A stretch of 64,000 nucleotides of DNA from an uncultured bacterium (lineage in GTDB: Bacteria; Babelota; Babeliae; Babelales; JACPOV01). Where the stretch lies: contig CAVUUR010000009.1 in the NCBI GenBank assembly GCA_963744715.1, forward strand, positions 1 through 64,000. The letters run 5' to 3'. The translations under genes and the position numbers were made by a program. The notes beneath the pieces are model-generated. The model ran no database searches, was not told the origin of the DNA, and saw only the letters and a program-made list of their open reading frames with translations. Of the stretch, positions 1-64,000 are shown piece after piece (position 1 is the stretch's first letter; each line of letters opens with the position of its first letter).

Positions 1-420
1 TTGTTTTGTAATAGCTAAAGCTCGTTACGTATTGCTAGCGAGATCTACGCATTAATAAGTTCATCGGCACGATCTGCGGCCTGGGTTATGAAATATAGAG
101 TCTTGCCTGTAAAATAAAATTTTCTCGTGCTGTTGCGCTGCGTTCTGAAGTCATCTTATTGCTAACGTATCCAATATGCGTACGTACCATATCACTGTCC
201 TTGATAAGATCAAGGCCAACGATAGTTGCCGCACCTGACGTTGCTTTTAATAAGGTTGTCAGGATACGCATGGTTGTTGTTTTACCGGAGCCATCTGGTC
301 CCGAAAAAGCCAAAAATTTCTCCCCGATAGACAACAAGATTCATGCCATTAACCGCGGTAACGGTTGTTGGGCCAGCACCGAACATGTTTTAAATTTTTC
401 ACTTCGATAATAGGATGCAT
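1..420 (-). CDS. ABC transporter ATP-binding protein (DrrA/NodI-like), frameshifted, runs off the left edge
   Basis: Manual reading from ATG at 420 gives MHPIIEVKNL...AVNGMNLVVYRGEIFG, then Walker A GPDGSGKTTT and ...IGYVS; several indels. Confidence 0.75.
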
Positions 421-652
421 CAGAAGCCTCTTGAAAAATTTAATAATATAATAGAATAATAAATAATGAAATAAAGGTCAAATGAGGAATGGATAACAGC
501 ATATTTAGAGGAATATATATTGTGTCACGTGAAGATAGGTGTCTGCAGTTTTGTGGAGAGAGAAAATGATTTTTAACCCGTAGAACAGATCAAAAAATCT
601 TATTTGAAAATTATTTGATTACTACAAAATAATCTTTATTGATGCCACTCTT

Positions 653-1051
653 CTATAGAGCCTTTTTCGTTCCTAGTGCCTTTTGCTGTTTTTCTATTTT
701 TTCTTGATTGTCATACCATTGAGTGTAACAATCCCAGTGGGTCATTACATTCTTTTTTTTAATTTTCCTTCAAAGCAAAAGTTTCTAAATGCTTTCCAGG
801 CATCGTTTTTTACATTAGATTTTTTACTACGAAATAATACATGATATTTGGCCAACTTTCATAACGCCATTTTGCTACCGTTTTATAGGGTATTTCATGG
901 AATACAAGCGCGGTCCATTCAGTTGAAAGATCAAATCCCATAAAGTCTACAACATCATGTCGCTTTTCATAAGCTGTTCGTAAAAGGTATCAGCTTGTTT
1001 TTTGGTAATTTTCTTTTCATATACTTCGCGTAAAATGTCTCTTTTTTTCAT
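653..1051 (-). CDS. putative immunity protein, copy 2 (frameshifted; not in ORF track)
   Basis: Manual translation across frames: MKKRDILREVYEKKITKKQADTFY...FMGFDLSTEWTALVFHEIPYKTVAKWRYESWPN...NVMTHWDCYTQWYDNQEKIEKQQKALGTKKAL; paralog of 1222..1579. Confidence 0.7.
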
Positions 1052-1060
1052 TTTTTACTC

Positions 1061-1213
1061 TTAAATATCAAGTTTTTTATTTTTTAGCGGGGGTTTGTAA
1101 AATTTGTTTGTTTGAGGATCTATCGAACCAAGGTGTCTTTTTGACTTATCATATGCATCTACATCATTATGTAAATCATTCCACTTAATATACTCTGCAC
1201 CATCAATTCCATA
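1061..1213 (-). pseudogene. orphan toxin C-terminal cassette (colicin E3-like RNase tip)
   Basis: Manual translation YGIDGAEYIKWNDLHNDVDAYDKSKRHLGSIDPQTNKFYKPPLKNKKLDI*, clearly homologous to the C-terminus of 1728..2771. Confidence 0.8.
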
Positions 1214-1221
1214 AGATTCTT

Positions 1222-1579
1222 CTATTTTTCTTTATCGTTATACCATTGAGTGTAACAATCCCAATGAGTCATTACATTTCTTTTCAGTTTTCCCTGAAAG
1301 CGGATATTTCTAAATGCTCGCCACGTATCATCTTTAACGCTAAATTTTTTACCACAAATAATGCAGGTATTTGGCCATCCTTCATAACGCCATTTTGCCA
1401 ATGTTGCATAGGATATATTGTGCAAAACAAATGCGGTTGCTTCTGTTTGCCAATCTAAACCCATAGTGCCAAAAATGTCTGTTTGGCCACTTGCAATAAC
1501 GTCATTGTAAAAGATATCAATACATTTTAGGGTTATTTTTTTTTTCATAAAGTTCACGTAGAATATCTTTTTTTTTCAT
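1222..1579 (-). CDS. putative immunity protein, copy 1 (CxxC...HxxC), one frameshift in a homopolymer near 1536-1546
   Basis: MKKKDILRELYEKK joins KITLKCIDIFY...KWRYEGWPNTCIICGK...THWDCYTQWY; lies directly downstream of a toxin gene. Confidence 0.7.
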
Positions 1580-1717
1580 ATTTTGTATAGGTTTATAAAG
1601 TTTTTTTGTTCGAGGATTAACTGAACCAATGTAGTTTTTAAATTTATTATAAACCTTTATTACATAGTGAGTATTCGGTATTGATGCAGTTGGTCCCGAA
1701 ATATTTCTTTTTTTCAT
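1580..1717 (-). pseudogene. degenerate toxin-tip fragment in frame with the start of immunity copy 1
   Basis: IKVYNKFKNYIGSVNPRTKKLYKP aligns with VEAYNVSKRHLGSIDPQTEIIYKP of the full toxin. Confidence 0.55.
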
Positions 1718-1727
1718 GTATTAACTT

Positions 1728-2771
1728 TCAAATATCAATCGTTCTATTTTTTACTGCCGGTTTATAAATTATTTCAGTTTGAGGGTCGATAGATCCTAAG
1801 TGCCTTTTTGATACATTGTATGCTTCTACATCATTATGTAAATGGTCCCATTTAAGATATTCTGCACCTTCCATTCCATTAGCATTTTTCTTTTTTCGGT
1901 AAATTCCTTCTCGTAAATATTCATAATCCTCTTTCGCTTTCTTAACAAATTCTGTTTTAGAGGTACTATTTACTTTGCGTTCTTTATGCTTATCATGATC
2001 TTCGTTAGCTTTTTTATGTTGCTTGTCATTCTTGTCTTGATTATTATTATCGTTTTTTTCGTTACTATTATCATCATCTTTTTTTGGCGGTTTACCATTC
2101 TTCTTTTTTTCTTTTTTAGATTTGGAATGTTCCCTTTTGTCTTTAACATTATTTTTTTCATGAAAACCGGCGGTCAAGGCAACTTCAGCACTATGTCTTT
2201 TGAATAATTTTGCGCCCAAAATACTACCAAGTGCAATTATGCCTGCCGTAATACCAATTTCAAGACCTTCACCAAAAATCCAAACGGCTACTATTGATAT
2301 CACGGGAGCAAAATTATGCACGGGAATGTGTAACGTTGATACGCAAAAAGTATGATAATCTGCTACAGTAATAGTATAAACTTCTATTTCTTCATCAACT
2401 TGATGTACTATGCATGGTGCTATAGTATCATTGCAACCCAGATAATCAGTAATATTGCTGGCATTAATCCATCTTTTTTCTTGTGATACATATATTTTTT
2501 GATTAGGCGCTGTTCCGATACACTGATTACCTACAAAAATTTGTATATAGTTTTGAACGCGTTTTTTGGATGTATAAAGAATAGGCTTTTCAATGTAATT
2601 ATTACTAAAGTCGTAACACAGGATTTTATCGTTTATCTTTAATTGCTCTATGGGTATATAGCCAGTTGGGGTTTTAACCTTAGTTCCTGCAACAAAACCT
2701 TCGCCCATGAGCATATTGTTTAAACATGCATTGATTACTATAAAGATAATAAAGTGCTTGATACTCCTCAT
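1728..2771 (-). CDS. polymorphic toxin: signal peptide, Hint domain, hydrophobic segment, K/D/N-rich linker, colicin E3-like RNase domain
   Basis: Hint motifs GFVAGTKV..PIEQLK.ND and VYTITVADYHTFCV..VHN; C-terminal LKWDHLHNDVEAY...HLGSIDPQT matches colicin E3 cytotoxic-domain pattern YEWDSQHGELEGY...HLGSFDPKT. Confidence 0.85.
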   Translation of the reverse strand: MRSIKHFIIFIVINACLNNMLMGEGFVAGTKVKTPTGYIPIEQLKINDKILCYDFSNNYIEKPILYTSKKRVQNYIQIFVGNQCIGTAPNQKIYVSQEKRWINASNITDYLGCNDTIAPCIVHQVDEEIEVYTITVADYHTFCVSTLHIPVHNFAPVISIVAVWIFGEGLEIGITAGIIALGSILGAKLFKRHSAEVALTAGFHEKNNVKDKREHSKSKKEKKKNGKPPKKDDDNSNEKNDNNNQDKNDKQHKKANEDHDKHKERKVNSTSKTEFVKKAKEDYEYLREGIYRKKKNANGMEGAEYLKWDHLHNDVEAYNVSKRHLGSIDPQTEIIYKPAVKNRTIDI

Positions 2772-2968
2772 AAACCCACTTTCCTTTTTTAATAAAATAG
2801 ATGAGATACCGAAAAAAGATAATTTTAGAATGGACTATACTATTTTTAAAAAACTTTTTCTAGAACTAAAAAGAGCCGTTAATTATTCATTAAATTTGAT
2901 TTTTTTTGATTATGGGAAATGTTGAGAATTTTTAGAAAAAATTACAAAAGATGAAAATAGTAAGCTAG

Positions 2969-3020
2969 CGTAGCAAATATCATGAAAACATACTTATTAT
3001 TTTTTATAATATTTGCTACG
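2969..3020 (-). terminator. hairpin downstream of lon
   Basis: Perfect 12-bp inverted repeat cgtagcaaatat / atatttgctacg about 30 nt after the lon stop. Confidence 0.5.
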
Positions 3021-3047
3021 TAGATAAGAGTATACAATAGTGTTAAC

Positions 3048-5417
3048 CTATTTTTCAGTTTGCTCAGGCATTAAAACGTGTTTAATCACTTCATCGGCGT
3101 GAGTTACCCAAATAACATTAATATCCTTGATGATATCTTCAAGGCCAATGAGATCATGTTTATTTTTATGCGGTAAAATAATATGAGGAACATCGATTTC
3201 TTTTTGCTGCCAATATTTTTTCTTTTACGCCGCCAATAGGCATAACATCACCATGTAAATTTAAGTTCACCAGTCATAGCATAATTAGCATTAATTGGCC
3301 GTTGGGTAAGTGCTGAAAGAATTGAAGAAAGCATGGTAATTCCAGCAGAAGGGCCATCTTTTGGTACTGCCTCCCGCAGGAACATGAATATGTAAATCAT
3401 AGTGCGTAAACATTTTAGTATGTAATGTTAAATTCTTTTGCATGTGCGCGTGCATAACTCAATGCTGCTTGAGCAGATTCTTTCATGACGTCACCCAATT
3501 GGCCAGTTAAGATTAACTTTCCTTTGCCAGGCATAATAACTGCTTCAATTTTAATCATTTCGCCGCCATAAGAAGTCCATGCAAGTCCATTAGTAATACC
3601 AACTTGATGATCTTTGCTCATATCATCTTCAATAAATTTACGTGGTCCAAGATAGTGTTCTAAATTATCCGGTGTAAAGTCAATAACTTTATTTTCTTCA
3701 ACAATAGATCGTGCTGCTTTAGAACATAATTTACGCATTAATACGTTCTAATTGTCGCACGCCAGATTCTCGTGTGTAGTTGACAATAATATCTCGTAAT
3801 AACATCATCACTGAAATGTTATATTATGATCTTCAAGTCCAGCATCTTTAATTGCTTTTTTGATCAAATGTTTATTGCTAATGTGTACTTTTTCTTCAAG
3901 GGTGTAACCAGAAAGTTGGATAATTTCCATACGATCACGTAATGGTTCAGAAATAGTATCCAAAGAGTTTGCAGTTGCAATAAAAATTACTTTTGAAAGA
4001 TCAAATGGACTCCCAAATAATTATCATAGAATGTTTTATTTTGTTGTGGATCTAAAACTTCAAGCATGGCTGCTGATGGATCACCTCTAAAATCAGCACC
4101 AATTTTATCAAGTTCATCAATAATAATAACAGGATTACATGATCCAGCTTTGCTAAATCCTTGAATAAATCGTCCTGGCATGGCACCAACATAGGTTCTG
4201 CGGTGCCCACGAATTTCAGCTTCATCTTTTACGCCGCCTAGTGAAATCTAAAATATTCGCGGCCTAAACATTTTGCAATGGATTTGCCAAGAGAGGTTTT
4301 ACCAGTTCCTGGAGGACCAACAAAACATAAAATTGGGGCGTACCCATCTTTTTTAAGTTTCTAATTGATATAAAATCAAGAATTCGTTCTTTAATATCTT
4401 TAAGCCATAATGATCTTCATCAAGAATCTTTTTTGCATGGTTAATATCAAGATTATCAGTCGTATTCTTTGCCCCATGGCAATGCCAAAAATCCATTCTA
4501 GATAGTTGCGTGTTACCGTTGCTTCCATTGAATCGGCGGAGGTTCGTTCAAGGCGATTTATTTGCCGATGTAATTTCTGTTTGTACTTCATCTGGCAATG
4601 GGCAAAGCTGCTAATTTTTCACGCATAGCTTCTATATCTTCAACATCATCTTCGCCAAGTTCTTTTTTAATTGCTTTTAATTGTTCTCGTAAATAGAATT
4701 CTTTTTGTAGATTTATTCATTGATTCGCGTGCATCGATTTCTTAATCTTTTCTTGCACTTCTGCAACTTCAATTTCTTTACTTAAATAGATATAAGTGTT
4801 TCAAGAAATTCTTTAAGCGTGGTTCTTTTCGAGCAAATCTTGTGCATCGTTCTACATTTAAATTAAGATGAGAAAGGATAAAGTCAGCAATTTTTTCAGG
4901 ATCTTGCATTTTGGATAAGAATAATATGAAAATCAGGACTAAATGATTGCCCTGCGCTAGCCATTTGTTCAGCCATTTCTTTAATATTTTTTATTTGAGC
5001 ATTAACTTCAGTATCTTCTTGTTGATCAGTATACTCAATAATTTCTACCTGTGCATTGAGCATACTCTCATTCAGCCATAATTTCTTGAGCAACTCGGCT
5101 TTACAAATTCCTTGAACAAGAATTTTTACGCCACCTTCAGGAATTTTGACTAAGCGCATAATAGATGCAACAGTACCTATTGATAAAAGATCTTGTGTGC
5201 CGATTGCTCCTTCATAATTATCGAGTTGTTTTTTTGAAGCAAAAGCATAAAACAATTTGGATTCATCAATCGCTTTATTGATGCCTTTAATAATGCTTTC
5301 ATCAAGCACGAGGAGTGGAACAATCATATGAGGAAATACCACAACATCCATAGTAGGGATGACCGGAAGTATCTCTGGAATAGTATTTTTTATCGTTTTG
5401 TTATATGCGGTTTTCAT
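3048..5417 (-). CDS. lon: ATP-dependent protease Lon (multiple frameshifts, probably assembly errors)
   Basis: LON N-domain ([15 protein letters not shown]), AAA+ motifs ([25 protein letters not shown]), protease domain ([31 protein letters not shown]). Confidence 0.95.
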
Positions 5418-5612
5418 TACCTCCCCCTTATTTATATTTTACATGAAACACCGTATAATTTTATAGAAGATATAAATAATTATAGGTGTATACATTGTAT
5501 CCCTACTAACCATTGTAAAAGATGCGTAATTTTAAAGACAAGAATTCCTACGTAATCCTTAATAATCTTTGGTTTCAAGATCTTTTTGTGTATTAATAAA
5601 CAAGGAAGTTTA

Positions 5613-6287
5613 ATGACCATAGAATCACTTTCTATGCATGATGTGCATAAATCATTTTTAAAAGGATCCATAGTTATGCCGGTATTACAAGGTATAACTA
5701 TAATCTTTAATCGAGAGTCCCGTTATGCTATAACCGGTGTTTCCGGTTCCGGTAAATCAACGATACTTCATCTTTTAGCAGGGCTTGAAATTCCGACGCA
5801 AGGAAGGGTGGCATTGTGTAGTGAAAATGTTGATCAGATTTCTACGTTACCATCTTACAATATCCTTAGGAATCATATTAGCATTGTATTTCAAACACCT
5901 TGTTTGATTAATGAATTGACGGTAATAGAAAATATTGCACTAAAAGCATTAATAGCCGGTTATAATAAAAAAGAAGCTTATAAAAAAGCCTATGAGCTTC
6001 TTGATTATGTTGAACTTGCTCACGCTGCCGATCAACCGCCAGCGGTACTTTCTGGTGGCCAACAGCAAAGAGTTTCGTTGGCGCGCGCCCTTGTGACCAG
6101 ACCGGCTTTTTTATTAGCCGATGAGCCTACGGGTAATCTTGATGAGAAAACAGGAACGGTTATTATCGATCTTTTATTAATGTGCCAAAAAAACTGGAAT
6201 ATGGGATTAATTATAAGTTCGCATGATCCCTACCTTGCCAGTAAAATGGATGTCGTTGCACATCTTTCGGATGGAAAATTATGTTGA
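5613..6287 (+). CDS. lolD: ABC transporter ATP-binding protein, LolD/FtsE-like
   Basis: [35 protein letters not shown] before ATG 5613. Confidence 0.7.
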
Positions 6288-6321
6288 GCATCATTAAAGG
6301 ACGATAAGAAAGGATTTATTT

Positions 6322-7974
6322 GTGCTTACTAAACAATTGATTATAAAAAAAACAATAGCCGTTGCCAATTCTACCATGATCAGCCGGTTGTTAGGCCTTA
6401 TAAGAGAAGCATTAATGCTCAATTATTTAGTGCCCGGTATTGTTACTGATGCCTTTATAACGGCGTTTAAAATTCCTAATTCTCTGCGAAAAATTTTTGC
6501 AGAAGGTGCATTAAGTGCGGCATTAATCCCTACGTTTGTTACGTTGGTTAAGCGGGATAAAAAGAAAGAGATAGATAGCTTAATGAGCTTATCGATTATT
6601 ATTTTTGAAGGCATTCTATTATTAGTATGTTGCCTGATTTTTTGGAAAGCCCAAGCCGTTATTCGGTTTATTTCCCCTGGATGGTATTGTAGTTCTTCGT
6701 CACAAGAATTTACCTTTTTTGGCATCTCATTTATAGATCGCGCACTAGCAAGCTGTATAGCATATGTATCCTATGCAGGAAATCCAATGCCCATTGTTGA
6801 TTATACGGTTTCATTTTTGCGCATTTTAATTTCATTAATTCTTTTTTTATCAACGAGTGCTTTGTTAGCAAGTGCTTTGCAGGCAGTTAACCATTTTTTT
6901 GTTCCTGCATTTGCACAGGTGGTACTTAATATTGTTTTTATTATTGGGCTCATTGTTTGCATAGCCTATTGGCTACCCGTTACGTATCTCTGTTATTTTA
7001 TTCTTTTTGGTTGTTTTTTGCCCTTTGTATTACATGTTATTACGTATGTCAAATTAGGTTTTCGGTTGGGAGTCATTGATACTACTACGTGGCATAATTT
7101 TAGAAAAGTTATGCATAAATTTTTGCCCTGCTTATTGAGTATGAGTGTTATGGAACTGTATCTATTTGTTGATACCAGTTTGGGATCTTTTTTACCTGAA
7201 GGTTCAATTTCTCTCATTTATTATGCTAACCGATTTATGGGGATCCCATTAGGCGTTTTTGCCGTAGCTTTTTCAACTATTTTATTGCCACATTTTGCAC
7301 ATATTGGTGTATATGCACCTAAGCGGTTAAGTTTTTATTTGCTTGAATCGGCAAAACTTATTTGGTGGGTAATGGTGCCGGTTTCATTATTTTTAGGGTT
7401 TGTTGCTGAAAAACTTTTTTCAACCTTATCGAGTAAATTTTCACCGGCACATGTTCACGAAGCCGGTTGGATTTTAATTGCCTATGTACTGGGATTATTC
7501 TTTTTTTCACTCAATAAAATTTTGCTCAACCTTTATTATGCATTGCATGATACCACAATTCCGTTATATATTTCCGTAGTAGCTACCATATTGAATTTTT
7601 GTTTAAGTTACTACCTTTTGATGCCATTATATGGGGCGTATGGCATCGCTCTTGCAACGACCATTTCTGGTATTGTACAAACAATATTATTTCTTGTTGG
7701 ATTGCATTATTATTTTGGTTTTAAACTGTATTTACAACGGTTTGCTTATTTTGTTGGAGTTTATAGTATTCAGTTATCCTTAGGTTCTGCACTATTTTTG
7801 CTGTTATATTATGGCATAGAAGGATTAATCCATACATTACCAGTAAACATCGCACATTTTTTTCTTGTTACCATCGGTTATTGGTTTTGGGTGATGCCAT
7901 TAACCTTGCTACTATTTTTTATCCTTTTTAAGACGCGCAAACGATGTGCAATAGAGTTGTATTTTTTAAATTAA
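6322..7974 (+). CDS. murJ: lipid II flippase MurJ (MviN)
   Basis: SRLLGLIRE, AFKIPNSLRKIFAEGALSAALIP, YYANR..GIPLGVF, many TM helices. Confidence 0.95.
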   Translation: MLTKQLIIKKTIAVANSTMISRLLGLIREALMLNYLVPGIVTDAFITAFKIPNSLRKIFAEGALSAALIPTFVTLVKRDKKKEIDSLMSLSIIIFEGILLLVCCLIFWKAQAVIRFISPGWYCSSSSQEFTFFGISFIDRALASCIAYVSYAGNPMPIVDYTVSFLRILISLILFLSTSALLASALQAVNHFFVPAFAQVVLNIVFIIGLIVCIAYWLPVTYLCYFILFGCFLPFVLHVITYVKLGFRLGVIDTTTWHNFRKVMHKFLPCLLSMSVMELYLFVDTSLGSFLPEGSISLIYYANRFMGIPLGVFAVAFSTILLPHFAHIGVYAPKRLSFYLLESAKLIWWVMVPVSLFLGFVAEKLFSTLSSKFSPAHVHEAGWILIAYVLGLFFFSLNKILLNLYYALHDTTIPLYISVVATILNFCLSYYLLMPLYGAYGIALATTISGIVQTILFLVGLHYYFGFKLYLQRFAYFVGVYSIQLSLGSALFLLLYYGIEGLIHTLPVNIAHFFLVTIGYWFWVMPLTLLLFFILFKTRKRCAIELYFLN

Positions 7975-8060
7975 TGTACGAATAACTATTTCTTTGTGGT
8001 ATTGGAATCGCATAGAATAATAATTAAATGTTTTCTATATCTTTTAAACGTAGGAAAGCA

Positions 8061-8492
8061 ATGAATTTTGAATTTTCGGCTGGTGTAGTAGTATATATTC
8101 AAACTGAACAGGGCAGAGAGTATTTATTATTACATTACGAGGCAGGGCATTGGGATTTTCCTAAGGGGCATATAGAACAAGGGGAAACCAAACATGAGGC
8201 TGCACTACGTGAATTGCAAGAAGAAACAGGCATTGCTGATATTACTATAATTGATCATTTTGAAGATTCATTTACCTATTTTTTTAAAAACCCTCAAACG
8301 CATGTTCTCATTAAAAAAACCGTTTATTTTTTTATCGGACGTTCTAGCTCAAAGCAAGTTACACTTTCCGACGAACATGTAGGATACGAATGGCTGCCGT
8401 ATGAACGTGCACATGAGCAGTTAACCTATAAAAATGCTAAAGAATTGCTAGCTAACGTTGATGAATTTTTACAGAAGAAAAAGCTGGAATGA
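8061..8492 (+). CDS. NUDIX hydrolase, Ap4A hydrolase-like
   Basis: Nudix box GHIEQGETKHEAALRELQEETG; HWDFPKG and LSDEH motifs. Confidence 0.85.
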   Translation: MNFEFSAGVVVYIQTEQGREYLLLHYEAGHWDFPKGHIEQGETKHEAALRELQEETGIADITIIDHFEDSFTYFFKNPQTHVLIKKTVYFFIGRSSSKQVTLSDEHVGYEWLPYERAHEQLTYKNAKELLANVDEFLQKKKLE

Positions 8493-8571
8493 TCGTAGAT
8501 CCTTGGGTTACAAAAGATAAAAATATAGAAGCAACGTTAACCAAAGTACAAGCTTTTAATGCAAGATAACT

Positions 8572-9564
8572 TTACTCTTTTTCTAATGGCTGTTTCATCA
8601 ATTCATGCACAAAATCATCAATTTTTTTATTATTAACAATAATGTTATAAACCCCTGAACAGATAGGAAGTTGCAATGATTTTTGCTGCATCAATTGGTG
8701 TAACGAAGTAACGGTGTTAACACCTTCAGGAATAAAACCGGTTTCTTGAATGGTAGTATCCAAAGATTTCCCTAATCCCAATTGCCTGCCAACTTCACGG
8801 TTGCGACTTTTTCTGCCCATGGCGGTTAACACAATATCACCAAGGCCAGCGAGTCCATAAACTGTTTGGCTATCGCCACCAAATGTTGCTATAAGAGTGG
8901 CAATTTCTTGTAAACTACGGGTTAAAACGTAACATTTGGTATTATCACCATATCCTGCACCATCGAGCATCCCAATTGCCAACGCAATAACATTTTTAAA
9001 GGCACTGGCGGTTTGAACACCAATCATATCGGATGCAAGATAAGGTTTGAAATAATCATTGGCTAAAAGTTTCTGTAGATAATTACCAAAAACTTGTTCA
9101 TGTGCCGCTAAGGTTACGGCAGTTGGTTGCTTGTGTGCAAGTTCATGTGCAAAACTTGGTCCGCCTAACACGGCCTTGCTTATTGGCAATTGCGCAACTT
9201 GATCAACAATCTGGCTAGGAAATAATAAAGAATCATTTTCGATCCCCTTGCTTAATATAACCCACGATTGTTTTGATGTAATATACGGTTTAAATTGCAT
9301 AATAATAGTGCGCAAAAATTTAACCGGAATTGCTTCAAAAATAAGATCAACAGAATCCAAGGCTTGCTGTGGATTAACAACGGGAATAATTTTTTTATCT
9401 AATATAATGCCCGGCAAATAACGATTATTGATACGATTTTTTAATATATCTTCTTGCAATGTTTTGTCGTGGCACCATAATAATACTTCTCTATTATTTG
9501 CTGCCAATAATGTTGCAATTGCAGACCCCCAAGCACCTTCGCCAATAACTGCTACACGTTTCAT
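8572..9564 (-). CDS. gpsA: NAD(P)H-dependent glycerol-3-phosphate dehydrogenase
   Basis: GEGAWGSA, SKGIE, GGPSFA, KNVIA, GLAGLGD, SRN; ATGA overlap with uppS. Confidence 0.95.
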   Translation of the reverse strand: MKRVAVIGEGAWGSAIATLLAANNREVLLWCHDKTLQEDILKNRINNRYLPGIILDKKIIPVVNPQQALDSVDLIFEAIPVKFLRTIIMQFKPYITSKQSWVILSKGIENDSLLFPSQIVDQVAQLPISKAVLGGPSFAHELAHKQPTAVTLAAHEQVFGNYLQKLLANDYFKPYLASDMIGVQTASAFKNVIALAIGMLDGAGYGDNTKCYVLTRSLQEIATLIATFGGDSQTVYGLAGLGDIVLTAMGRKSRNREVGRQLGLGKSLDTTIQETGFIPEGVNTVTSLHQLMQQKSLQLPICSGVYNIIVNNKKIDDFVHELMKQPLEKE

Positions 9565-10247
9565 GTTCCAAAATTCCTTTGGCATGCTTTAAAATTTGAA
9601 CAGGCGGTTTCCAGATCATGTTCGGTAATATCGGGCCAAAAACAATCGAGAAAATATAATTCACTATACGCACTCTGAAATAACAGGAAATTACTAATTC
9701 GTTTTAATCCACCGGTGCGTATAATCATATCCGGTTCAGGAATACCTACCGTCCACAATGACTGATTAATGGTTTCGTCAGAAATATCATTTTCTGAAAG
9801 AATGCCTTGTTTAATTTGATGAATAATATTTTTAATACCGGAAACAATTTCTTGCCGAGCTCCGTAACAAAATAAAAAATTAAGATTGAGTGCTGAACCA
9901 TGTTTTGTTTGTTGCTCAACCTGTTCTATGATGGGCTTAAGTTTTTCAGGAAACAAAGAGCGATCGCCGATAAAGCGAACACGAATATTTTGTTCAATAA
10001 GATTGTGAATTTGATGTTGTACCTGGTCGCTTAGTATATCAAAAAGATAGGAACGTTCTTCTACCGGTCTTTTAAAATTTTCAATTGAAAAAGTATACAA
10101 CGAAAGATAGGCGATATTATTTTTTAGACAAAAATTAACGGCCTTTTTAATTGATTCAACACCATGCGAGTGGCCTAGCCATGGTTTTAATCCTTGGCCA
10201 TGTGCCCATCTGCGATTGCCATCCATGATAATAGCTAAATGTTGCAT
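9561..10247 (-). CDS. uppS: undecaprenyl diphosphate synthase
   Basis: HLAIIMDGNRRWA, FSIENFKR, PDMIIRTGG..RISNFLL. Confidence 0.95.
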   Translation of the reverse strand: MQHLAIIMDGNRRWAHGQGLKPWLGHSHGVESIKKAVNFCLKNNIAYLSLYTFSIENFKRPVEERSYLFDILSDQVQHQIHNLIEQNIRVRFIGDRSLFPEKLKPIIEQVEQQTKHGSALNLNFLFCYGARQEIVSGIKNIIHQIKQGILSENDISDETINQSLWTVGIPEPDMIIRTGGLKRISNFLLFQSAYSELYFLDCFWPDITEHDLETACSNFKACQRNFGT

Positions 10248-10263
10248 AGAAGCACTCCCAACA

Positions 10264-10920
10264 TTACACACAAGGTGCGGTTTGATGTAGAGTTTTTCTC
10301 CATGATGCATAGAGATATTTAGTGTATGTCCCCGCAGTATAGAGTAACGTCATCCCGCTGGCGTACAATAATCTTTCAATGGCAACGACGGGCATGAGCA
10401 TAATAAATAGTTCCGATTGCAAAGGAAGCAGATAAAGCCACAAAACTGAGCCGACTGCATGAGCAACGAAGGTGCTACCCAATGCGGTTAAAAAGGTATT
10501 AGTGTATGGTAGATAATAAAGAATTATAGGAATAAGCCAATAACTTGTGTAAAAAAAGGCCTGATTGCCAACAGGGTGAATAATAAATAGCGCCATACAC
10601 AATAAAGGAACGCCGCATCGCAAAATCCATGCAGCTGATCGCCAATAAGCGGATGCAAACATTGTAGGAATATGGTATGCTAATAAAGAATTGTGTATTG
10701 CGCCTGTAAAAAAGGCTTTGATTATCGTTAATAATCCAAAAATGATACTAATAAAAGTAAAATTGCCGCAAGCGCCAGATAAAGGCCCCACTAAGTTAAA
10801 TGCAGAAAAAAACGCTGCTTTTGATCCCCAGATAAGATTTACTTTAAAAAGGCTTGATAAACAGAGTACACTGGTAAATAAAGAGGCTGATAACCATAAA
10901 TGAATACGATTCATGAGCAT
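10264..10920 (-). CDS. polytopic membrane protein, unknown function
   Basis: 218 aa with about 6 hydrophobic segments, co-oriented with uppS-gpsA. Confidence 0.7.
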   Translation of the reverse strand: MLMNRIHLWLSASLFTSVLCLSSLFKVNLIWGSKAAFFSAFNLVGPLSGACGNFTFISIIFGLLTIIKAFFTGAIHNSLLAYHIPTMFASAYWRSAAWILRCGVPLLCMALFIIHPVGNQAFFYTSYWLIPIILYYLPYTNTFLTALGSTFVAHAVGSVLWLYLLPLQSELFIMLMPVVAIERLLYASGMTLLYTAGTYTKYLYASWRKTLHQTAPCV

Positions 10921-11007
10921 AGTGGAAACCCTATAAAAAGATTACTCAATAAAACAAGAACTAGCATACTACAAATAAGATTATTCAACAATATCGAAAG
11001 ATGACCA

Positions 11008-11682
11008 ATGCATTATCAAGCTATTATTTTTGATATGGATGGAACTATTATCGATACGGAACATATTTGGAAAAAAGCCACTGCTGATTTATTGATAAGT
11101 AGGGGTATAGCTATTGATGAGGTGCCGCAGTCTTTGCAAGAACGTTTGAACGGATTGGCTTTGCATGAAAGCTGTTTTATTATAAAAACGGTTTTTAATC
11201 TGCCGGATGAATTATCGGTGCTCATTCAAGAAAAATCTACTCGTGCCGTTACCCTCTATCAGCAAGAAGTTAGATTTGTTAAGGGATTTATAGATTTTCA
11301 TACAAAAGCTGTTAGCGCTTACCGTTTAAAAACGGGGATAGCAACTAATGCTAACGATGAAACCGTCGCTGTTACTAATAAAGTACTTAACTTATCACAA
11401 TATTTTGGCTCACATATTTATCCGATATCATGCGTGGATAATAAAGGAAAACCAGATCCTGCAATTTATCTTCACGTTGCAAAACAATTGGGAACTGATC
11501 CTAAACATTGTATTGCGATAGAAGATTCTGCTCATGGCGTACAGTCTGCTAAAAAAGCGGGTATGTATTGCATAGGAATAAATACGAGTAAAAGCAAAAT
11601 TCAACTACAAGAAGCGCATTCTATTGTTGAAGGATATGAGGAAATTAATTTAGAGAATGTGCTGAGCGTAAAAAATCATTAG
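11008..11682 (+). CDS. HAD-family phosphatase (beta-PGM/CbbY-like)
   Basis: FDMDGT, ATN, GKPDPAIY, IEDS..GV. Confidence 0.9.
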   Translation: MHYQAIIFDMDGTIIDTEHIWKKATADLLISRGIAIDEVPQSLQERLNGLALHESCFIIKTVFNLPDELSVLIQEKSTRAVTLYQQEVRFVKGFIDFHTKAVSAYRLKTGIATNANDETVAVTNKVLNLSQYFGSHIYPISCVDNKGKPDPAIYLHVAKQLGTDPKHCIAIEDSAHGVQSAKKAGMYCIGINTSKSKIQLQEAHSIVEGYEEINLENVLSVKNH

Positions 11683-11758
11683 TATTGTATTTTTATGAAA
11701 CTACGGTATGATTGGCAACGAAAAAATAATTTAGGTTTTTTAAAAGAAATAGGATGCC

Positions 11759-12196
11759 ATGAAGAAATTATTATTTTGTTGCTTGTTAAGTGGTAATATC
11801 GCTCTAGGTATGAAAATATCTTATGATCCAATAAATGGAAATCAAGAAGGATTGTGGCTTTCTTTTAAAATAGACCTTCCTGAATCAGACGTTCCACTTT
11901 TTGATGCGGTTAGTAATGCATCGTATAATACTAAAGAAAGAAACCAAAAAATTAAAGCAGCTGTTCTTGCGGGTTCGAACCCTAATCAACATTATTTCAA
12001 TTCCCTTTTTTATGCAGTGGCATCGAGAAATCTTAACCTCGCTGTTTTTATCGTTCAACATGGTGGTGATATGAGCTTTGTAGGGCAATCAGGCTTTTCT
12101 GCCAAAAGTTATATCGAGTCCAACTTTACCCCTCGAAAACGAAATAATTTTTTGAAGAAACTGGAATACAAGAAAACTGAACAAGAAGTTTCTTAG
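11759..12196 (+). CDS. secreted ankyrin-repeat protein
   Basis: Signal peptide MKKLLFCCLL; ankyrin-like SLFYAVASRNLNLAVFIVQHGGD. Confidence 0.7.
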   Translation: MKKLLFCCLLSGNIALGMKISYDPINGNQEGLWLSFKIDLPESDVPLFDAVSNASYNTKERNQKIKAAVLAGSNPNQHYFNSLFYAVASRNLNLAVFIVQHGGDMSFVGQSGFSAKSYIESNFTPRKRNNFLKKLEYKKTEQEVS

Positions 12197-12270
12197 TTTT
12201 TTAATATAAAATATATTTTATGGTTGATGAAAAACTGAATGTAGTTTTTTCTACAAGGAAAATAAGCATT

Positions 12271-12723
12271 ATGAAAAAATTACTACTTTTTTGTATACTG
12301 AGCAGCAGCGTTGCTATGGGCATGGAAATGCCTTATGATCCAGCAGAAGCTTGCTTACACAACGATTTTTTTTCTGCTATTAAAAAGGGCGATATGCGAG
12401 AAGCAACAAGCTTGCTGGAGGAATGTAGAATTGACCCAAATATACAAGATCAACATAAGAGAACTCCTCTCATGTATGCAGTGTTGAGACGTGATGAAAC
12501 ATTAGTTAATTTTTTATTGGAGTATGGAGCAGACCAATACTTGTGTGATACTGCAGGTTATAATGCTCAACGTATGGCTTTTGAAAGAGATTGTTGTGGC
12601 ATGATTGCTATTTTTAAAGCATTTTCTTATAGAGATGCCACTAATTTCCGATATAAGCAGACGCAAAAATATGCTAAAAACCGACAAGATTCGCTTAGAT
12701 ATCTGGAAGATAATACTCATTAA
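12271..12723 (+). CDS. secreted ankyrin-repeat protein
   Basis: Signal peptide MKKLLLFCIL; TPLMYAV...LVNFLLEYGAD. Confidence 0.85.
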   Translation: MKKLLLFCILSSSVAMGMEMPYDPAEACLHNDFFSAIKKGDMREATSLLEECRIDPNIQDQHKRTPLMYAVLRRDETLVNFLLEYGADQYLCDTAGYNAQRMAFERDCCGMIAIFKAFSYRDATNFRYKQTQKYAKNRQDSLRYLEDNTH

Positions 12724-12725
12724 CG

Positions 12726-13403
12726 TTACGTATTTTTTATGTGCATAATATGATTGATTATTTCTTGGTTGTTATCAATAACGGTAATAAGATCTTTATA
12801 ATCGTTTAAAATATATCCTTGGTGCACAGCCTGTTGGAACCATGTTAACAACGAGTACCAGTAATCTGTGCCGACTAAAATTATCGGTTTTTTTGGTATT
12901 TTTTTTGCTTTTATAAGATTGAGTACCTCGGTTAACTCGTTGAGTGTTCCAATACCTCCGGGAAAAATGATATACATATCAGAGTACTTAATTAAAAGCC
13001 ATGTGCGCGTACCAAAATCTGCAACGGAGTATGTTTTGCAGCCGGATTTTGATACAAACGTTGCATCAACCCCCCGCACTCCTATGCCAATAAAATTCCA
13101 ATAGGCCTTGCCGCCGGCAGATGCTGCGCCCAATAATCCTGCTTCCATAATACCTGGGCCGCCACCCGTTATAATTGAATAATTATTACGAATTAATTGT
13201 GCGGAAAGTTGCTGTGCTTGTACAAAATAGGGAGCATTAATATCAACATTTCTGCCGCCAAAAATGGTAATAATGGGTGTATGTAACTGATGTAGGTGCC
13301 ATAAACAACGTGCAACGCTAGGATATGCTCTCATAATGTTCCATAAATCTTTTGCATATGGTATTAACACATTATTCCTTAAACATATGTTTACATTTTT
13401 CAC
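12726..13403 (-). CDS. LOG-family (TIGR00730-like) nucleotide phosphoribohydrolase
   Basis: ITGGGPGIMEA, FPGGIGTLNEL. Confidence 0.9.
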   Translation of the reverse strand: MKNVNICLRNNVLIPYAKDLWNIMRAYPSVARCLWHLHQLHTPIITIFGGRNVDINAPYFVQAQQLSAQLIRNNYSIITGGGPGIMEAGLLGAASAGGKAYWNFIGIGVRGVDATFVSKSGCKTYSVADFGTRTWLLIKYSDMYIIFPGGIGTLNELTEVLNLIKAKKIPKKPIILVGTDYWYSLLTWFQQAVHQGYILNDYKDLITVIDNNQEIINHIMHIKNT

Positions 13404-14052
13404 ATTGTTCTATTAAAAATTGTACCGCTTGATCTAGATCATCAGTAGTCTGTAACATTGCTAAATCGGCTGCGCTCACTAATCCATTTTTAAAAGAATA
13501 ATCATGAAGCCAGGTAATAAAAGGCTGCCAATAATCTTTACCTATTAATACAACGGGAACGCCAGGTAAATTTTTAGTTTGCATCAAGGTTAATACTTCA
13601 GTTAATTCATCTAAGGTGCCAAAACCACCGGGAAATACTGCAAATGCAATGGAATAATTACTCATTAACCACTTACGTGCAAAAAAATAATCGAGAACAA
13701 TATAATCTTCTACGCATTTATTGATTGGTTCTTCTTTATTTATCCCTTTTACGGTAATGCCCAAAGTTCGTGACTTTAATCGATTTCGTTTATCTTCATA
13801 AGCGCCACAACTAGCTGCTTGCATAATGCCAGGTCCACCACCAGTAATTACTGAAATATTTGATTCAACTAATTTATGAGCTAATTCATGAGCTTGAGAA
13901 GCATAACGATTATCTTGTGGAAAACGAGCGCCTCCAAAAACGGTTATTATTGGATGTGGTAACTGAGCAACTTTCCAAACGCCATAAAATAGCTGTACCG
14001 TTATTTTTATAATATTTTTTAATAATACTGCGTACGCGCGTAGTAAACGCAT
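13372..14052 (-). CDS. LOG-family (TIGR00730-like) nucleotide phosphoribohydrolase
   Basis: ITGGGPGIMQA, YFFARK, FPGGFGTLDEL. Confidence 0.92.
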   Translation of the reverse strand: MRLLRAYAVLLKNIIKITVQLFYGVWKVAQLPHPIITVFGGARFPQDNRYASQAHELAHKLVESNISVITGGGPGIMQAASCGAYEDKRNRLKSRTLGITVKGINKEEPINKCVEDYIVLDYFFARKWLMSNYSIAFAVFPGGFGTLDELTEVLTLMQTKNLPGVPVVLIGKDYWQPFITWLHDYSFKNGLVSAADLAMLQTTDDLDQAVQFLIEQCEKCKHMFKE

Positions 14053-14078
14053 GCAAGCTCCTTTTTTATGAATGCATT

Positions 14079-15245
14079 TTACAATGCATCAATCATAAAT
14101 AATTGATCAAATGACATAAAACGATAGTATGTGTTTCTTTTTATCCATTCTGGCATTACTCGTTGTGCATACTCAAGAAAAAATTTTAGGCCTATTCGGT
14201 GTTCGTTATTACCTAAAGGATCGATATAGTTCTCCGGAAAAGCTATGCCGATACCAAAAAGGCGTTCTGCGATGACGCCTGAACGATCGTCATACGTAAT
14301 TTCTTGCATGCCATTAATGAGAGGTAATTCGTTGCGTTCAAAACCCACCGCATAAATAATTTTATTGCAGGTCGGTAACCATGCATCGAGTGCTTGCTGG
14401 GTATTAAAAATGCGAATTATAGAAATAGGAGGATTTTTTTCTAATACATTTTTTGCCCATTCAGCGGTGCTTGCCTTTAATCCTTCTGCATGAAAAATCC
14501 AACTACCCATATCAACAGAATACACCAATGGTTTTTTATAAAAATTAATAATGCGTTGTACTTTTAATTCATGCAAAAATTTTAATAATAATACCGCAGA
14601 ATGAGAGCTGCCTATTACCGCAATAGAATCAGTGGCTTGCACATGTTCAGCTAATAACGATTTATTTAATGCGATATCGAGCGGAATTTTATGGTTACAA
14701 TCATAATTCAATGTTCGTGGATGAGAACCGGTTGCTAAAACTACCGAATAGGCTTGAATAGTATCTCCTTGAATACCAACATTCCAAAGATTGTTTTCAA
14801 AATACAAAGAAATTAATGTATTTTTTACTACCGTAACTTTTGAAGATAAATAATTCGTAATATCTTGCAGCGGTTCAACAATAATATGTAAAGGGTAAGC
14901 TTTTTCACGATCATACGTATATAATGCATTCAAGGATTGTGATGAACATTCCTGAAAAATTTTACATCCTTGTATAAAATCAATATACATTTGTGTTTTT
15001 GCATTGCCCGGTATGCTGGTATAATATTGACCCAACCTTCCTGCATTAAATTCCGGATCAATCCAGGTAATATTATTGCCGGGTACTCCTAAATCAAGAA
15101 GCAATCCCACGGTAAGAATACCCGCCGGGCCCGCGCCAACGACAGCCCATGTTTTTTGTAATGGATCATCGGTAGTGGCAATCTCTTGTGCATGCGTGTA
15201 CGTTACTAACGCAAGCAGATGAAGGCATAGTACTTTTTTTATCAT
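14079..15245 (-). CDS. FAD/NAD(P)-binding oxidoreductase with N-terminal signal peptide
   Basis: VVGAGPAG, LATGS, VIGSSHS; hydrophobic N-terminus ending THA. Confidence 0.8.
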   Translation of the reverse strand: MIKKVLCLHLLALVTYTHAQEIATTDDPLQKTWAVVGAGPAGILTVGLLLDLGVPGNNITWIDPEFNAGRLGQYYTSIPGNAKTQMYIDFIQGCKIFQECSSQSLNALYTYDREKAYPLHIIVEPLQDITNYLSSKVTVVKNTLISLYFENNLWNVGIQGDTIQAYSVVLATGSHPRTLNYDCNHKIPLDIALNKSLLAEHVQATDSIAVIGSSHSAVLLLKFLHELKVQRIINFYKKPLVYSVDMGSWIFHAEGLKASTAEWAKNVLEKNPPISIIRIFNTQQALDAWLPTCNKIIYAVGFERNELPLINGMQEITYDDRSGVIAERLFGIGIAFPENYIDPLGNNEHRIGLKFFLEYAQRVMPEWIKRNTYYRFMSFDQLFMIDAL

Positions 15246-15472
15246 AGCGATCTCTTTTTTTACTATTTTTTTTCATTACCTACAAGAATTATGTACTGTT
15301 AGTATCAATTAAAGAGAATGTTTGATGCAATGATTTTATAGCGTATAAGAACCAAGGCCTAAGAAATTAAAAAAAATTTACATTATTTTTAGCTACCTTG
15401 AGTGATGAGAAAAATTCAAAACTTTTTTTATTGACTAAAAATAATAGTTTTTTTTATATAAACTTATCCTAA

Positions 15473-15500
15473 TTGACATTTATTTATTTATAGGTATACT
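15473..15500 (+). promoter_or_regulatory. sigma70-type promoter
   Basis: TTGACA-16 nt-TATACT upstream of 15591. Confidence 0.55.
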
Positions 15501-15590
15501 AATAAAAGATACTGTAGAAAGGGGCAAAATAGCCTTGTTTTTTATGGGGTAGATATTTTTTATTTTAAACAACACACAAAGGATATTTTT

Positions 15591-16211
15591 ATGCAAAAAA
15601 TATTATTAATGATAACCATATTAATGCTCGCGCCTCAATTAGGTGCTATGGAGGTTTCTGATGAAACAAAGGCATTAATTACTGCTCTTCAAGATATGCA
15701 TCCGGAAAGCCGTAATTCTAGAAATGCAGAAAATCGAATGGAGCAAGTCTGCAAAAATAACGTTGAAGTAACACTGTGGGAAGATGAGCAACAAGCAATT
15801 AAACAAGAATTAGACAAAACAGTAAATGCAATTAACGCAACGGCTACCTTCACACCATGGCAAGCAACCAAAACGTGGGCACATAGCTTTGTTACTAGCC
15901 CATTTTTATACGTTGCTGCAGCGTGTGGAATCACCGGTTATGCACTTAACAATGGATACATAACCAAAGATATCGTTGCGCCTTACATTAATGCAAAAAC
16001 ACTGGCTGCTATAACACCATTAGCTTTAGCAACTACCGCTCAAGTAGCGACTGCAGGAACATTGGCTCATGCAACGTATAATACGTATTCTGCATACGAC
16101 TTTGTACGTAAACACAAATCCCATTATGAATTATGTAATAATGCAACTATAGGCAAGATAAATCGTCTTTATAGCCCATTTATAAATGGACCAAAGGGCT
16201 GGCGCAGTTAA
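15591..16211 (+). CDS. secreted hypothetical protein with internal hydrophobic segments
   Basis: 206 aa ORF, RBS, signal peptide ending LGA-ME. Confidence 0.75.
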   Translation: MQKILLMITILMLAPQLGAMEVSDETKALITALQDMHPESRNSRNAENRMEQVCKNNVEVTLWEDEQQAIKQELDKTVNAINATATFTPWQATKTWAHSFVTSPFLYVAAACGITGYALNNGYITKDIVAPYINAKTLAAITPLALATTAQVATAGTLAHATYNTYSAYDFVRKHKSHYELCNNATIGKINRLYSPFINGPKGWRS

Positions 16212-16263
16212 CAAATTATTTAACTCTAACTTGGCCACGTTGCCATAATTTTGTAATAAAAAA

Positions 16264-16352
16264 TCTCCATGGTATTTCATGGCAGATGAAACAAGCTCAA
16301 AAATATCATGGAGAATGCAGTCAAATTTATTTCTCAGACTGTATTCTCCATG
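16264..16352. terminator. overlapping inverted repeats between convergent genes
   Basis: 16264-16277 pairs with 16301-16314; 16307-16322 pairs with 16337-16352 (one G-U each). Confidence 0.55.
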
Positions 16353-16380
16353 GACAAATTCTAGATTCTTAAAACACTAC

Positions 16381-18723
16381 TTAACTGACATTCAATGCTA
16401 CCGATAATGTCTCTAAACTTTTTTTTAATGACAGTAGTGTTTCTTGTAATTGCTGTAAATTAGTTGACGTTTCGGGTTGTTTGGGTTGTTCGGCTTTTTC
16501 TAATAATCCTCGAACTTCAGGAGATATTGCATAATAAAGAGCAGTTTTATCGAAGTTATTTTTAATGTCGATCTTTGCTCCTGAATCTAGTAAAATTTTT
16601 ATTATTTTTGTATTGTCCATCTGAACGGCATCTATAAGTGCTGTGTTGCCGTCGCTACGTTGAATATTGACATCCGGTTTGTAGAGCAATAAAGGCACTA
16701 GTAGGTTATAATTTTTAGATAAAACGGCAAGCATTAAAGGTGTATATCCCAACTGAGTTTGGAGATTAATAGATGATGGATCTTTCAATAGTAGTGATTT
16801 AATCATTTCTTCGGAGCCGAATGCTGCGACAAAATGTATTAATGACCAGGCATCGGAACTATCAAAACCATGCGCCTTATCATTGAAAAATTTTTTAATC
16901 CAGCTATCACTGGAAATTTTAAGCAGTTCAGAACCATTAACATGAGGCAATAATTCAGTAAAAACATTCATATTTTTTTGAGTTATTGCGCGAATTATTC
17001 CTTCTCCTATTGCGTGAATTTTTTTTAAAAGCGCTATATCAGATGGATTGGCTAATGTTTTTTTTATGAATTCAATGGAAGATTGATCGCCCGTTAAGCA
17101 TGCGGTTAAAAATTTGGTTGTTAATTCTTTTGCTATTTGATCTGGTGTTTTGGGTTCCTCTGGTTTTGTGGCATTTCTTAATAATTCTTGAATTTCGGGA
17201 GATTTTGCATAATCGAGTGCAGTTTTATTGAACTTATTTTTAATATCTACCTTTGCTCCTGAATCTAGTAAAAGTTTTACTATTTCTTCATTATTCGCTT
17301 GAACGGCAGATATAAGCGCCGTGTGGCCTTTGGTATCCTGAATATTTAAGTTTGGCTTATCTTGCAATAAAGATATTACGATTTGATTATTTTGAAATAA
17401 AACAGCAAGTATTAAGGGGCTGAATCCCAATTGGGTTTGGAGATTAATAGACGATGGATCTTTCAATAGCAATGGTTTAATCATTTCTGGAGAGCCGAAT
17501 GCTGCCGCAAAATGTATTAGTGACCAGGAATCGGAAATATTAAAACCTCGCGCCTTATTATTGAAAAATTTTGTAATCCAATCGTTGGAAGGTATAAATA
17601 TTTTAAAGGCGTCTACATAGGGTAATAATACCGTAAAAACATTCATATTTTTTTGAGTTATTGCACGAACTATTCCTTCTTCTATTGCATGAAATTTTTT
17701 TAAAAGCGCTATATCCGATTGGTTTGATAATGTTTTTTTTATGAATTCAATGGATGATTGATCGCCCGTCAAGCATGCTGTTAAAAATTTGTCTATTAAT
17801 CCCGTTTTGATTTGGTCTGTGGCTTTTCTTAATAATTCTTGAATGCCACGAGATGCTGCATAATCAAGAGCGGTGTGATCGCGAATATCTTTAATGTCGA
17901 CCTTTGCTCCTGAATCTAGTAAAGTTTTTACTATTTTTTCATCGCCGTATCGAGCTGCAAACATAAGTGCCGTTTCACCATCCGACTCTTGAAGATTTAT
18001 AAGCTCTTTATTGTGATTCAATAAATATTGCAATGTATCATAGTTTTTAAATAAAATTGCAAGCTTTAAAGGGGTAAGTCCTAGTTTAGTTTTTTCGTTA
18101 ACAAGGGATGGTTTTATAGCCATTAATTGTTCAACCATTTGTGGATAACCAAATGCTGCTGCAAAATGTATTAATAACCAAGAATCGGAAGTATCAAGAT
18201 TAGGTGCATATTTTGTAAAAAAATTTTGAACCAAATAGATATAATCAAAAAGCTTAAAGCTTTCTGAAACATCAAACTGATGTAATATTGAAGTAAAATA
18301 CGACATTTCTTTGTGTGTTATTGCATAGATTATTGTTACTCGTGGCAATTTCTGCACTTTTGATTGGTCATATAGTTGTCTGTTTTTTTGATCGCTCAAC
18401 AAATCATGTGCTGCATTTATTTTTTTAAATTGTTCGGTTACTTTACTTACTTCGTCTTCAAGTTCTTTTTTACCCGGATTTTTGGTTGTGTCTATGCCTT
18501 CTTCCTTAAATTTTTTTTCAATTATTGGTACCAGTTTATCGGGATGGGATTTTAGTGCCAATTTTTTATAGGCTTTGTTAATTTCCTCTGCAGTGGTATT
18601 TTGTTCAATTCCTAATACTTCATAGGGGGTTTCGGCGTAAGGCCAGTTTAGTTTTGGTTGCATGCCGTAGAGTATCTGCGCATTACTAATAAGAAACGTT
18701 GCCATTACAAGTATTTTAATCAT
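16381..18723 (-). CDS. secreted DnaJ-domain plus ankyrin-repeat protein with internal module duplication
   Basis: PYEVLGI...[16 protein letters not shown]; multiple G.TAL..A...[11 protein letters not shown] ankyrin repeats; signal peptide. Confidence 0.92.
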
Positions 18724-18817
18724 AATAAATCTCCTTTTAACAAAAAATATACGTATAGGAGATTAATGAAAGCAATAAAAGAGGAAGATTTCTCAGTGGT
18801 TTTTAAAAACCACGCAT

Positions 18818-19609
18818 CTAAATACCCAATTGCGATAGATCATTGAGCAATTGTTCATTATTTTGATAATGAATGCCAATAATGCCACATTGTGCAGCAC
18901 TGATAACATTTTTTAGTCTATCGTCAGTAAATACGAGGGTGCTATAATCTATCTGCTGTTCATGAAGAGCATCTTTGAGACCTTCATAATAATCATGATG
19001 CGGTTTTACCATAAACTTATTGGGATAATAATCTTTTGTATAAATAACGGTATAAATATTTTCAGGCACGGTGCCACTACGCATTAATGATTCAAACGTA
19101 TAGCGGTCTTGATTAGTTGCTATAGCGATACGATAATTTCGTTTATGTAAATCATGCAGTAACGCAATCGTTGTTTCAATAGGAGTTCCTTTGGTTATAA
19201 GGTCTTTAATGCGTTCAGCGGAACTTTTACCCGAAATAGTTTTTTGTTGCATGACCGGATTATGTTCTGCAATCCAATCAATAAGTTGAGGTAACGTCAT
19301 TTTTTTGTTGTTTTGTAGCATGGTTCTACAATTATAACCGAGCCAAACCATGGTTTTACCTATCGACCATTTATCCGGATATTCTTTGATGAGTTGTTTC
19401 CATTCTTGTAATTTTTCTTTCGTGAATTGCTTGCGACTGACCATTACCTCATCAACGTCAAAAGCTATAACGGTTGTGGAAGGGTTAAGAGTAATACCTG
19501 ATTGCTTGTATTGCTCCGGATAGATAATAACTGCATGGTTGCTACCGGTAATAAAAGATATCGTAAGCAGCGTTAATGCTATTTTTTTGAAAAATGTACT
19601 GGCAAACAT
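18818..19609 (-). CDS. HAD-superfamily hydrolase with signal peptide
   Basis: AFDVDEV, ATN, VKP, FTDD; RBS aaggag before ATG 19609. Confidence 0.8.
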   Translation of the reverse strand: MFASTFFKKIALTLLTISFITGSNHAVIIYPEQYKQSGITLNPSTTVIAFDVDEVMVSRKQFTKEKLQEWKQLIKEYPDKWSIGKTMVWLGYNCRTMLQNNKKMTLPQLIDWIAEHNPVMQQKTISGKSSAERIKDLITKGTPIETTIALLHDLHKRNYRIAIATNQDRYTFESLMRSGTVPENIYTVIYTKDYYPNKFMVKPHHDYYEGLKDALHEQQIDYSTLVFTDDRLKNVISAAQCGIIGIHYQNNEQLLNDLSQLGI

Positions 19610-19797
19610 GATCGCTCCTTTGTTTAAAAATTCTATTTGAATGAAAATTATCAATATATTTACTAAAATAACATTATTAGAGAAATAATCAACCGCCCTA
19701 ACGTTGAAAATAAGTCATTAACAACGGATATTGCTAAAAAAAGATTTTAGTCGCAATGCTTGGATAGCGCTTCCTAATCGATATATACCCACCCCTT

Positions 19798-19825
19798 TTG
19801 ACAATAAATTATGCTGCTTTACACT
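19798..19825 (+). promoter_or_regulatory. sigma70-type promoter
   Basis: TTGACA-16 nt-TACACT upstream of the 19892 ORF. Confidence 0.45.
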
Positions 19826-19891
19826 ATAGAGTATGATAAATGAAGAAATATTGATAAAAAATAATAATTCTTATCTATGGAGGAAACATCA

Positions 19892-20389
19892 ATGAAAATG
19901 TCTTCATTGAAAACTAGTTACGCAATGAGTATAGTACTTTTTTTCATACTATACGGAACAACAACTATTCAGATGGTTGCTGCACAGAAAGTCATACAGA
20001 AAAAAGCGAGCACAGTTCCAAGACAACCTGTAGCACATTCTGGAGAAACAAAACCAGTACAAACTATTGAACAGTCGATTACGGTTCTTTTAGAAGAATG
20101 TTTCGACATCTCAAACAAACAATCCTTTGTCTACTTTATTGATCAATTAGTTATTCTTGTTGAGAATAATCAAGGCGCTTTGCACACGGTTATCAAAGAT
20201 CCAAAAATAAAAAATAAAGGTCAATTTATCCATGATTTTGTTCGCCAGCTCAAAAAAATAAGAAATTTGCGGGATGCGAGGAGCATTGGCCAATCGTTAC
20301 TAGAATATAAAATATTCATGCCCGAAATCTTACGAAATAAGGGCTCTCGTGAATTACTTAAGATTCTTGAGTACCGACTATCTTGTTAA
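19892..20389 (+). CDS. hypothetical protein with N-terminal hydrophobic segment
   Basis: ORF with GGAGG RBS; no recognised motif. Confidence 0.65.
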   Translation: MKMSSLKTSYAMSIVLFFILYGTTTIQMVAAQKVIQKKASTVPRQPVAHSGETKPVQTIEQSITVLLEECFDISNKQSFVYFIDQLVILVENNQGALHTVIKDPKIKNKGQFIHDFVRQLKKIRNLRDARSIGQSLLEYKIFMPEILRNKGSRELLKILEYRLSC

Positions 20390-20491
20390 AGCAAAATTAC
20401 CATGATTTTTATCCATAACCCATTGTAGTTAGTTTTCATCCTGAGTAATAAAAAAGTTGAGATTTTTAAAGCACTGTTGATGAGATGATGA

Positions 20492-20520
20492 TTGATACCT
20501 CCGTGAGGTTAGGTTATACT
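20492..20520 (+). promoter_or_regulatory. sigma70-type promoter of mnmG
   Basis: TTGATA-17 nt-TATACT. Confidence 0.6.
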
Positions 20521-20521
20521 G

Positions 20522-20561
20522 TCCTTAGGGCATTTTTTATGAATGTCCTAAGGATTTTTTT
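20522..20561 (+). terminator. intrinsic terminator-like hairpin upstream of mnmG
   Basis: tccttagggcatt / aatgtcctaagga stem followed by T7. Confidence 0.6.
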
Positions 20562-20592
20562 AATGTAAATAATTAGTAGATTAATTGAATGT

Positions 20593-22449
20593 ATGGATAT
20601 GAGCAATCATCATAAGTATGATTTCGATGTTATTGTTGTTGGTGGTGGCCATGCAGGTATAGAAGCTGCATATGCGGCAGCCCGCATGGGTTCAAAAACG
20701 CTCATGATAACACTCAATATAGATAAAATTGGATTTATGCCGTGTAATCCGGCTATTGGCGGTGTGGGTAAGGGCCATATTGTTTTTGAAATTAGTGCAT
20801 TAGGTGGCCTTATGCCGCAATTGTGTACTAAAACATACTTACAAGCCCGTATGCTTAATACGAGCAAAGGTCCTGCCGTACAGGGATTACGATTACAAAT
20901 TGATAAACACGCATACAATAAACTGAGTAAAGAAACACTAGAACATACCGAAAATCTTACGTTAACTATGGGTATGGTTGAATCATTTATTCTGGAAAAC
21001 AACCAAGTACGAGGTGTTATAACGCGTGAAGGCGCCACGTATACTTCTGCTACCGTAATATTAACTACGGGAACTTTTTTAAATGGACTTATCCACATAG
21101 GACAAACAAATTATACAGCTGGTAGGCAGGGGGATGAGGCAGTTGTTAATCTTTCGCATGCATTACGTAACCTTGGCTTGCGTATGGGAAGACTTAAAAC
21201 AGGAACGCCCCCACGGTTACTTCGCTCAAGTATAGATTTTTCAAGATTAACGTATCAGGAGCCGGATAATCTTTCGTATCTTTTTGAATTTTATCCTCAT
21301 AATGTGCAAAACACTCATGCATGTTATATTACGCATACTAATGAAAAAACTCATGAAATTATTAAGAGAAATCTTCATTTGTCACCGATGTATAATGGTA
21401 ATATAAAAGGAACAGGTCCTCGATATTGTCCTTCCATTGAAGATAAAATTGCACGGTTTCCGGAAAAAACATCCCATCATGTTTTTGTTGAGCCAGAAAG
21501 TGCTTCAAGTGAAGAAATTTATCCTAACGGAATTTCAACATCATTACCGTTTGAAGTACAAAAACAATATGTGAGAACTATTGTTGGATTTGAAGAGGCA
21601 ATTATTGTGCGTGCTGGTTATGCGGTTGAATATGATTTTGTATTACCGGATCAACTTCACCATTGGCTCGAAACAAAACAGATACAAGGGCTTTTTTTGG
21701 CTGGGCAAATTAATGGTACTACCGGATATGAGGAAGCTGCCGGACAAGGAATTATTGCAGGAATCAATGCACATTTGAAGGCACGTAATCAAGAGCCATT
21801 TATTGTATCTCGCCATGAAGGATACATAGGGGTAATGATTGATGATCTGGTTACCTTGAGCGTTGATGAACCGTACCGCATGTTTACTTCTCGGGCAGAA
21901 CGCAGATTGTCATTACGGCAAGATAACACGCATCAGCGACTTGCACAGAAAAGTTACCAATATGGATTAATTAAACAAAAGTTATACGAAGATATAAAGC
22001 AAGAAAAAGAACTAACGCAATATTTTATTACCGAATTGCGTTCTGGTAAGAACAATGAATTATTATTTAATTTATTGGGAAGAGATGACGCTAATATTAG
22101 TCGATTGCATTCATTAACAGAAAATAAGTTTAGTGATCGTGCTGTCCTATCCATGTGGGCAGATATCCGCTATGAGCCTTATTTAAAACGCGATGAACGT
22201 GAAATTGAAAAAGCTCAACAGTTACAAGAACTTATTATTCCAGCGTCGCTTGAATTTATTCGTATACCCGGGTTGTCCAAAGAATTACAAGAAAAATTGT
22301 CTAAACATAAACCGCACACTATTGCTCAAGCTGCACTTATTCCTGGGATGACACCAGCTGCAATAGCGGTTTTAATTTTTAAAATAAGAGAAATAAAAAA
22401 TACGCAAAGTGATCATAGCGTAAAAAAAGATTATAAGGAAAATACATGA
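20593..22449 (+). CDS. mnmG: tRNA uridine-5-carboxymethylaminomethyl modification enzyme MnmG
   Basis: VGGGHAGIEAA, MPCNPAIGG, KTGTPPR, GPRYCPSIEDK, GQINGTTGYEEAA. Confidence 0.98.
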   Translation: MDMSNHHKYDFDVIVVGGGHAGIEAAYAAARMGSKTLMITLNIDKIGFMPCNPAIGGVGKGHIVFEISALGGLMPQLCTKTYLQARMLNTSKGPAVQGLRLQIDKHAYNKLSKETLEHTENLTLTMGMVESFILENNQVRGVITREGATYTSATVILTTGTFLNGLIHIGQTNYTAGRQGDEAVVNLSHALRNLGLRMGRLKTGTPPRLLRSSIDFSRLTYQEPDNLSYLFEFYPHNVQNTHACYITHTNEKTHEIIKRNLHLSPMYNGNIKGTGPRYCPSIEDKIARFPEKTSHHVFVEPESASSEEIYPNGISTSLPFEVQKQYVRTIVGFEEAIIVRAGYAVEYDFVLPDQLHHWLETKQIQGLFLAGQINGTTGYEEAAGQGIIAGINAHLKARNQEPFIVSRHEGYIGVMIDDLVTLSVDEPYRMFTSRAERRLSLRQDNTHQRLAQKSYQYGLIKQKLYEDIKQEKELTQYFITELRSGKNNELLFNLLGRDDANISRLHSLTENKFSDRAVLSMWADIRYEPYLKRDEREIEKAQQLQELIIPASLEFIRIPGLSKELQEKLSKHKPHTIAQAALIPGMTPAAIAVLIFKIREIKNTQSDHSVKKDYKENT

Positions 22450-23246
22450 AAACTTGGGTTGTTGCTACTACCTTTATTTTTTTAGGAAGTTGTTTATTTT
22501 TTTTACACCGATCTAAGTTGCCCTTTAGATTGTTTTCCTGCCAAACGGAATTGGCTTGTGCAAAAAAGATAAACGTACCGAACGCTTCTTGTATGCAAGA
22601 TACTTGTGGCGGCGGAAAAAATAATGTATCCCATGAACAAAGGCAATTGATTGTTAAAAAGCAAGAACCTGTTAATGATGAAAAAAAATCGTTATTAGCA
22701 AAAAATAATACCACTGCCGAAGGATTTGATGATAGTTCAAATGCTCTCGAATTAATGACAAAAGAATTTGATATAAAAAAAGAAAAAAATAGTTCATGCC
22801 GTGGACAACAAAAAAAATATCAAAAGAAAAAAACCATTGTACTTGAAAAATCTAAATCAAGAAACCCTGAAGCCGCTGCTCAAAAAAAATTAGAACAACA
22901 TACGGTGGTGGCTGATAATAAAGAAGTTGTTTCCGCAGAATCTCGCATTATTACCATCCGCAATCGCGTATCACCGGAAATGACGGCGTATAAACATTGG
23001 ACTGGCACCTATACACCTTCCTTAAAAGTTTTTATTAATGAAACAGAATTATCTCAGAATCAAGAAAAAAAATTGACGGTGGCACAAAATAAAATAACGA
23101 TAGGCTATCATTATGATTTTATGAAAGGTATTCGTAAAGGTGGTGACAATATTTCTATAGATATTCCCGCCCAAGGAAATACTTTTGATATTAATTTTTC
23201 ATGGGATAGCAAGCCACGCATTACGCTTTCTTCAGTTTCAGTATAA
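22446..23246 (+). CDS. membrane-anchored hypothetical protein
   Basis: ATGA overlap with mnmG; N-terminal TM, charged linker, beta-rich C-terminal domain. Confidence 0.7.
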   Translation: MKTWVVATTFIFLGSCLFFLHRSKLPFRLFSCQTELACAKKINVPNASCMQDTCGGGKNNVSHEQRQLIVKKQEPVNDEKKSLLAKNNTTAEGFDDSSNALELMTKEFDIKKEKNSSCRGQQKKYQKKKTIVLEKSKSRNPEAAAQKKLEQHTVVADNKEVVSAESRIITIRNRVSPEMTAYKHWTGTYTPSLKVFINETELSQNQEKKLTVAQNKITIGYHYDFMKGIRKGGDNISIDIPAQGNTFDINFSWDSKPRITLSSVSV

Positions 23247-23250
23247 TTTT

Positions 23251-23292
23251 TTTTAATGGGATATAGTATTTTGGTGCCATATCCCATTAAAA
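23251..23292. terminator. bidirectional terminator
   Basis: ttttaatgggatat / atatcccattaaaa inverted repeat between convergent genes. Confidence 0.7.
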
Positions 23293-23321
23293 TTTGTTAA
23301 AAAATATTAAATCAAAAAAAA

Positions 23322-24740
23322 TTAAAATTCACCGCCTATGGTAAGCCAGATAGCCCATTGATCGAAGGCATTTCTTGCGGCAAATTCATACGAGCCACCT
23401 ATACCAAATAATCCTGAAAATCTTTCACCTTCAATAGTATAGCCAATGTCTGCATAAATTGTTTGACTAAGCGAGGATGGCTGAGCTCCTGATTGCAAAT
23501 TGATATCAGCATTGGTCAAGAAGGTGAATACGGGATCAGAAACGGTAGCATTAGGGCCTACGGCTGATTGCGATATATTTGCGGTACTTGCGGAGGTAAC
23601 GGGTGTTGAACATAACGCTAATGTTTGTATGCCGAAAGTGTTTTCTGGGATTAAACCCTTTCGAGCAATTTTTTCTTTTTGTCTCCACCAAAAATCATAG
23701 CCAATTTCAAAATTCCATGCGCAACGTTCGTAATGCAGTGCGCACCAAATATCAATAGTACTTCCTTGCGTAACTTTAGCTGGTAAAGTAAAAAGGTTAA
23801 TTCCTGGAAGTGAAAACAAAGGTGCACATTGTTCTACTACCAGTAGATAGCGTGACCAATCGCCATTATTGAGTAAATCAAATGAGCGGCGTTCAGTAGT
23901 TGAAAAAATATACAGATATTTGACATCAGCTAATATATTAACACGTTGTTGTACACCATCAGAATAGAGGGTGTAATCTCCATTAAACCCTGCACCAAAG
24001 CTTGGTTGTTTTGATCCTATGAGTGGCTCAAAAAGATAATGTGCTCTATCGCCTTTGCCCGTTGGAGCTGTTGCAACTAAATAGGCTGTTGCATGATTGC
24101 AATCTTCTTCTAGATAAAAATCATAGCCTAATTTTAATTGTATATCATCAAGACCATTTAAGGTGCGAGCATGACAACTTAATTTACCGTACTTCCATGC
24201 GGGATTATTAAATGCATCACAAGCATTCGCAAAACCGGGAAGTATACCGTTTTGCGTGCGATGTAATTCTTTTAATTCTAAATTATGACTTACATGCATA
24301 AAAGCAGTATTAAGACCAAACCACAACTGTTTGCATAAATCAACGTAAAACGTGAATAAAATTCCTGCAACTTTTCTTTCAGGCCTGATGCACACCGTTG
24401 AAGTATAATTTGTACCTAAAGGGGCTATAAGGTTAAGCCATAAAGGATCAACATCCCCATTGCCAGCTTGATCTAAAGAAATACATTTTTTATTTTTTGG
24501 TAAAAAATAACGCGCTAAATCTTTTTTGTTTGTGGATGCCATAAAGAAAGGTCTGACGTAGCTTTGAATATTTGAGCAATTTTCTAAGTGATAGCGACGA
24601 TAGTTTACTAAGGACAACTCAAATAATGAATCAGTTGTTACGGAGCGCGGTATAAAAATGCTGTGGCTATGAGCGTTGATTAAAGAACTACTACAGAGTT
24701 GAATTAAGAGTAAGCACAATATTTTTTTGAATAACTTCAT
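23322..24740 (-). CDS. putative outer-membrane beta-barrel protein
   Basis: Signal peptide; alternating amphipathic strands; C-terminal WAIWLTIGGEF ending in Phe. Confidence 0.65.
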   Translation of the reverse strand: MKLFKKILCLLLIQLCSSSLINAHSHSIFIPRSVTTDSLFELSLVNYRRYHLENCSNIQSYVRPFFMASTNKKDLARYFLPKNKKCISLDQAGNGDVDPLWLNLIAPLGTNYTSTVCIRPERKVAGILFTFYVDLCKQLWFGLNTAFMHVSHNLELKELHRTQNGILPGFANACDAFNNPAWKYGKLSCHARTLNGLDDIQLKLGYDFYLEEDCNHATAYLVATAPTGKGDRAHYLFEPLIGSKQPSFGAGFNGDYTLYSDGVQQRVNILADVKYLYIFSTTERRSFDLLNNGDWSRYLLVVEQCAPLFSLPGINLFTLPAKVTQGSTIDIWCALHYERCAWNFEIGYDFWWRQKEKIARKGLIPENTFGIQTLALCSTPVTSASTANISQSAVGPNATVSDPVFTFLTNADINLQSGAQPSSLSQTIYADIGYTIEGERFSGLFGIGGSYEFAARNAFDQWAIWLTIGGEF

Positions 24741-24755
24741 TTTCTAACCCTTTTT

Positions 24756-26567
24756 TTAAATGAGTGAACAATAATTTATTATAATTGCCATGCTAATTGG
24801 GCTAATAGCTGCAGAAGTAGTTGAGAGATTAAGGGTAAACGGTGATGTATCTCCCGGTGTCCCGCCCGTATTGTTAAGATTAGTTGCGGTAGCACTAATA
24901 AACGCAGTAGCAGGAATTAATGGTAACGGCACGGTAAATACTTGTTGCACCGTTGTGCCTGAGGGAACCGAAGGAATTGCGCCAATAAAACGTTGGCCTT
25001 CAGTAATAGGATTGCGGTTGGTGTTATTAGTAAAAAATTCGAGCCTAAAGTTGCTTGCTGCAGGCGTTGTGGGTGCGGTAGCTTTCACGATAACGTTATT
25101 ATTAATTGGATCAAGTAAAGCACTTATTAAAATAGGAGGGATTTGTAAATTATTACCACCCGTTTGTAGCTCAATACCATTCGATTTATTTAAAAAAATA
25201 GAATTTTCTAGAATCGGATTAAGATCATCCTGACTTATGTTATCGCCCTGCACAAATACCCCAAATTGATCCCCTGAAACGGCTTGTCCATTAAAACAAA
25301 TAATATTTTTATCGCCTGGATTTGTTCCGCCGACCGCATTATTAAAACAGGGGCCTGATCCTGCAAGAGTGACTAACGGTTGAGCGAAGGTGAAGCCGAA
25401 TCCATTGAAAGATTGAATAAGGATACCACTATTACCATTACCCAAATTAAGAGTTCCTGTTTTGTCAGTGCCAATAAAATTACCGGTAATGGTACTATTG
25501 GTTATATTTTCTTGTAATGCAATACCATTAAAGGTGCTTGCAGAAATAACATTACCTTGAATGCTAGTTCCATCGACTGGAGCAATGGTTGAGTTACCCG
25601 CTGCAAGAATCGCAAGATCATTGGGAAGTGGTAAGGTTCCTGTCACATCAACACCAATAAGATTATTTTGAATAACCGTAGCAAAAACATTTTCCTGTAA
25701 TGCGATACCAACTATTCCCGTACCATTTGCATTTCCCGAAATCAAATTACCTTCTTGCGCCGATGGTCCGCCGATAATAGTGCCGGTACAACGTTCTGTA
25801 GGTAGTGGCGTTAATGAACCCTGCACTAATATTCCGGCTGCATTGTTAGGAATTGCCAGTGTTCCCGTTATATCGGTTCCTATATAGTTGTTTTGAATGA
25901 CCGTGGAATTAGTATTTTTTAATAGGTAAAGTCCAAGTCCCGTATTACCAGAAATTAAATTTCGTTGGCCGAGATTAGGACCGCCTATGATATTATTGTT
26001 ACTCGAATCATTAGTAAATGCATTGACTCTCATACCATTTCTATTGGGAGCAGCAATGGTTCCTGTGACGTCAGTTCCTATAAAACATCCATACACTGCA
26101 TTATTATTTGCTCCAATTGCTCCATTGTCAGTAATAAGAATTCCCAATTGTTGCGATTTAGATGCATTATTAAGAACAAAACCCTGAATGATACAATTAT
26201 CAGTAGCACTTATCGTCAACATGCCGGTTACAACTCCCGGTGCTGGCAACGATGAACCATCAATAACGATGACAGGGCTGTTGGGAGCCCATCCGGCTTG
26301 TGATGTTCCATCCACGGTTGTATTGGGGACAACAATAAGATCAAAAAACGTCAAAGGAGTGATAACAAAAGGCGGTGTTCCTGGAATTGCAAAATTAATA
26401 AGTCTCGTTGGCCCTGCGTCGGCATTTGCATCGATTATTGCTTGTCGTAAAGATCCTGCGCCACTATCATTAGTATTGATTACCGTATGCGTTGCAGCAT
26501 CGGTTGATCGACTGTGAACCATGGTTAAGAAAATAACTATAGGTAAAATGTGCAATTTTTTTTCCAA
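24756..26567 (-). CDS. secreted parallel beta-helix (adhesin-like) protein
   Basis: VINTNDSGAGSLRQAIIDAN start; repeated IQNNYIGTDITGT / NLISGN units; RLEFF...EGQRFIG C-terminal domain; TTG start with RBS. Confidence 0.8.
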   Translation of the reverse strand: MEKKLHILPIVIFLTMVHSRSTDAATHTVINTNDSGAGSLRQAIIDANADAGPTRLINFAIPGTPPFVITPLTFFDLIVVPNTTVDGTSQAGWAPNSPVIVIDGSSLPAPGVVTGMLTISATDNCIIQGFVLNNASKSQQLGILITDNGAIGANNNAVYGCFIGTDVTGTIAAPNRNGMRVNAFTNDSSNNNIIGGPNLGQRNLISGNTGLGLYLLKNTNSTVIQNNYIGTDITGTLAIPNNAAGILVQGSLTPLPTERCTGTIIGGPSAQEGNLISGNANGTGIVGIALQENVFATVIQNNLIGVDVTGTLPLPNDLAILAAGNSTIAPVDGTSIQGNVISASTFNGIALQENITNSTITGNFIGTDKTGTLNLGNGNSGILIQSFNGFGFTFAQPLVTLAGSGPCFNNAVGGTNPGDKNIICFNGQAVSGDQFGVFVQGDNISQDDLNPILENSIFLNKSNGIELQTGGNNLQIPPILISALLDPINNNVIVKATAPTTPAASNFRLEFFTNNTNRNPITEGQRFIGAIPSVPSGTTVQQVFTVPLPLIPATAFISATATNLNNTGGTPGDTSPFTLNLSTTSAAISPISMAIIINYCSLI

Positions 26568-26707
26568 AAAGCTACTCCTTTTTTTATAAAAATAATTATT
26601 GTATTCACATTCTATCTACTGTTCATAATATATTGATAGATTCTGATAATAATTTTTTAAAAAAAAATCAGGAAAAAAAATCAGACGTTTATTGATATTG
26701 TTTTGTC

Positions 26708-27376
26708 CTAATGGGTTAAAAAGTGGATAATGCGATCATCAGGTTTTATTAATGAACTTAATTTGTAGGTAAGGTCATTGGATTCTTGCAGCAAATATTT
26801 ACTTAATAGTTCATAGGTATTACTAATACGGGTAAGTAAATCCTTTTTCAATACCGTTACATTGTATTTTCTAACTACCAACATATCGACAATACGCTTA
26901 AATGTTCTTAGAATATGTTCAATTTCAGCATATAAATGTTCATCAGTTTTTAGTAAATAATAAAAATCTTGGTCTTGTAAATGTGGCAAGCGCATGATAT
27001 CGATGTTGCCAATATAATAATGCATGGTTGATTTATTCAAATCTATTTCTTTGCAGCACACTTTTCGTAATTCTTGTAATTCATTGTTGAGTACTATAGC
27101 AATACGCAATATTCGTTCCGGTTTAATAATGTGTTTATGGGTTATATATTTGTCATATTGTATAGATGCAACAACAAGAAAAGCTGAAGACGCAACCGTT
27201 CCTAAGAAACATCCCTGCCAAAAATTATCAATCATAGCGTTACGATCAATAAAATCAGGAGTAGGTAATGAATTAAGGTTTTTCATAAATACGTATAGTG
27301 CTTCAAATCGATTTGCTTGCAAAGGTTCGATACATAACATGGTAACTAATAACAAAAGATAACTATGGCGTTGCAT
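26708..27376 (-). CDS. hypothetical protein with signal peptide and one TM
   Basis: 222 aa ORF with RBS. Confidence 0.65.
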   Translation of the reverse strand: MQRHSYLLLLVTMLCIEPLQANRFEALYVFMKNLNSLPTPDFIDRNAMIDNFWQGCFLGTVASSAFLVVASIQYDKYITHKHIIKPERILRIAIVLNNELQELRKVCCKEIDLNKSTMHYYIGNIDIMRLPHLQDQDFYYLLKTDEHLYAEIEHILRTFKRIVDMLVVRKYNVTVLKKDLLTRISNTYELLSKYLLQESNDLTYKLSSLIKPDDRIIHFLTH

Positions 27377-27474
27377 GACTGTCCTTATCGCGTAAATAGG
27401 CTCGTTAAAAAAATCAAATCGGAGTATAGGGTACCATATATTGGCAAAATGTCTTTATAAAAAAAGAAGTCGTA

Positions 27475-28218
27475 TTAGGAAAGCTTATTCAGGGAGTGAA
27501 TGATAGTATAAAGTTCATCAGGATTATCGATGAGATATTCCGGCGATAGCTGCTTGAGTAAGGTGCTGCTGTTATAACCCCATGTAACCGCAATAATTTT
27601 TAAGGAACTTTTTTGAGCAGCTTGGATGTCTCGTGCTTCATCACCAACATACAGTGCTTGATTGGGATAAATGTGTAATTGTTTAATGATTTTTTTTAAT
27701 AATATATCTTTGCCAAAAAAATAACGGGCACAGTAAACGAAATCAAAAATCTCAAGTTTATTATTTTTTAAAAAAAGACGTATGTTTTTCTCATTATTTG
27801 AGCTAACAATGCCTAAATGATAACCATCCTGATTTAGTTTTTCAAGAATGGGAATTATGCCATCATACGGTTTTATTGAACAAATTTCTGTATACATATC
27901 TGATTGAACGTCTTTTATGATAAAAGGAATTTTCAAGAGGGAAAAATTAAGCTCCTGCGCTATTTCATGAACATGCATGGTTTTAAATCGTTCATAATCA
28001 TCATTGGAGACTTTTTTATAGCCATATTTATGAGCATGATTATTAATAATGGTGAGCAGTAGTGCATGAGTGTCAGCAATAGTACCATCAAAATCAAAAA
28101 TAATAGTTGAAATAGCCCCGAACTCTTTTTTAGGAATTACGGGAGCGGCATAAGTGGAATATTTTATAATAAGTGCTATGGTTATGGCAATGAGTAAAAA
28201 AATAATAACAATATTCAT
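27475..28218 (-). CDS. HAD-family hydrolase (phosphoglycolate phosphatase-like) with N-terminal anchor
   Basis: FDFDGT, VSSN, GK, YVGDE.RD, VTWG. Confidence 0.88.
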   Translation of the reverse strand: MNIVIIFLLIAITIALIIKYSTYAAPVIPKKEFGAISTIIFDFDGTIADTHALLLTIINNHAHKYGYKKVSNDDYERFKTMHVHEIAQELNFSLLKIPFIIKDVQSDMYTEICSIKPYDGIIPILEKLNQDGYHLGIVSSNNEKNIRLFLKNNKLEIFDFVYCARYFFGKDILLKKIIKQLHIYPNQALYVGDEARDIQAAQKSSLKIIAVTWGYNSSTLLKQLSPEYLIDNPDELYTIIHSLNKLS

Positions 28219-28370
28219 CGTTTGAAATGCCTTTTATTTGTAATAATGTGTCAATTTGAGAATATTGTATCATGTTGGCAGTGAGGTTTTCAATAAATTT
28301 GTACTATGCGGTGGTAGGTTTACTAATTTTGAGGGAATTGTGCTTTTTTTTGTGTAACGAAATTGGTTAT

Positions 28371-29714
28371 TTACTCGGTAAATAGCTCAAATAATTGGTA
28401 CACTGATTGAAAACGTTTCATAGTGCAAACAGATTTTTCTATTTTTTGATGCTGTGCAATGAATAGCTGATTTATGCCAAATTTTTGCACTTCATTTAAA
28501 TGTATGCCGATTTGATTAATCGGTTTAATTTGTCCCGTTAAATTCATTTCACCTAAAGCAATAGATTTTTCTGGTAATGGTTTTTGAAAATAGCTTGATA
28601 ATAAGGCTAATGCAATACCAAGGTCAGTCCCACTATCTTTTATTTTAAAGCCACCACTTACTTTAAAGAAAATATCATGCTCGTTAAGCTTAATATGCAG
28701 GTATTTTTCAAGGATTGCAGCCATTAAAATAACTTGCTTAGGATCAAGGCCAGAAATGACGCGTTGTGGCATGCCATATTTAGCCGGGACAATTAATGCT
28801 TGAATTCCAGCAATAAAGGGCGTGATCCTTCAACGTAACTAATAAGAACCGATCCTGGACTGTATGATGCTTGGTCGAGTAATTGTTGATTGATATTAGC
28901 AACTTGTTGCAAACCATATTCATTCATTTCAAAAAAGCCAAGTTCGCCGATAGCACCAAATCTATTTTTAACTGAACGTAAAATTCGCGTTTGCCAACGA
29001 TCTTCACCTTGCAAATAAAAAACACCGTCGACCATATGTTCAAGCATTTTAGGTCCGGCAATGGTTCCTTCTTTAGTAATATGTCCCGTTAAAATAATGG
29101 CAATATTATTTTCTTTGGCGAGTCGCATTAATTTAAAACCGGATTCTCGCAATTGCCCTATACTGCCCGGTAATACTTGTGTATTAGTTGAAAAACAATT
29201 CTGAATTGAATCGATAACCAGCAAATCAGGTTTATGTTGTTCACTTAACGAAATAATTGATTCAAGTTGTGCTTGATCAGAACAAAGAAAAGGATATTGC
29301 AAACATTTAAGTCGTTCAGCACGCAATCGCACTTGTTCGAATGATTCTTCCGATGAAATATAGAGTACTTTTTTAGTAGATGCTAATTGATGAGCAATTT
29401 GTAACAACAACGTTGATTTACCAATGCCCGGATCACCGGTTAATATTAAAAATGAGCCGGTGATAATACCGCCGCCAAGTACTCTATCCCATTCGTCAAT
29501 GCCGGTGAGCATTCTACTGTGGGGTTGAGGTTTTAACGTTGTAAGTGTTGCGAGTGTATTTTCAACGGGTCGGGATGAAGATGATGAAGACACGAGAGAA
29601 GGTGCAACTTTCGCTCACCGTTCCCCATTCTTGGCAGGAAGGGCAATGGCCTACCCATTTAGGTGGACGATAACCACATTGTGCGCAATTAAATTGAATT
29701 TTTTGTTTAGCCAT
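28371..29714 (-). CDS. radA: DNA repair protein RadA/Sms (frameshifted)
   Basis: N-terminal Zn finger CAQCG..W.GHCPSCQEW, GDPGIGKSTL, VIDSIQ, KNRFG, C-terminal Lon-like domain. Confidence 0.93.
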
Positions 29715-29715
29715 A

Positions 29716-30318
29716 TTAGGTGCTCACGTTTTGATCAATAATGTGACAATCGCGACATCGAGCTTGATATTGCTCTTGGGCACCAATAAGAATTAAGGGG
29801 TCATCGTAACGTGCCGGTTTTCCATTGATAAGCCGTTGCGTAAAATGAGCATCCTTGCCACACGGTAAACAAATAGCTTTTAGTTTAGTTACGTGATCAG
29901 CAATTGCCATAAGGGATGGCATACAACCAAACGGATATCCTTTAAAATCGAGATCAAGGCCAGCTACAATAATGCGCTTTCCTGCGTCGATTAATGCACA
30001 AATAATAGGAATAATCTCCGGAGAAAAAAATTGTATTTCGTCGATACCAATAATCTGAACGTTTGAAGTAATATGGGCGTTTAATGCCGAAGGATTATCA
30101 GTTAATAAAGCTTGTAATTGCGAACCGTTATGCGATTGAATATGATCAGTTTCAATGCGCGTATCAAGGCTATGTTTAAATACCAGAACCTTAAGTTTTG
30201 CAAATTGAGCACGTTTGATGCGTCGAATTAATTCTTCGGATTTACCAGAAAACATTGAACCACAAATTACTTCTAACACCCCTTTTGATTTATTATTTAA
30301 TGTGTCAATCATATGCAT
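29716..30318 (-). CDS. tdk: thymidine kinase
   Basis: GSMFSGKS, IDEIQFF, AGLDLDF, CxxC...CxxC. Confidence 0.95.
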   Translation of the reverse strand: MHMIDTLNNKSKGVLEVICGSMFSGKSEELIRRIKRAQFAKLKVLVFKHSLDTRIETDHIQSHNGSQLQALLTDNPSALNAHITSNVQIIGIDEIQFFSPEIIPIICALIDAGKRIIVAGLDLDFKGYPFGCMPSLMAIADHVTKLKAICLPCGKDAHFTQRLINGKPARYDDPLILIGAQEQYQARCRDCHIIDQNVST

Positions 30319-30468
30319 TCTTTCATACTAACTAAGCTCATTATGAAAATATTATTTTTTTGTTATAGTAATTTTTTTTTTTGTTTAGAATAGATAATCA
30401 ATTATTATACCTAAAAATTGCATGATGTATAAAAAATTAATATTAAAGTCTGATTGGTGTGTAACGTT

Positions 30469-31757
30469 ATGAATACTATTGTTGAGCATGAAGCTTCGTG
30501 TATCTCGATTGATCAATCATTAGGATTGCAGGGAGAAGTATCGTTAAGTGGTGCTAAAAATGCTGTTTTGGTTATTATGGCATCATTAATTTTAACGGAA
30601 GGAAAATCTGTTTTAAAAAATGTTCCTAATTCAGTTGATGTACAGCAAATGATATCCGTTCTGCAACATTTGGGAGCATCGGTTGTTTTTTTTCCAGAAA
30701 AAAATCTTCTTGAAATTGATACTACGCTTATTAGAAGTTATCACGTTTCGCCTGAAATTATGAGAAAAATGAGGGCATCGGTATTAGTAATGGGCCCGCT
30801 GCTTGCCCGTTTTTCTAACGTTGAAATAGCATTGCCCGGCGGATGCCTGATCGGTGAACGGCCGATCGATTTTCATATTAAAAATTTTACAAAAATGGGC
30901 GTCGTCTGTGACGTTGAAGGTAATGTGTTACGAGCTCGTGTTGCTACACTCAAGCCGACGCGGTTAGTATTAGAATATCCAAGCGTTGGTGCAACGGAAA
31001 ATATACTTATGGCGGCAACGTTAACCAAAGGGATTACGCGCATTGTTAATGCAGCGCTTGAGCCGGAAGTTCTTGACTTAATTGTCGTATTAAAAAAAAT
31101 GGGAGCGCGCATAGAAATTATTTCCCCGTCCAGCATTGAAATAGAGGGGGTTTCTTTTTGAAACCAATCGAACATACCGTTATGGTTGATCGTTTAGAAG
31201 CAGGATCGTTATTATTAGCGGCTGCGATAACGGGAGGATCTATTTCATTACCGAATGCTTCTGCGCATGATTTGGATGTTTTTTTGTTAAAATTAGAAGA
31301 AATGGGGCACAGCATTGAACGGGGGATAGATGGTTGCGGTATTACGCTGAAAGCTACCAAAAATCCTCAAGCCATCGCATTGCGAACCTCTCCTTATCCG
31401 GGTTTCCCGACCGACTTGCAAGCGCCAATGATGGCCGCATTATGTTTGGCTTCGGGAAAAAGTATTATTCACGAAACGGTATTTGAAAATAGATTTTTAC
31501 ACGTTCGTGAATTACAAAAAATGGGAGCACAAATTAGGGTTGAAGGCAATTACGCCTTTGTTACGGGCGTAGAACATCTTTATGGGGCGCCGGTTATTGC
31601 TACCGATATTCGTGCATCATGTGCGTTGGTCGTTGCTGGTTTAGCCGGACAAGGAACAACCACTATTGCTGGCGTTTCTCATTGGAAAAGAGGATATGAA
31701 GCGCTTGAAAAAAAGTTGAAATCGTTAGGTGCGCACATCGATATTAAAGACCGCTGA
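30469..31757 (+). CDS. murA: UDP-N-acetylglucosamine 1-carboxyvinyltransferase (one frameshift near 31155)
   Basis: GAKNA, MRAS, LPGGCLIGERP, SVGATEN, PYPGFPTDLQ, FENRF. Confidence 0.95.
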
Positions 31758-32586
31758 TCAAATCGGTTAATTCTCGCGTAATATTGGTTTGGCGTGTTTT
31801 ATTATATTCTAATTTCATGGCATCCAAAAGATTTGAGGCATTTTTAGTAGAATTATCCATGGCAATAAAGCGTGCTGCTTGTTCGGCAATTAATGAGGTT
31901 AAACAAGCTTCTTGAATAGTTGTTTGGATCGTTGAACGAATAAGAACCGTTATTATTTCCGATGGATTGTGTTCCCAGTGGTATTCTTCAACTTCTTGAT
32001 TATCTTGTTGCCCTATATCAATAAAAGGAATAACCGTAACAATTTGTGGTTTTTGTGCAAAAAATGTTTTTGGATAATTATAATAAAGATGAACTGAGCG
32101 ATACGGTTGCTTAGCGTTTATTATATGATCAGTTATTTTCTTTGCTATATTCATGATGGTATTAGTAGTAAACACTTGAAATTGAAGTACTACCGTGCCA
32201 TAGTGATGCTCAATTAAATCAACCGTTTTTTTGCCTATGGGAATAATATGCAACGATTGTTTATCAATATTTTTGGTGTGCTGCGCAAAGAGCGATAAAG
32301 CATTCATAGTAAAATTGCCGCAAAGGCCTTTTTGCGAACCAATAACAATGGCTAAGGCCGGGGCAGTATCGTCGGAAGGATAGGCGATAGGATTTTTTTC
32401 ATAAGGAGCTAGGGTCGTTATTTTCTTTAATAATTGAAGCATAGCATGCTGATATTCCTTAAGGGTAACACCGGAAGTTCGAAACTTATTATGTTTTGCC
32501 ATTGATATAAGGCGCATAGCATGCGTTACTTTTTTAATAGTTTCTATCGATTTTATACGTTGTCGCATTTGTACGAGTTCAGACAC
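31744..32586 (-). CDS. atpG: ATP synthase F1 gamma subunit
   Basis: RIKSI..IKKVTHAM, KGLCG.F, EQAARFIAM..ST.NA, YNKTRQ..IT.EL. Confidence 0.95.
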   Translation of the reverse strand: MSELVQMRQRIKSIETIKKVTHAMRLISMAKHNKFRTSGVTLKEYQHAMLQLLKKITTLAPYEKNPIAYPSDDTAPALAIVIGSQKGLCGNFTMNALSLFAQHTKNIDKQSLHIIPIGKKTVDLIEHHYGTVVLQFQVFTTNTIMNIAKKITDHIINAKQPYRSVHLYYNYPKTFFAQKPQIVTVIPFIDIGQQDNQEVEEYHWEHNPSEIITVLIRSTIQTTIQEACLTSLIAEQAARFIAMDNSTKNASNLLDAMKLEYNKTRQTNITRELTDLISGL

Positions 32587-32771
32587 GGCAATTCCTTTAT
32601 CACAAGTTTACAAAGTAACGAGTATAGTTAATCATACCTTATCTCAGTATAGCATTATTATAAAAATTAGATGATATTTTATTGTATAACGAATATTATG
32701 TTATTCTTTCTATACATTGTATTAGTATAATGACCAATAATGTATTTTTTTAACCTATTACTGCTTTCGCT

Positions 32772-33344
32772 ATGATATTAATTATTGATGGTTATAATTT
32801 GCTCAAGAATGTTTTAAAAACTGAGTTTATTACGCAATCTCAACGAGATGAGTATATCAACGTATTAAATGCGTACGCTCAAAAGAAAAAACATTCGGTG
32901 ATACTGGTATTTGATGGTGGCAATTATGATAGACCAATCAAAGAAAAAGCAGGTAATTGTACTATTGTTTACACCGGTCAGCATCAAAGTGCCGATGATT
33001 ATATTAAACAGTACGCTGCAACAGCAATTCCTAGCCAAAATATTGTGGTTTCATCAGATCGAGCATTAAAAAATTATGTGCATCGCTATGATATCATGAC
33101 GCTTGATGTTCCCGATTTCTACGCATTGCTGCAAGAGGCTTTGCAGAAGAAAGATGATCGAGCAACTCCCACAAAAATTGAAAAATTATCACAAGAAGAA
33201 AATGATGAGCTCGATAGGATAATGTTTGCATCAACTAAGGTAATGCTAAAAAAAGAGGATGAACAGGAAAAAAGTAGAGAAAGTCTAGGGCGCACGTTAA
33301 AGAAACATAAGAGAAAAATAGTACAAAAAATCAAAAAACTATAG
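32772..33344 (+). CDS. NYN-domain RNase (YacP/Rae1-like)
   Basis: IIDGYN, VFDG, SADDYI, VVSSD. Confidence 0.85.
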   Translation: MILIIDGYNLLKNVLKTEFITQSQRDEYINVLNAYAQKKKHSVILVFDGGNYDRPIKEKAGNCTIVYTGQHQSADDYIKQYAATAIPSQNIVVSSDRALKNYVHRYDIMTLDVPDFYALLQEALQKKDDRATPTKIEKLSQEENDELDRIMFASTKVMLKKEDEQEKSRESLGRTLKKHKRKIVQKIKKL

Positions 33345-33350
33345 AAAACT

Positions 33351-33800
33351 ATGCTAAAAAAAGAACTTATTTTTTCTAGACACGAAATTTCTGATGTTGT
33401 TGCATTATTGAGTAAAAAACTTTCAATCTGCAGTGTAATGACCTTTACAGGCCCCCTCGGTGCAGGAAAAACAACCCTGATTAGCCATTTATTAAAAGAA
33501 TGTGGTGTTAATGAGCCAATAACGAGCCCTACTTTTAACTATGTAAATGTATATGAAAATACAAAAGGTGAGCTTTTTTATCATTTTGATTTATATCGCG
33601 TTGCTTTTCTTGATCAATTTATTAACGCCGGCTTTAATGAATTTTTGTATGCCAAAAATAGTTGGGCTTTGATCGAATGGCCAGAGGTGATCATGCCACT
33701 GCTCACGCATGATGTCTGTTCAGTTACTATTGATTATGCCGAGCATGAAAAACGGCGTGTGCACATAGTATCGATGCCCAAAAAAGTAAGAAGTGGTTGA
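33351..33800 (+). CDS. tsaE: tRNA threonylcarbamoyladenosine biosynthesis ATPase TsaE
   Basis: GPLGAGKTT, TSPTF, HFDLYR, IEW. Confidence 0.95.
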   Translation: MLKKELIFSRHEISDVVALLSKKLSICSVMTFTGPLGAGKTTLISHLLKECGVNEPITSPTFNYVNVYENTKGELFYHFDLYRVAFLDQFINAGFNEFLYAKNSWALIEWPEVIMPLLTHDVCSVTIDYAEHEKRRVHIVSMPKKVRSG

Positions 33801-33823
33801 AAAGGGGATTTAGGAAATACAGA

Positions 33824-33846
33824 GAGCCCACTTTTTACATGGGCTC
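33824..33846. terminator. hairpin between convergent genes
   Basis: gagccca / tgggctc stem. Confidence 0.45.
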
Positions 33847-33864
33847 CCGCCAATATTTTAAATA

Positions 33865-34452
33865 TTATGAAATATATTTTCTTTTAGCGAAACGTTGTCG
33901 GTGAGTTATATATTCGAGTACTTCATCAATTGCATCTATCTTTTTTTGTATAGGTTTATTTTTATCGTCTATGCGGCTGCACAGGTCCTGAGCTTTGTTA
34001 GCCATTTGACCCAATAATGCTGCTACTCCAACCACACCTAATGCTCCACAGGTGATTGCAAGTTTATGACGATCAGCAATTACAAGTAATTCAGAGTCAA
34101 CAACACATGGGATTATTAGAGGTGCCACCATAAGTGCTCCCAAACCTATTTTTACTGTACTATCGAATAAAGTAAGCAAGAAAGGAAATGCTTTTTGTTT
34201 TTGTATGCATAATTCTTCTTTGCATAGATTAAGTTGTTCTTGAAGAGCTTTTATCTGGTCATTTGATCCATTATTAATATTTTCATTAATAAATGTTATA
34301 AGTTTGTTTCCGTCGTTCCAGTTCCAGTATGAGCGTTCATTAATATAATTTTTTATCATCGCTGGTAGATCAGGGGAAGAAATTGCTTGAGCAAAACAGG
34401 GCACTATGCCTAATAATGCGGTGGCAATAAGTTTGAATTGACGTATGTTCAT
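33865..34452 (-). CDS. hypothetical protein: signal peptide, coiled coil, two TM helices
   Basis: ORF with GGAG RBS; hydrophobic hairpin flanked by coiled-coil-like segments. Confidence 0.7.
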   Translation of the reverse strand: MNIRQFKLIATALLGIVPCFAQAISSPDLPAMIKNYINERSYWNWNDGNKLITFINENINNGSNDQIKALQEQLNLCKEELCIQKQKAFPFLLTLFDSTVKIGLGALMVAPLIIPCVVDSELLVIADRHKLAITCGALGVVGVAALLGQMANKAQDLCSRIDDKNKPIQKKIDAIDEVLEYITHRQRFAKRKYIS

Positions 34453-34588
34453 AAAAAACTCCATTTCATAGGTATATTTATCTGTTTAAGTATTTATAAT
34501 TATATATAAATTTAAATAATTGTCAAATTGAAGATAAATATACTGATTGAAGCTATTTTTATATGGAAAAAAATTAAAAAATATTCAG

Positions 34589-34616
34589 TTGACAATTAAT
34601 TTGGTTATGTTATTCT
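34589..34616 (+). promoter_or_regulatory. sigma70-type promoter
   Basis: TTGACA-16 nt-TATTCT with TG extension upstream of 34660. Confidence 0.5.
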
Positions 34617-34659
34617 ATAAAATGTTAGAAAAAAACCTTAAAATAGATGGAGTAAATCA

Positions 34660-35193
34660 ATGAAAAAGGTATTAATATTAGCATTGTCTTTATCGACAGG
34701 CCCATTGTTAGCTGGATGGCAAGATAACGTAAATACATGGTTCGCCAATAGTAAAGGTACTATTAGCTCTCTGCTATCTAAGTGTGCTAGTGGGTATACT
34801 AATCAGGTTAAACCGACTGCTCAAGGATTGTGGCAGCAGGCAGAACCCTATAAGTACTATATAGCAGGAGCTGGTGCGGCTCTTGGTATGGGGTATTTGG
34901 TATATAACAAATTTATAAGATCATTATCATTGTCAGAATGGGAAACGGATGAACTGAAAAGATTCCGTGACTTGTGCAACGCAAAACAAGAGGGCGTAAC
35001 AACACATACTCATGAAGCGGTAAACAGGTTCAATAGAGATGGAAACAGTATAGTAGTTAGGCTATTCTTTAATTCAGAAAATAATACTGTTATTAAGGAA
35101 GTTACTGCTGCTAATGGCGTGTCCTTAGAACATTTAAAAAGCACAATAGATGGCTTTGAAAATATAATCAATACGAAATGTGGAATACATTAA
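34660..35193 (+). CDS. secreted/membrane hypothetical protein, tandem paralog A
   Basis: Shares AGWQDNVNTWFANSKGT and KPTAQGLWQQAEPYKYYIAG with the next gene. Confidence 0.8.
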   Translation: MKKVLILALSLSTGPLLAGWQDNVNTWFANSKGTISSLLSKCASGYTNQVKPTAQGLWQQAEPYKYYIAGAGAALGMGYLVYNKFIRSLSLSEWETDELKRFRDLCNAKQEGVTTHTHEAVNRFNRDGNSIVVRLFFNSENNTVIKEVTAANGVSLEHLKSTIDGFENIINTKCGIH

Positions 35194-35705
35194 TGAAAAA
35201 AATGTTAACATTAGCACTATCGTTGGCGACAGTTTCAGTATCGTTAGCTGGATGGCAGGATAACGTAAATACATGGTTCGCCAATAGTAAAGGTACCGTT
35301 AGCTCTCTGCTAGCTAAATGTGCCAATAGTTTAGGTAGTTACAATGATCAGATTAAACCCACTGCGCAAGGATTGTGGCAACAGGCAGAACCATATAAAT
35401 ATTACATAGCAGGAGCTGCTGTGCTTGGTATTGGGTACTTCATGTATAAAAGCTGTTTTATATCACTGGCAGAATGGCAAGACGCTGAAGTTAAAAAATT
35501 CCGTGACTTGTACGAGAAGTGTAAAAATGGCACAGTGAAATATCTAGATTATGTGCATGAAGGTGAAAAGGTAAAGAGTTTCAGTAGGGATGGTCGTACC
35601 ATAGTGGCTACGCTGTCTTTTAACGTATCAAATAATTTTTTTACTAGAAAAATCGTCGATGTTAAATCTGGGAAAGTTTTAAGCGATGAGAAGATAAATT
35701 TATAA
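35193..35705 (+). CDS. secreted/membrane hypothetical protein, tandem paralog B
   Basis: TAATG coupling to paralog A; near-identical N-terminal half. Confidence 0.8.
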   Translation: MKKMLTLALSLATVSVSLAGWQDNVNTWFANSKGTVSSLLAKCANSLGSYNDQIKPTAQGLWQQAEPYKYYIAGAAVLGIGYFMYKSCFISLAEWQDAEVKKFRDLYEKCKNGTVKYLDYVHEGEKVKSFSRDGRTIVATLSFNVSNNFFTRKIVDVKSGKVLSDEKINL

Positions 35706-35728
35706 ATAGATTCTTCAATAAATAAGAG

Positions 35729-35755
35729 AAGGAGGGGGGAATACCCTCCTTTTTT
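35729..35755 (+). terminator. intrinsic terminator
   Basis: aaggaggg / ccctcctt stem plus T-run. Confidence 0.75.
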
Positions 35756-35851
35756 GTGTTCTTTTTTTGCATAGTTTTTACTATTGGCGAGGCTATTGCG
35801 TAAAAGAAATTGTTGAACTGACTGCATGCAATGTAAGATGCATGAATCGTG

Positions 35852-36310
35852 CTATTGAGATTTTTTTTCAAGCATGGTGATTTGTCGGTTAATCGGTTCT
35901 AATTGTTTTTTGGTGGCGTCTCTAATATTTTTTTGAATTTCGCGTAACCTTTTTTCAAGCATTGGCAATGTTATGTGATCTTTGGTCATTGCATTATTTT
36001 TAATAGTTTCTATTTGTTGCTGTACTATTTCAATACTCTGCTTATTGCCTACAGGATCTTTAAGTAGTTCACGTAATTGTTGTTGGAGGGGTATTAGTTG
36101 AGGTCTTATTGATTCTAATAGTTGTAGTATAATGGTTTGAAGTTCTTTTAATCCGTATTCTTTTTTCATAGTTTCAATAATTGACTGTTTTTGTTCATAT
36201 AATTTTTGCAAAGGTTTTTCTGGTGATACATTTTGTTGTAGCGTTTGTGCGGAATGCATAATGGATGGTGCAATGAATAACAATAGCCACGTACTGAATA
36301 CTTTTTTCAT
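35852..36310 (-). CDS. secreted coiled-coil hypothetical protein
   Basis: Signal peptide ending MHS; Q/K/E-rich helical sequence. Confidence 0.7.
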   Translation of the reverse strand: MKKVFSTWLLLFIAPSIMHSAQTLQQNVSPEKPLQKLYEQKQSIIETMKKEYGLKELQTIILQLLESIRPQLIPLQQQLRELLKDPVGNKQSIEIVQQQIETIKNNAMTKDHITLPMLEKRLREIQKNIRDATKKQLEPINRQITMLEKKSQ

Positions 36311-36485
36311 AGCTATTTCCTTTTTTTGTTAGCTTCATAATTATCTTTTATGATTATTGTGCCAACATTGTAGCTCAAAAGTCAATTATTGACAAAAAGA
36401 TAATAAATTTTCAAGAGGGGCACTCAATTAATGGTGTCGGTGATGGTGCAATAATTAGTTAAAAATGAGCAACGTTACTATTACC

Positions 36486-36944
36486 TTATTTTTTGCCAGG
36501 ATTTATATACTTTAAAGCAAATTCATAATTATCTTTATCGTAAAAAGTTCCCGTTGAAAGATCTACGGCGCCACCTATATAACTGGTACCAAATTTAGTT
36601 GCTATTATTTTTAAGTTTCCGCCGATTGGCATTGTTCCTGTAACGATAGGTTGTGATGTATTCCATGCTGGATGATTGTTGAGAATAGGATACGCCCAAA
36701 ACATAACTCTATCTATGCCATATTTATTACGAATTTCATTCGCGTCCCATTCGCCTTTTTCGCCTGGTTGCAATTGATAACTGGTTATATTATACCAGTT
36801 ATTAGCGACAGCCTTACCTTCTTTAGTAATGCCAATTAGTAGTGGTACAGTACCGGTGTTTTTAACGACATATGCATTCACATGCAATTGCTGCAATAAG
36901 CACACTAAAAGAATGGTAATTAACCTATTTGCTAGTTTTATCAT
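36486..36944 (-). CDS. secreted hypothetical protein, triplet paralog 3
   Basis: Shared AY.(V/I)KN.G..PLL and YIGGAVDLSTGTFYDK motifs. Confidence 0.8.
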   Translation of the reverse strand: MIKLANRLITILLVCLLQQLHVNAYVVKNTGTVPLLIGITKEGKAVANNWYNITSYQLQPGEKGEWDANEIRNKYGIDRVMFWAYPILNNHPAWNTSQPIVTGTMPIGGNLKIIATKFGTSYIGGAVDLSTGTFYDKDNYEFALKYINPGKK

Positions 36945-37099
36945 TTAAAACCCCTTTGTTTTAAGTTTTTTATCATAAAGCAATAGAAACTTAGATATCT
37001 ATCCTTTCTAATAGTAACAAAAATGAGTTTTTAATTGCAATATTTATAGAGATAATTTATTTTGAATAATCCAAATTTTGAATAACGATTATTGGTAGG

Positions 37100-37561
37100 T
37101 TATTTTTTACCCTCGGTGCTTTTAATATGCGTTAAAGCGCGTTCATAATTTGGCTTATCGTAAAAAGTTCCTGTTGAAAGATCCACGGCGCCGCCAATGT
37201 AGTGTTCACCAGATTTAGTTGCGGTTATTTTTAAGTTTGCATTGACGGGTATTAATCCATTAAAAATCAGGGGATAATCCCATCGACTTCTTATATTTTT
37301 AAGAATAGGAGATACCCAAAACGCTATTTTTTGTTTGTTGTATTTTTTTCGAAATTCATTTTCATTCCATGCCGCTTCCTGACCGGGTTGCAATTCATAA
37401 TAAGCTACACTATACCATGCGTTAGGACGAGCTTCTAAAGCTAATGTTATGGAAACTAATAGTGGTATATTACCGGCGTTTTTAACAGTATATGCATTCA
37501 TATTGAGTTGCTGGAATAAGCATAGTACTAAAAGTATAAAAATTACTTTGTTTGTTAGCAT
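37100..37561 (-). CDS. secreted hypothetical protein, triplet paralog 2
   Basis: Same shared motifs. Confidence 0.8.
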   Translation of the reverse strand: MLTNKVIFILLVLCLFQQLNMNAYTVKNAGNIPLLVSITLALEARPNAWYSVAYYELQPGQEAAWNENEFRKKYNKQKIAFWVSPILKNIRSRWDYPLIFNGLIPVNANLKITATKSGEHYIGGAVDLSTGTFYDKPNYERALTHIKSTEGKK

Positions 37562-37592
37562 AAAAAGATCCTTTTTACAGTGTATTAAAGAA

Positions 37593-38060
37593 TTATTTTT
37601 TGCCTTCGGTACTTTTAAGGTGCGTTAAAGCGCGTTCATAATCTGTTTTGTCATAAAAGGTTCCTGTTGAAAGATCTACAGCGCCGCCTATATACTGTTC
37701 ACCAGATTTAGTTGCGGTTATTTTTAAGTTTCCGCTGATGGGCATTGTTCCTGTAACAATAGGCTGTACTTGATTCCATCGTGGATGATTGTTGATGATA
37801 GGAAATATCCAGAACGTTATCTTTTCTATGCCGTAGTTATTGCGAATTTCATTCTGATCTAATTCCGCTTTTTGCCCAGATTTTAATTGATAGGAAGCTA
37901 TATTCGTTGCATTACTAACACGATCTTGGGGGCCTTTAGTTATGCCAATTAATAGTGGTATACTGCCCGTATTTTTAATAGTATATGCATGTATGTGCAA
38001 TGGTTGAAATAAAGCGATTATGAAAAGCATGAAGACTAATTTATTTACTAGCATTGGCAT
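37593..38060 (-). CDS. secreted hypothetical protein, triplet paralog 1
   Basis: Same shared motifs. Confidence 0.8.
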   Translation of the reverse strand: MPMLVNKLVFMLFIIALFQPLHIHAYTIKNTGSIPLLIGITKGPQDRVSNATNIASYQLKSGQKAELDQNEIRNNYGIEKITFWIFPIINNHPRWNQVQPIVTGTMPISGNLKITATKSGEQYIGGAVDLSTGTFYDKTDYERALTHLKSTEGKK

Positions 38061-38385
38061 AAAAATCCTTTTTTGTTTTTTTACTATTCAAAAGCAGAAA
38101 AATTTATGATAGTTTCCCTATAATAATAGCAAATAATATATTCAAATATCAATATTTATGGAATTATTTATAGCGATTTTTGTATAAGTTAACGTATGAT
38201 ACCTTAGTATTTTTTAAAAAAATCTAATACAGCGGGTTTTTTTATTATTTTTTATAAAAAAAGCAATAATAGTTGAAATTGATACAAAAGCTAAAGAAAT
38301 AGTTGAAATCCTAGAAGAAAAACAATATTATATTCTAATCATTGTGCTTAAAACCATAATGAAATGTAGTGAAATACATTAGTGT

Positions 38386-38471
38386 GGCGAGATTCCCGAG
38401 CGGTCAAAGGGGACGGACTGTAAATCCGTTGGCTTATGTCTTCGCAGGTTCGAATCCTGCTCTCGCCACCA
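38386..38471 (+). tRNA. tRNA-Tyr(GTA)
   Basis: Cloverleaf, anticodon loop CTGTAAA, long variable arm, GTTCGAA, CCA end. Confidence 0.95.
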
Positions 38472-38475
38472 AGAA

Positions 38476-38551
38476 GCGGGAATAGCTCAATTGGTAGAGC
38501 GACAGCCTTCCAAGCTGTAGGTTGCGGGTTCGAGCCCCGTTTCCCGCTCCA
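38476..38551 (+). tRNA. tRNA-Gly(TCC)
   Basis: GCGGGAA acceptor stem, loop CTTCCAA, CCA end. Confidence 0.95.
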
Positions 38552-38563
38552 TAAAAAATGTGT

Positions 38564-38639
38564 GCTGGCGTAGCTCAGTAGGTAGAGCAGCTGATTTGTA
38601 ATCAGCAGGTCGCTGGTTCGAATCCAGTCGCCAGCTCCA
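38564..38639 (+). tRNA. tRNA-Thr(TGT)
   Basis: GCTGGCG acceptor stem, loop TTTGTAA, CCA end. Confidence 0.95.
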
Positions 38640-38717
38640 ATTAAGTGATTAATATATAAAAACAAGTTGTTTTTTTAATTTTTTTTATTTAATCTATTAG
38701 GTATGTTTGTGAAATTT

Positions 38718-38792
38718 GCCCACGTAGCTCAGTGGCAGAGCACTTCCTTGGTAAGGAAGAGGTCACCGGTTCAACCCCGGTCGCGGGCTCCA
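38718..38792 (+). tRNA. tRNA-Thr(GGT)
   Basis: Loop TTGGTAA, CCA end; one A-C mismatch in the acceptor stem. Confidence 0.93.
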
Positions 38793-38818
38793 AAAATAAA
38801 ATTAAGTAAGAGAATTAT

Positions 38819-38980
38819 ATGGCAAAGAAAAAGAGAGTCATTACCGCCCTTGCATGCGAAACGTGTAAAGAGCGTAATTACTCTCAGATTGTTTCTGGAC
38901 AGCGTACAGTAGGTTCCTTGAGATTGAGTAAATATTGCTCTCATTGTCGCAAGCATACTGATCATAAAGAGACTAAATAA
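38819..38980 (+). CDS. rpmG: 50S ribosomal protein L33 (Zn-binding type; not in ORF track)
   Basis: Manual translation MAKKKRVITALACETCKERNYSQIVSGQRTVGSLRLSKYCSHCRKHTDHKETK. Confidence 0.95.
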   Translation: MAKKKRVITALACETCKERNYSQIVSGQRTVGSLRLSKYCSHCRKHTDHKETK

Positions 38981-38987
38981 AGTTTGG

Positions 38988-39064
38988 AGGCCAGTAGCTC
39001 GAATTGGTAGAGCGGCAGACTCCAAATCTGCGGGTTGGGGGTTCGAGTCCCTCCTGGCCTGCCA
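38988..39064 (+). tRNA. tRNA-Trp(CCA)
   Basis: AGGCCAG acceptor stem, loop CTCCAAA, CCA end; canonical position before secE. Confidence 0.95.
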
Positions 39065-39125
39065 CCTGTTAGCTAAAGAAATAGTAGCTTGTTAGATATT
39101 TTAATCCAATAAGTTTTGGTGCCCG

Positions 39126-39305
39126 ATGAAAGATGTAAGTCGATTTTTATATGAAGTTCAGCTTGAGCTTTCAAAAATTATATGGCCTAGTTTTAATGAA
39201 TTAGTAGGCTTAGTTGTTATAGTGATGATTCTTGTTTGTATTTTTTCGGCTTATATAGGTTTTATAGACGTTGTTTTTTATAAAATTGCCGGACAAATTT
39301 TTTAA
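39126..39305 (+). CDS. secE: preprotein translocase subunit SecE (not in ORF track)
   Basis: Manual translation MKDVSRFLYEVQLELSKIIWPSFNELVGLVVIVMILVCIFSAYIGFIDVVFYKIAGQIF. Confidence 0.93.
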   Translation: MKDVSRFLYEVQLELSKIIWPSFNELVGLVVIVMILVCIFSAYIGFIDVVFYKIAGQIF

Positions 39306-39320
39306 TGCAGCGGAAATTAC

Positions 39321-39848
39321 ATGAAACGTTGGTATGTTGTTCAGGTATATGCGGGATACGAAGAAGCGATAAAAAATGATATTTTGAAGCGCATTAAAGA
39401 TGCTGGTTTTGAGCATTACTTTGGTGATGTTTTAATTCCATCTACTAAGTTAAAAACAATGTTTGCCGCTGTTGATGCTAACGGTAAAAATGAGCAACAG
39501 TTGTTTCCTGGTTATTTGTTAATTGAAATGGAATTAATTCCTGAAGCTATTCGATTGGTTCAGTCAACGCCAAAAGTAACGCGTTTCCTAGGGGGTAAAG
39601 ATCCTATGCCGTTATCGCAGAAAGAAATAGATAGAGTTCTTTCTCAAATGAAGGGCGAGGTTGCTTTAGCTACTAAGAAAAGTGAGTTTGTTGTTGGCAG
39701 TGAAGTTGATATTAGTGAAGGGCCGTTTGCGGGATTTGTTGGTGTTATTGATAAAATTGACGAGAACAATGAACGTTTAACGGTTATGGTAAGTATTTTT
39801 GGTAGAATGACCCCTATAGAATTGGGTTTTGATCAAGTAAAACGATAA
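39321..39848 (+). CDS. nusG: transcription termination/antitermination factor NusG
   Basis: WYVVQV..GYE, FPGY, GPFAGF, VSIFGR.TP. Confidence 0.97.
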   Translation: MKRWYVVQVYAGYEEAIKNDILKRIKDAGFEHYFGDVLIPSTKLKTMFAAVDANGKNEQQLFPGYLLIEMELIPEAIRLVQSTPKVTRFLGGKDPMPLSQKEIDRVLSQMKGEVALATKKSEFVVGSEVDISEGPFAGFVGVIDKIDENNERLTVMVSIFGRMTPIELGFDQVKR

Positions 39849-39865
39849 AGAATGGGTTGTTATTT

Positions 39866-40294
39866 ATGGCAAAAGAAATTAAAGCGCAAGTAAAATTACT
39901 CATTGATGCAGGTGCGGCAACGCCAGCTCCTCCTGTTGGTTCAGCTCTTGGTCAACAAGGTGTTGCTATTATGGAGTTCTGCAAAAAATTTAATGAAAAA
40001 ACTTCTGGACAAAAGGGGCAAGGAAAGCTTCCTGTTATTGTTACTATCTATAAAGATAAAACATTTGATTTTGTTGTTAAAACTCCTCCAACGTCAGATT
40101 TGATTAAAAAGAAGCTTGGTATTGCTAAGGGTTCTTCAAAGCCGAACCTTGATAAGGTTGGTAAATTATCATCGAAGGATCTTGAAGAAATAGCCGCTAT
40201 TAAGATGCCAGATCTTAATGCTCTCGATATGGAGCAAGCAAAAAAAATTGTAGCGGGTTCTGCTCGTAGTATGGGAATTGATATTGGTGATTAA
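39866..40294 (+). CDS. rplK: 50S ribosomal protein L11
   Basis: AGAATPAPPVGSALGQQG, KTPP. Confidence 0.98.
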   Translation: MAKEIKAQVKLLIDAGAATPAPPVGSALGQQGVAIMEFCKKFNEKTSGQKGQGKLPVIVTIYKDKTFDFVVKTPPTSDLIKKKLGIAKGSSKPNLDKVGKLSSKDLEEIAAIKMPDLNALDMEQAKKIVAGSARSMGIDIGD

Positions 40295-40314
40295 GAGTTG
40301 TAGGGATTTCTGAC

Positions 40315-41013
40315 ATGGCAACGCATGGTAAAAAATATATAAACGTGAGTGAAAAAATAGATAGAACTGCGCTCTTTCCGTTTAAGGAAGCATTAGCTAA
40401 AGTTAAAGAATTAGCGTATGCTAAATTTGATGAATCTGTTGATTTTCACATTAATTTAGGCATTGATCCTGCTAATGGGGATCAGGCGGTTAGAGGTTCT
40501 GTTGTTTTACCTCATGGAACAGGAAAAAAAGTTCGCATTGTAGTATTTGCAAAAGGCGAATACATTGATGAGGCTAAAGACGCAGGTGCTGATTACGTAG
40601 GCCTGGAAGATCTCATTGAAAAAATTGAAGGTGGATGGCTTGATTTCGATTTTGCAATTGCTACCCCGGATTTGATGGGAATGGTTGGAAAATTGGCTAA
40701 AATATTGGGTCCTCGAGGATTATTGCCTAATAAAAAAGTTGGTACTGTTACCTTTGATATTGGTGAAACGGTAGCTGATTTAAAAAAGGGTCGCCTTTTC
40801 TTTAAAAATGACAAGAGTGGGCTCGTTCACTTTTCAGTAGGCAGAGTGTCGTATGATGTTCAGAAATTATATGACAATGTTATTGTATTTATAAAAGCAT
40901 TAGCTGGGGTTAAGCCTGCCGCTGCAAAAGGTAAATTTATTCAAAGAATTACCGTCGCTTCTACCATGGGTGTTGGTATTCATATTAACCCAGATGATAT
41001 AGTAAATTTATAG
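40315..41013 (+). CDS. rplA: 50S ribosomal protein L1
   Basis: KFDESV, LPHGTGK, LGPRGLLP. Confidence 0.98.
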   Translation: MATHGKKYINVSEKIDRTALFPFKEALAKVKELAYAKFDESVDFHINLGIDPANGDQAVRGSVVLPHGTGKKVRIVVFAKGEYIDEAKDAGADYVGLEDLIEKIEGGWLDFDFAIATPDLMGMVGKLAKILGPRGLLPNKKVGTVTFDIGETVADLKKGRLFFKNDKSGLVHFSVGRVSYDVQKLYDNVIVFIKALAGVKPAAAKGKFIQRITVASTMGVGIHINPDDIVNL

Positions 41014-41031
41014 TGATAAAAGGTAAAATCG

Positions 41032-41538
41032 ATGAATCGCCAGCAAAAAGAACAGATTATTGAATCATTAAAAAATAATCTTCATGCAAATAAATTATCA
41101 TTCGTTGTTGGTTACAAGGGTCTCAGCGTTGATAAATTAATGGCATTGAGAAGAAAATTGCAAAAAGGTGGCGCTATATTAAAAGTTGCTAAAGTTACTT
41201 TTATTAAGCGAGCTATTGAAGAATCTTCCGAAGCGAAAGCTTTAATGCCTTTTTTATCGAATCAAATAGCATTAGTATTTTCAAAAGAAGAATCGTCTGC
41301 CGTTGCTAAAACGTTACATGATTTTTCAAGAGATAATGAACAATTTCATCTTTTGGGTGGTTGTTTTGATAAGCAAGTTATGAATCCTGATTCAATAAAG
41401 GCATTTGCTTTGTTGCCATCAAGGGAAGTATTGTTGGGCCAATTGTGTGGTCTTTTAAAAGCTCCTGTTACTAAATTAGCAGTTGTTCTTAAAATGGCTT
41501 CTGAGCATTTGAATAAACAAACAGCTCAGGCAGAGTAA
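41032..41538 (+). CDS. rplJ: 50S ribosomal protein L10
   Basis: YKGLSV..L..LR, LPSREVLL; position between rplA and rplL. Confidence 0.95.
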   Translation: MNRQQKEQIIESLKNNLHANKLSFVVGYKGLSVDKLMALRRKLQKGGAILKVAKVTFIKRAIEESSEAKALMPFLSNQIALVFSKEESSAVAKTLHDFSRDNEQFHLLGGCFDKQVMNPDSIKAFALLPSREVLLGQLCGLLKAPVTKLAVVLKMASEHLNKQTAQAE

Positions 41539-41613
41539 AATTCTGTATAAATAAAATGATTTGAATGTGTATAGTTAGTTAATTATTTTGTAAATCGTAA
41601 GTGGAGAACTGCC

Positions 41614-42000
41614 ATGGCAGAAAAATCATACGATAAAATTGTTCAAGAAATTAGTAAGTTAACTGCTCTCGAGCTTAGTGGGCTTACGAAAGCTATTGAA
41701 GAAGCTTTTGGTGTATCAGCAGCTATGCCAGTAATGGGAGCCGGGGCAACTGCCGCAGCGCCTGAAGCAGCAAAAACTGAAGAACAAACTGCATTTAAGG
41801 TTACTCTTGAAGATCAAGGTCCTGATAAAATAAAAACTATTAAGGCTTTGCGTCAAGTAGTATCAACGTTGGGCTTGTCAGAAGCTAAGGCTGCTGTTGA
41901 AGGTGCACCAACAGTTATTGCTGAATCAGCTTCAAAAGCGGATGCAATGAAGATGAAAGAAACTTTAGAAGCTGCTGGAGCAAAAGTAAAATTATCTTAA
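41614..42000 (+). CDS. rplL: 50S ribosomal protein L7/L12
   Basis: IEEAFGVSAA, KIKTIKALR, LGLSEAK. Confidence 0.98.
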   Translation: MAEKSYDKIVQEISKLTALELSGLTKAIEEAFGVSAAMPVMGAGATAAAPEAAKTEEQTAFKVTLEDQGPDKIKTIKALRQVVSTLGLSEAKAAVEGAPTVIAESASKADAMKMKETLEAAGAKVKLS

Positions 42001-42017
42001 AAATGGCAATGGTGAAT

Positions 42018-42052
42018 TTTATGCGCATTTATAGATTATAAGTGCGCATAAA
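42018..42052 (+). promoter_or_regulatory. stem-loop between rplL and rpoB (attenuator or processing site candidate)
   Basis: tttatgcgcatttata / tataagtgcgcataaa 16-bp stem with one U-G. Confidence 0.5.
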
Positions 42053-42091
42053 GTATAAAAAAAATAAATCTTCGTACAGGGAGGCAGCTGC

Positions 42092-50545
<8,454 letters not shown>

Positions 50546-50557
50546 AGTATAATAAGA

Positions 50558-50632
50558 AGGCGCGTAGCTCAGCGGGAGAGCATTGCTTTGACGTAGCAAG
50601 GGTCAGCGGTTCAAATCCGCTCGCGCCTACCA
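50558..50632 (+). tRNA. tRNA-Val(GAC)
   Basis: AGGCGCG acceptor stem, loop TTGACGT, CCA end. Confidence 0.93.
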
Positions 50633-50675
50633 TGAGCGATGTTTATAATAATAATAACATATAGGGTATTTTAGG

Positions 50676-50942
50676 ATGGCAAAAAATTTGAAAAAAAATT
50701 CAATGGTTGAAAAATGCAAAAAGCATGAAAATGATACAGGATCAGTGGAAGTTCAAGTTGCTGCATTAACAGAAAGAATTGAATATCTATCTAATCATTT
50801 TAAAGAAAATCCTAAAGATTTTTCATCTAAACGAGGATTGCTTAAAATGGTTAGTAGACGACGCACGTATTTAAAACATGTTGAAAAAAATAATGAAAAA
50901 CTCTATAAACAACTTCTTACTGTTTTAGAGTTAAGAAAATAG
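50676..50942 (+). CDS. rpsO: 30S ribosomal protein S15
   Basis: DTGSVEVQVA.LT, KD.SS.RGLLKMV. Confidence 0.98.
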   Translation: MAKNLKKNSMVEKCKKHENDTGSVEVQVAALTERIEYLSNHFKENPKDFSSKRGLLKMVSRRRTYLKHVEKNNEKLYKQLLTVLELRK

Positions 50943-50981
50943 TTAACGATTGTTCTTTAATATATTAATAGGATTTATTTA

Positions 50982-53059
50982 ATGGTAAAAAAATTTACTT
51001 TAACCGATTTTGGTTATGAAGTTCAGTTAGGGAAATTTGCTCGTCAAGCAGATGGTGCGGTTTGGTTTCAACAAGGGGGAACGGTTATTTTAGCAACGGT
51101 TGTCTCTGCGCCTTCTCCAGATTTTCCCGGCTTTTTACCATTAACTATTGATTATCGAGAACAATTTGCTGCTGCTGGTAAAATACCGGGAGGTTATTAT
51201 AAGCGAGAAGGTAGATTTACTGATAAAGAAATTTTAACCGCTCGTTTAATTGATCGTGCTGTTCGTCCATTGTTTCCAGAAACATATTTTAATCAATTGC
51301 AAGTTTTGGTTACGGTTTACTCAGTTGATAAAGAGCATTCTCCTCACATTATTTCACTCATTGCTACCTCATTAGCAATTTCTATTTCTAAAATTCCTTT
51401 TTTAGGGCCTGTTGGGGCGATAGAAGTTGCTCGTATTAAGGGAGAATGGATTTTTAATCCTACGTATACACAAAGTCTTGAATCTGACGTTAAACTCATT
51501 ATTGCCGGTACCGAAGAAGGTATTTGTATGGTTGAAGGGTGCACTAATGAGATTACTGAAGATGAATTTCTTGATGTGCTCTTTAAAGCTCATGACAACA
51601 TTAAAAAGCAGGTTCTGTGGCAACAAGAAATTCAACGAGAAGTGGGAATACCAAAAGAATTAATTGATGAAAATATTGATTGGAAAGCATGGACCAATTA
51701 CGCAGAGGCATTCTTAACTAAAGAAAAAATAAATAGCTTATTTATTTCTGATAAAATAGAGCGATCGTAAAAAGATTAAAGAAACAGAAAAAGCATTTAT
51801 GGAAGAACATAAACAACGCGCTGAAGAAGAAAAAATTTCAGAAACCGTTGGAGAATATGTTTTTGATACCATATTAAAAAAGAAAATCACGAATTCAATT
51901 TTTGAACATGGTTATCGCATTGATAAACGTGCATTCGATCAGGTTCGTCCTATTTCAGTTGAAGTAGGCTTGTTACCATTTACGCATGGTTCTGCAGTTT
52001 TTAATCGTGGAAGAACGCAAGCGTTGGTAAGCATTACTATGGGTGGCGGACAAGATGAACAAAAAGTTGAAGATTTGATGGGCAATACGCTCGAAAAATC
52101 ATTTATGCTCCACTATAATTTCCCACCATTTTCTGCAGGCGAAGTTCGACCTATGCGCGGGCCTGGAAGACGTGAAGTAGGCCATGGTTACTTGGCAGCC
52201 TCAGCGCTTAATTTTGTACTTCCTAACAAAGATCAATTTCCTTATACCATTCGTGTTGTTGCAGATATTTTAGAATCTGATGGATCAACCTCAATGGCTA
52301 CCGTATGTGGCTCTACTATGGCATTAATGAATGCGGGTGTTCCCATTAGAAAAATGGTTAGTGGCGTAGCAATGGGATTGCTCAGTAGCTCAAAAGGAGA
52401 TTTCCAAGCTCTCACCGATATTAATGGTGATGAAGATGCCTATGGCTTAATGGATTTTAAAGTTTCTGGTACACAAGATGGTATCACCGCTATTCAGATG
52501 GATATTAAATATAAAGGTGGATTATCACGAGATATATTTCAAGGCGGCATTAGCGCAGGCCAAAACAGGTCGTCTTCATATTTTAGCGGAAATGCAAAAA
52601 GTAATGAGTAGCCCAAATCCAACATTATCAGATTTAGTTCCTAAAGTTATTTCATTTAAAATACCTACCGATAAAATTGGTGCTGTTATTGGTACCGGTG
52701 GTAAAACTATTCGTGAAATTATCGATAAAACCGGAACCTCTATAGATATTGAGAGTGATGGAACGGTTAAAATTTACGGGCAAGCTGATGCTAAATTAGA
52801 TATGGCCATTAATTGGGTTAAAACTCTAGGCGGACTGATTGACAAAGGAATGATCTACCATGGTAAAGTTAGACGAATTGCTGAGTTTGGGCTTTTTGTG
52901 GAACTTGTTCCTGGTCAAGATGGTCTTGTTCATATCTCTATGATTCCGCGAGCGCAACAAGCTAATTTGGCTAATGAATTTCCAATTGATAGCGATTTGA
53001 CCGTTGAAGTAATGGATTATGATCCAGCAACCGGCAGAATTAGATTAAAAATAGCGTAG
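50982..53059 (+). CDS. pnp: polyribonucleotide nucleotidyltransferase (two frameshifts)
   Basis: [39 protein letters not shown] and S1 domains. Confidence 0.96.
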
Positions 53060-53095
53060 TATTTGGCTATACATATTTCAAAGGAAACTTTTTGT

Positions 53096-53905
53096 ATGCA
53101 AAGAGCCAATAATCGGGATTATGATCAAGTAAGGCCATTGCGTATTGTATACGATATTTTTGAATACGCAGATGGTTCAGTGCTGTTGGAAATTGGTAAA
53201 ACTCGTGTATTATGTGCCGTTTCTATTGCGCCCGGTGTTCCCCATTTTTTACGTGGAAAAAATCAAGGATGGCTTACTGCAGGATATGCATTACTGCCTA
53301 CTTCTACTAAAACACGGGTCGAACGAGAATCGATGGGAAAACGAAACGATCGATCAATTGAAATATCTCGGTTAATCGGCCGTGTTTTGCGATCAGTTAC
53401 ATCGTTAGATAATATCGGTGAACGCACTATTTACATTGATTGTGATGTTATGCAGGCTGATGGCGGAACCAGAACAGCGTCTATCACCGGTGCTTGTTTA
53501 GCGTTGAAAATTGCTCAGCAAAAATGGTTATCTTCAGGAATTATTGAACAACCAGTTTTGACGGATGATGTGGCGGGCATATCAGTTGGTTTTGTTGATG
53601 GATATACACTTCTTGATTTAGATTTTATCGAAGACAGCCAAGCAGAAGCGGATTTCAATTTTATTTTTACTAAAACTGGAAACATCGTAGAGATACAAGG
53701 TACTGCTGAACGGAATCCAATTCCATGGGATACGTTTGATATGATGAAAAAATTGGCATACCAAGGGGCGCAGGATATTTTTGCGCATATTGCAGCATTA
53801 TCTACGGTAACTGCGGTTAGGTCAAACGCTACGATCATACCGGCAACGTATGATGATCATGATGCTTTTTTTAAACCTTCTGTAAGAACCGATAAACCAT
53901 TATAA
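53096..53905 (+). CDS. rph: ribonuclease PH
   Basis: GWLTAGY.LLP, EISRLIGR, DCDV.QADGGTRTASITG, EIQGTAE. Confidence 0.95.
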   Translation: MQRANNRDYDQVRPLRIVYDIFEYADGSVLLEIGKTRVLCAVSIAPGVPHFLRGKNQGWLTAGYALLPTSTKTRVERESMGKRNDRSIEISRLIGRVLRSVTSLDNIGERTIYIDCDVMQADGGTRTASITGACLALKIAQQKWLSSGIIEQPVLTDDVAGISVGFVDGYTLLDLDFIEDSQAEADFNFIFTKTGNIVEIQGTAERNPIPWDTFDMMKKLAYQGAQDIFAHIAALSTVTAVRSNATIIPATYDDHDAFFKPSVRTDKPL

Positions 53906-53947
53906 TATATAGTTGATTAGGTTTATTTTTATTACTTGAAGTGTGCT

Positions 53948-54916
53948 ATGGATGTAACCAATTTTTTACGTGCTTTAGAAAAAAATGAGATGATCGATTA
54001 TTCAGTAGTTTGCTTTACTGGATCTTCGTATCCTTTGTTATTTTTTTCACTTGTTATTAATAGACTTCGTCAGCATTACGGTGATCGTGTTAAAAAAATA
54101 GAAGCTGCGCAGTTTGATAATTCATCCATACAGGCGTCATTAAATATCTCATTTTTAGGTCAAACATTATTGTATTGGTGTGGCGATAGTAAACAAGTTG
54201 CTGCGAGTAAAAGTAAGCAATTTTTAGCTGATATTAAGTATTATGAAGGGCCACACTCGGTCTGGTTTTTTACTGATACGTGGGAACATACACCCAATGC
54301 AAAACAATGTATTATTCAATTGCATGAAATTGACAAAGCCCAGACAATGGATATTATTCGCGTATTAATGCCAGAGTTGCAGGATTATTCGTTAATTACG
54401 TATGTTTTTGAAAAAAAGGCAATGTTGACATTAGAAACCGTTTGTTTGTTACTGCATTATTCTTTTTTGATTGGCAGAAAACAACTGCCTGAGTTTACGA
54501 CAACCTTACTCGATAAAATTATAGTTCCAGAACAATCATTATTTACCCTCAGTACCCATTTTTTTGCAAAAAACCCAACCTTATTTTTTCAAGTGTGGCG
54601 TGCTATTGAGCATGATTATGTACCACTTTTTTGGATTTCATTTTGGTCTGATCAACTTTTTAGAGCAAGTAATTTTATTGCGCTGACTAAACAAAAAAAT
54701 CTCACCGAAGCAAAAAAAATTGCGCATAAACTTCCTTTTACCTTTATTAAACGTGATTGGCAAAAAGTAACCATTAAAGAATTAAATGCTGCACATAATA
54801 CTCTTTATCATCTAGATTACACGTTAAAACAAGGTGGTTCAGAGCATTTTTTAAATCTTTTTTTTGTAAACTTTTTTTCTAATACTAGTCACACAAAATA
54901 CATTGATGGTATGTAA
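53948..54916 (+). CDS. possible DNA polymerase III delta subunit (HolA-like)
   Basis: About 320 aa; S-F-L-G segment and C-terminal L..LDY.LKQG resemble HolA; weak. Confidence 0.5.
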   Translation: MDVTNFLRALEKNEMIDYSVVCFTGSSYPLLFFSLVINRLRQHYGDRVKKIEAAQFDNSSIQASLNISFLGQTLLYWCGDSKQVAASKSKQFLADIKYYEGPHSVWFFTDTWEHTPNAKQCIIQLHEIDKAQTMDIIRVLMPELQDYSLITYVFEKKAMLTLETVCLLLHYSFLIGRKQLPEFTTTLLDKIIVPEQSLFTLSTHFFAKNPTLFFQVWRAIEHDYVPLFWISFWSDQLFRASNFIALTKQKNLTEAKKIAHKLPFTFIKRDWQKVTIKELNAAHNTLYHLDYTLKQGGSEHFLNLFFVNFFSNTSHTKYIDGM

Positions 54917-54997
54917 GTTAACCACTCTGTTATTTTATTCGATACCTATGCTATACTTATGCGGTATAGTATTAAGTAAAAAATTTAGGGGTAATTA

Positions 54998-55294
54998 GTG
55001 GTACGCATTCGATATGTATTAGTGTATTTTTTGTGTTCTATGCAGACTATGGTGAGTATGAATTTTTCGGAATTACATGTTAATTCCAATCAAGATGAGA
55101 AATGTCTAGATGTGCGTACAGAACTACCTTGTAACAGTGTTATTAAAATTATTGATGTAAATTTTCTTAAGTGTGTAATTATTGATGATTATGCACCATA
55201 TGAAAAACTTGATGGTTATGATTTTGGTGCAGCAAATAATGGTAAACCAGCATTAATTCCTCGTTATCGTTATATAACAGAAGTTAACTCATAA
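54998..55294 (+). CDS. small secreted hypothetical protein
   Basis: GTG start with RBS, hydrophobic N-terminus. Confidence 0.5.
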   Translation: MVRIRYVLVYFLCSMQTMVSMNFSELHVNSNQDEKCLDVRTELPCNSVIKIIDVNFLKCVIIDDYAPYEKLDGYDFGAANNGKPALIPRYRYITEVNS

Positions 55295-55467
55295 GCCTTT
55301 TTGCCAAAGTATCTAGACATTTTTTAAAAAACAATCTACAATCATCCCTGCTTAGATTATCACTATGAAATATTTGTAATAATAGGCGCTTGATTATACT
55401 TATATTTATGGTATAATTAATTGCATAATAGAATTAATTTAAGATACAGGGAACGTGAGGGAACGCA

Positions 55468-56412
55468 ATGAATAGAATACACATAAACACCATATTATAC
55501 ATCTGCTTGGTAGCTATGCCCTTTGCTAGCGCAATGAGTGATAAACCTACAAGAAATTATACTCAAAGTGAACGAGTTAGGGATTTTTTACAAGAACAGG
55601 CTAATATCTGTGGTAAAGGACCTATTTTTCTTGCAGAAGATCATGATATACGTGATAGCGCTGAATTACCGGAATATCGGGGCATTTTAGCTGGTAAAAG
55701 AACATTTAAGCAACGCTTTTTTATGGAAGAACCGGCTTACGATATTGCTATTTCTCCTGAGTTTACCAAAAGATTAGAAAAGGCATTTATGGTATATAAT
55801 CGTTCTGAAGGAAAAAATCAGAAGGCCAAGGAATTTATTGGGCGATCAGCCATACAAATTAGGCAAAATTTAGGCAAAGTGGAATACGATAGGTCCTATA
55901 AAAATACTCTTAAAGAATTCGCTTTTGTTGGAGTAACAACGGCCCTTATAGGGATAACCACTAACTGTGTGGGTCTCCTAATGAAAAAAAATAATGATCA
56001 AGGTGATGAAAAGAAACTGGCATTATCGAGTGTTGAAAAATTGATTTATTCGGGCGTGGGATTAGGACTAAGTTACCTGTTTAATAATAATATTGCAGCT
56101 CCTCTCTATAATAAGTATAAAGAGCGAAAAGCTGATGAGTTTGCAATTGCTCATACTACAGAAGCAGATTTTATAAAGATGGCAGCGGATTATTATAGTA
56201 ATGAGTATGATAAAGAGATCAAATCCGTTTATAATGAAATATATTATTTTTCTCCTGGATTTAAAACGGAAAGTCCTGATCAAATATCTCAAGAAACCCA
56301 AAAGTTTAAAGAATTTGTAAACAGTTGGGGATATGGAAATTTTTCAAGCAATCGTGCTCATTATGAAAGATTTGCTAGAGCTGCTGAAAAACTAATGAAG
56401 CAAAATAATTAA
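55468..56412 (+). CDS. secreted/membrane hypothetical protein, degenerate M48 peptidase-like
   Basis: Signal peptide, two TM segments, ERKADEFA motif; no HExxH. Confidence 0.6.
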   Translation: MNRIHINTILYICLVAMPFASAMSDKPTRNYTQSERVRDFLQEQANICGKGPIFLAEDHDIRDSAELPEYRGILAGKRTFKQRFFMEEPAYDIAISPEFTKRLEKAFMVYNRSEGKNQKAKEFIGRSAIQIRQNLGKVEYDRSYKNTLKEFAFVGVTTALIGITTNCVGLLMKKNNDQGDEKKLALSSVEKLIYSGVGLGLSYLFNNNIAAPLYNKYKERKADEFAIAHTTEADFIKMAADYYSNEYDKEIKSVYNEIYYFSPGFKTESPDQISQETQKFKEFVNSWGYGNFSSNRAHYERFARAAEKLMKQNN

Positions 56413-56414
56413 TT

Positions 56415-57056
56415 TTATCCTTGCGAATACTTTTTTGAAAATCGTTCTGGTTGCACAATGCCACCTGAAATGATTAAAGACATTGCCTCTTGCCTGGTTA
56501 AATCAATTACCTTAAATTCACCATCGGGAACTGAAATTAAAAATCCGGTTGTTGGGTTTGGCGTTGTTGGAATAAAAATTTTGTAATATTTTTTATCGGG
56601 GTTTGGTGCCAATGCTGGCGGTACTTCACTGGTTAAAAATCCAATACTATAAATGCCATTGCGCGGAAATTCAATTAAAACAACCTTTTGAAACGTTAAT
56701 TTATCAGGTACCGTAAATGCTTGTACGAGTTGTTTAATGCCTGAATATACCGGATTAAATAAGGGTATCTTAAGAAGCATTGCTTCAACCATATGATAAA
56801 ATGCTTTCAAAAAGAAAAATCTAAAAATCGCGCCGATGATAAAAATAAAAATGATTACCAATAGTATTTCTGAATGGGGAATTTGTTGTAAATACAATGG
56901 TTCAAGTCGGTAGATAGGGGTTAACCAGCCCTTTAAGATACGCAATAGAAATATAAAAACTGCCAGGGTGAGGGTGATGGGTAAAAGAATTAAAAGGCCA
57001 TTTAAAAAAATTGCTTTTGTAGTATCAACTAATTTTATTAACCACGATCTAATCAT
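56415..57056 (-). CDS. DUF502-family membrane protein
   Basis: GLLILLPITLT, KIPL...YS..KQL, FIPTTPNPTTGF, IISGG. Confidence 0.9.
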   Translation of the reverse strand: MIRSWLIKLVDTTKAIFLNGLLILLPITLTLAVFIFLLRILKGWLTPIYRLEPLYLQQIPHSEILLVIIFIFIIGAIFRFFFLKAFYHMVEAMLLKIPLFNPVYSGIKQLVQAFTVPDKLTFQKVVLIEFPRNGIYSIGFLTSEVPPALAPNPDKKYYKIFIPTTPNPTTGFLISVPDGEFKVIDLTRQEAMSLIISGGIVQPERFSKKYSQG

Positions 57057-57076
57057 GAGATATCCCTTGTAACTAT

Positions 57077-58399
57077 TTATGAAATTTCTTGTAATAATGT
57101 TTTTGATAGTGATGTACCAATCATATGCGCATGATCGCAATCATCATCTTCTATCATAATACGTAATAATGGTTCTGTCCCGGAATAACGAACAACTAAA
57201 CGACCAACATGTAGTTGTTTGGTACTTTCGGCAATAAGATCAGCGATCGGTGAACTTGCTAAATCTTTTTTTATTTTTACCGGCAAATTAATAATAACTT
57301 GAGGAAACTTGGTAAACGTTTTCATTTCCCAATTATCACTTTTCTGTATTGCTTGTACGGTTCTCAGCGCCGTAAAAATGCCATCACCAGTTGGTAAATA
57401 ATCGTACATAATTATATGCCCAGATGGTTCTCCGCCCAGTAATAATCCGTTATGTGATAAATGCTCGGCAATAAATTTATCACCAACAGCAGTGCGCACC
57501 AATTGTTTATGGTTATTTCGTAGAAAAATTTCAAAACCTTGATTGCTCATAACCGTGCCAACAACTACTGGGCAAGCATCATAAGGTTGTAGCGTACTTA
57601 GCAATGCCAACATATCATCACCATTTTTTATTTGTCCATATTTATTAACGGCAATCACTCTATCGCCATCCCCGTCAAAAGCGAACCCAATCGTAGCTTG
57701 CTGGCTAATAACGGTTTGTTGTAATGTGTCGGGAAACAAACTACCACATTGTTTATTGATATTAATACCATTGGGATAATCATGCAAAATAGTAACGTGC
57801 GCCCCTAAACGCTCAAAAATTATCGGTGCTACTTTATACGTTGCACCATGAGCACAGTCAAGAACAATCTTATTTCCTTGTAAAAAATTTTTGGGGAATA
57901 GTGAAACGAGATTATTAATGTACCGTTCGGAGGCATCAGAAAAAGGTTTTTCTACGCCAAGCGTTGCATATTGTTCATTAAACATTTGATTATAAAATAT
58001 ATCAGTTATGATTTGTTCATCAGCACCAGATAATTTACCGGTAGTGGTGTCGATAATTTTTATACCATTATCTTGATACGGATTATGAGAAGCGGAAATA
58101 ATAATACCACAATCAAATTGTTTATCTAATTGCATTAGGCGCAATACTGCAGGAGATGGTAAAATATGGGCATCATAAAGATGTATTGGTGATAATAACA
58201 AACCACTTTTTAATGAAGATTTTACCAGTGAACAAGAAATCCGTGTATCATGCGCTAATAAAAACGTAGGATGAGCGCCATATTTTTGTTGCGCCCAACG
58301 TGCGATAGCATTTCCCAATTTAATTAATGAATAATTAGTAAATGGCTCATTACCAACAGTTCCTCTAATACCATCAGTGCCAAAAAGCGAATAGGTCAT
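57077..58399 (-). CDS. glmM: phosphoglucosamine mutase
   Basis: FGTDGIRG, ISASHNPYQDNGIK, FDGDGDR, GGEPSGH, RYSGTEP. Confidence 0.96.
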   Translation of the reverse strand: MTYSLFGTDGIRGTVGNEPFTNYSLIKLGNAIARWAQQKYGAHPTFLLAHDTRISCSLVKSSLKSGLLLSPIHLYDAHILPSPAVLRLMQLDKQFDCGIIISASHNPYQDNGIKIIDTTTGKLSGADEQIITDIFYNQMFNEQYATLGVEKPFSDASERYINNLVSLFPKNFLQGNKIVLDCAHGATYKVAPIIFERLGAHVTILHDYPNGININKQCGSLFPDTLQQTVISQQATIGFAFDGDGDRVIAVNKYGQIKNGDDMLALLSTLQPYDACPVVVGTVMSNQGFEIFLRNNHKQLVRTAVGDKFIAEHLSHNGLLLGGEPSGHIIMYDYLPTGDGIFTALRTVQAIQKSDNWEMKTFTKFPQVIINLPVKIKKDLASSPIADLIAESTKQLHVGRLVVRYSGTEPLLRIMIEDDDCDHAHMIGTSLSKTLLQEIS

Positions 58400-58791
58400 G
58401 GTAGGTCCTGCTTCAATGATATAATTATTGGTACTAGTAATGGAGAATAGTGTAACAATTTAAGCGTAGGAGGTAAAAATAAATTATTTTCAGTAAGCAC
58501 GACCAAATTTTTACCAACGTTTAGTGATTCTCTGTCAAGATGAATATCGCAATGGTGCGTTATGTAATAATGAATATCCGATCGTCTTCCTTGCATCGTA
58601 ATAGTAACCAGTGGCGGAGCTTGTAAAGATTCCTGTTCCTGCGTGTTATACACATATACATGAAATGGCAGTGATACCGTAATAACGGTTGATTGACTAA
58701 ATAAATACCATAATGAATACCCAGCTGCACAAGCGAGTACGTTAAGGAGCGATCTGCTCGTTAATTCTTTGTTGAGGTTGATTAGTTTCAT
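58396..58791 (-). CDS. short CdaR/YbbR-like protein
   Basis: N-terminal TM ending LW, one beta-rich domain, position between cdaA-like gene and glmM. Confidence 0.6.
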   Translation of the reverse strand: MKLINLNKELTSRSLLNVLACAAGYSLWYLFSQSTVITVSLPFHVYVYNTQEQESLQAPPLVTITMQGRRSDIHYYITHHCDIHLDRESLNVGKNLVVLTENNLFLPPTLKLLHYSPLLVPIIISLKQDLP

Positions 58792-59607
58792 GGCGACGTT
58801 CTCCCTGTTTTGCTTCCTCTAATGAATAATGAAGATATTGTTTAATAATCGAAATTGCTGCATGGCTTGCTACATTTTCAATAAATTTACCGTGCGCAAT
58901 AATAGTTAATCCATGGCTCGTTGGATTACCGATTAGAACTATAGCATCGGTTTTTTTAGTTAGCACTAACAACGAAGCTATCGTTTGATGATGAGCTGTG
59001 TTTGTTTGGTGCCATATTGGATGCTGATTTTCTGTGACCTGAGTATTATAAGCCATTATAGTTCCGGTATGTTGTAACCATAGTAATTTTGTTTGATCAT
59101 AAGAAGAATTTTCGATGATAAGATTGAGCAGATGTTCGTGTATAGGTGCTGATACATAATAATCGGTTTGCAAAAATGCAGATAGTGCATCATGATGTTC
59201 AATAATGCACACCATTGATTTGTTATACGCTTTTGCTTGTAACGTTGTGCGAATTAATACAGGAACCCAATCGTGTATTTTTTTTGTTGAGGCAGGAATT
59301 ATTGTTTTTGTGGCAACAAAATTTCGTTGTAGGAGTTCTTGGTGAAAAAGAATAAATATCATGAATATGCACGGTAGATATACGATTAAAACCGTAGTAA
59401 GCGTTGTCAAATTGAGCAGCGATGCTAAACAACCTATACCCAGTACCATATACAATCCAGGAAGAAGCTTTTTGGTATGATCGCGATTGAGCCATATAAA
59501 AATGGCACGAATGCTGAAAATAAAAATTATAATTTCAATAATATCTTTGGTATAAAAAACAGCTAAATGAGTACAAAAAATGGTAATATGCTATCGATAG
59601 AGAACAT
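58742..59607 (-). CDS. CdaA-like (DisA_N/DAC) membrane protein lacking catalytic motifs; frameshift near the 5' end
   Basis: KDIIEI plus 3 TMs, LFHQELLQR, CIIE...L, TDAIVLI; synteny with cdaR-glmM; ATG 59607 with aaggag RBS. Confidence 0.7.
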
Positions 59608-59714
59608 ACAAACTCCTTCTTTTTTTGAATTAGTATACTTTATTTTATTATTTTTGTATCAAATAAAATACTATAATGAAGCGGTAACAAATCAATATTA
59701 TTGCGGGAGATAGT

Positions 59715-60035
59715 ATGATTAAAAAATATTTTTTATTGAGTATAACAATATTTTTTTGCCATGCATTGCATGGGATGAAATGCATAACGGTGCATAATAA
59801 ACTGCCTAATACCATTATGCTTACTTATAGTAGCCCTGATGCCGGTTTCTTGGGCGCTCATGTATTAATTGAACAAACGATGACCCTTAAATCAAATCAA
59901 TCTGAACGTATTATGATAAGTCCAAACCAACCGCCTACTATGTATACGCTGATAGAAAATAATGCGCAACGACAACAAAAAGTAGTAAAAATGCAGCTAC
60001 CAAAAGAAGATAATGGTGTTATTATAATTGAATAG
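59715..60035 (+). CDS. small secreted hypothetical protein
   Basis: Signal peptide ending LHG-M, RBS gggag. Confidence 0.65.
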   Translation: MIKKYFLLSITIFFCHALHGMKCITVHNKLPNTIMLTYSSPDAGFLGAHVLIEQTMTLKSNQSERIMISPNQPPTMYTLIENNAQRQQKVVKMQLPKEDNGVIIIE

Positions 60036-60071
60036 GTAGCTATAAATGTACATGTATACGATAAGGAAATT

Positions 60072-61085
60072 ATGTCTTTCAAGAAGGATACCGTAATTTT
60101 GACCGGAGATCGCCCGACCGGGCCTTTGCACCTTGGTCATTATGTCGGTTCATTAGCAAATCGCGTATTATTACAAGAATCATGCAAGCAATATGTAATG
60201 ATTGCAGATATTCAAGCATTGACGGATAATTATGAGCATCCTCAAAAAGTTCATGATAATGTTATTGAAGTTGCGCTTGATTACTTAGCGGTCGGTATTG
60301 ATCCGCAAAAAACAACTATTTTTATTCAATCAATGATTCCTGAAATTCATGAATTAACTATGTATTACCTTAATCTCGTAACGGTTAGCCGATTGAAGCG
60401 TAATCCAACCGTCAAAGAAGAAATTACACAAAAGGGTTATGGAGACACGGTCACCGCTGGATTTTTAATGTATCCGGTTAATCAAGCGGCTGATATTACG
60501 GTGGTAAAAGCTACGCTGGTGCCCGTAGGAGAAGACCAATTACCGATGATTGAGCAAATGAATGAAATTGTTCGCTCATTTAACCGTATTTATAAAACTA
60601 CTATTTTAGTGGAAGCGCAACCTTTAGTTGCAACCATTGCTCGCTTGCCGGGTATTGATGGAAAAGCAAAAATGGGTAAGTCATTGGGCAATGCAATTTT
60701 TCTTTCAGATACGGCCGATGTTCTTGCCAAAAAAGTGATGAGTATGTATACCGATCCCGATCATCTGCACATTAATGATCCAGGAAAAATAGAAGGCAAT
60801 CCGGTTTTTATGTATCTTGATGCATTCGATGCCGATAAAAAAGCAGTGCAAGAAATGAAAGAACATTATCAACGCGGTGGATTAGGGGATGTAGTAGTTA
60901 AAAAACGATTATTGCAAGTATTAGAATCTTTTCTTGCTCCTATTAGGGAACGGCGCATGCAATTGGCCAAGAATAAGGATGAAATAATGAAAATTCTTCT
61001 TAATGGTGTTTCAGTAACACGAAATGTTGCCACTAATACCATTAAAGAAGTGCGTAATGCAATGCATTTGAATTATGATCTTTAA
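60072..61085 (+). CDS. trpS: tryptophan--tRNA ligase
   Basis: [33 protein letters not shown]. Confidence 0.97.
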
Positions 61086-61154
61086 ATAACTCTTCTGAAA
61101 ATACCTATTGATATGCTATGGTAAAATAAGCAGTATTAAAAGAGGAGAGAGACT

Positions 61155-61751
61155 ATGAAGCGATTAATGCATCTCATGAAAATAGGTGATCAAAAAAATT
61201 ATTATATTATTCCATTAATTGCAGCATTATTATTACTGGCTCTTGCCTGCATAGGGGTGGTATCATTATGGTACCAAGCCAAAAGAGGCATCAATGTACT
61301 TATTACGCAAGAAATACAAAATTTATCGGAGATTTTTAAAAAAATTGATCAACAATGCGGTATTATTGGTTTCGATCATCAACATACGTATATTGATTTT
61401 TTAAATGTTAATTCATTTGAAGGATCAGAAGTAGGCGCTACGGATTTAGCATATCCAGAAAAATGGAAAGGCGCTTATCTGCGAGATAATCCTACCATTC
61501 AAGGCAAAGTATATGAAATTGTGAGAACAAAAAAAGGATATTTTATTGTTCCTGGTACTGGCGTTATGCTCAATGATGGCAGAGTAATAGGTAAAGATAT
61601 TATCTTTGATCGCAATGCTGATATTGCAAAAATGACCGAAGAACGTGGCGTACTTAATTTTAACGGCAAACCACTGGCAGCACGATTGGAAATCACCTAC
61701 AAAAAATCGGTATTATCAGCTGAAGAAACGCCGATTGATGTCGATGAATAA
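61155..61751 (+). CDS. membrane-anchored protein, weak pseudopilin GspG-like similarity
   Basis: N-terminal TM, amphipathic helix, WKGAYL resembling GspG W.GPYL. Confidence 0.45.
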   Translation: MKRLMHLMKIGDQKNYYIIPLIAALLLLALACIGVVSLWYQAKRGINVLITQEIQNLSEIFKKIDQQCGIIGFDHQHTYIDFLNVNSFEGSEVGATDLAYPEKWKGAYLRDNPTIQGKVYEIVRTKKGYFIVPGTGVMLNDGRVIGKDIIFDRNADIAKMTEERGVLNFNGKPLAARLEITYKKSVLSAEETPIDVDE

Positions 61752-61787
61752 TAGAACACTTATTAAGATAATAATAATACTGAGCCA

Positions 61788-63207
61788 TTAAAAATTAATT
61801 TTGTCGTTTTGTATTAAATTTTTCTTGATGGGTTTAGGCAATGCATTAAATGTATTAAATGCATCTGTCCCCAAATTAATTTTTTCAGAATTATCGCTAT
61901 AGAGTTTAGAGAGCAATAATGCCGAATCAAGAGTGAGATCAGAAAATTTCTCACTAAATAGTGGAATATCAAACGTATGAATCATTTTTTGCTCATCCGT
62001 TACTACTAACGCATTGTTATCATAATACATATATTCACAACCGGGAAGAGCTGATTCCATAGTAAGGTTTCGAAGCGTCACTACTATTTACGATATAGAG
62101 ATCATTATCTCTACCTATTGCTAACGATGTGCCATCAGAGTTAAGCGCTAAACAATTAATTCGGCCTGGATCAAAGATTTCCAAAGTCTGTTTATTTGTT
62201 TGTGTGTTCCAAATTTTAATAATATCAAAAGCAGTTGACTCTTCAGCTATTGCTAAGTACTTGTCATCTTGAGTACTGGCTACGCAGGTAATTTTATTGC
62301 TACTATTAGTAAATCCAATAATATCACGGTTATGTGCAATATCCCAAATTTTGATAGTGTGATCGTTATGTTCAGTTGCTAAAAGTTTTCCATCAAGACT
62401 CAGTACTACACTAAGGATTAAGGACTGATCTTTATATTGATCAGTATCCAAAATAGTTACCGTTTTATGAGTAATATTTTTAATTTGCGTTTTGTTATTA
62501 GGTAAAACACCTGCAGACCACTGATTATTAGCGCTCTTAGTGTGAGATGTATAGTTTTCATTATGTGCGCTTTCTAGTAGATAGTCTATGTTATTAAATA
62601 TTGCCGTTAACCCATCTTTTAAGGGTGGGTTACTTTTTTTACAGGTAATATAGGGTGCCATAATCTTTTGTACCTCAAAAATATTATCAATAGATTTGAG
62701 AGCTACTTGTTTTTGAATTTCTAGAGGCAACGAAGAAAAACATGCAGAATGGGTGCCGTCTTGCTTAAAATCATTAACAGAGCAAAATAATGTTCTTATT
62801 TTGCTAACGAATGCAGTAATTGAGTGTTTAAGTAACGTTGAATTATCAAGGTAATTAACATTATTGATAAGTTTGGTGATTGTTTGCGCATTATAGGTAA
62901 TAAGTTCTTGTTGTAACAGCTCGGGTTTTATTCCATTGTGTACTTTTTTTAATAACGGTAATACGCTTGAAAAATCATTGTGCGAAATAGGCGGCAGTGT
63001 GATTACTCGTTCTTGGTTGCCAAGATCTTTAAACATATTTTTTACGGTCTCGCTTTGCTCTTTGAGCACCATAAAATCATCACGAGATATGGTAGTTGAT
63101 TGCTCTTGTCCGTTGGCATACGTAACAATGCTATAATCTTCCATTGCATTACATGAAGGGAAGAACAATCCCAGTACTATTATTCCCACAAATGCAGAAA
63201 AGCGCAT
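61788..63207 (-). CDS. secreted Skp1/BTB-like plus WD40-repeat protein (frameshift near 62060-62080)
   Basis: SETVKNMFKD...ITLP...LINNVNYLD; WD40 units LSLDGKLLAT...TIKIWD and IIKIWN, LNSDGTSLAIG. Confidence 0.75.
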
Positions 63208-63219
63208 AGTAATTCCTTT

Positions 63220-64000
63220 CTAACGATATTGAGCCCTTTTTTTCGCTACTTTTTGGATTGAATTTTCATTTCCACCAAATAATTTCCTACGATATTCTGG
63301 AGTTACAGTAACGTAATTATTTTCGACGAATTCACGTTGCAAATCCTGAGGCAAGTATTCAAATGCTGTTTGCAGGGACTGATAACTCCTATCGCTAAAT
63401 CTGATCGGGTTCCCTGTCGTCAGTCTTGTACGAGTTGCTGCCCCCCTATCTCCTATTTGAAAGAGTAGTGGTGGCAAAGTATACTGCAGTTGTTTTGGTA
63501 ATTTCATTATAGTAATGCAATCGGGAAGATGCAGTGCCAACATAGGATTATCTGATAATGTTTGTTCCAGATCGGAGCTCGACCCAGGGTCCCGTTGAAG
63601 TAAATTGTTTAATAATCCCTCTAAAAAAGGATATTTCTCGAATATTGCGTTTAAAGTAAGTTTTTTACCATAAAATTCGTTACGAGCAGCCTCAACGTAG
63701 AACCGGGATTGAATGCCAGTTGGAATTTCCCCCTGCAGTTCTTTATTCGGTACTTCTCTCATACCTCCCTCTTGCTGAAAAGAATAGGGCAGATTGCCTG
63801 GTAGCCATAATGCCTTTTTTTGTAATGGTTGAATATCGGTATTTCCTGTAACTTTATTGTTTTTTATTAAATTCTGTTTTAGGGGGTCGGGTAACGCATT
63901 AAACAATTGGTTATAAGCTGGATGTTTTTCTAAAGCGAGTGTTGTTTGCTTGTTATCGTATAATCCTTTACATATTACTGCCATGGTAACGGGAATAGTT
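63220..64000 (-). CDS. hypothetical protein, probably 5'-truncated by the window edge; shares a motif with the downstream WD40 protein
   Basis: Frame open to the edge; FNALPDPLKQNLIKNNKV motif. Confidence 0.7.
   Translation of the reverse strand, partial: TIPVTMAVICKGLYDNKQTTLALEKHPAYNQLFNALPDPLKQNLIKNNKVTGNTDIQPLQKKALWLPGNLPYSFQQEGGMREVPNKELQGEIPTGIQSRFYVEAARNEFYGKKLTLNAIFEKYPFLEGLLNNLLQRDPGSSSDLEQTLSDNPMLALHLPDCITIMKLPKQLQYTLPPLLFQIGDRGAATRTRLTTGNPIRFSDRSYQSLQTAFEYLPQDLQREFVENNYVTVTPEYRRKLFGGNENSIQKVAKKRAQYR

Follow-up and report, generated by a model that had tools for sequence, protein, structure and literature searches.

Architecture of the toxin locus

The window (the whole stretch of DNA that was analysed, the first 64 kb of contig C9) carries at 653..2771 a group of genes and gene fragments that all lie on the minus strand: a compact polymorphic toxin gene, a first tip remnant (A), the gene for a small protein termed X, a second tip remnant (B) and a paralogue of X termed X′. 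The order and strand of these five elements had been correctly described in an earlier note. The genome that contains them (1.26 Mb in 12 contigs, 86% complete, ∼35% GC) belongs to Babeliales (Babelota/Dependentiae), an intracellular lineage, in agreement with the intracellular bacterium assumed in that note. Babelota genomes are around 1 Mb in size and host exploitation has been the main topic of their study.

The toxin gene (1728..2771) encodes 347 amino acids in an intact frame, recognized from the open reading frame and its Pfam matches, and this length bears out the claim that the protein lacks a filamentous stalk. Residues 1–23 (2703..2771) form a likely Sec signal peptide, judging by a basic start and a hydrophobic core and by similar leaders in relatives. 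The Hint domain follows (residues 24–153; 2313..2702), with Gly where the first Cys usually stands and His152-Asn153 at its end; within it, residues 32–146 match PT-HINT in Pfam with an E value of 3.8e-7 (30.9 bits against a cut-off of 27.7). Behind it come a Gly/Ala-rich, marginally hydrophobic stretch (approximately residues 154–190; 2202..2312), a linker rich in Lys, Asn and Asp, as judged by composition (1977..2201), and a colicin E3-type RNase tip (residues 266–347; 1731..1976) assigned from a Pfam match above the cut-off, PDB profile matches and an alignment. The Pfam match is to Cytotoxic (PF09000) at residues 304–345, with an E value of 5.8e-6 (27 bits against a cut-off of 22); the profile search thus recovered both domains that had been proposed for the 347-residue product. 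A signal peptide and a transmembrane segment had been proposed as well. Both stand as readings from composition and family pattern, the second in a weakened form, the marginal stretch being a likely membrane-entry segment or else a membrane anchor.

DUF1020 was absent from the Pfam matches of the toxin up to an E value of 1, the Hint domain beginning right behind the leader, and NCBIfam gave no match near any cut-off for either the toxin or protein X. A single-sequence fold of the whole toxin was left out for its low pLDDT (37.6). Promoter scanning returned 26 sites against 13.9 expected, which is uninformative in AT-rich DNA, and no terminator was found. Neither a receptor-binding domain nor a secretion partner gene (e.g. 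mafA) was seen near the locus, which is a weak point in any account of how the toxin is delivered.

The D-x-x-H-x-x-x-E triad noticed earlier is retained in the tip, the motif WDHLHNDVE falling at residues 308–316. A profile built from five E3-type tips gave five PDB matches, all of them colicin E3 chains (best E value 5.8e-6), and in an alignment of 25 tips Trp, Asp, His, Glu, His and Lys reach at least 90% conservation. The Tox-ColE3 motif has been given as R, Dxx[HK], E and H, with stress on the second His (PMC3482391); Dxx[HK], E, the second H and R are all present in the toxin (D309, H312, E316, H324 and R343). Colicin E3 and related CdiA-CT toxins cut 16S rRNA between A1493 and G1494 (PMC9086364), and cleavage of 16S rRNA by the toxin tip is predicted from homology.

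Hint toxins in Babelota

PT-HINT was detected in 89 of the 261 genomes of the phylum set (above the cut-off in 72), every one of which is listed under the window's own order, against one of 14 controls; kin are not independent in such a count and incomplete genomes may hide copies. A pattern script run on 55 loci returned 43 frames (one a false pick), most of them 200–700 residues in length. The sampled proteins usually consist of a signal peptide, a Hint domain that lacks Cys1 and ends in His-Asn, a Gly/Ala-rich hydrophobic stretch and a variable tip. H152 and N153 are invariant in all 25 aligned N-termini, and a Gly-Phe pair (G25) at the Hint start is conserved in at least 90% of them. Splicing domains carry a Cys at the Hint start, and a splicing intein is defined by an N-terminal Cys/Ser nucleophile together with Cys, Ser or Thr behind its terminal Asn. 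Here, Gly stands at the start and Phe follows Asn153, and a splicing intein was rejected, with no nucleophiles at either place. Because the leader in relatives is short and hydrophobic, directly precedes the Hint start and often has Ala at its end, the mature protein probably starts with the Hint domain, which has nothing to splice.

Tips could be named in 12 of 35 compact Hint proteins scanned (Ntox37 in five, Ntox21 in three, Cytotoxic in three and Ntox35 in one), the other 23 having no named tip at an E value of 0.001. CdiI_N was found behind an Ntox21 tip in three of four such proteins scanned (loci L002, L012 and L092). The genome of the window itself holds four Hint toxin genes. Two paralogues in this genome are identical at 214 of 236 N-terminal residues (91%) and then continue into unrelated tips with different downstream genes: one has an Ntox21 tip with CdiI_N behind it, and the tip of the other is unnamed. 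We take this as direct sequence evidence of tip exchange between 91%-identical paralogues. One N-terminus combined with four named tip families, together with these swapped tips, substantiates the earlier assignment to the polymorphic toxins. Outside Babelota, weak searches for the compact architecture yielded three matches and nine longer Hint proteins, and the design may not be confined to the phylum.

The protein X family

Protein X (ATG at 1579; 1222..1579), a likely immunity protein, matches its family profile with an iE value of 4e-27 for the main frame. A word-based search found X alone, no Pfam or NCBIfam family matched it and atlas searches gave unnamed clusters only. The entry point to the family was a homologue behind an E3-type tip in a relative (G021). 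A three-row profile gave strong matches in six other Babelota genomes, three marginal matches being dropped as chance, and a nine-row profile retrieved 227 representatives (clusters) at an E value of 0.001 among 1.84 billion. Names were present on five of the ten representatives looked up, all hypothetical or uncharacterized.

In an alignment of 100 members (nine from the loci and 91 of the 150 listed representatives, picked mainly by single-domain length), E50 is invariant and C76 is kept in 98 sequences, C79 in 94, H111 in 76 and C114 in 91. Protein X itself keeps C76, C79, H111 and C114 (C-x2-C...H-x2-C), a pattern that suggests a single zinc site. In Pfam, no family was matched by two or more of the 100 members; an identity of X with Im3 (Imm-Cloacin) or Imm45 was rejected, with none of the 100 matching either family (Pfam, E value 0.01). 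No PDB sequence fell below an E value of 0.3 for the family. A model of the homologue from G115 (pLDDT 90) has a helical N-terminal part and a hairpin–helix C-terminal part, and its best structural match, to a ZAD zinc finger, is weak (Z score of 3.6, r.m.s.d. of 2.2 over 63 residues). Fold searches gave no match at an E value of 0.001 and no Z score of 5 or above, a result that does not imply a new fold.

When 44 X loci were fetched by X sequence alone, without regard to tips, an E3-type tip or tip end was found directly upstream of X in 20 of them, corresponding to 18 of 27 clusters at 80% identity; two of those upstream tips are short remnants (E values of 3e-3 and 3e-5). The tip-adjacent loci include records titled Woesearchaeota (archaeal), Muribaculaceae (Bacteroidota), Armatimonadota and a deltaproteobacterium. 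X relatives also occur in records titled Babeliales, Babeliaceae and Dependentiae. No E3-type tip precedes X in nine of the 27 clusters, several of which lie among other small genes and one near a contig edge; L083 and L084, close relatives of a tip-adjacent locus, are also without an E3-type tip. Because of its position directly behind such tips in two thirds of the clusters, distant lineages included, X probably represents a new immunity family for E3-type RNases, and the immunity role first suggested for it on this locus alone is now supported as likely by linkage.

Behind 27 E3-type tips in other Babelota, the next gene encodes DUF6980 in 17 cases, X in four (once fused to ankyrin repeats), ankyrin proteins in two and two unnamed families in two each. 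With DUF6980 behind 17 of these tips and X behind four, X is one of several partners of E3-type tips. It may not be the original partner of the toxin described here, because the gene first behind the toxin survives as eight codons only.

The downstream array

These eight codons, the first of an X-like gene (ATG at 1717; 1694..1717), form a scar 10 nt past the toxin stop that was recognized by repeat comparison. Tip remnant A (∼33 codons; 1580..1678), identified with the tip profile (iE value 2e-13) and by alignment, lacks a stop codon of its own as well as the conserved D, E and second H; no stop interrupts the frame shared by the scar, remnant A and the ATG of X. Tip remnant B (1061..1231) spans 56 codons, has no start codon and is 62.5% identical to the tip over 56 amino acids; where D, E and R are conserved in the tip, it has N, D and K, single substitutions being uncertain given the error rate of the assembly. 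Protein X′ (ATG at 1051; 653..1051), a paralogue of X by similarity, begins 9 nt past the stop of remnant B and lies in four frame pieces, with an uncertain 3′ end. The 3′ end of X and remnant B meet in a short shared A-rich word, where X ends at 1222 and X′ runs on.

The repeats of the array are 73–88% identical at the DNA level. Differences at codon positions 1, 2 and 3 number 19, 5 and 21 over 67 codons between X and X′, and 11, 4 and 18 over 46 codons between the tip and remnant B, a bias of the kind left in sequences that diverged while coding. A comparable arrangement exists in a relative assembled as a single contig (G027), where the toxin and a DUF6980 gene are followed twice by a tip-end scar of 24–40 codons and a further DUF6980 gene; tandem partner genes without tips were found in G059, G200, G116 and G142.

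The earlier note had taken these elements for an array of toxin tips with their immunity genes. Rather than a store of alternative tips of the kind known from CDI or Maf islands, they form a run of putative immunity paralogues, and in front of each stands an eroded remainder of the 3′ end of a toxin of E3 type. The remnants were rejected as spare warheads, being partial, of the main tip's own family and changed at catalytic residues, and no complete alternative tip lies downstream; such cassettes are common, though not universal, among polymorphic toxin systems. Collected immunity with toxin scars, and not a tip magazine, is the best reading of the array. It would have arisen from older immunity genes, each of which kept the last 25–55 codons of the toxin it once accompanied, through recombination within the conserved toxin end and subsequent deletions. 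Because the locus does not adjoin lon in four relatives, we regard it as a lineage-specific insertion.

Proposed mechanism

Described members of Babelota are obligate parasites of protists (PMC4378268, PMC6561590). Type II is the sole secretion system reported for Babela (PMC4378268), and Chromulinavorax, which lies in a food vacuole, apparently sheds outer membrane vesicles (PMC6561590).

We consider it probable that the toxin is exported by Sec, is cleaved by its Hint domain, enters through a membrane by means of the freed hydrophobic stretch and cleaves 16S rRNA in a competing bacterium, with X serving as the immunity protein. In the cytoplasm of the producer X would bind the tip, as gene order suggests. 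Sec would then export the toxin and the leader would be removed, making Hint the mature N-terminus, which would explain the missing first Cys. In Hint chemistry the terminal Asn drives C-terminal cleavage, and the His-Asn end would accordingly be expected to cleave after Asn153, releasing a fragment that starts with the hydrophobic stretch. In what is the weakest step, this stretch would take the RNase across the inner membrane of the target, most likely a co-infecting Babelota or other bacterium in the same protist vacuole, perhaps reached via membrane vesicles. There, by homology, the RNase would cut the decoding site of 16S rRNA.

The choice of target was left in the earlier note between co-infecting bacteria and the ribosomes of host organelles. 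Of these, competing bacteria are favoured ahead of organelles, since extra immunity genes guard a cell against its relatives but offer nothing against a host. A host-directed effector, whose released RNase would hit protist mitochondrial (or other) ribosomes while X protected the producer only during synthesis, is an unlikely reading of the locus. It would suit the obligate intracellular life of Babelota, with Chromulinavorax replicating while wrapped by a host mitochondrion and apparently shedding outer membrane vesicles (PMC6561590), and small-subunit rRNA is the target of Ntox21 and E3-type tips alike (PMC9086364). However, that mitochondrion remains intact during infection (PMC6561590), such toxins of amoebal endosymbionts are described without immunity genes in the survey of PMC3482391, and both the orphan and tandem immunity genes and the swapping of tips fit conflict among relatives.

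The hydrophobic stretch could also be given the opposite role, that of a stop-transfer anchor between a periplasmic Hint trigger and a cytoplasmic RNase held by X, in a dormancy, addiction or abortive-infection device that faces inwards. The succession of signal peptide, soluble domain, hydrophobic stretch and basic residues is that of type I membrane topology, the 15 residues behind the stretch holding a median of three Lys/Arg against two Asp/Glu in 34 proteins, and no targeting domain is visible. A crude insertion score is above zero in all 34 (median +2.3, with two rows mis-parsed). A membrane transporter encoded on the same contig reaches this range in half of its 14 best windows, so that the scale does not separate an anchor from an entry segment. 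We nevertheless find such a device improbable: the stretch is Gly/Ala-rich and only marginally hydrophobic, and the tips and partner genes are typical of secreted polymorphic toxins, an E3-type tip with X also being found at the end of Rhs-like proteins.

The state of the X genes has to be judged against the quality of the assembly. X contains one frameshift in an A run near 1540, its first 17 profile positions matching in another frame, and X′ contains three or more in its run to ∼653. Whereas eight of eight lon copies from four relatives are intact, both paralogues are broken in the present assembly. Contig C2 opens with a second copy of C9:36-825, to which it aligns with 765 identities and 31 gaps in 818 columns, and lon and the neighbouring ABC ATPase are broken differently in these two overlapping contig ends. 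With lon intact in relatives and 31 gaps in the overlap with C2, errors of assembly are the probable cause of the frameshifts in X and X′. The frame of the toxin gene, on the other hand, is unbroken despite 11 runs of six or more A/T. Decay of the locus, with X and X′ as true pseudogenes and a toxin that is silent or by now inactive, is the least probable reading, since, set against the frameshifts, the two scars, the missing lon-side synteny with four relatives and the luck that a frameshift-free toxin would require under a uniform error rate, the breaks in lon and the ABC ATPase point to the assembly and all motif residues are kept in the toxin. From this last point it follows that working immunity would be needed, if the toxin is expressed.

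Biological implications

The class to which the toxin belongs is already known, because Hint with Sec export and Tox-ColE3 with Hint have both been tabulated (PMC3482391). In the literature searched (main texts, with most subscription papers outside the coverage), no report of such toxins in Babelota or Babeliales and no paper on DUF6980 was found. The main texts of the Babela (PMC4378268) and Chromulinavorax (PMC6561590) papers nowhere mention an intein, and that of the Babela paper mentions neither Hint nor colicin (PMC4378268). What appears to be new is a compact design of leader, Hint domain, hydrophobic stretch and tip that is spread through an obligate intracellular phylum, together with an unnamed candidate immunity family for E3-type RNases (X) and DUF6980 as a second candidate.

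The occurrence of similar short toxins across the lineage suggests that these parasites fight their own relatives. A toxin–immunity family in about one third of Babelota genomes would show that competition during co-infection is worth paying for despite genome reduction, and would provide a marker for superinfection exclusion. Few delivery designs are simpler than that of the toxin, which would allow a tractable test of nuclease delivery by a Hint domain and a hydrophobic stretch. The colicin E3 fold is a classic model of toxin–inhibitor recognition, and two further, unrelated means of blocking it would come to light with the X family and DUF6980. Hundreds of hypothetical proteins from bacteria and an archaeon would also acquire a function open to testing.

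More tentatively, and with considerable doubt, a wider picture of RNase warfare among Babelota inside the host may be drawn. Pocket-sized toxins would be phylum-wide, the Hint domain would act as a removable cap over a membrane-entry hairpin, cleaved in response to a signal such as food-vacuole acid, and at least two undescribed Cys-motif immunity families against E3-type RNases (X and DUF6980) would have been collected from relatives.

Comparison with known systems

The tip resembles Tox-ColE3 (PF09000, which includes the CdiA-CT of EC16) in a sequence match above the cut-off and in its motif. Unlike colicin E3 itself, the protein has no colicin receptor or translocation domains. Imm-Cloacin and Imm45 are the sole immunity families listed for Tox-ColE3 in PMC3482391, and the locus differs from systems with these families in that X matches neither.

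The orphan modules of CDI and Rhs systems likewise lie downstream of a main pair and have toxin ends that lack a start, with immunity genes behind them (PMC9086364). The pre-toxin motif is where CDI orphans typically begin, and their expression is toxic (PMC9086364), whereas the remnants described here cover only part of the RNase and are changed at catalytic positions. As tandem paralogues of one immunity family, X and X′ are likewise reminiscent of homogeneous polyimmunity loci (PMC3482391). According to PMC3482391, toxin cassettes never interrupt such loci, in contrast to the present array, in which each paralogue bears a toxin-end scar.

A close parallel in design is with Neisseria MafB/MafI. 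MafB toxins have a signal peptide, no stalk, an optional Hint/BIL domain, a small variable tip, an immunity gene and cassettes (PMC4287609, PMC4524018), and vesicle cargo has been discussed for them (PMC4287609). The toxin described here shares a likely Sec signal peptide, the lack of a filamentous stalk, a Hint domain, a small variable tip, a likely immunity gene behind it and cassettes downstream. It differs in that DUF1020 and mafA are absent from the locus, in that a Cys1-less Hint domain probably comes first in the mature chain instead of lying between DUF1020 and the tip, in the hydrophobic stretch between Hint and tip, and in the downstream remnants, which are short scars of the same family and not whole alternative tips. 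By analogy, the toxin would thus be MafB-like in its working, yet it is not a MafB.

Candidate immunity families and other genes behind E3-type tips

The gene most often found behind the colicin E3-type RNase tips in Babelota is DUF6980 (PF22400), which follows 17 of the 27 tips (for example at locus L015, positions 1810-2097, and at L024, L027, L028 and L035, among others). DUF6980 is present in 43 of 261 Babelota genomes, frequently as tandem copies, and is likely to be an immunity family. Two further unnamed families, of about 185 and about 275 residues, directly follow E3-type tips at two loci each (L031 and L038; L040 and L047). An unnamed family of about 170 residues was found repeatedly behind toxins or candidate immunity genes (L005:676-1185, L010:472-990, L015:2104-2613 and L084:3768-4295); a Pfam scan of two members gave no match.

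X, the unnamed candidate immunity family of the main locus, also occurs in other arrangements. At L057 (1480-2685), X and ankyrin repeats form one fused protein behind a Hint toxin with an E3-type tip. Ankyrin proteins similar to that of L057, lacking X, follow E3-type tips in genomes G003 and G051. Longer X homologues are found at L058 (genome G041) and L059 (genome G045) with no E3-type tip upstream, one of them close to an integrase-like gene.

Other Hint toxins and assembly of the genome

The genome of the window (G000) encodes two additional Hint toxins, on contig C2 (L001:1339-2535) and on C9 beyond the window (L002:907-2013). Pairwise sequence comparison gave 91% identity across 236 residues, with unrelated tips: one is Ntox21, followed by CdiI_N, and the other is unnamed, followed by an unnamed 122-residue gene. 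A fourth Hint toxin gene (G000:C6:14151-16099) lies in two frames, with a break near the gene start; its unnamed tip precedes two small genes paralogous to each other, and genome G200 (L154) carries a tip resembling it whose partner genes are repeated.

Window positions 36-825 overlap the start of C2 (1-815) with 93.5% identity, and C9 and C2 probably join at these starts; the opposite end of C9 overlaps C4. The GC content of contig C1 (3329 bases) is 61%, compared with 35% genome-wide, and C1 is possibly a contaminant. Two lon paralogues (window 3050-5417 and G000:C7:112536-114831) are both broken in the present assembly; all four relatives checked carry two intact copies.
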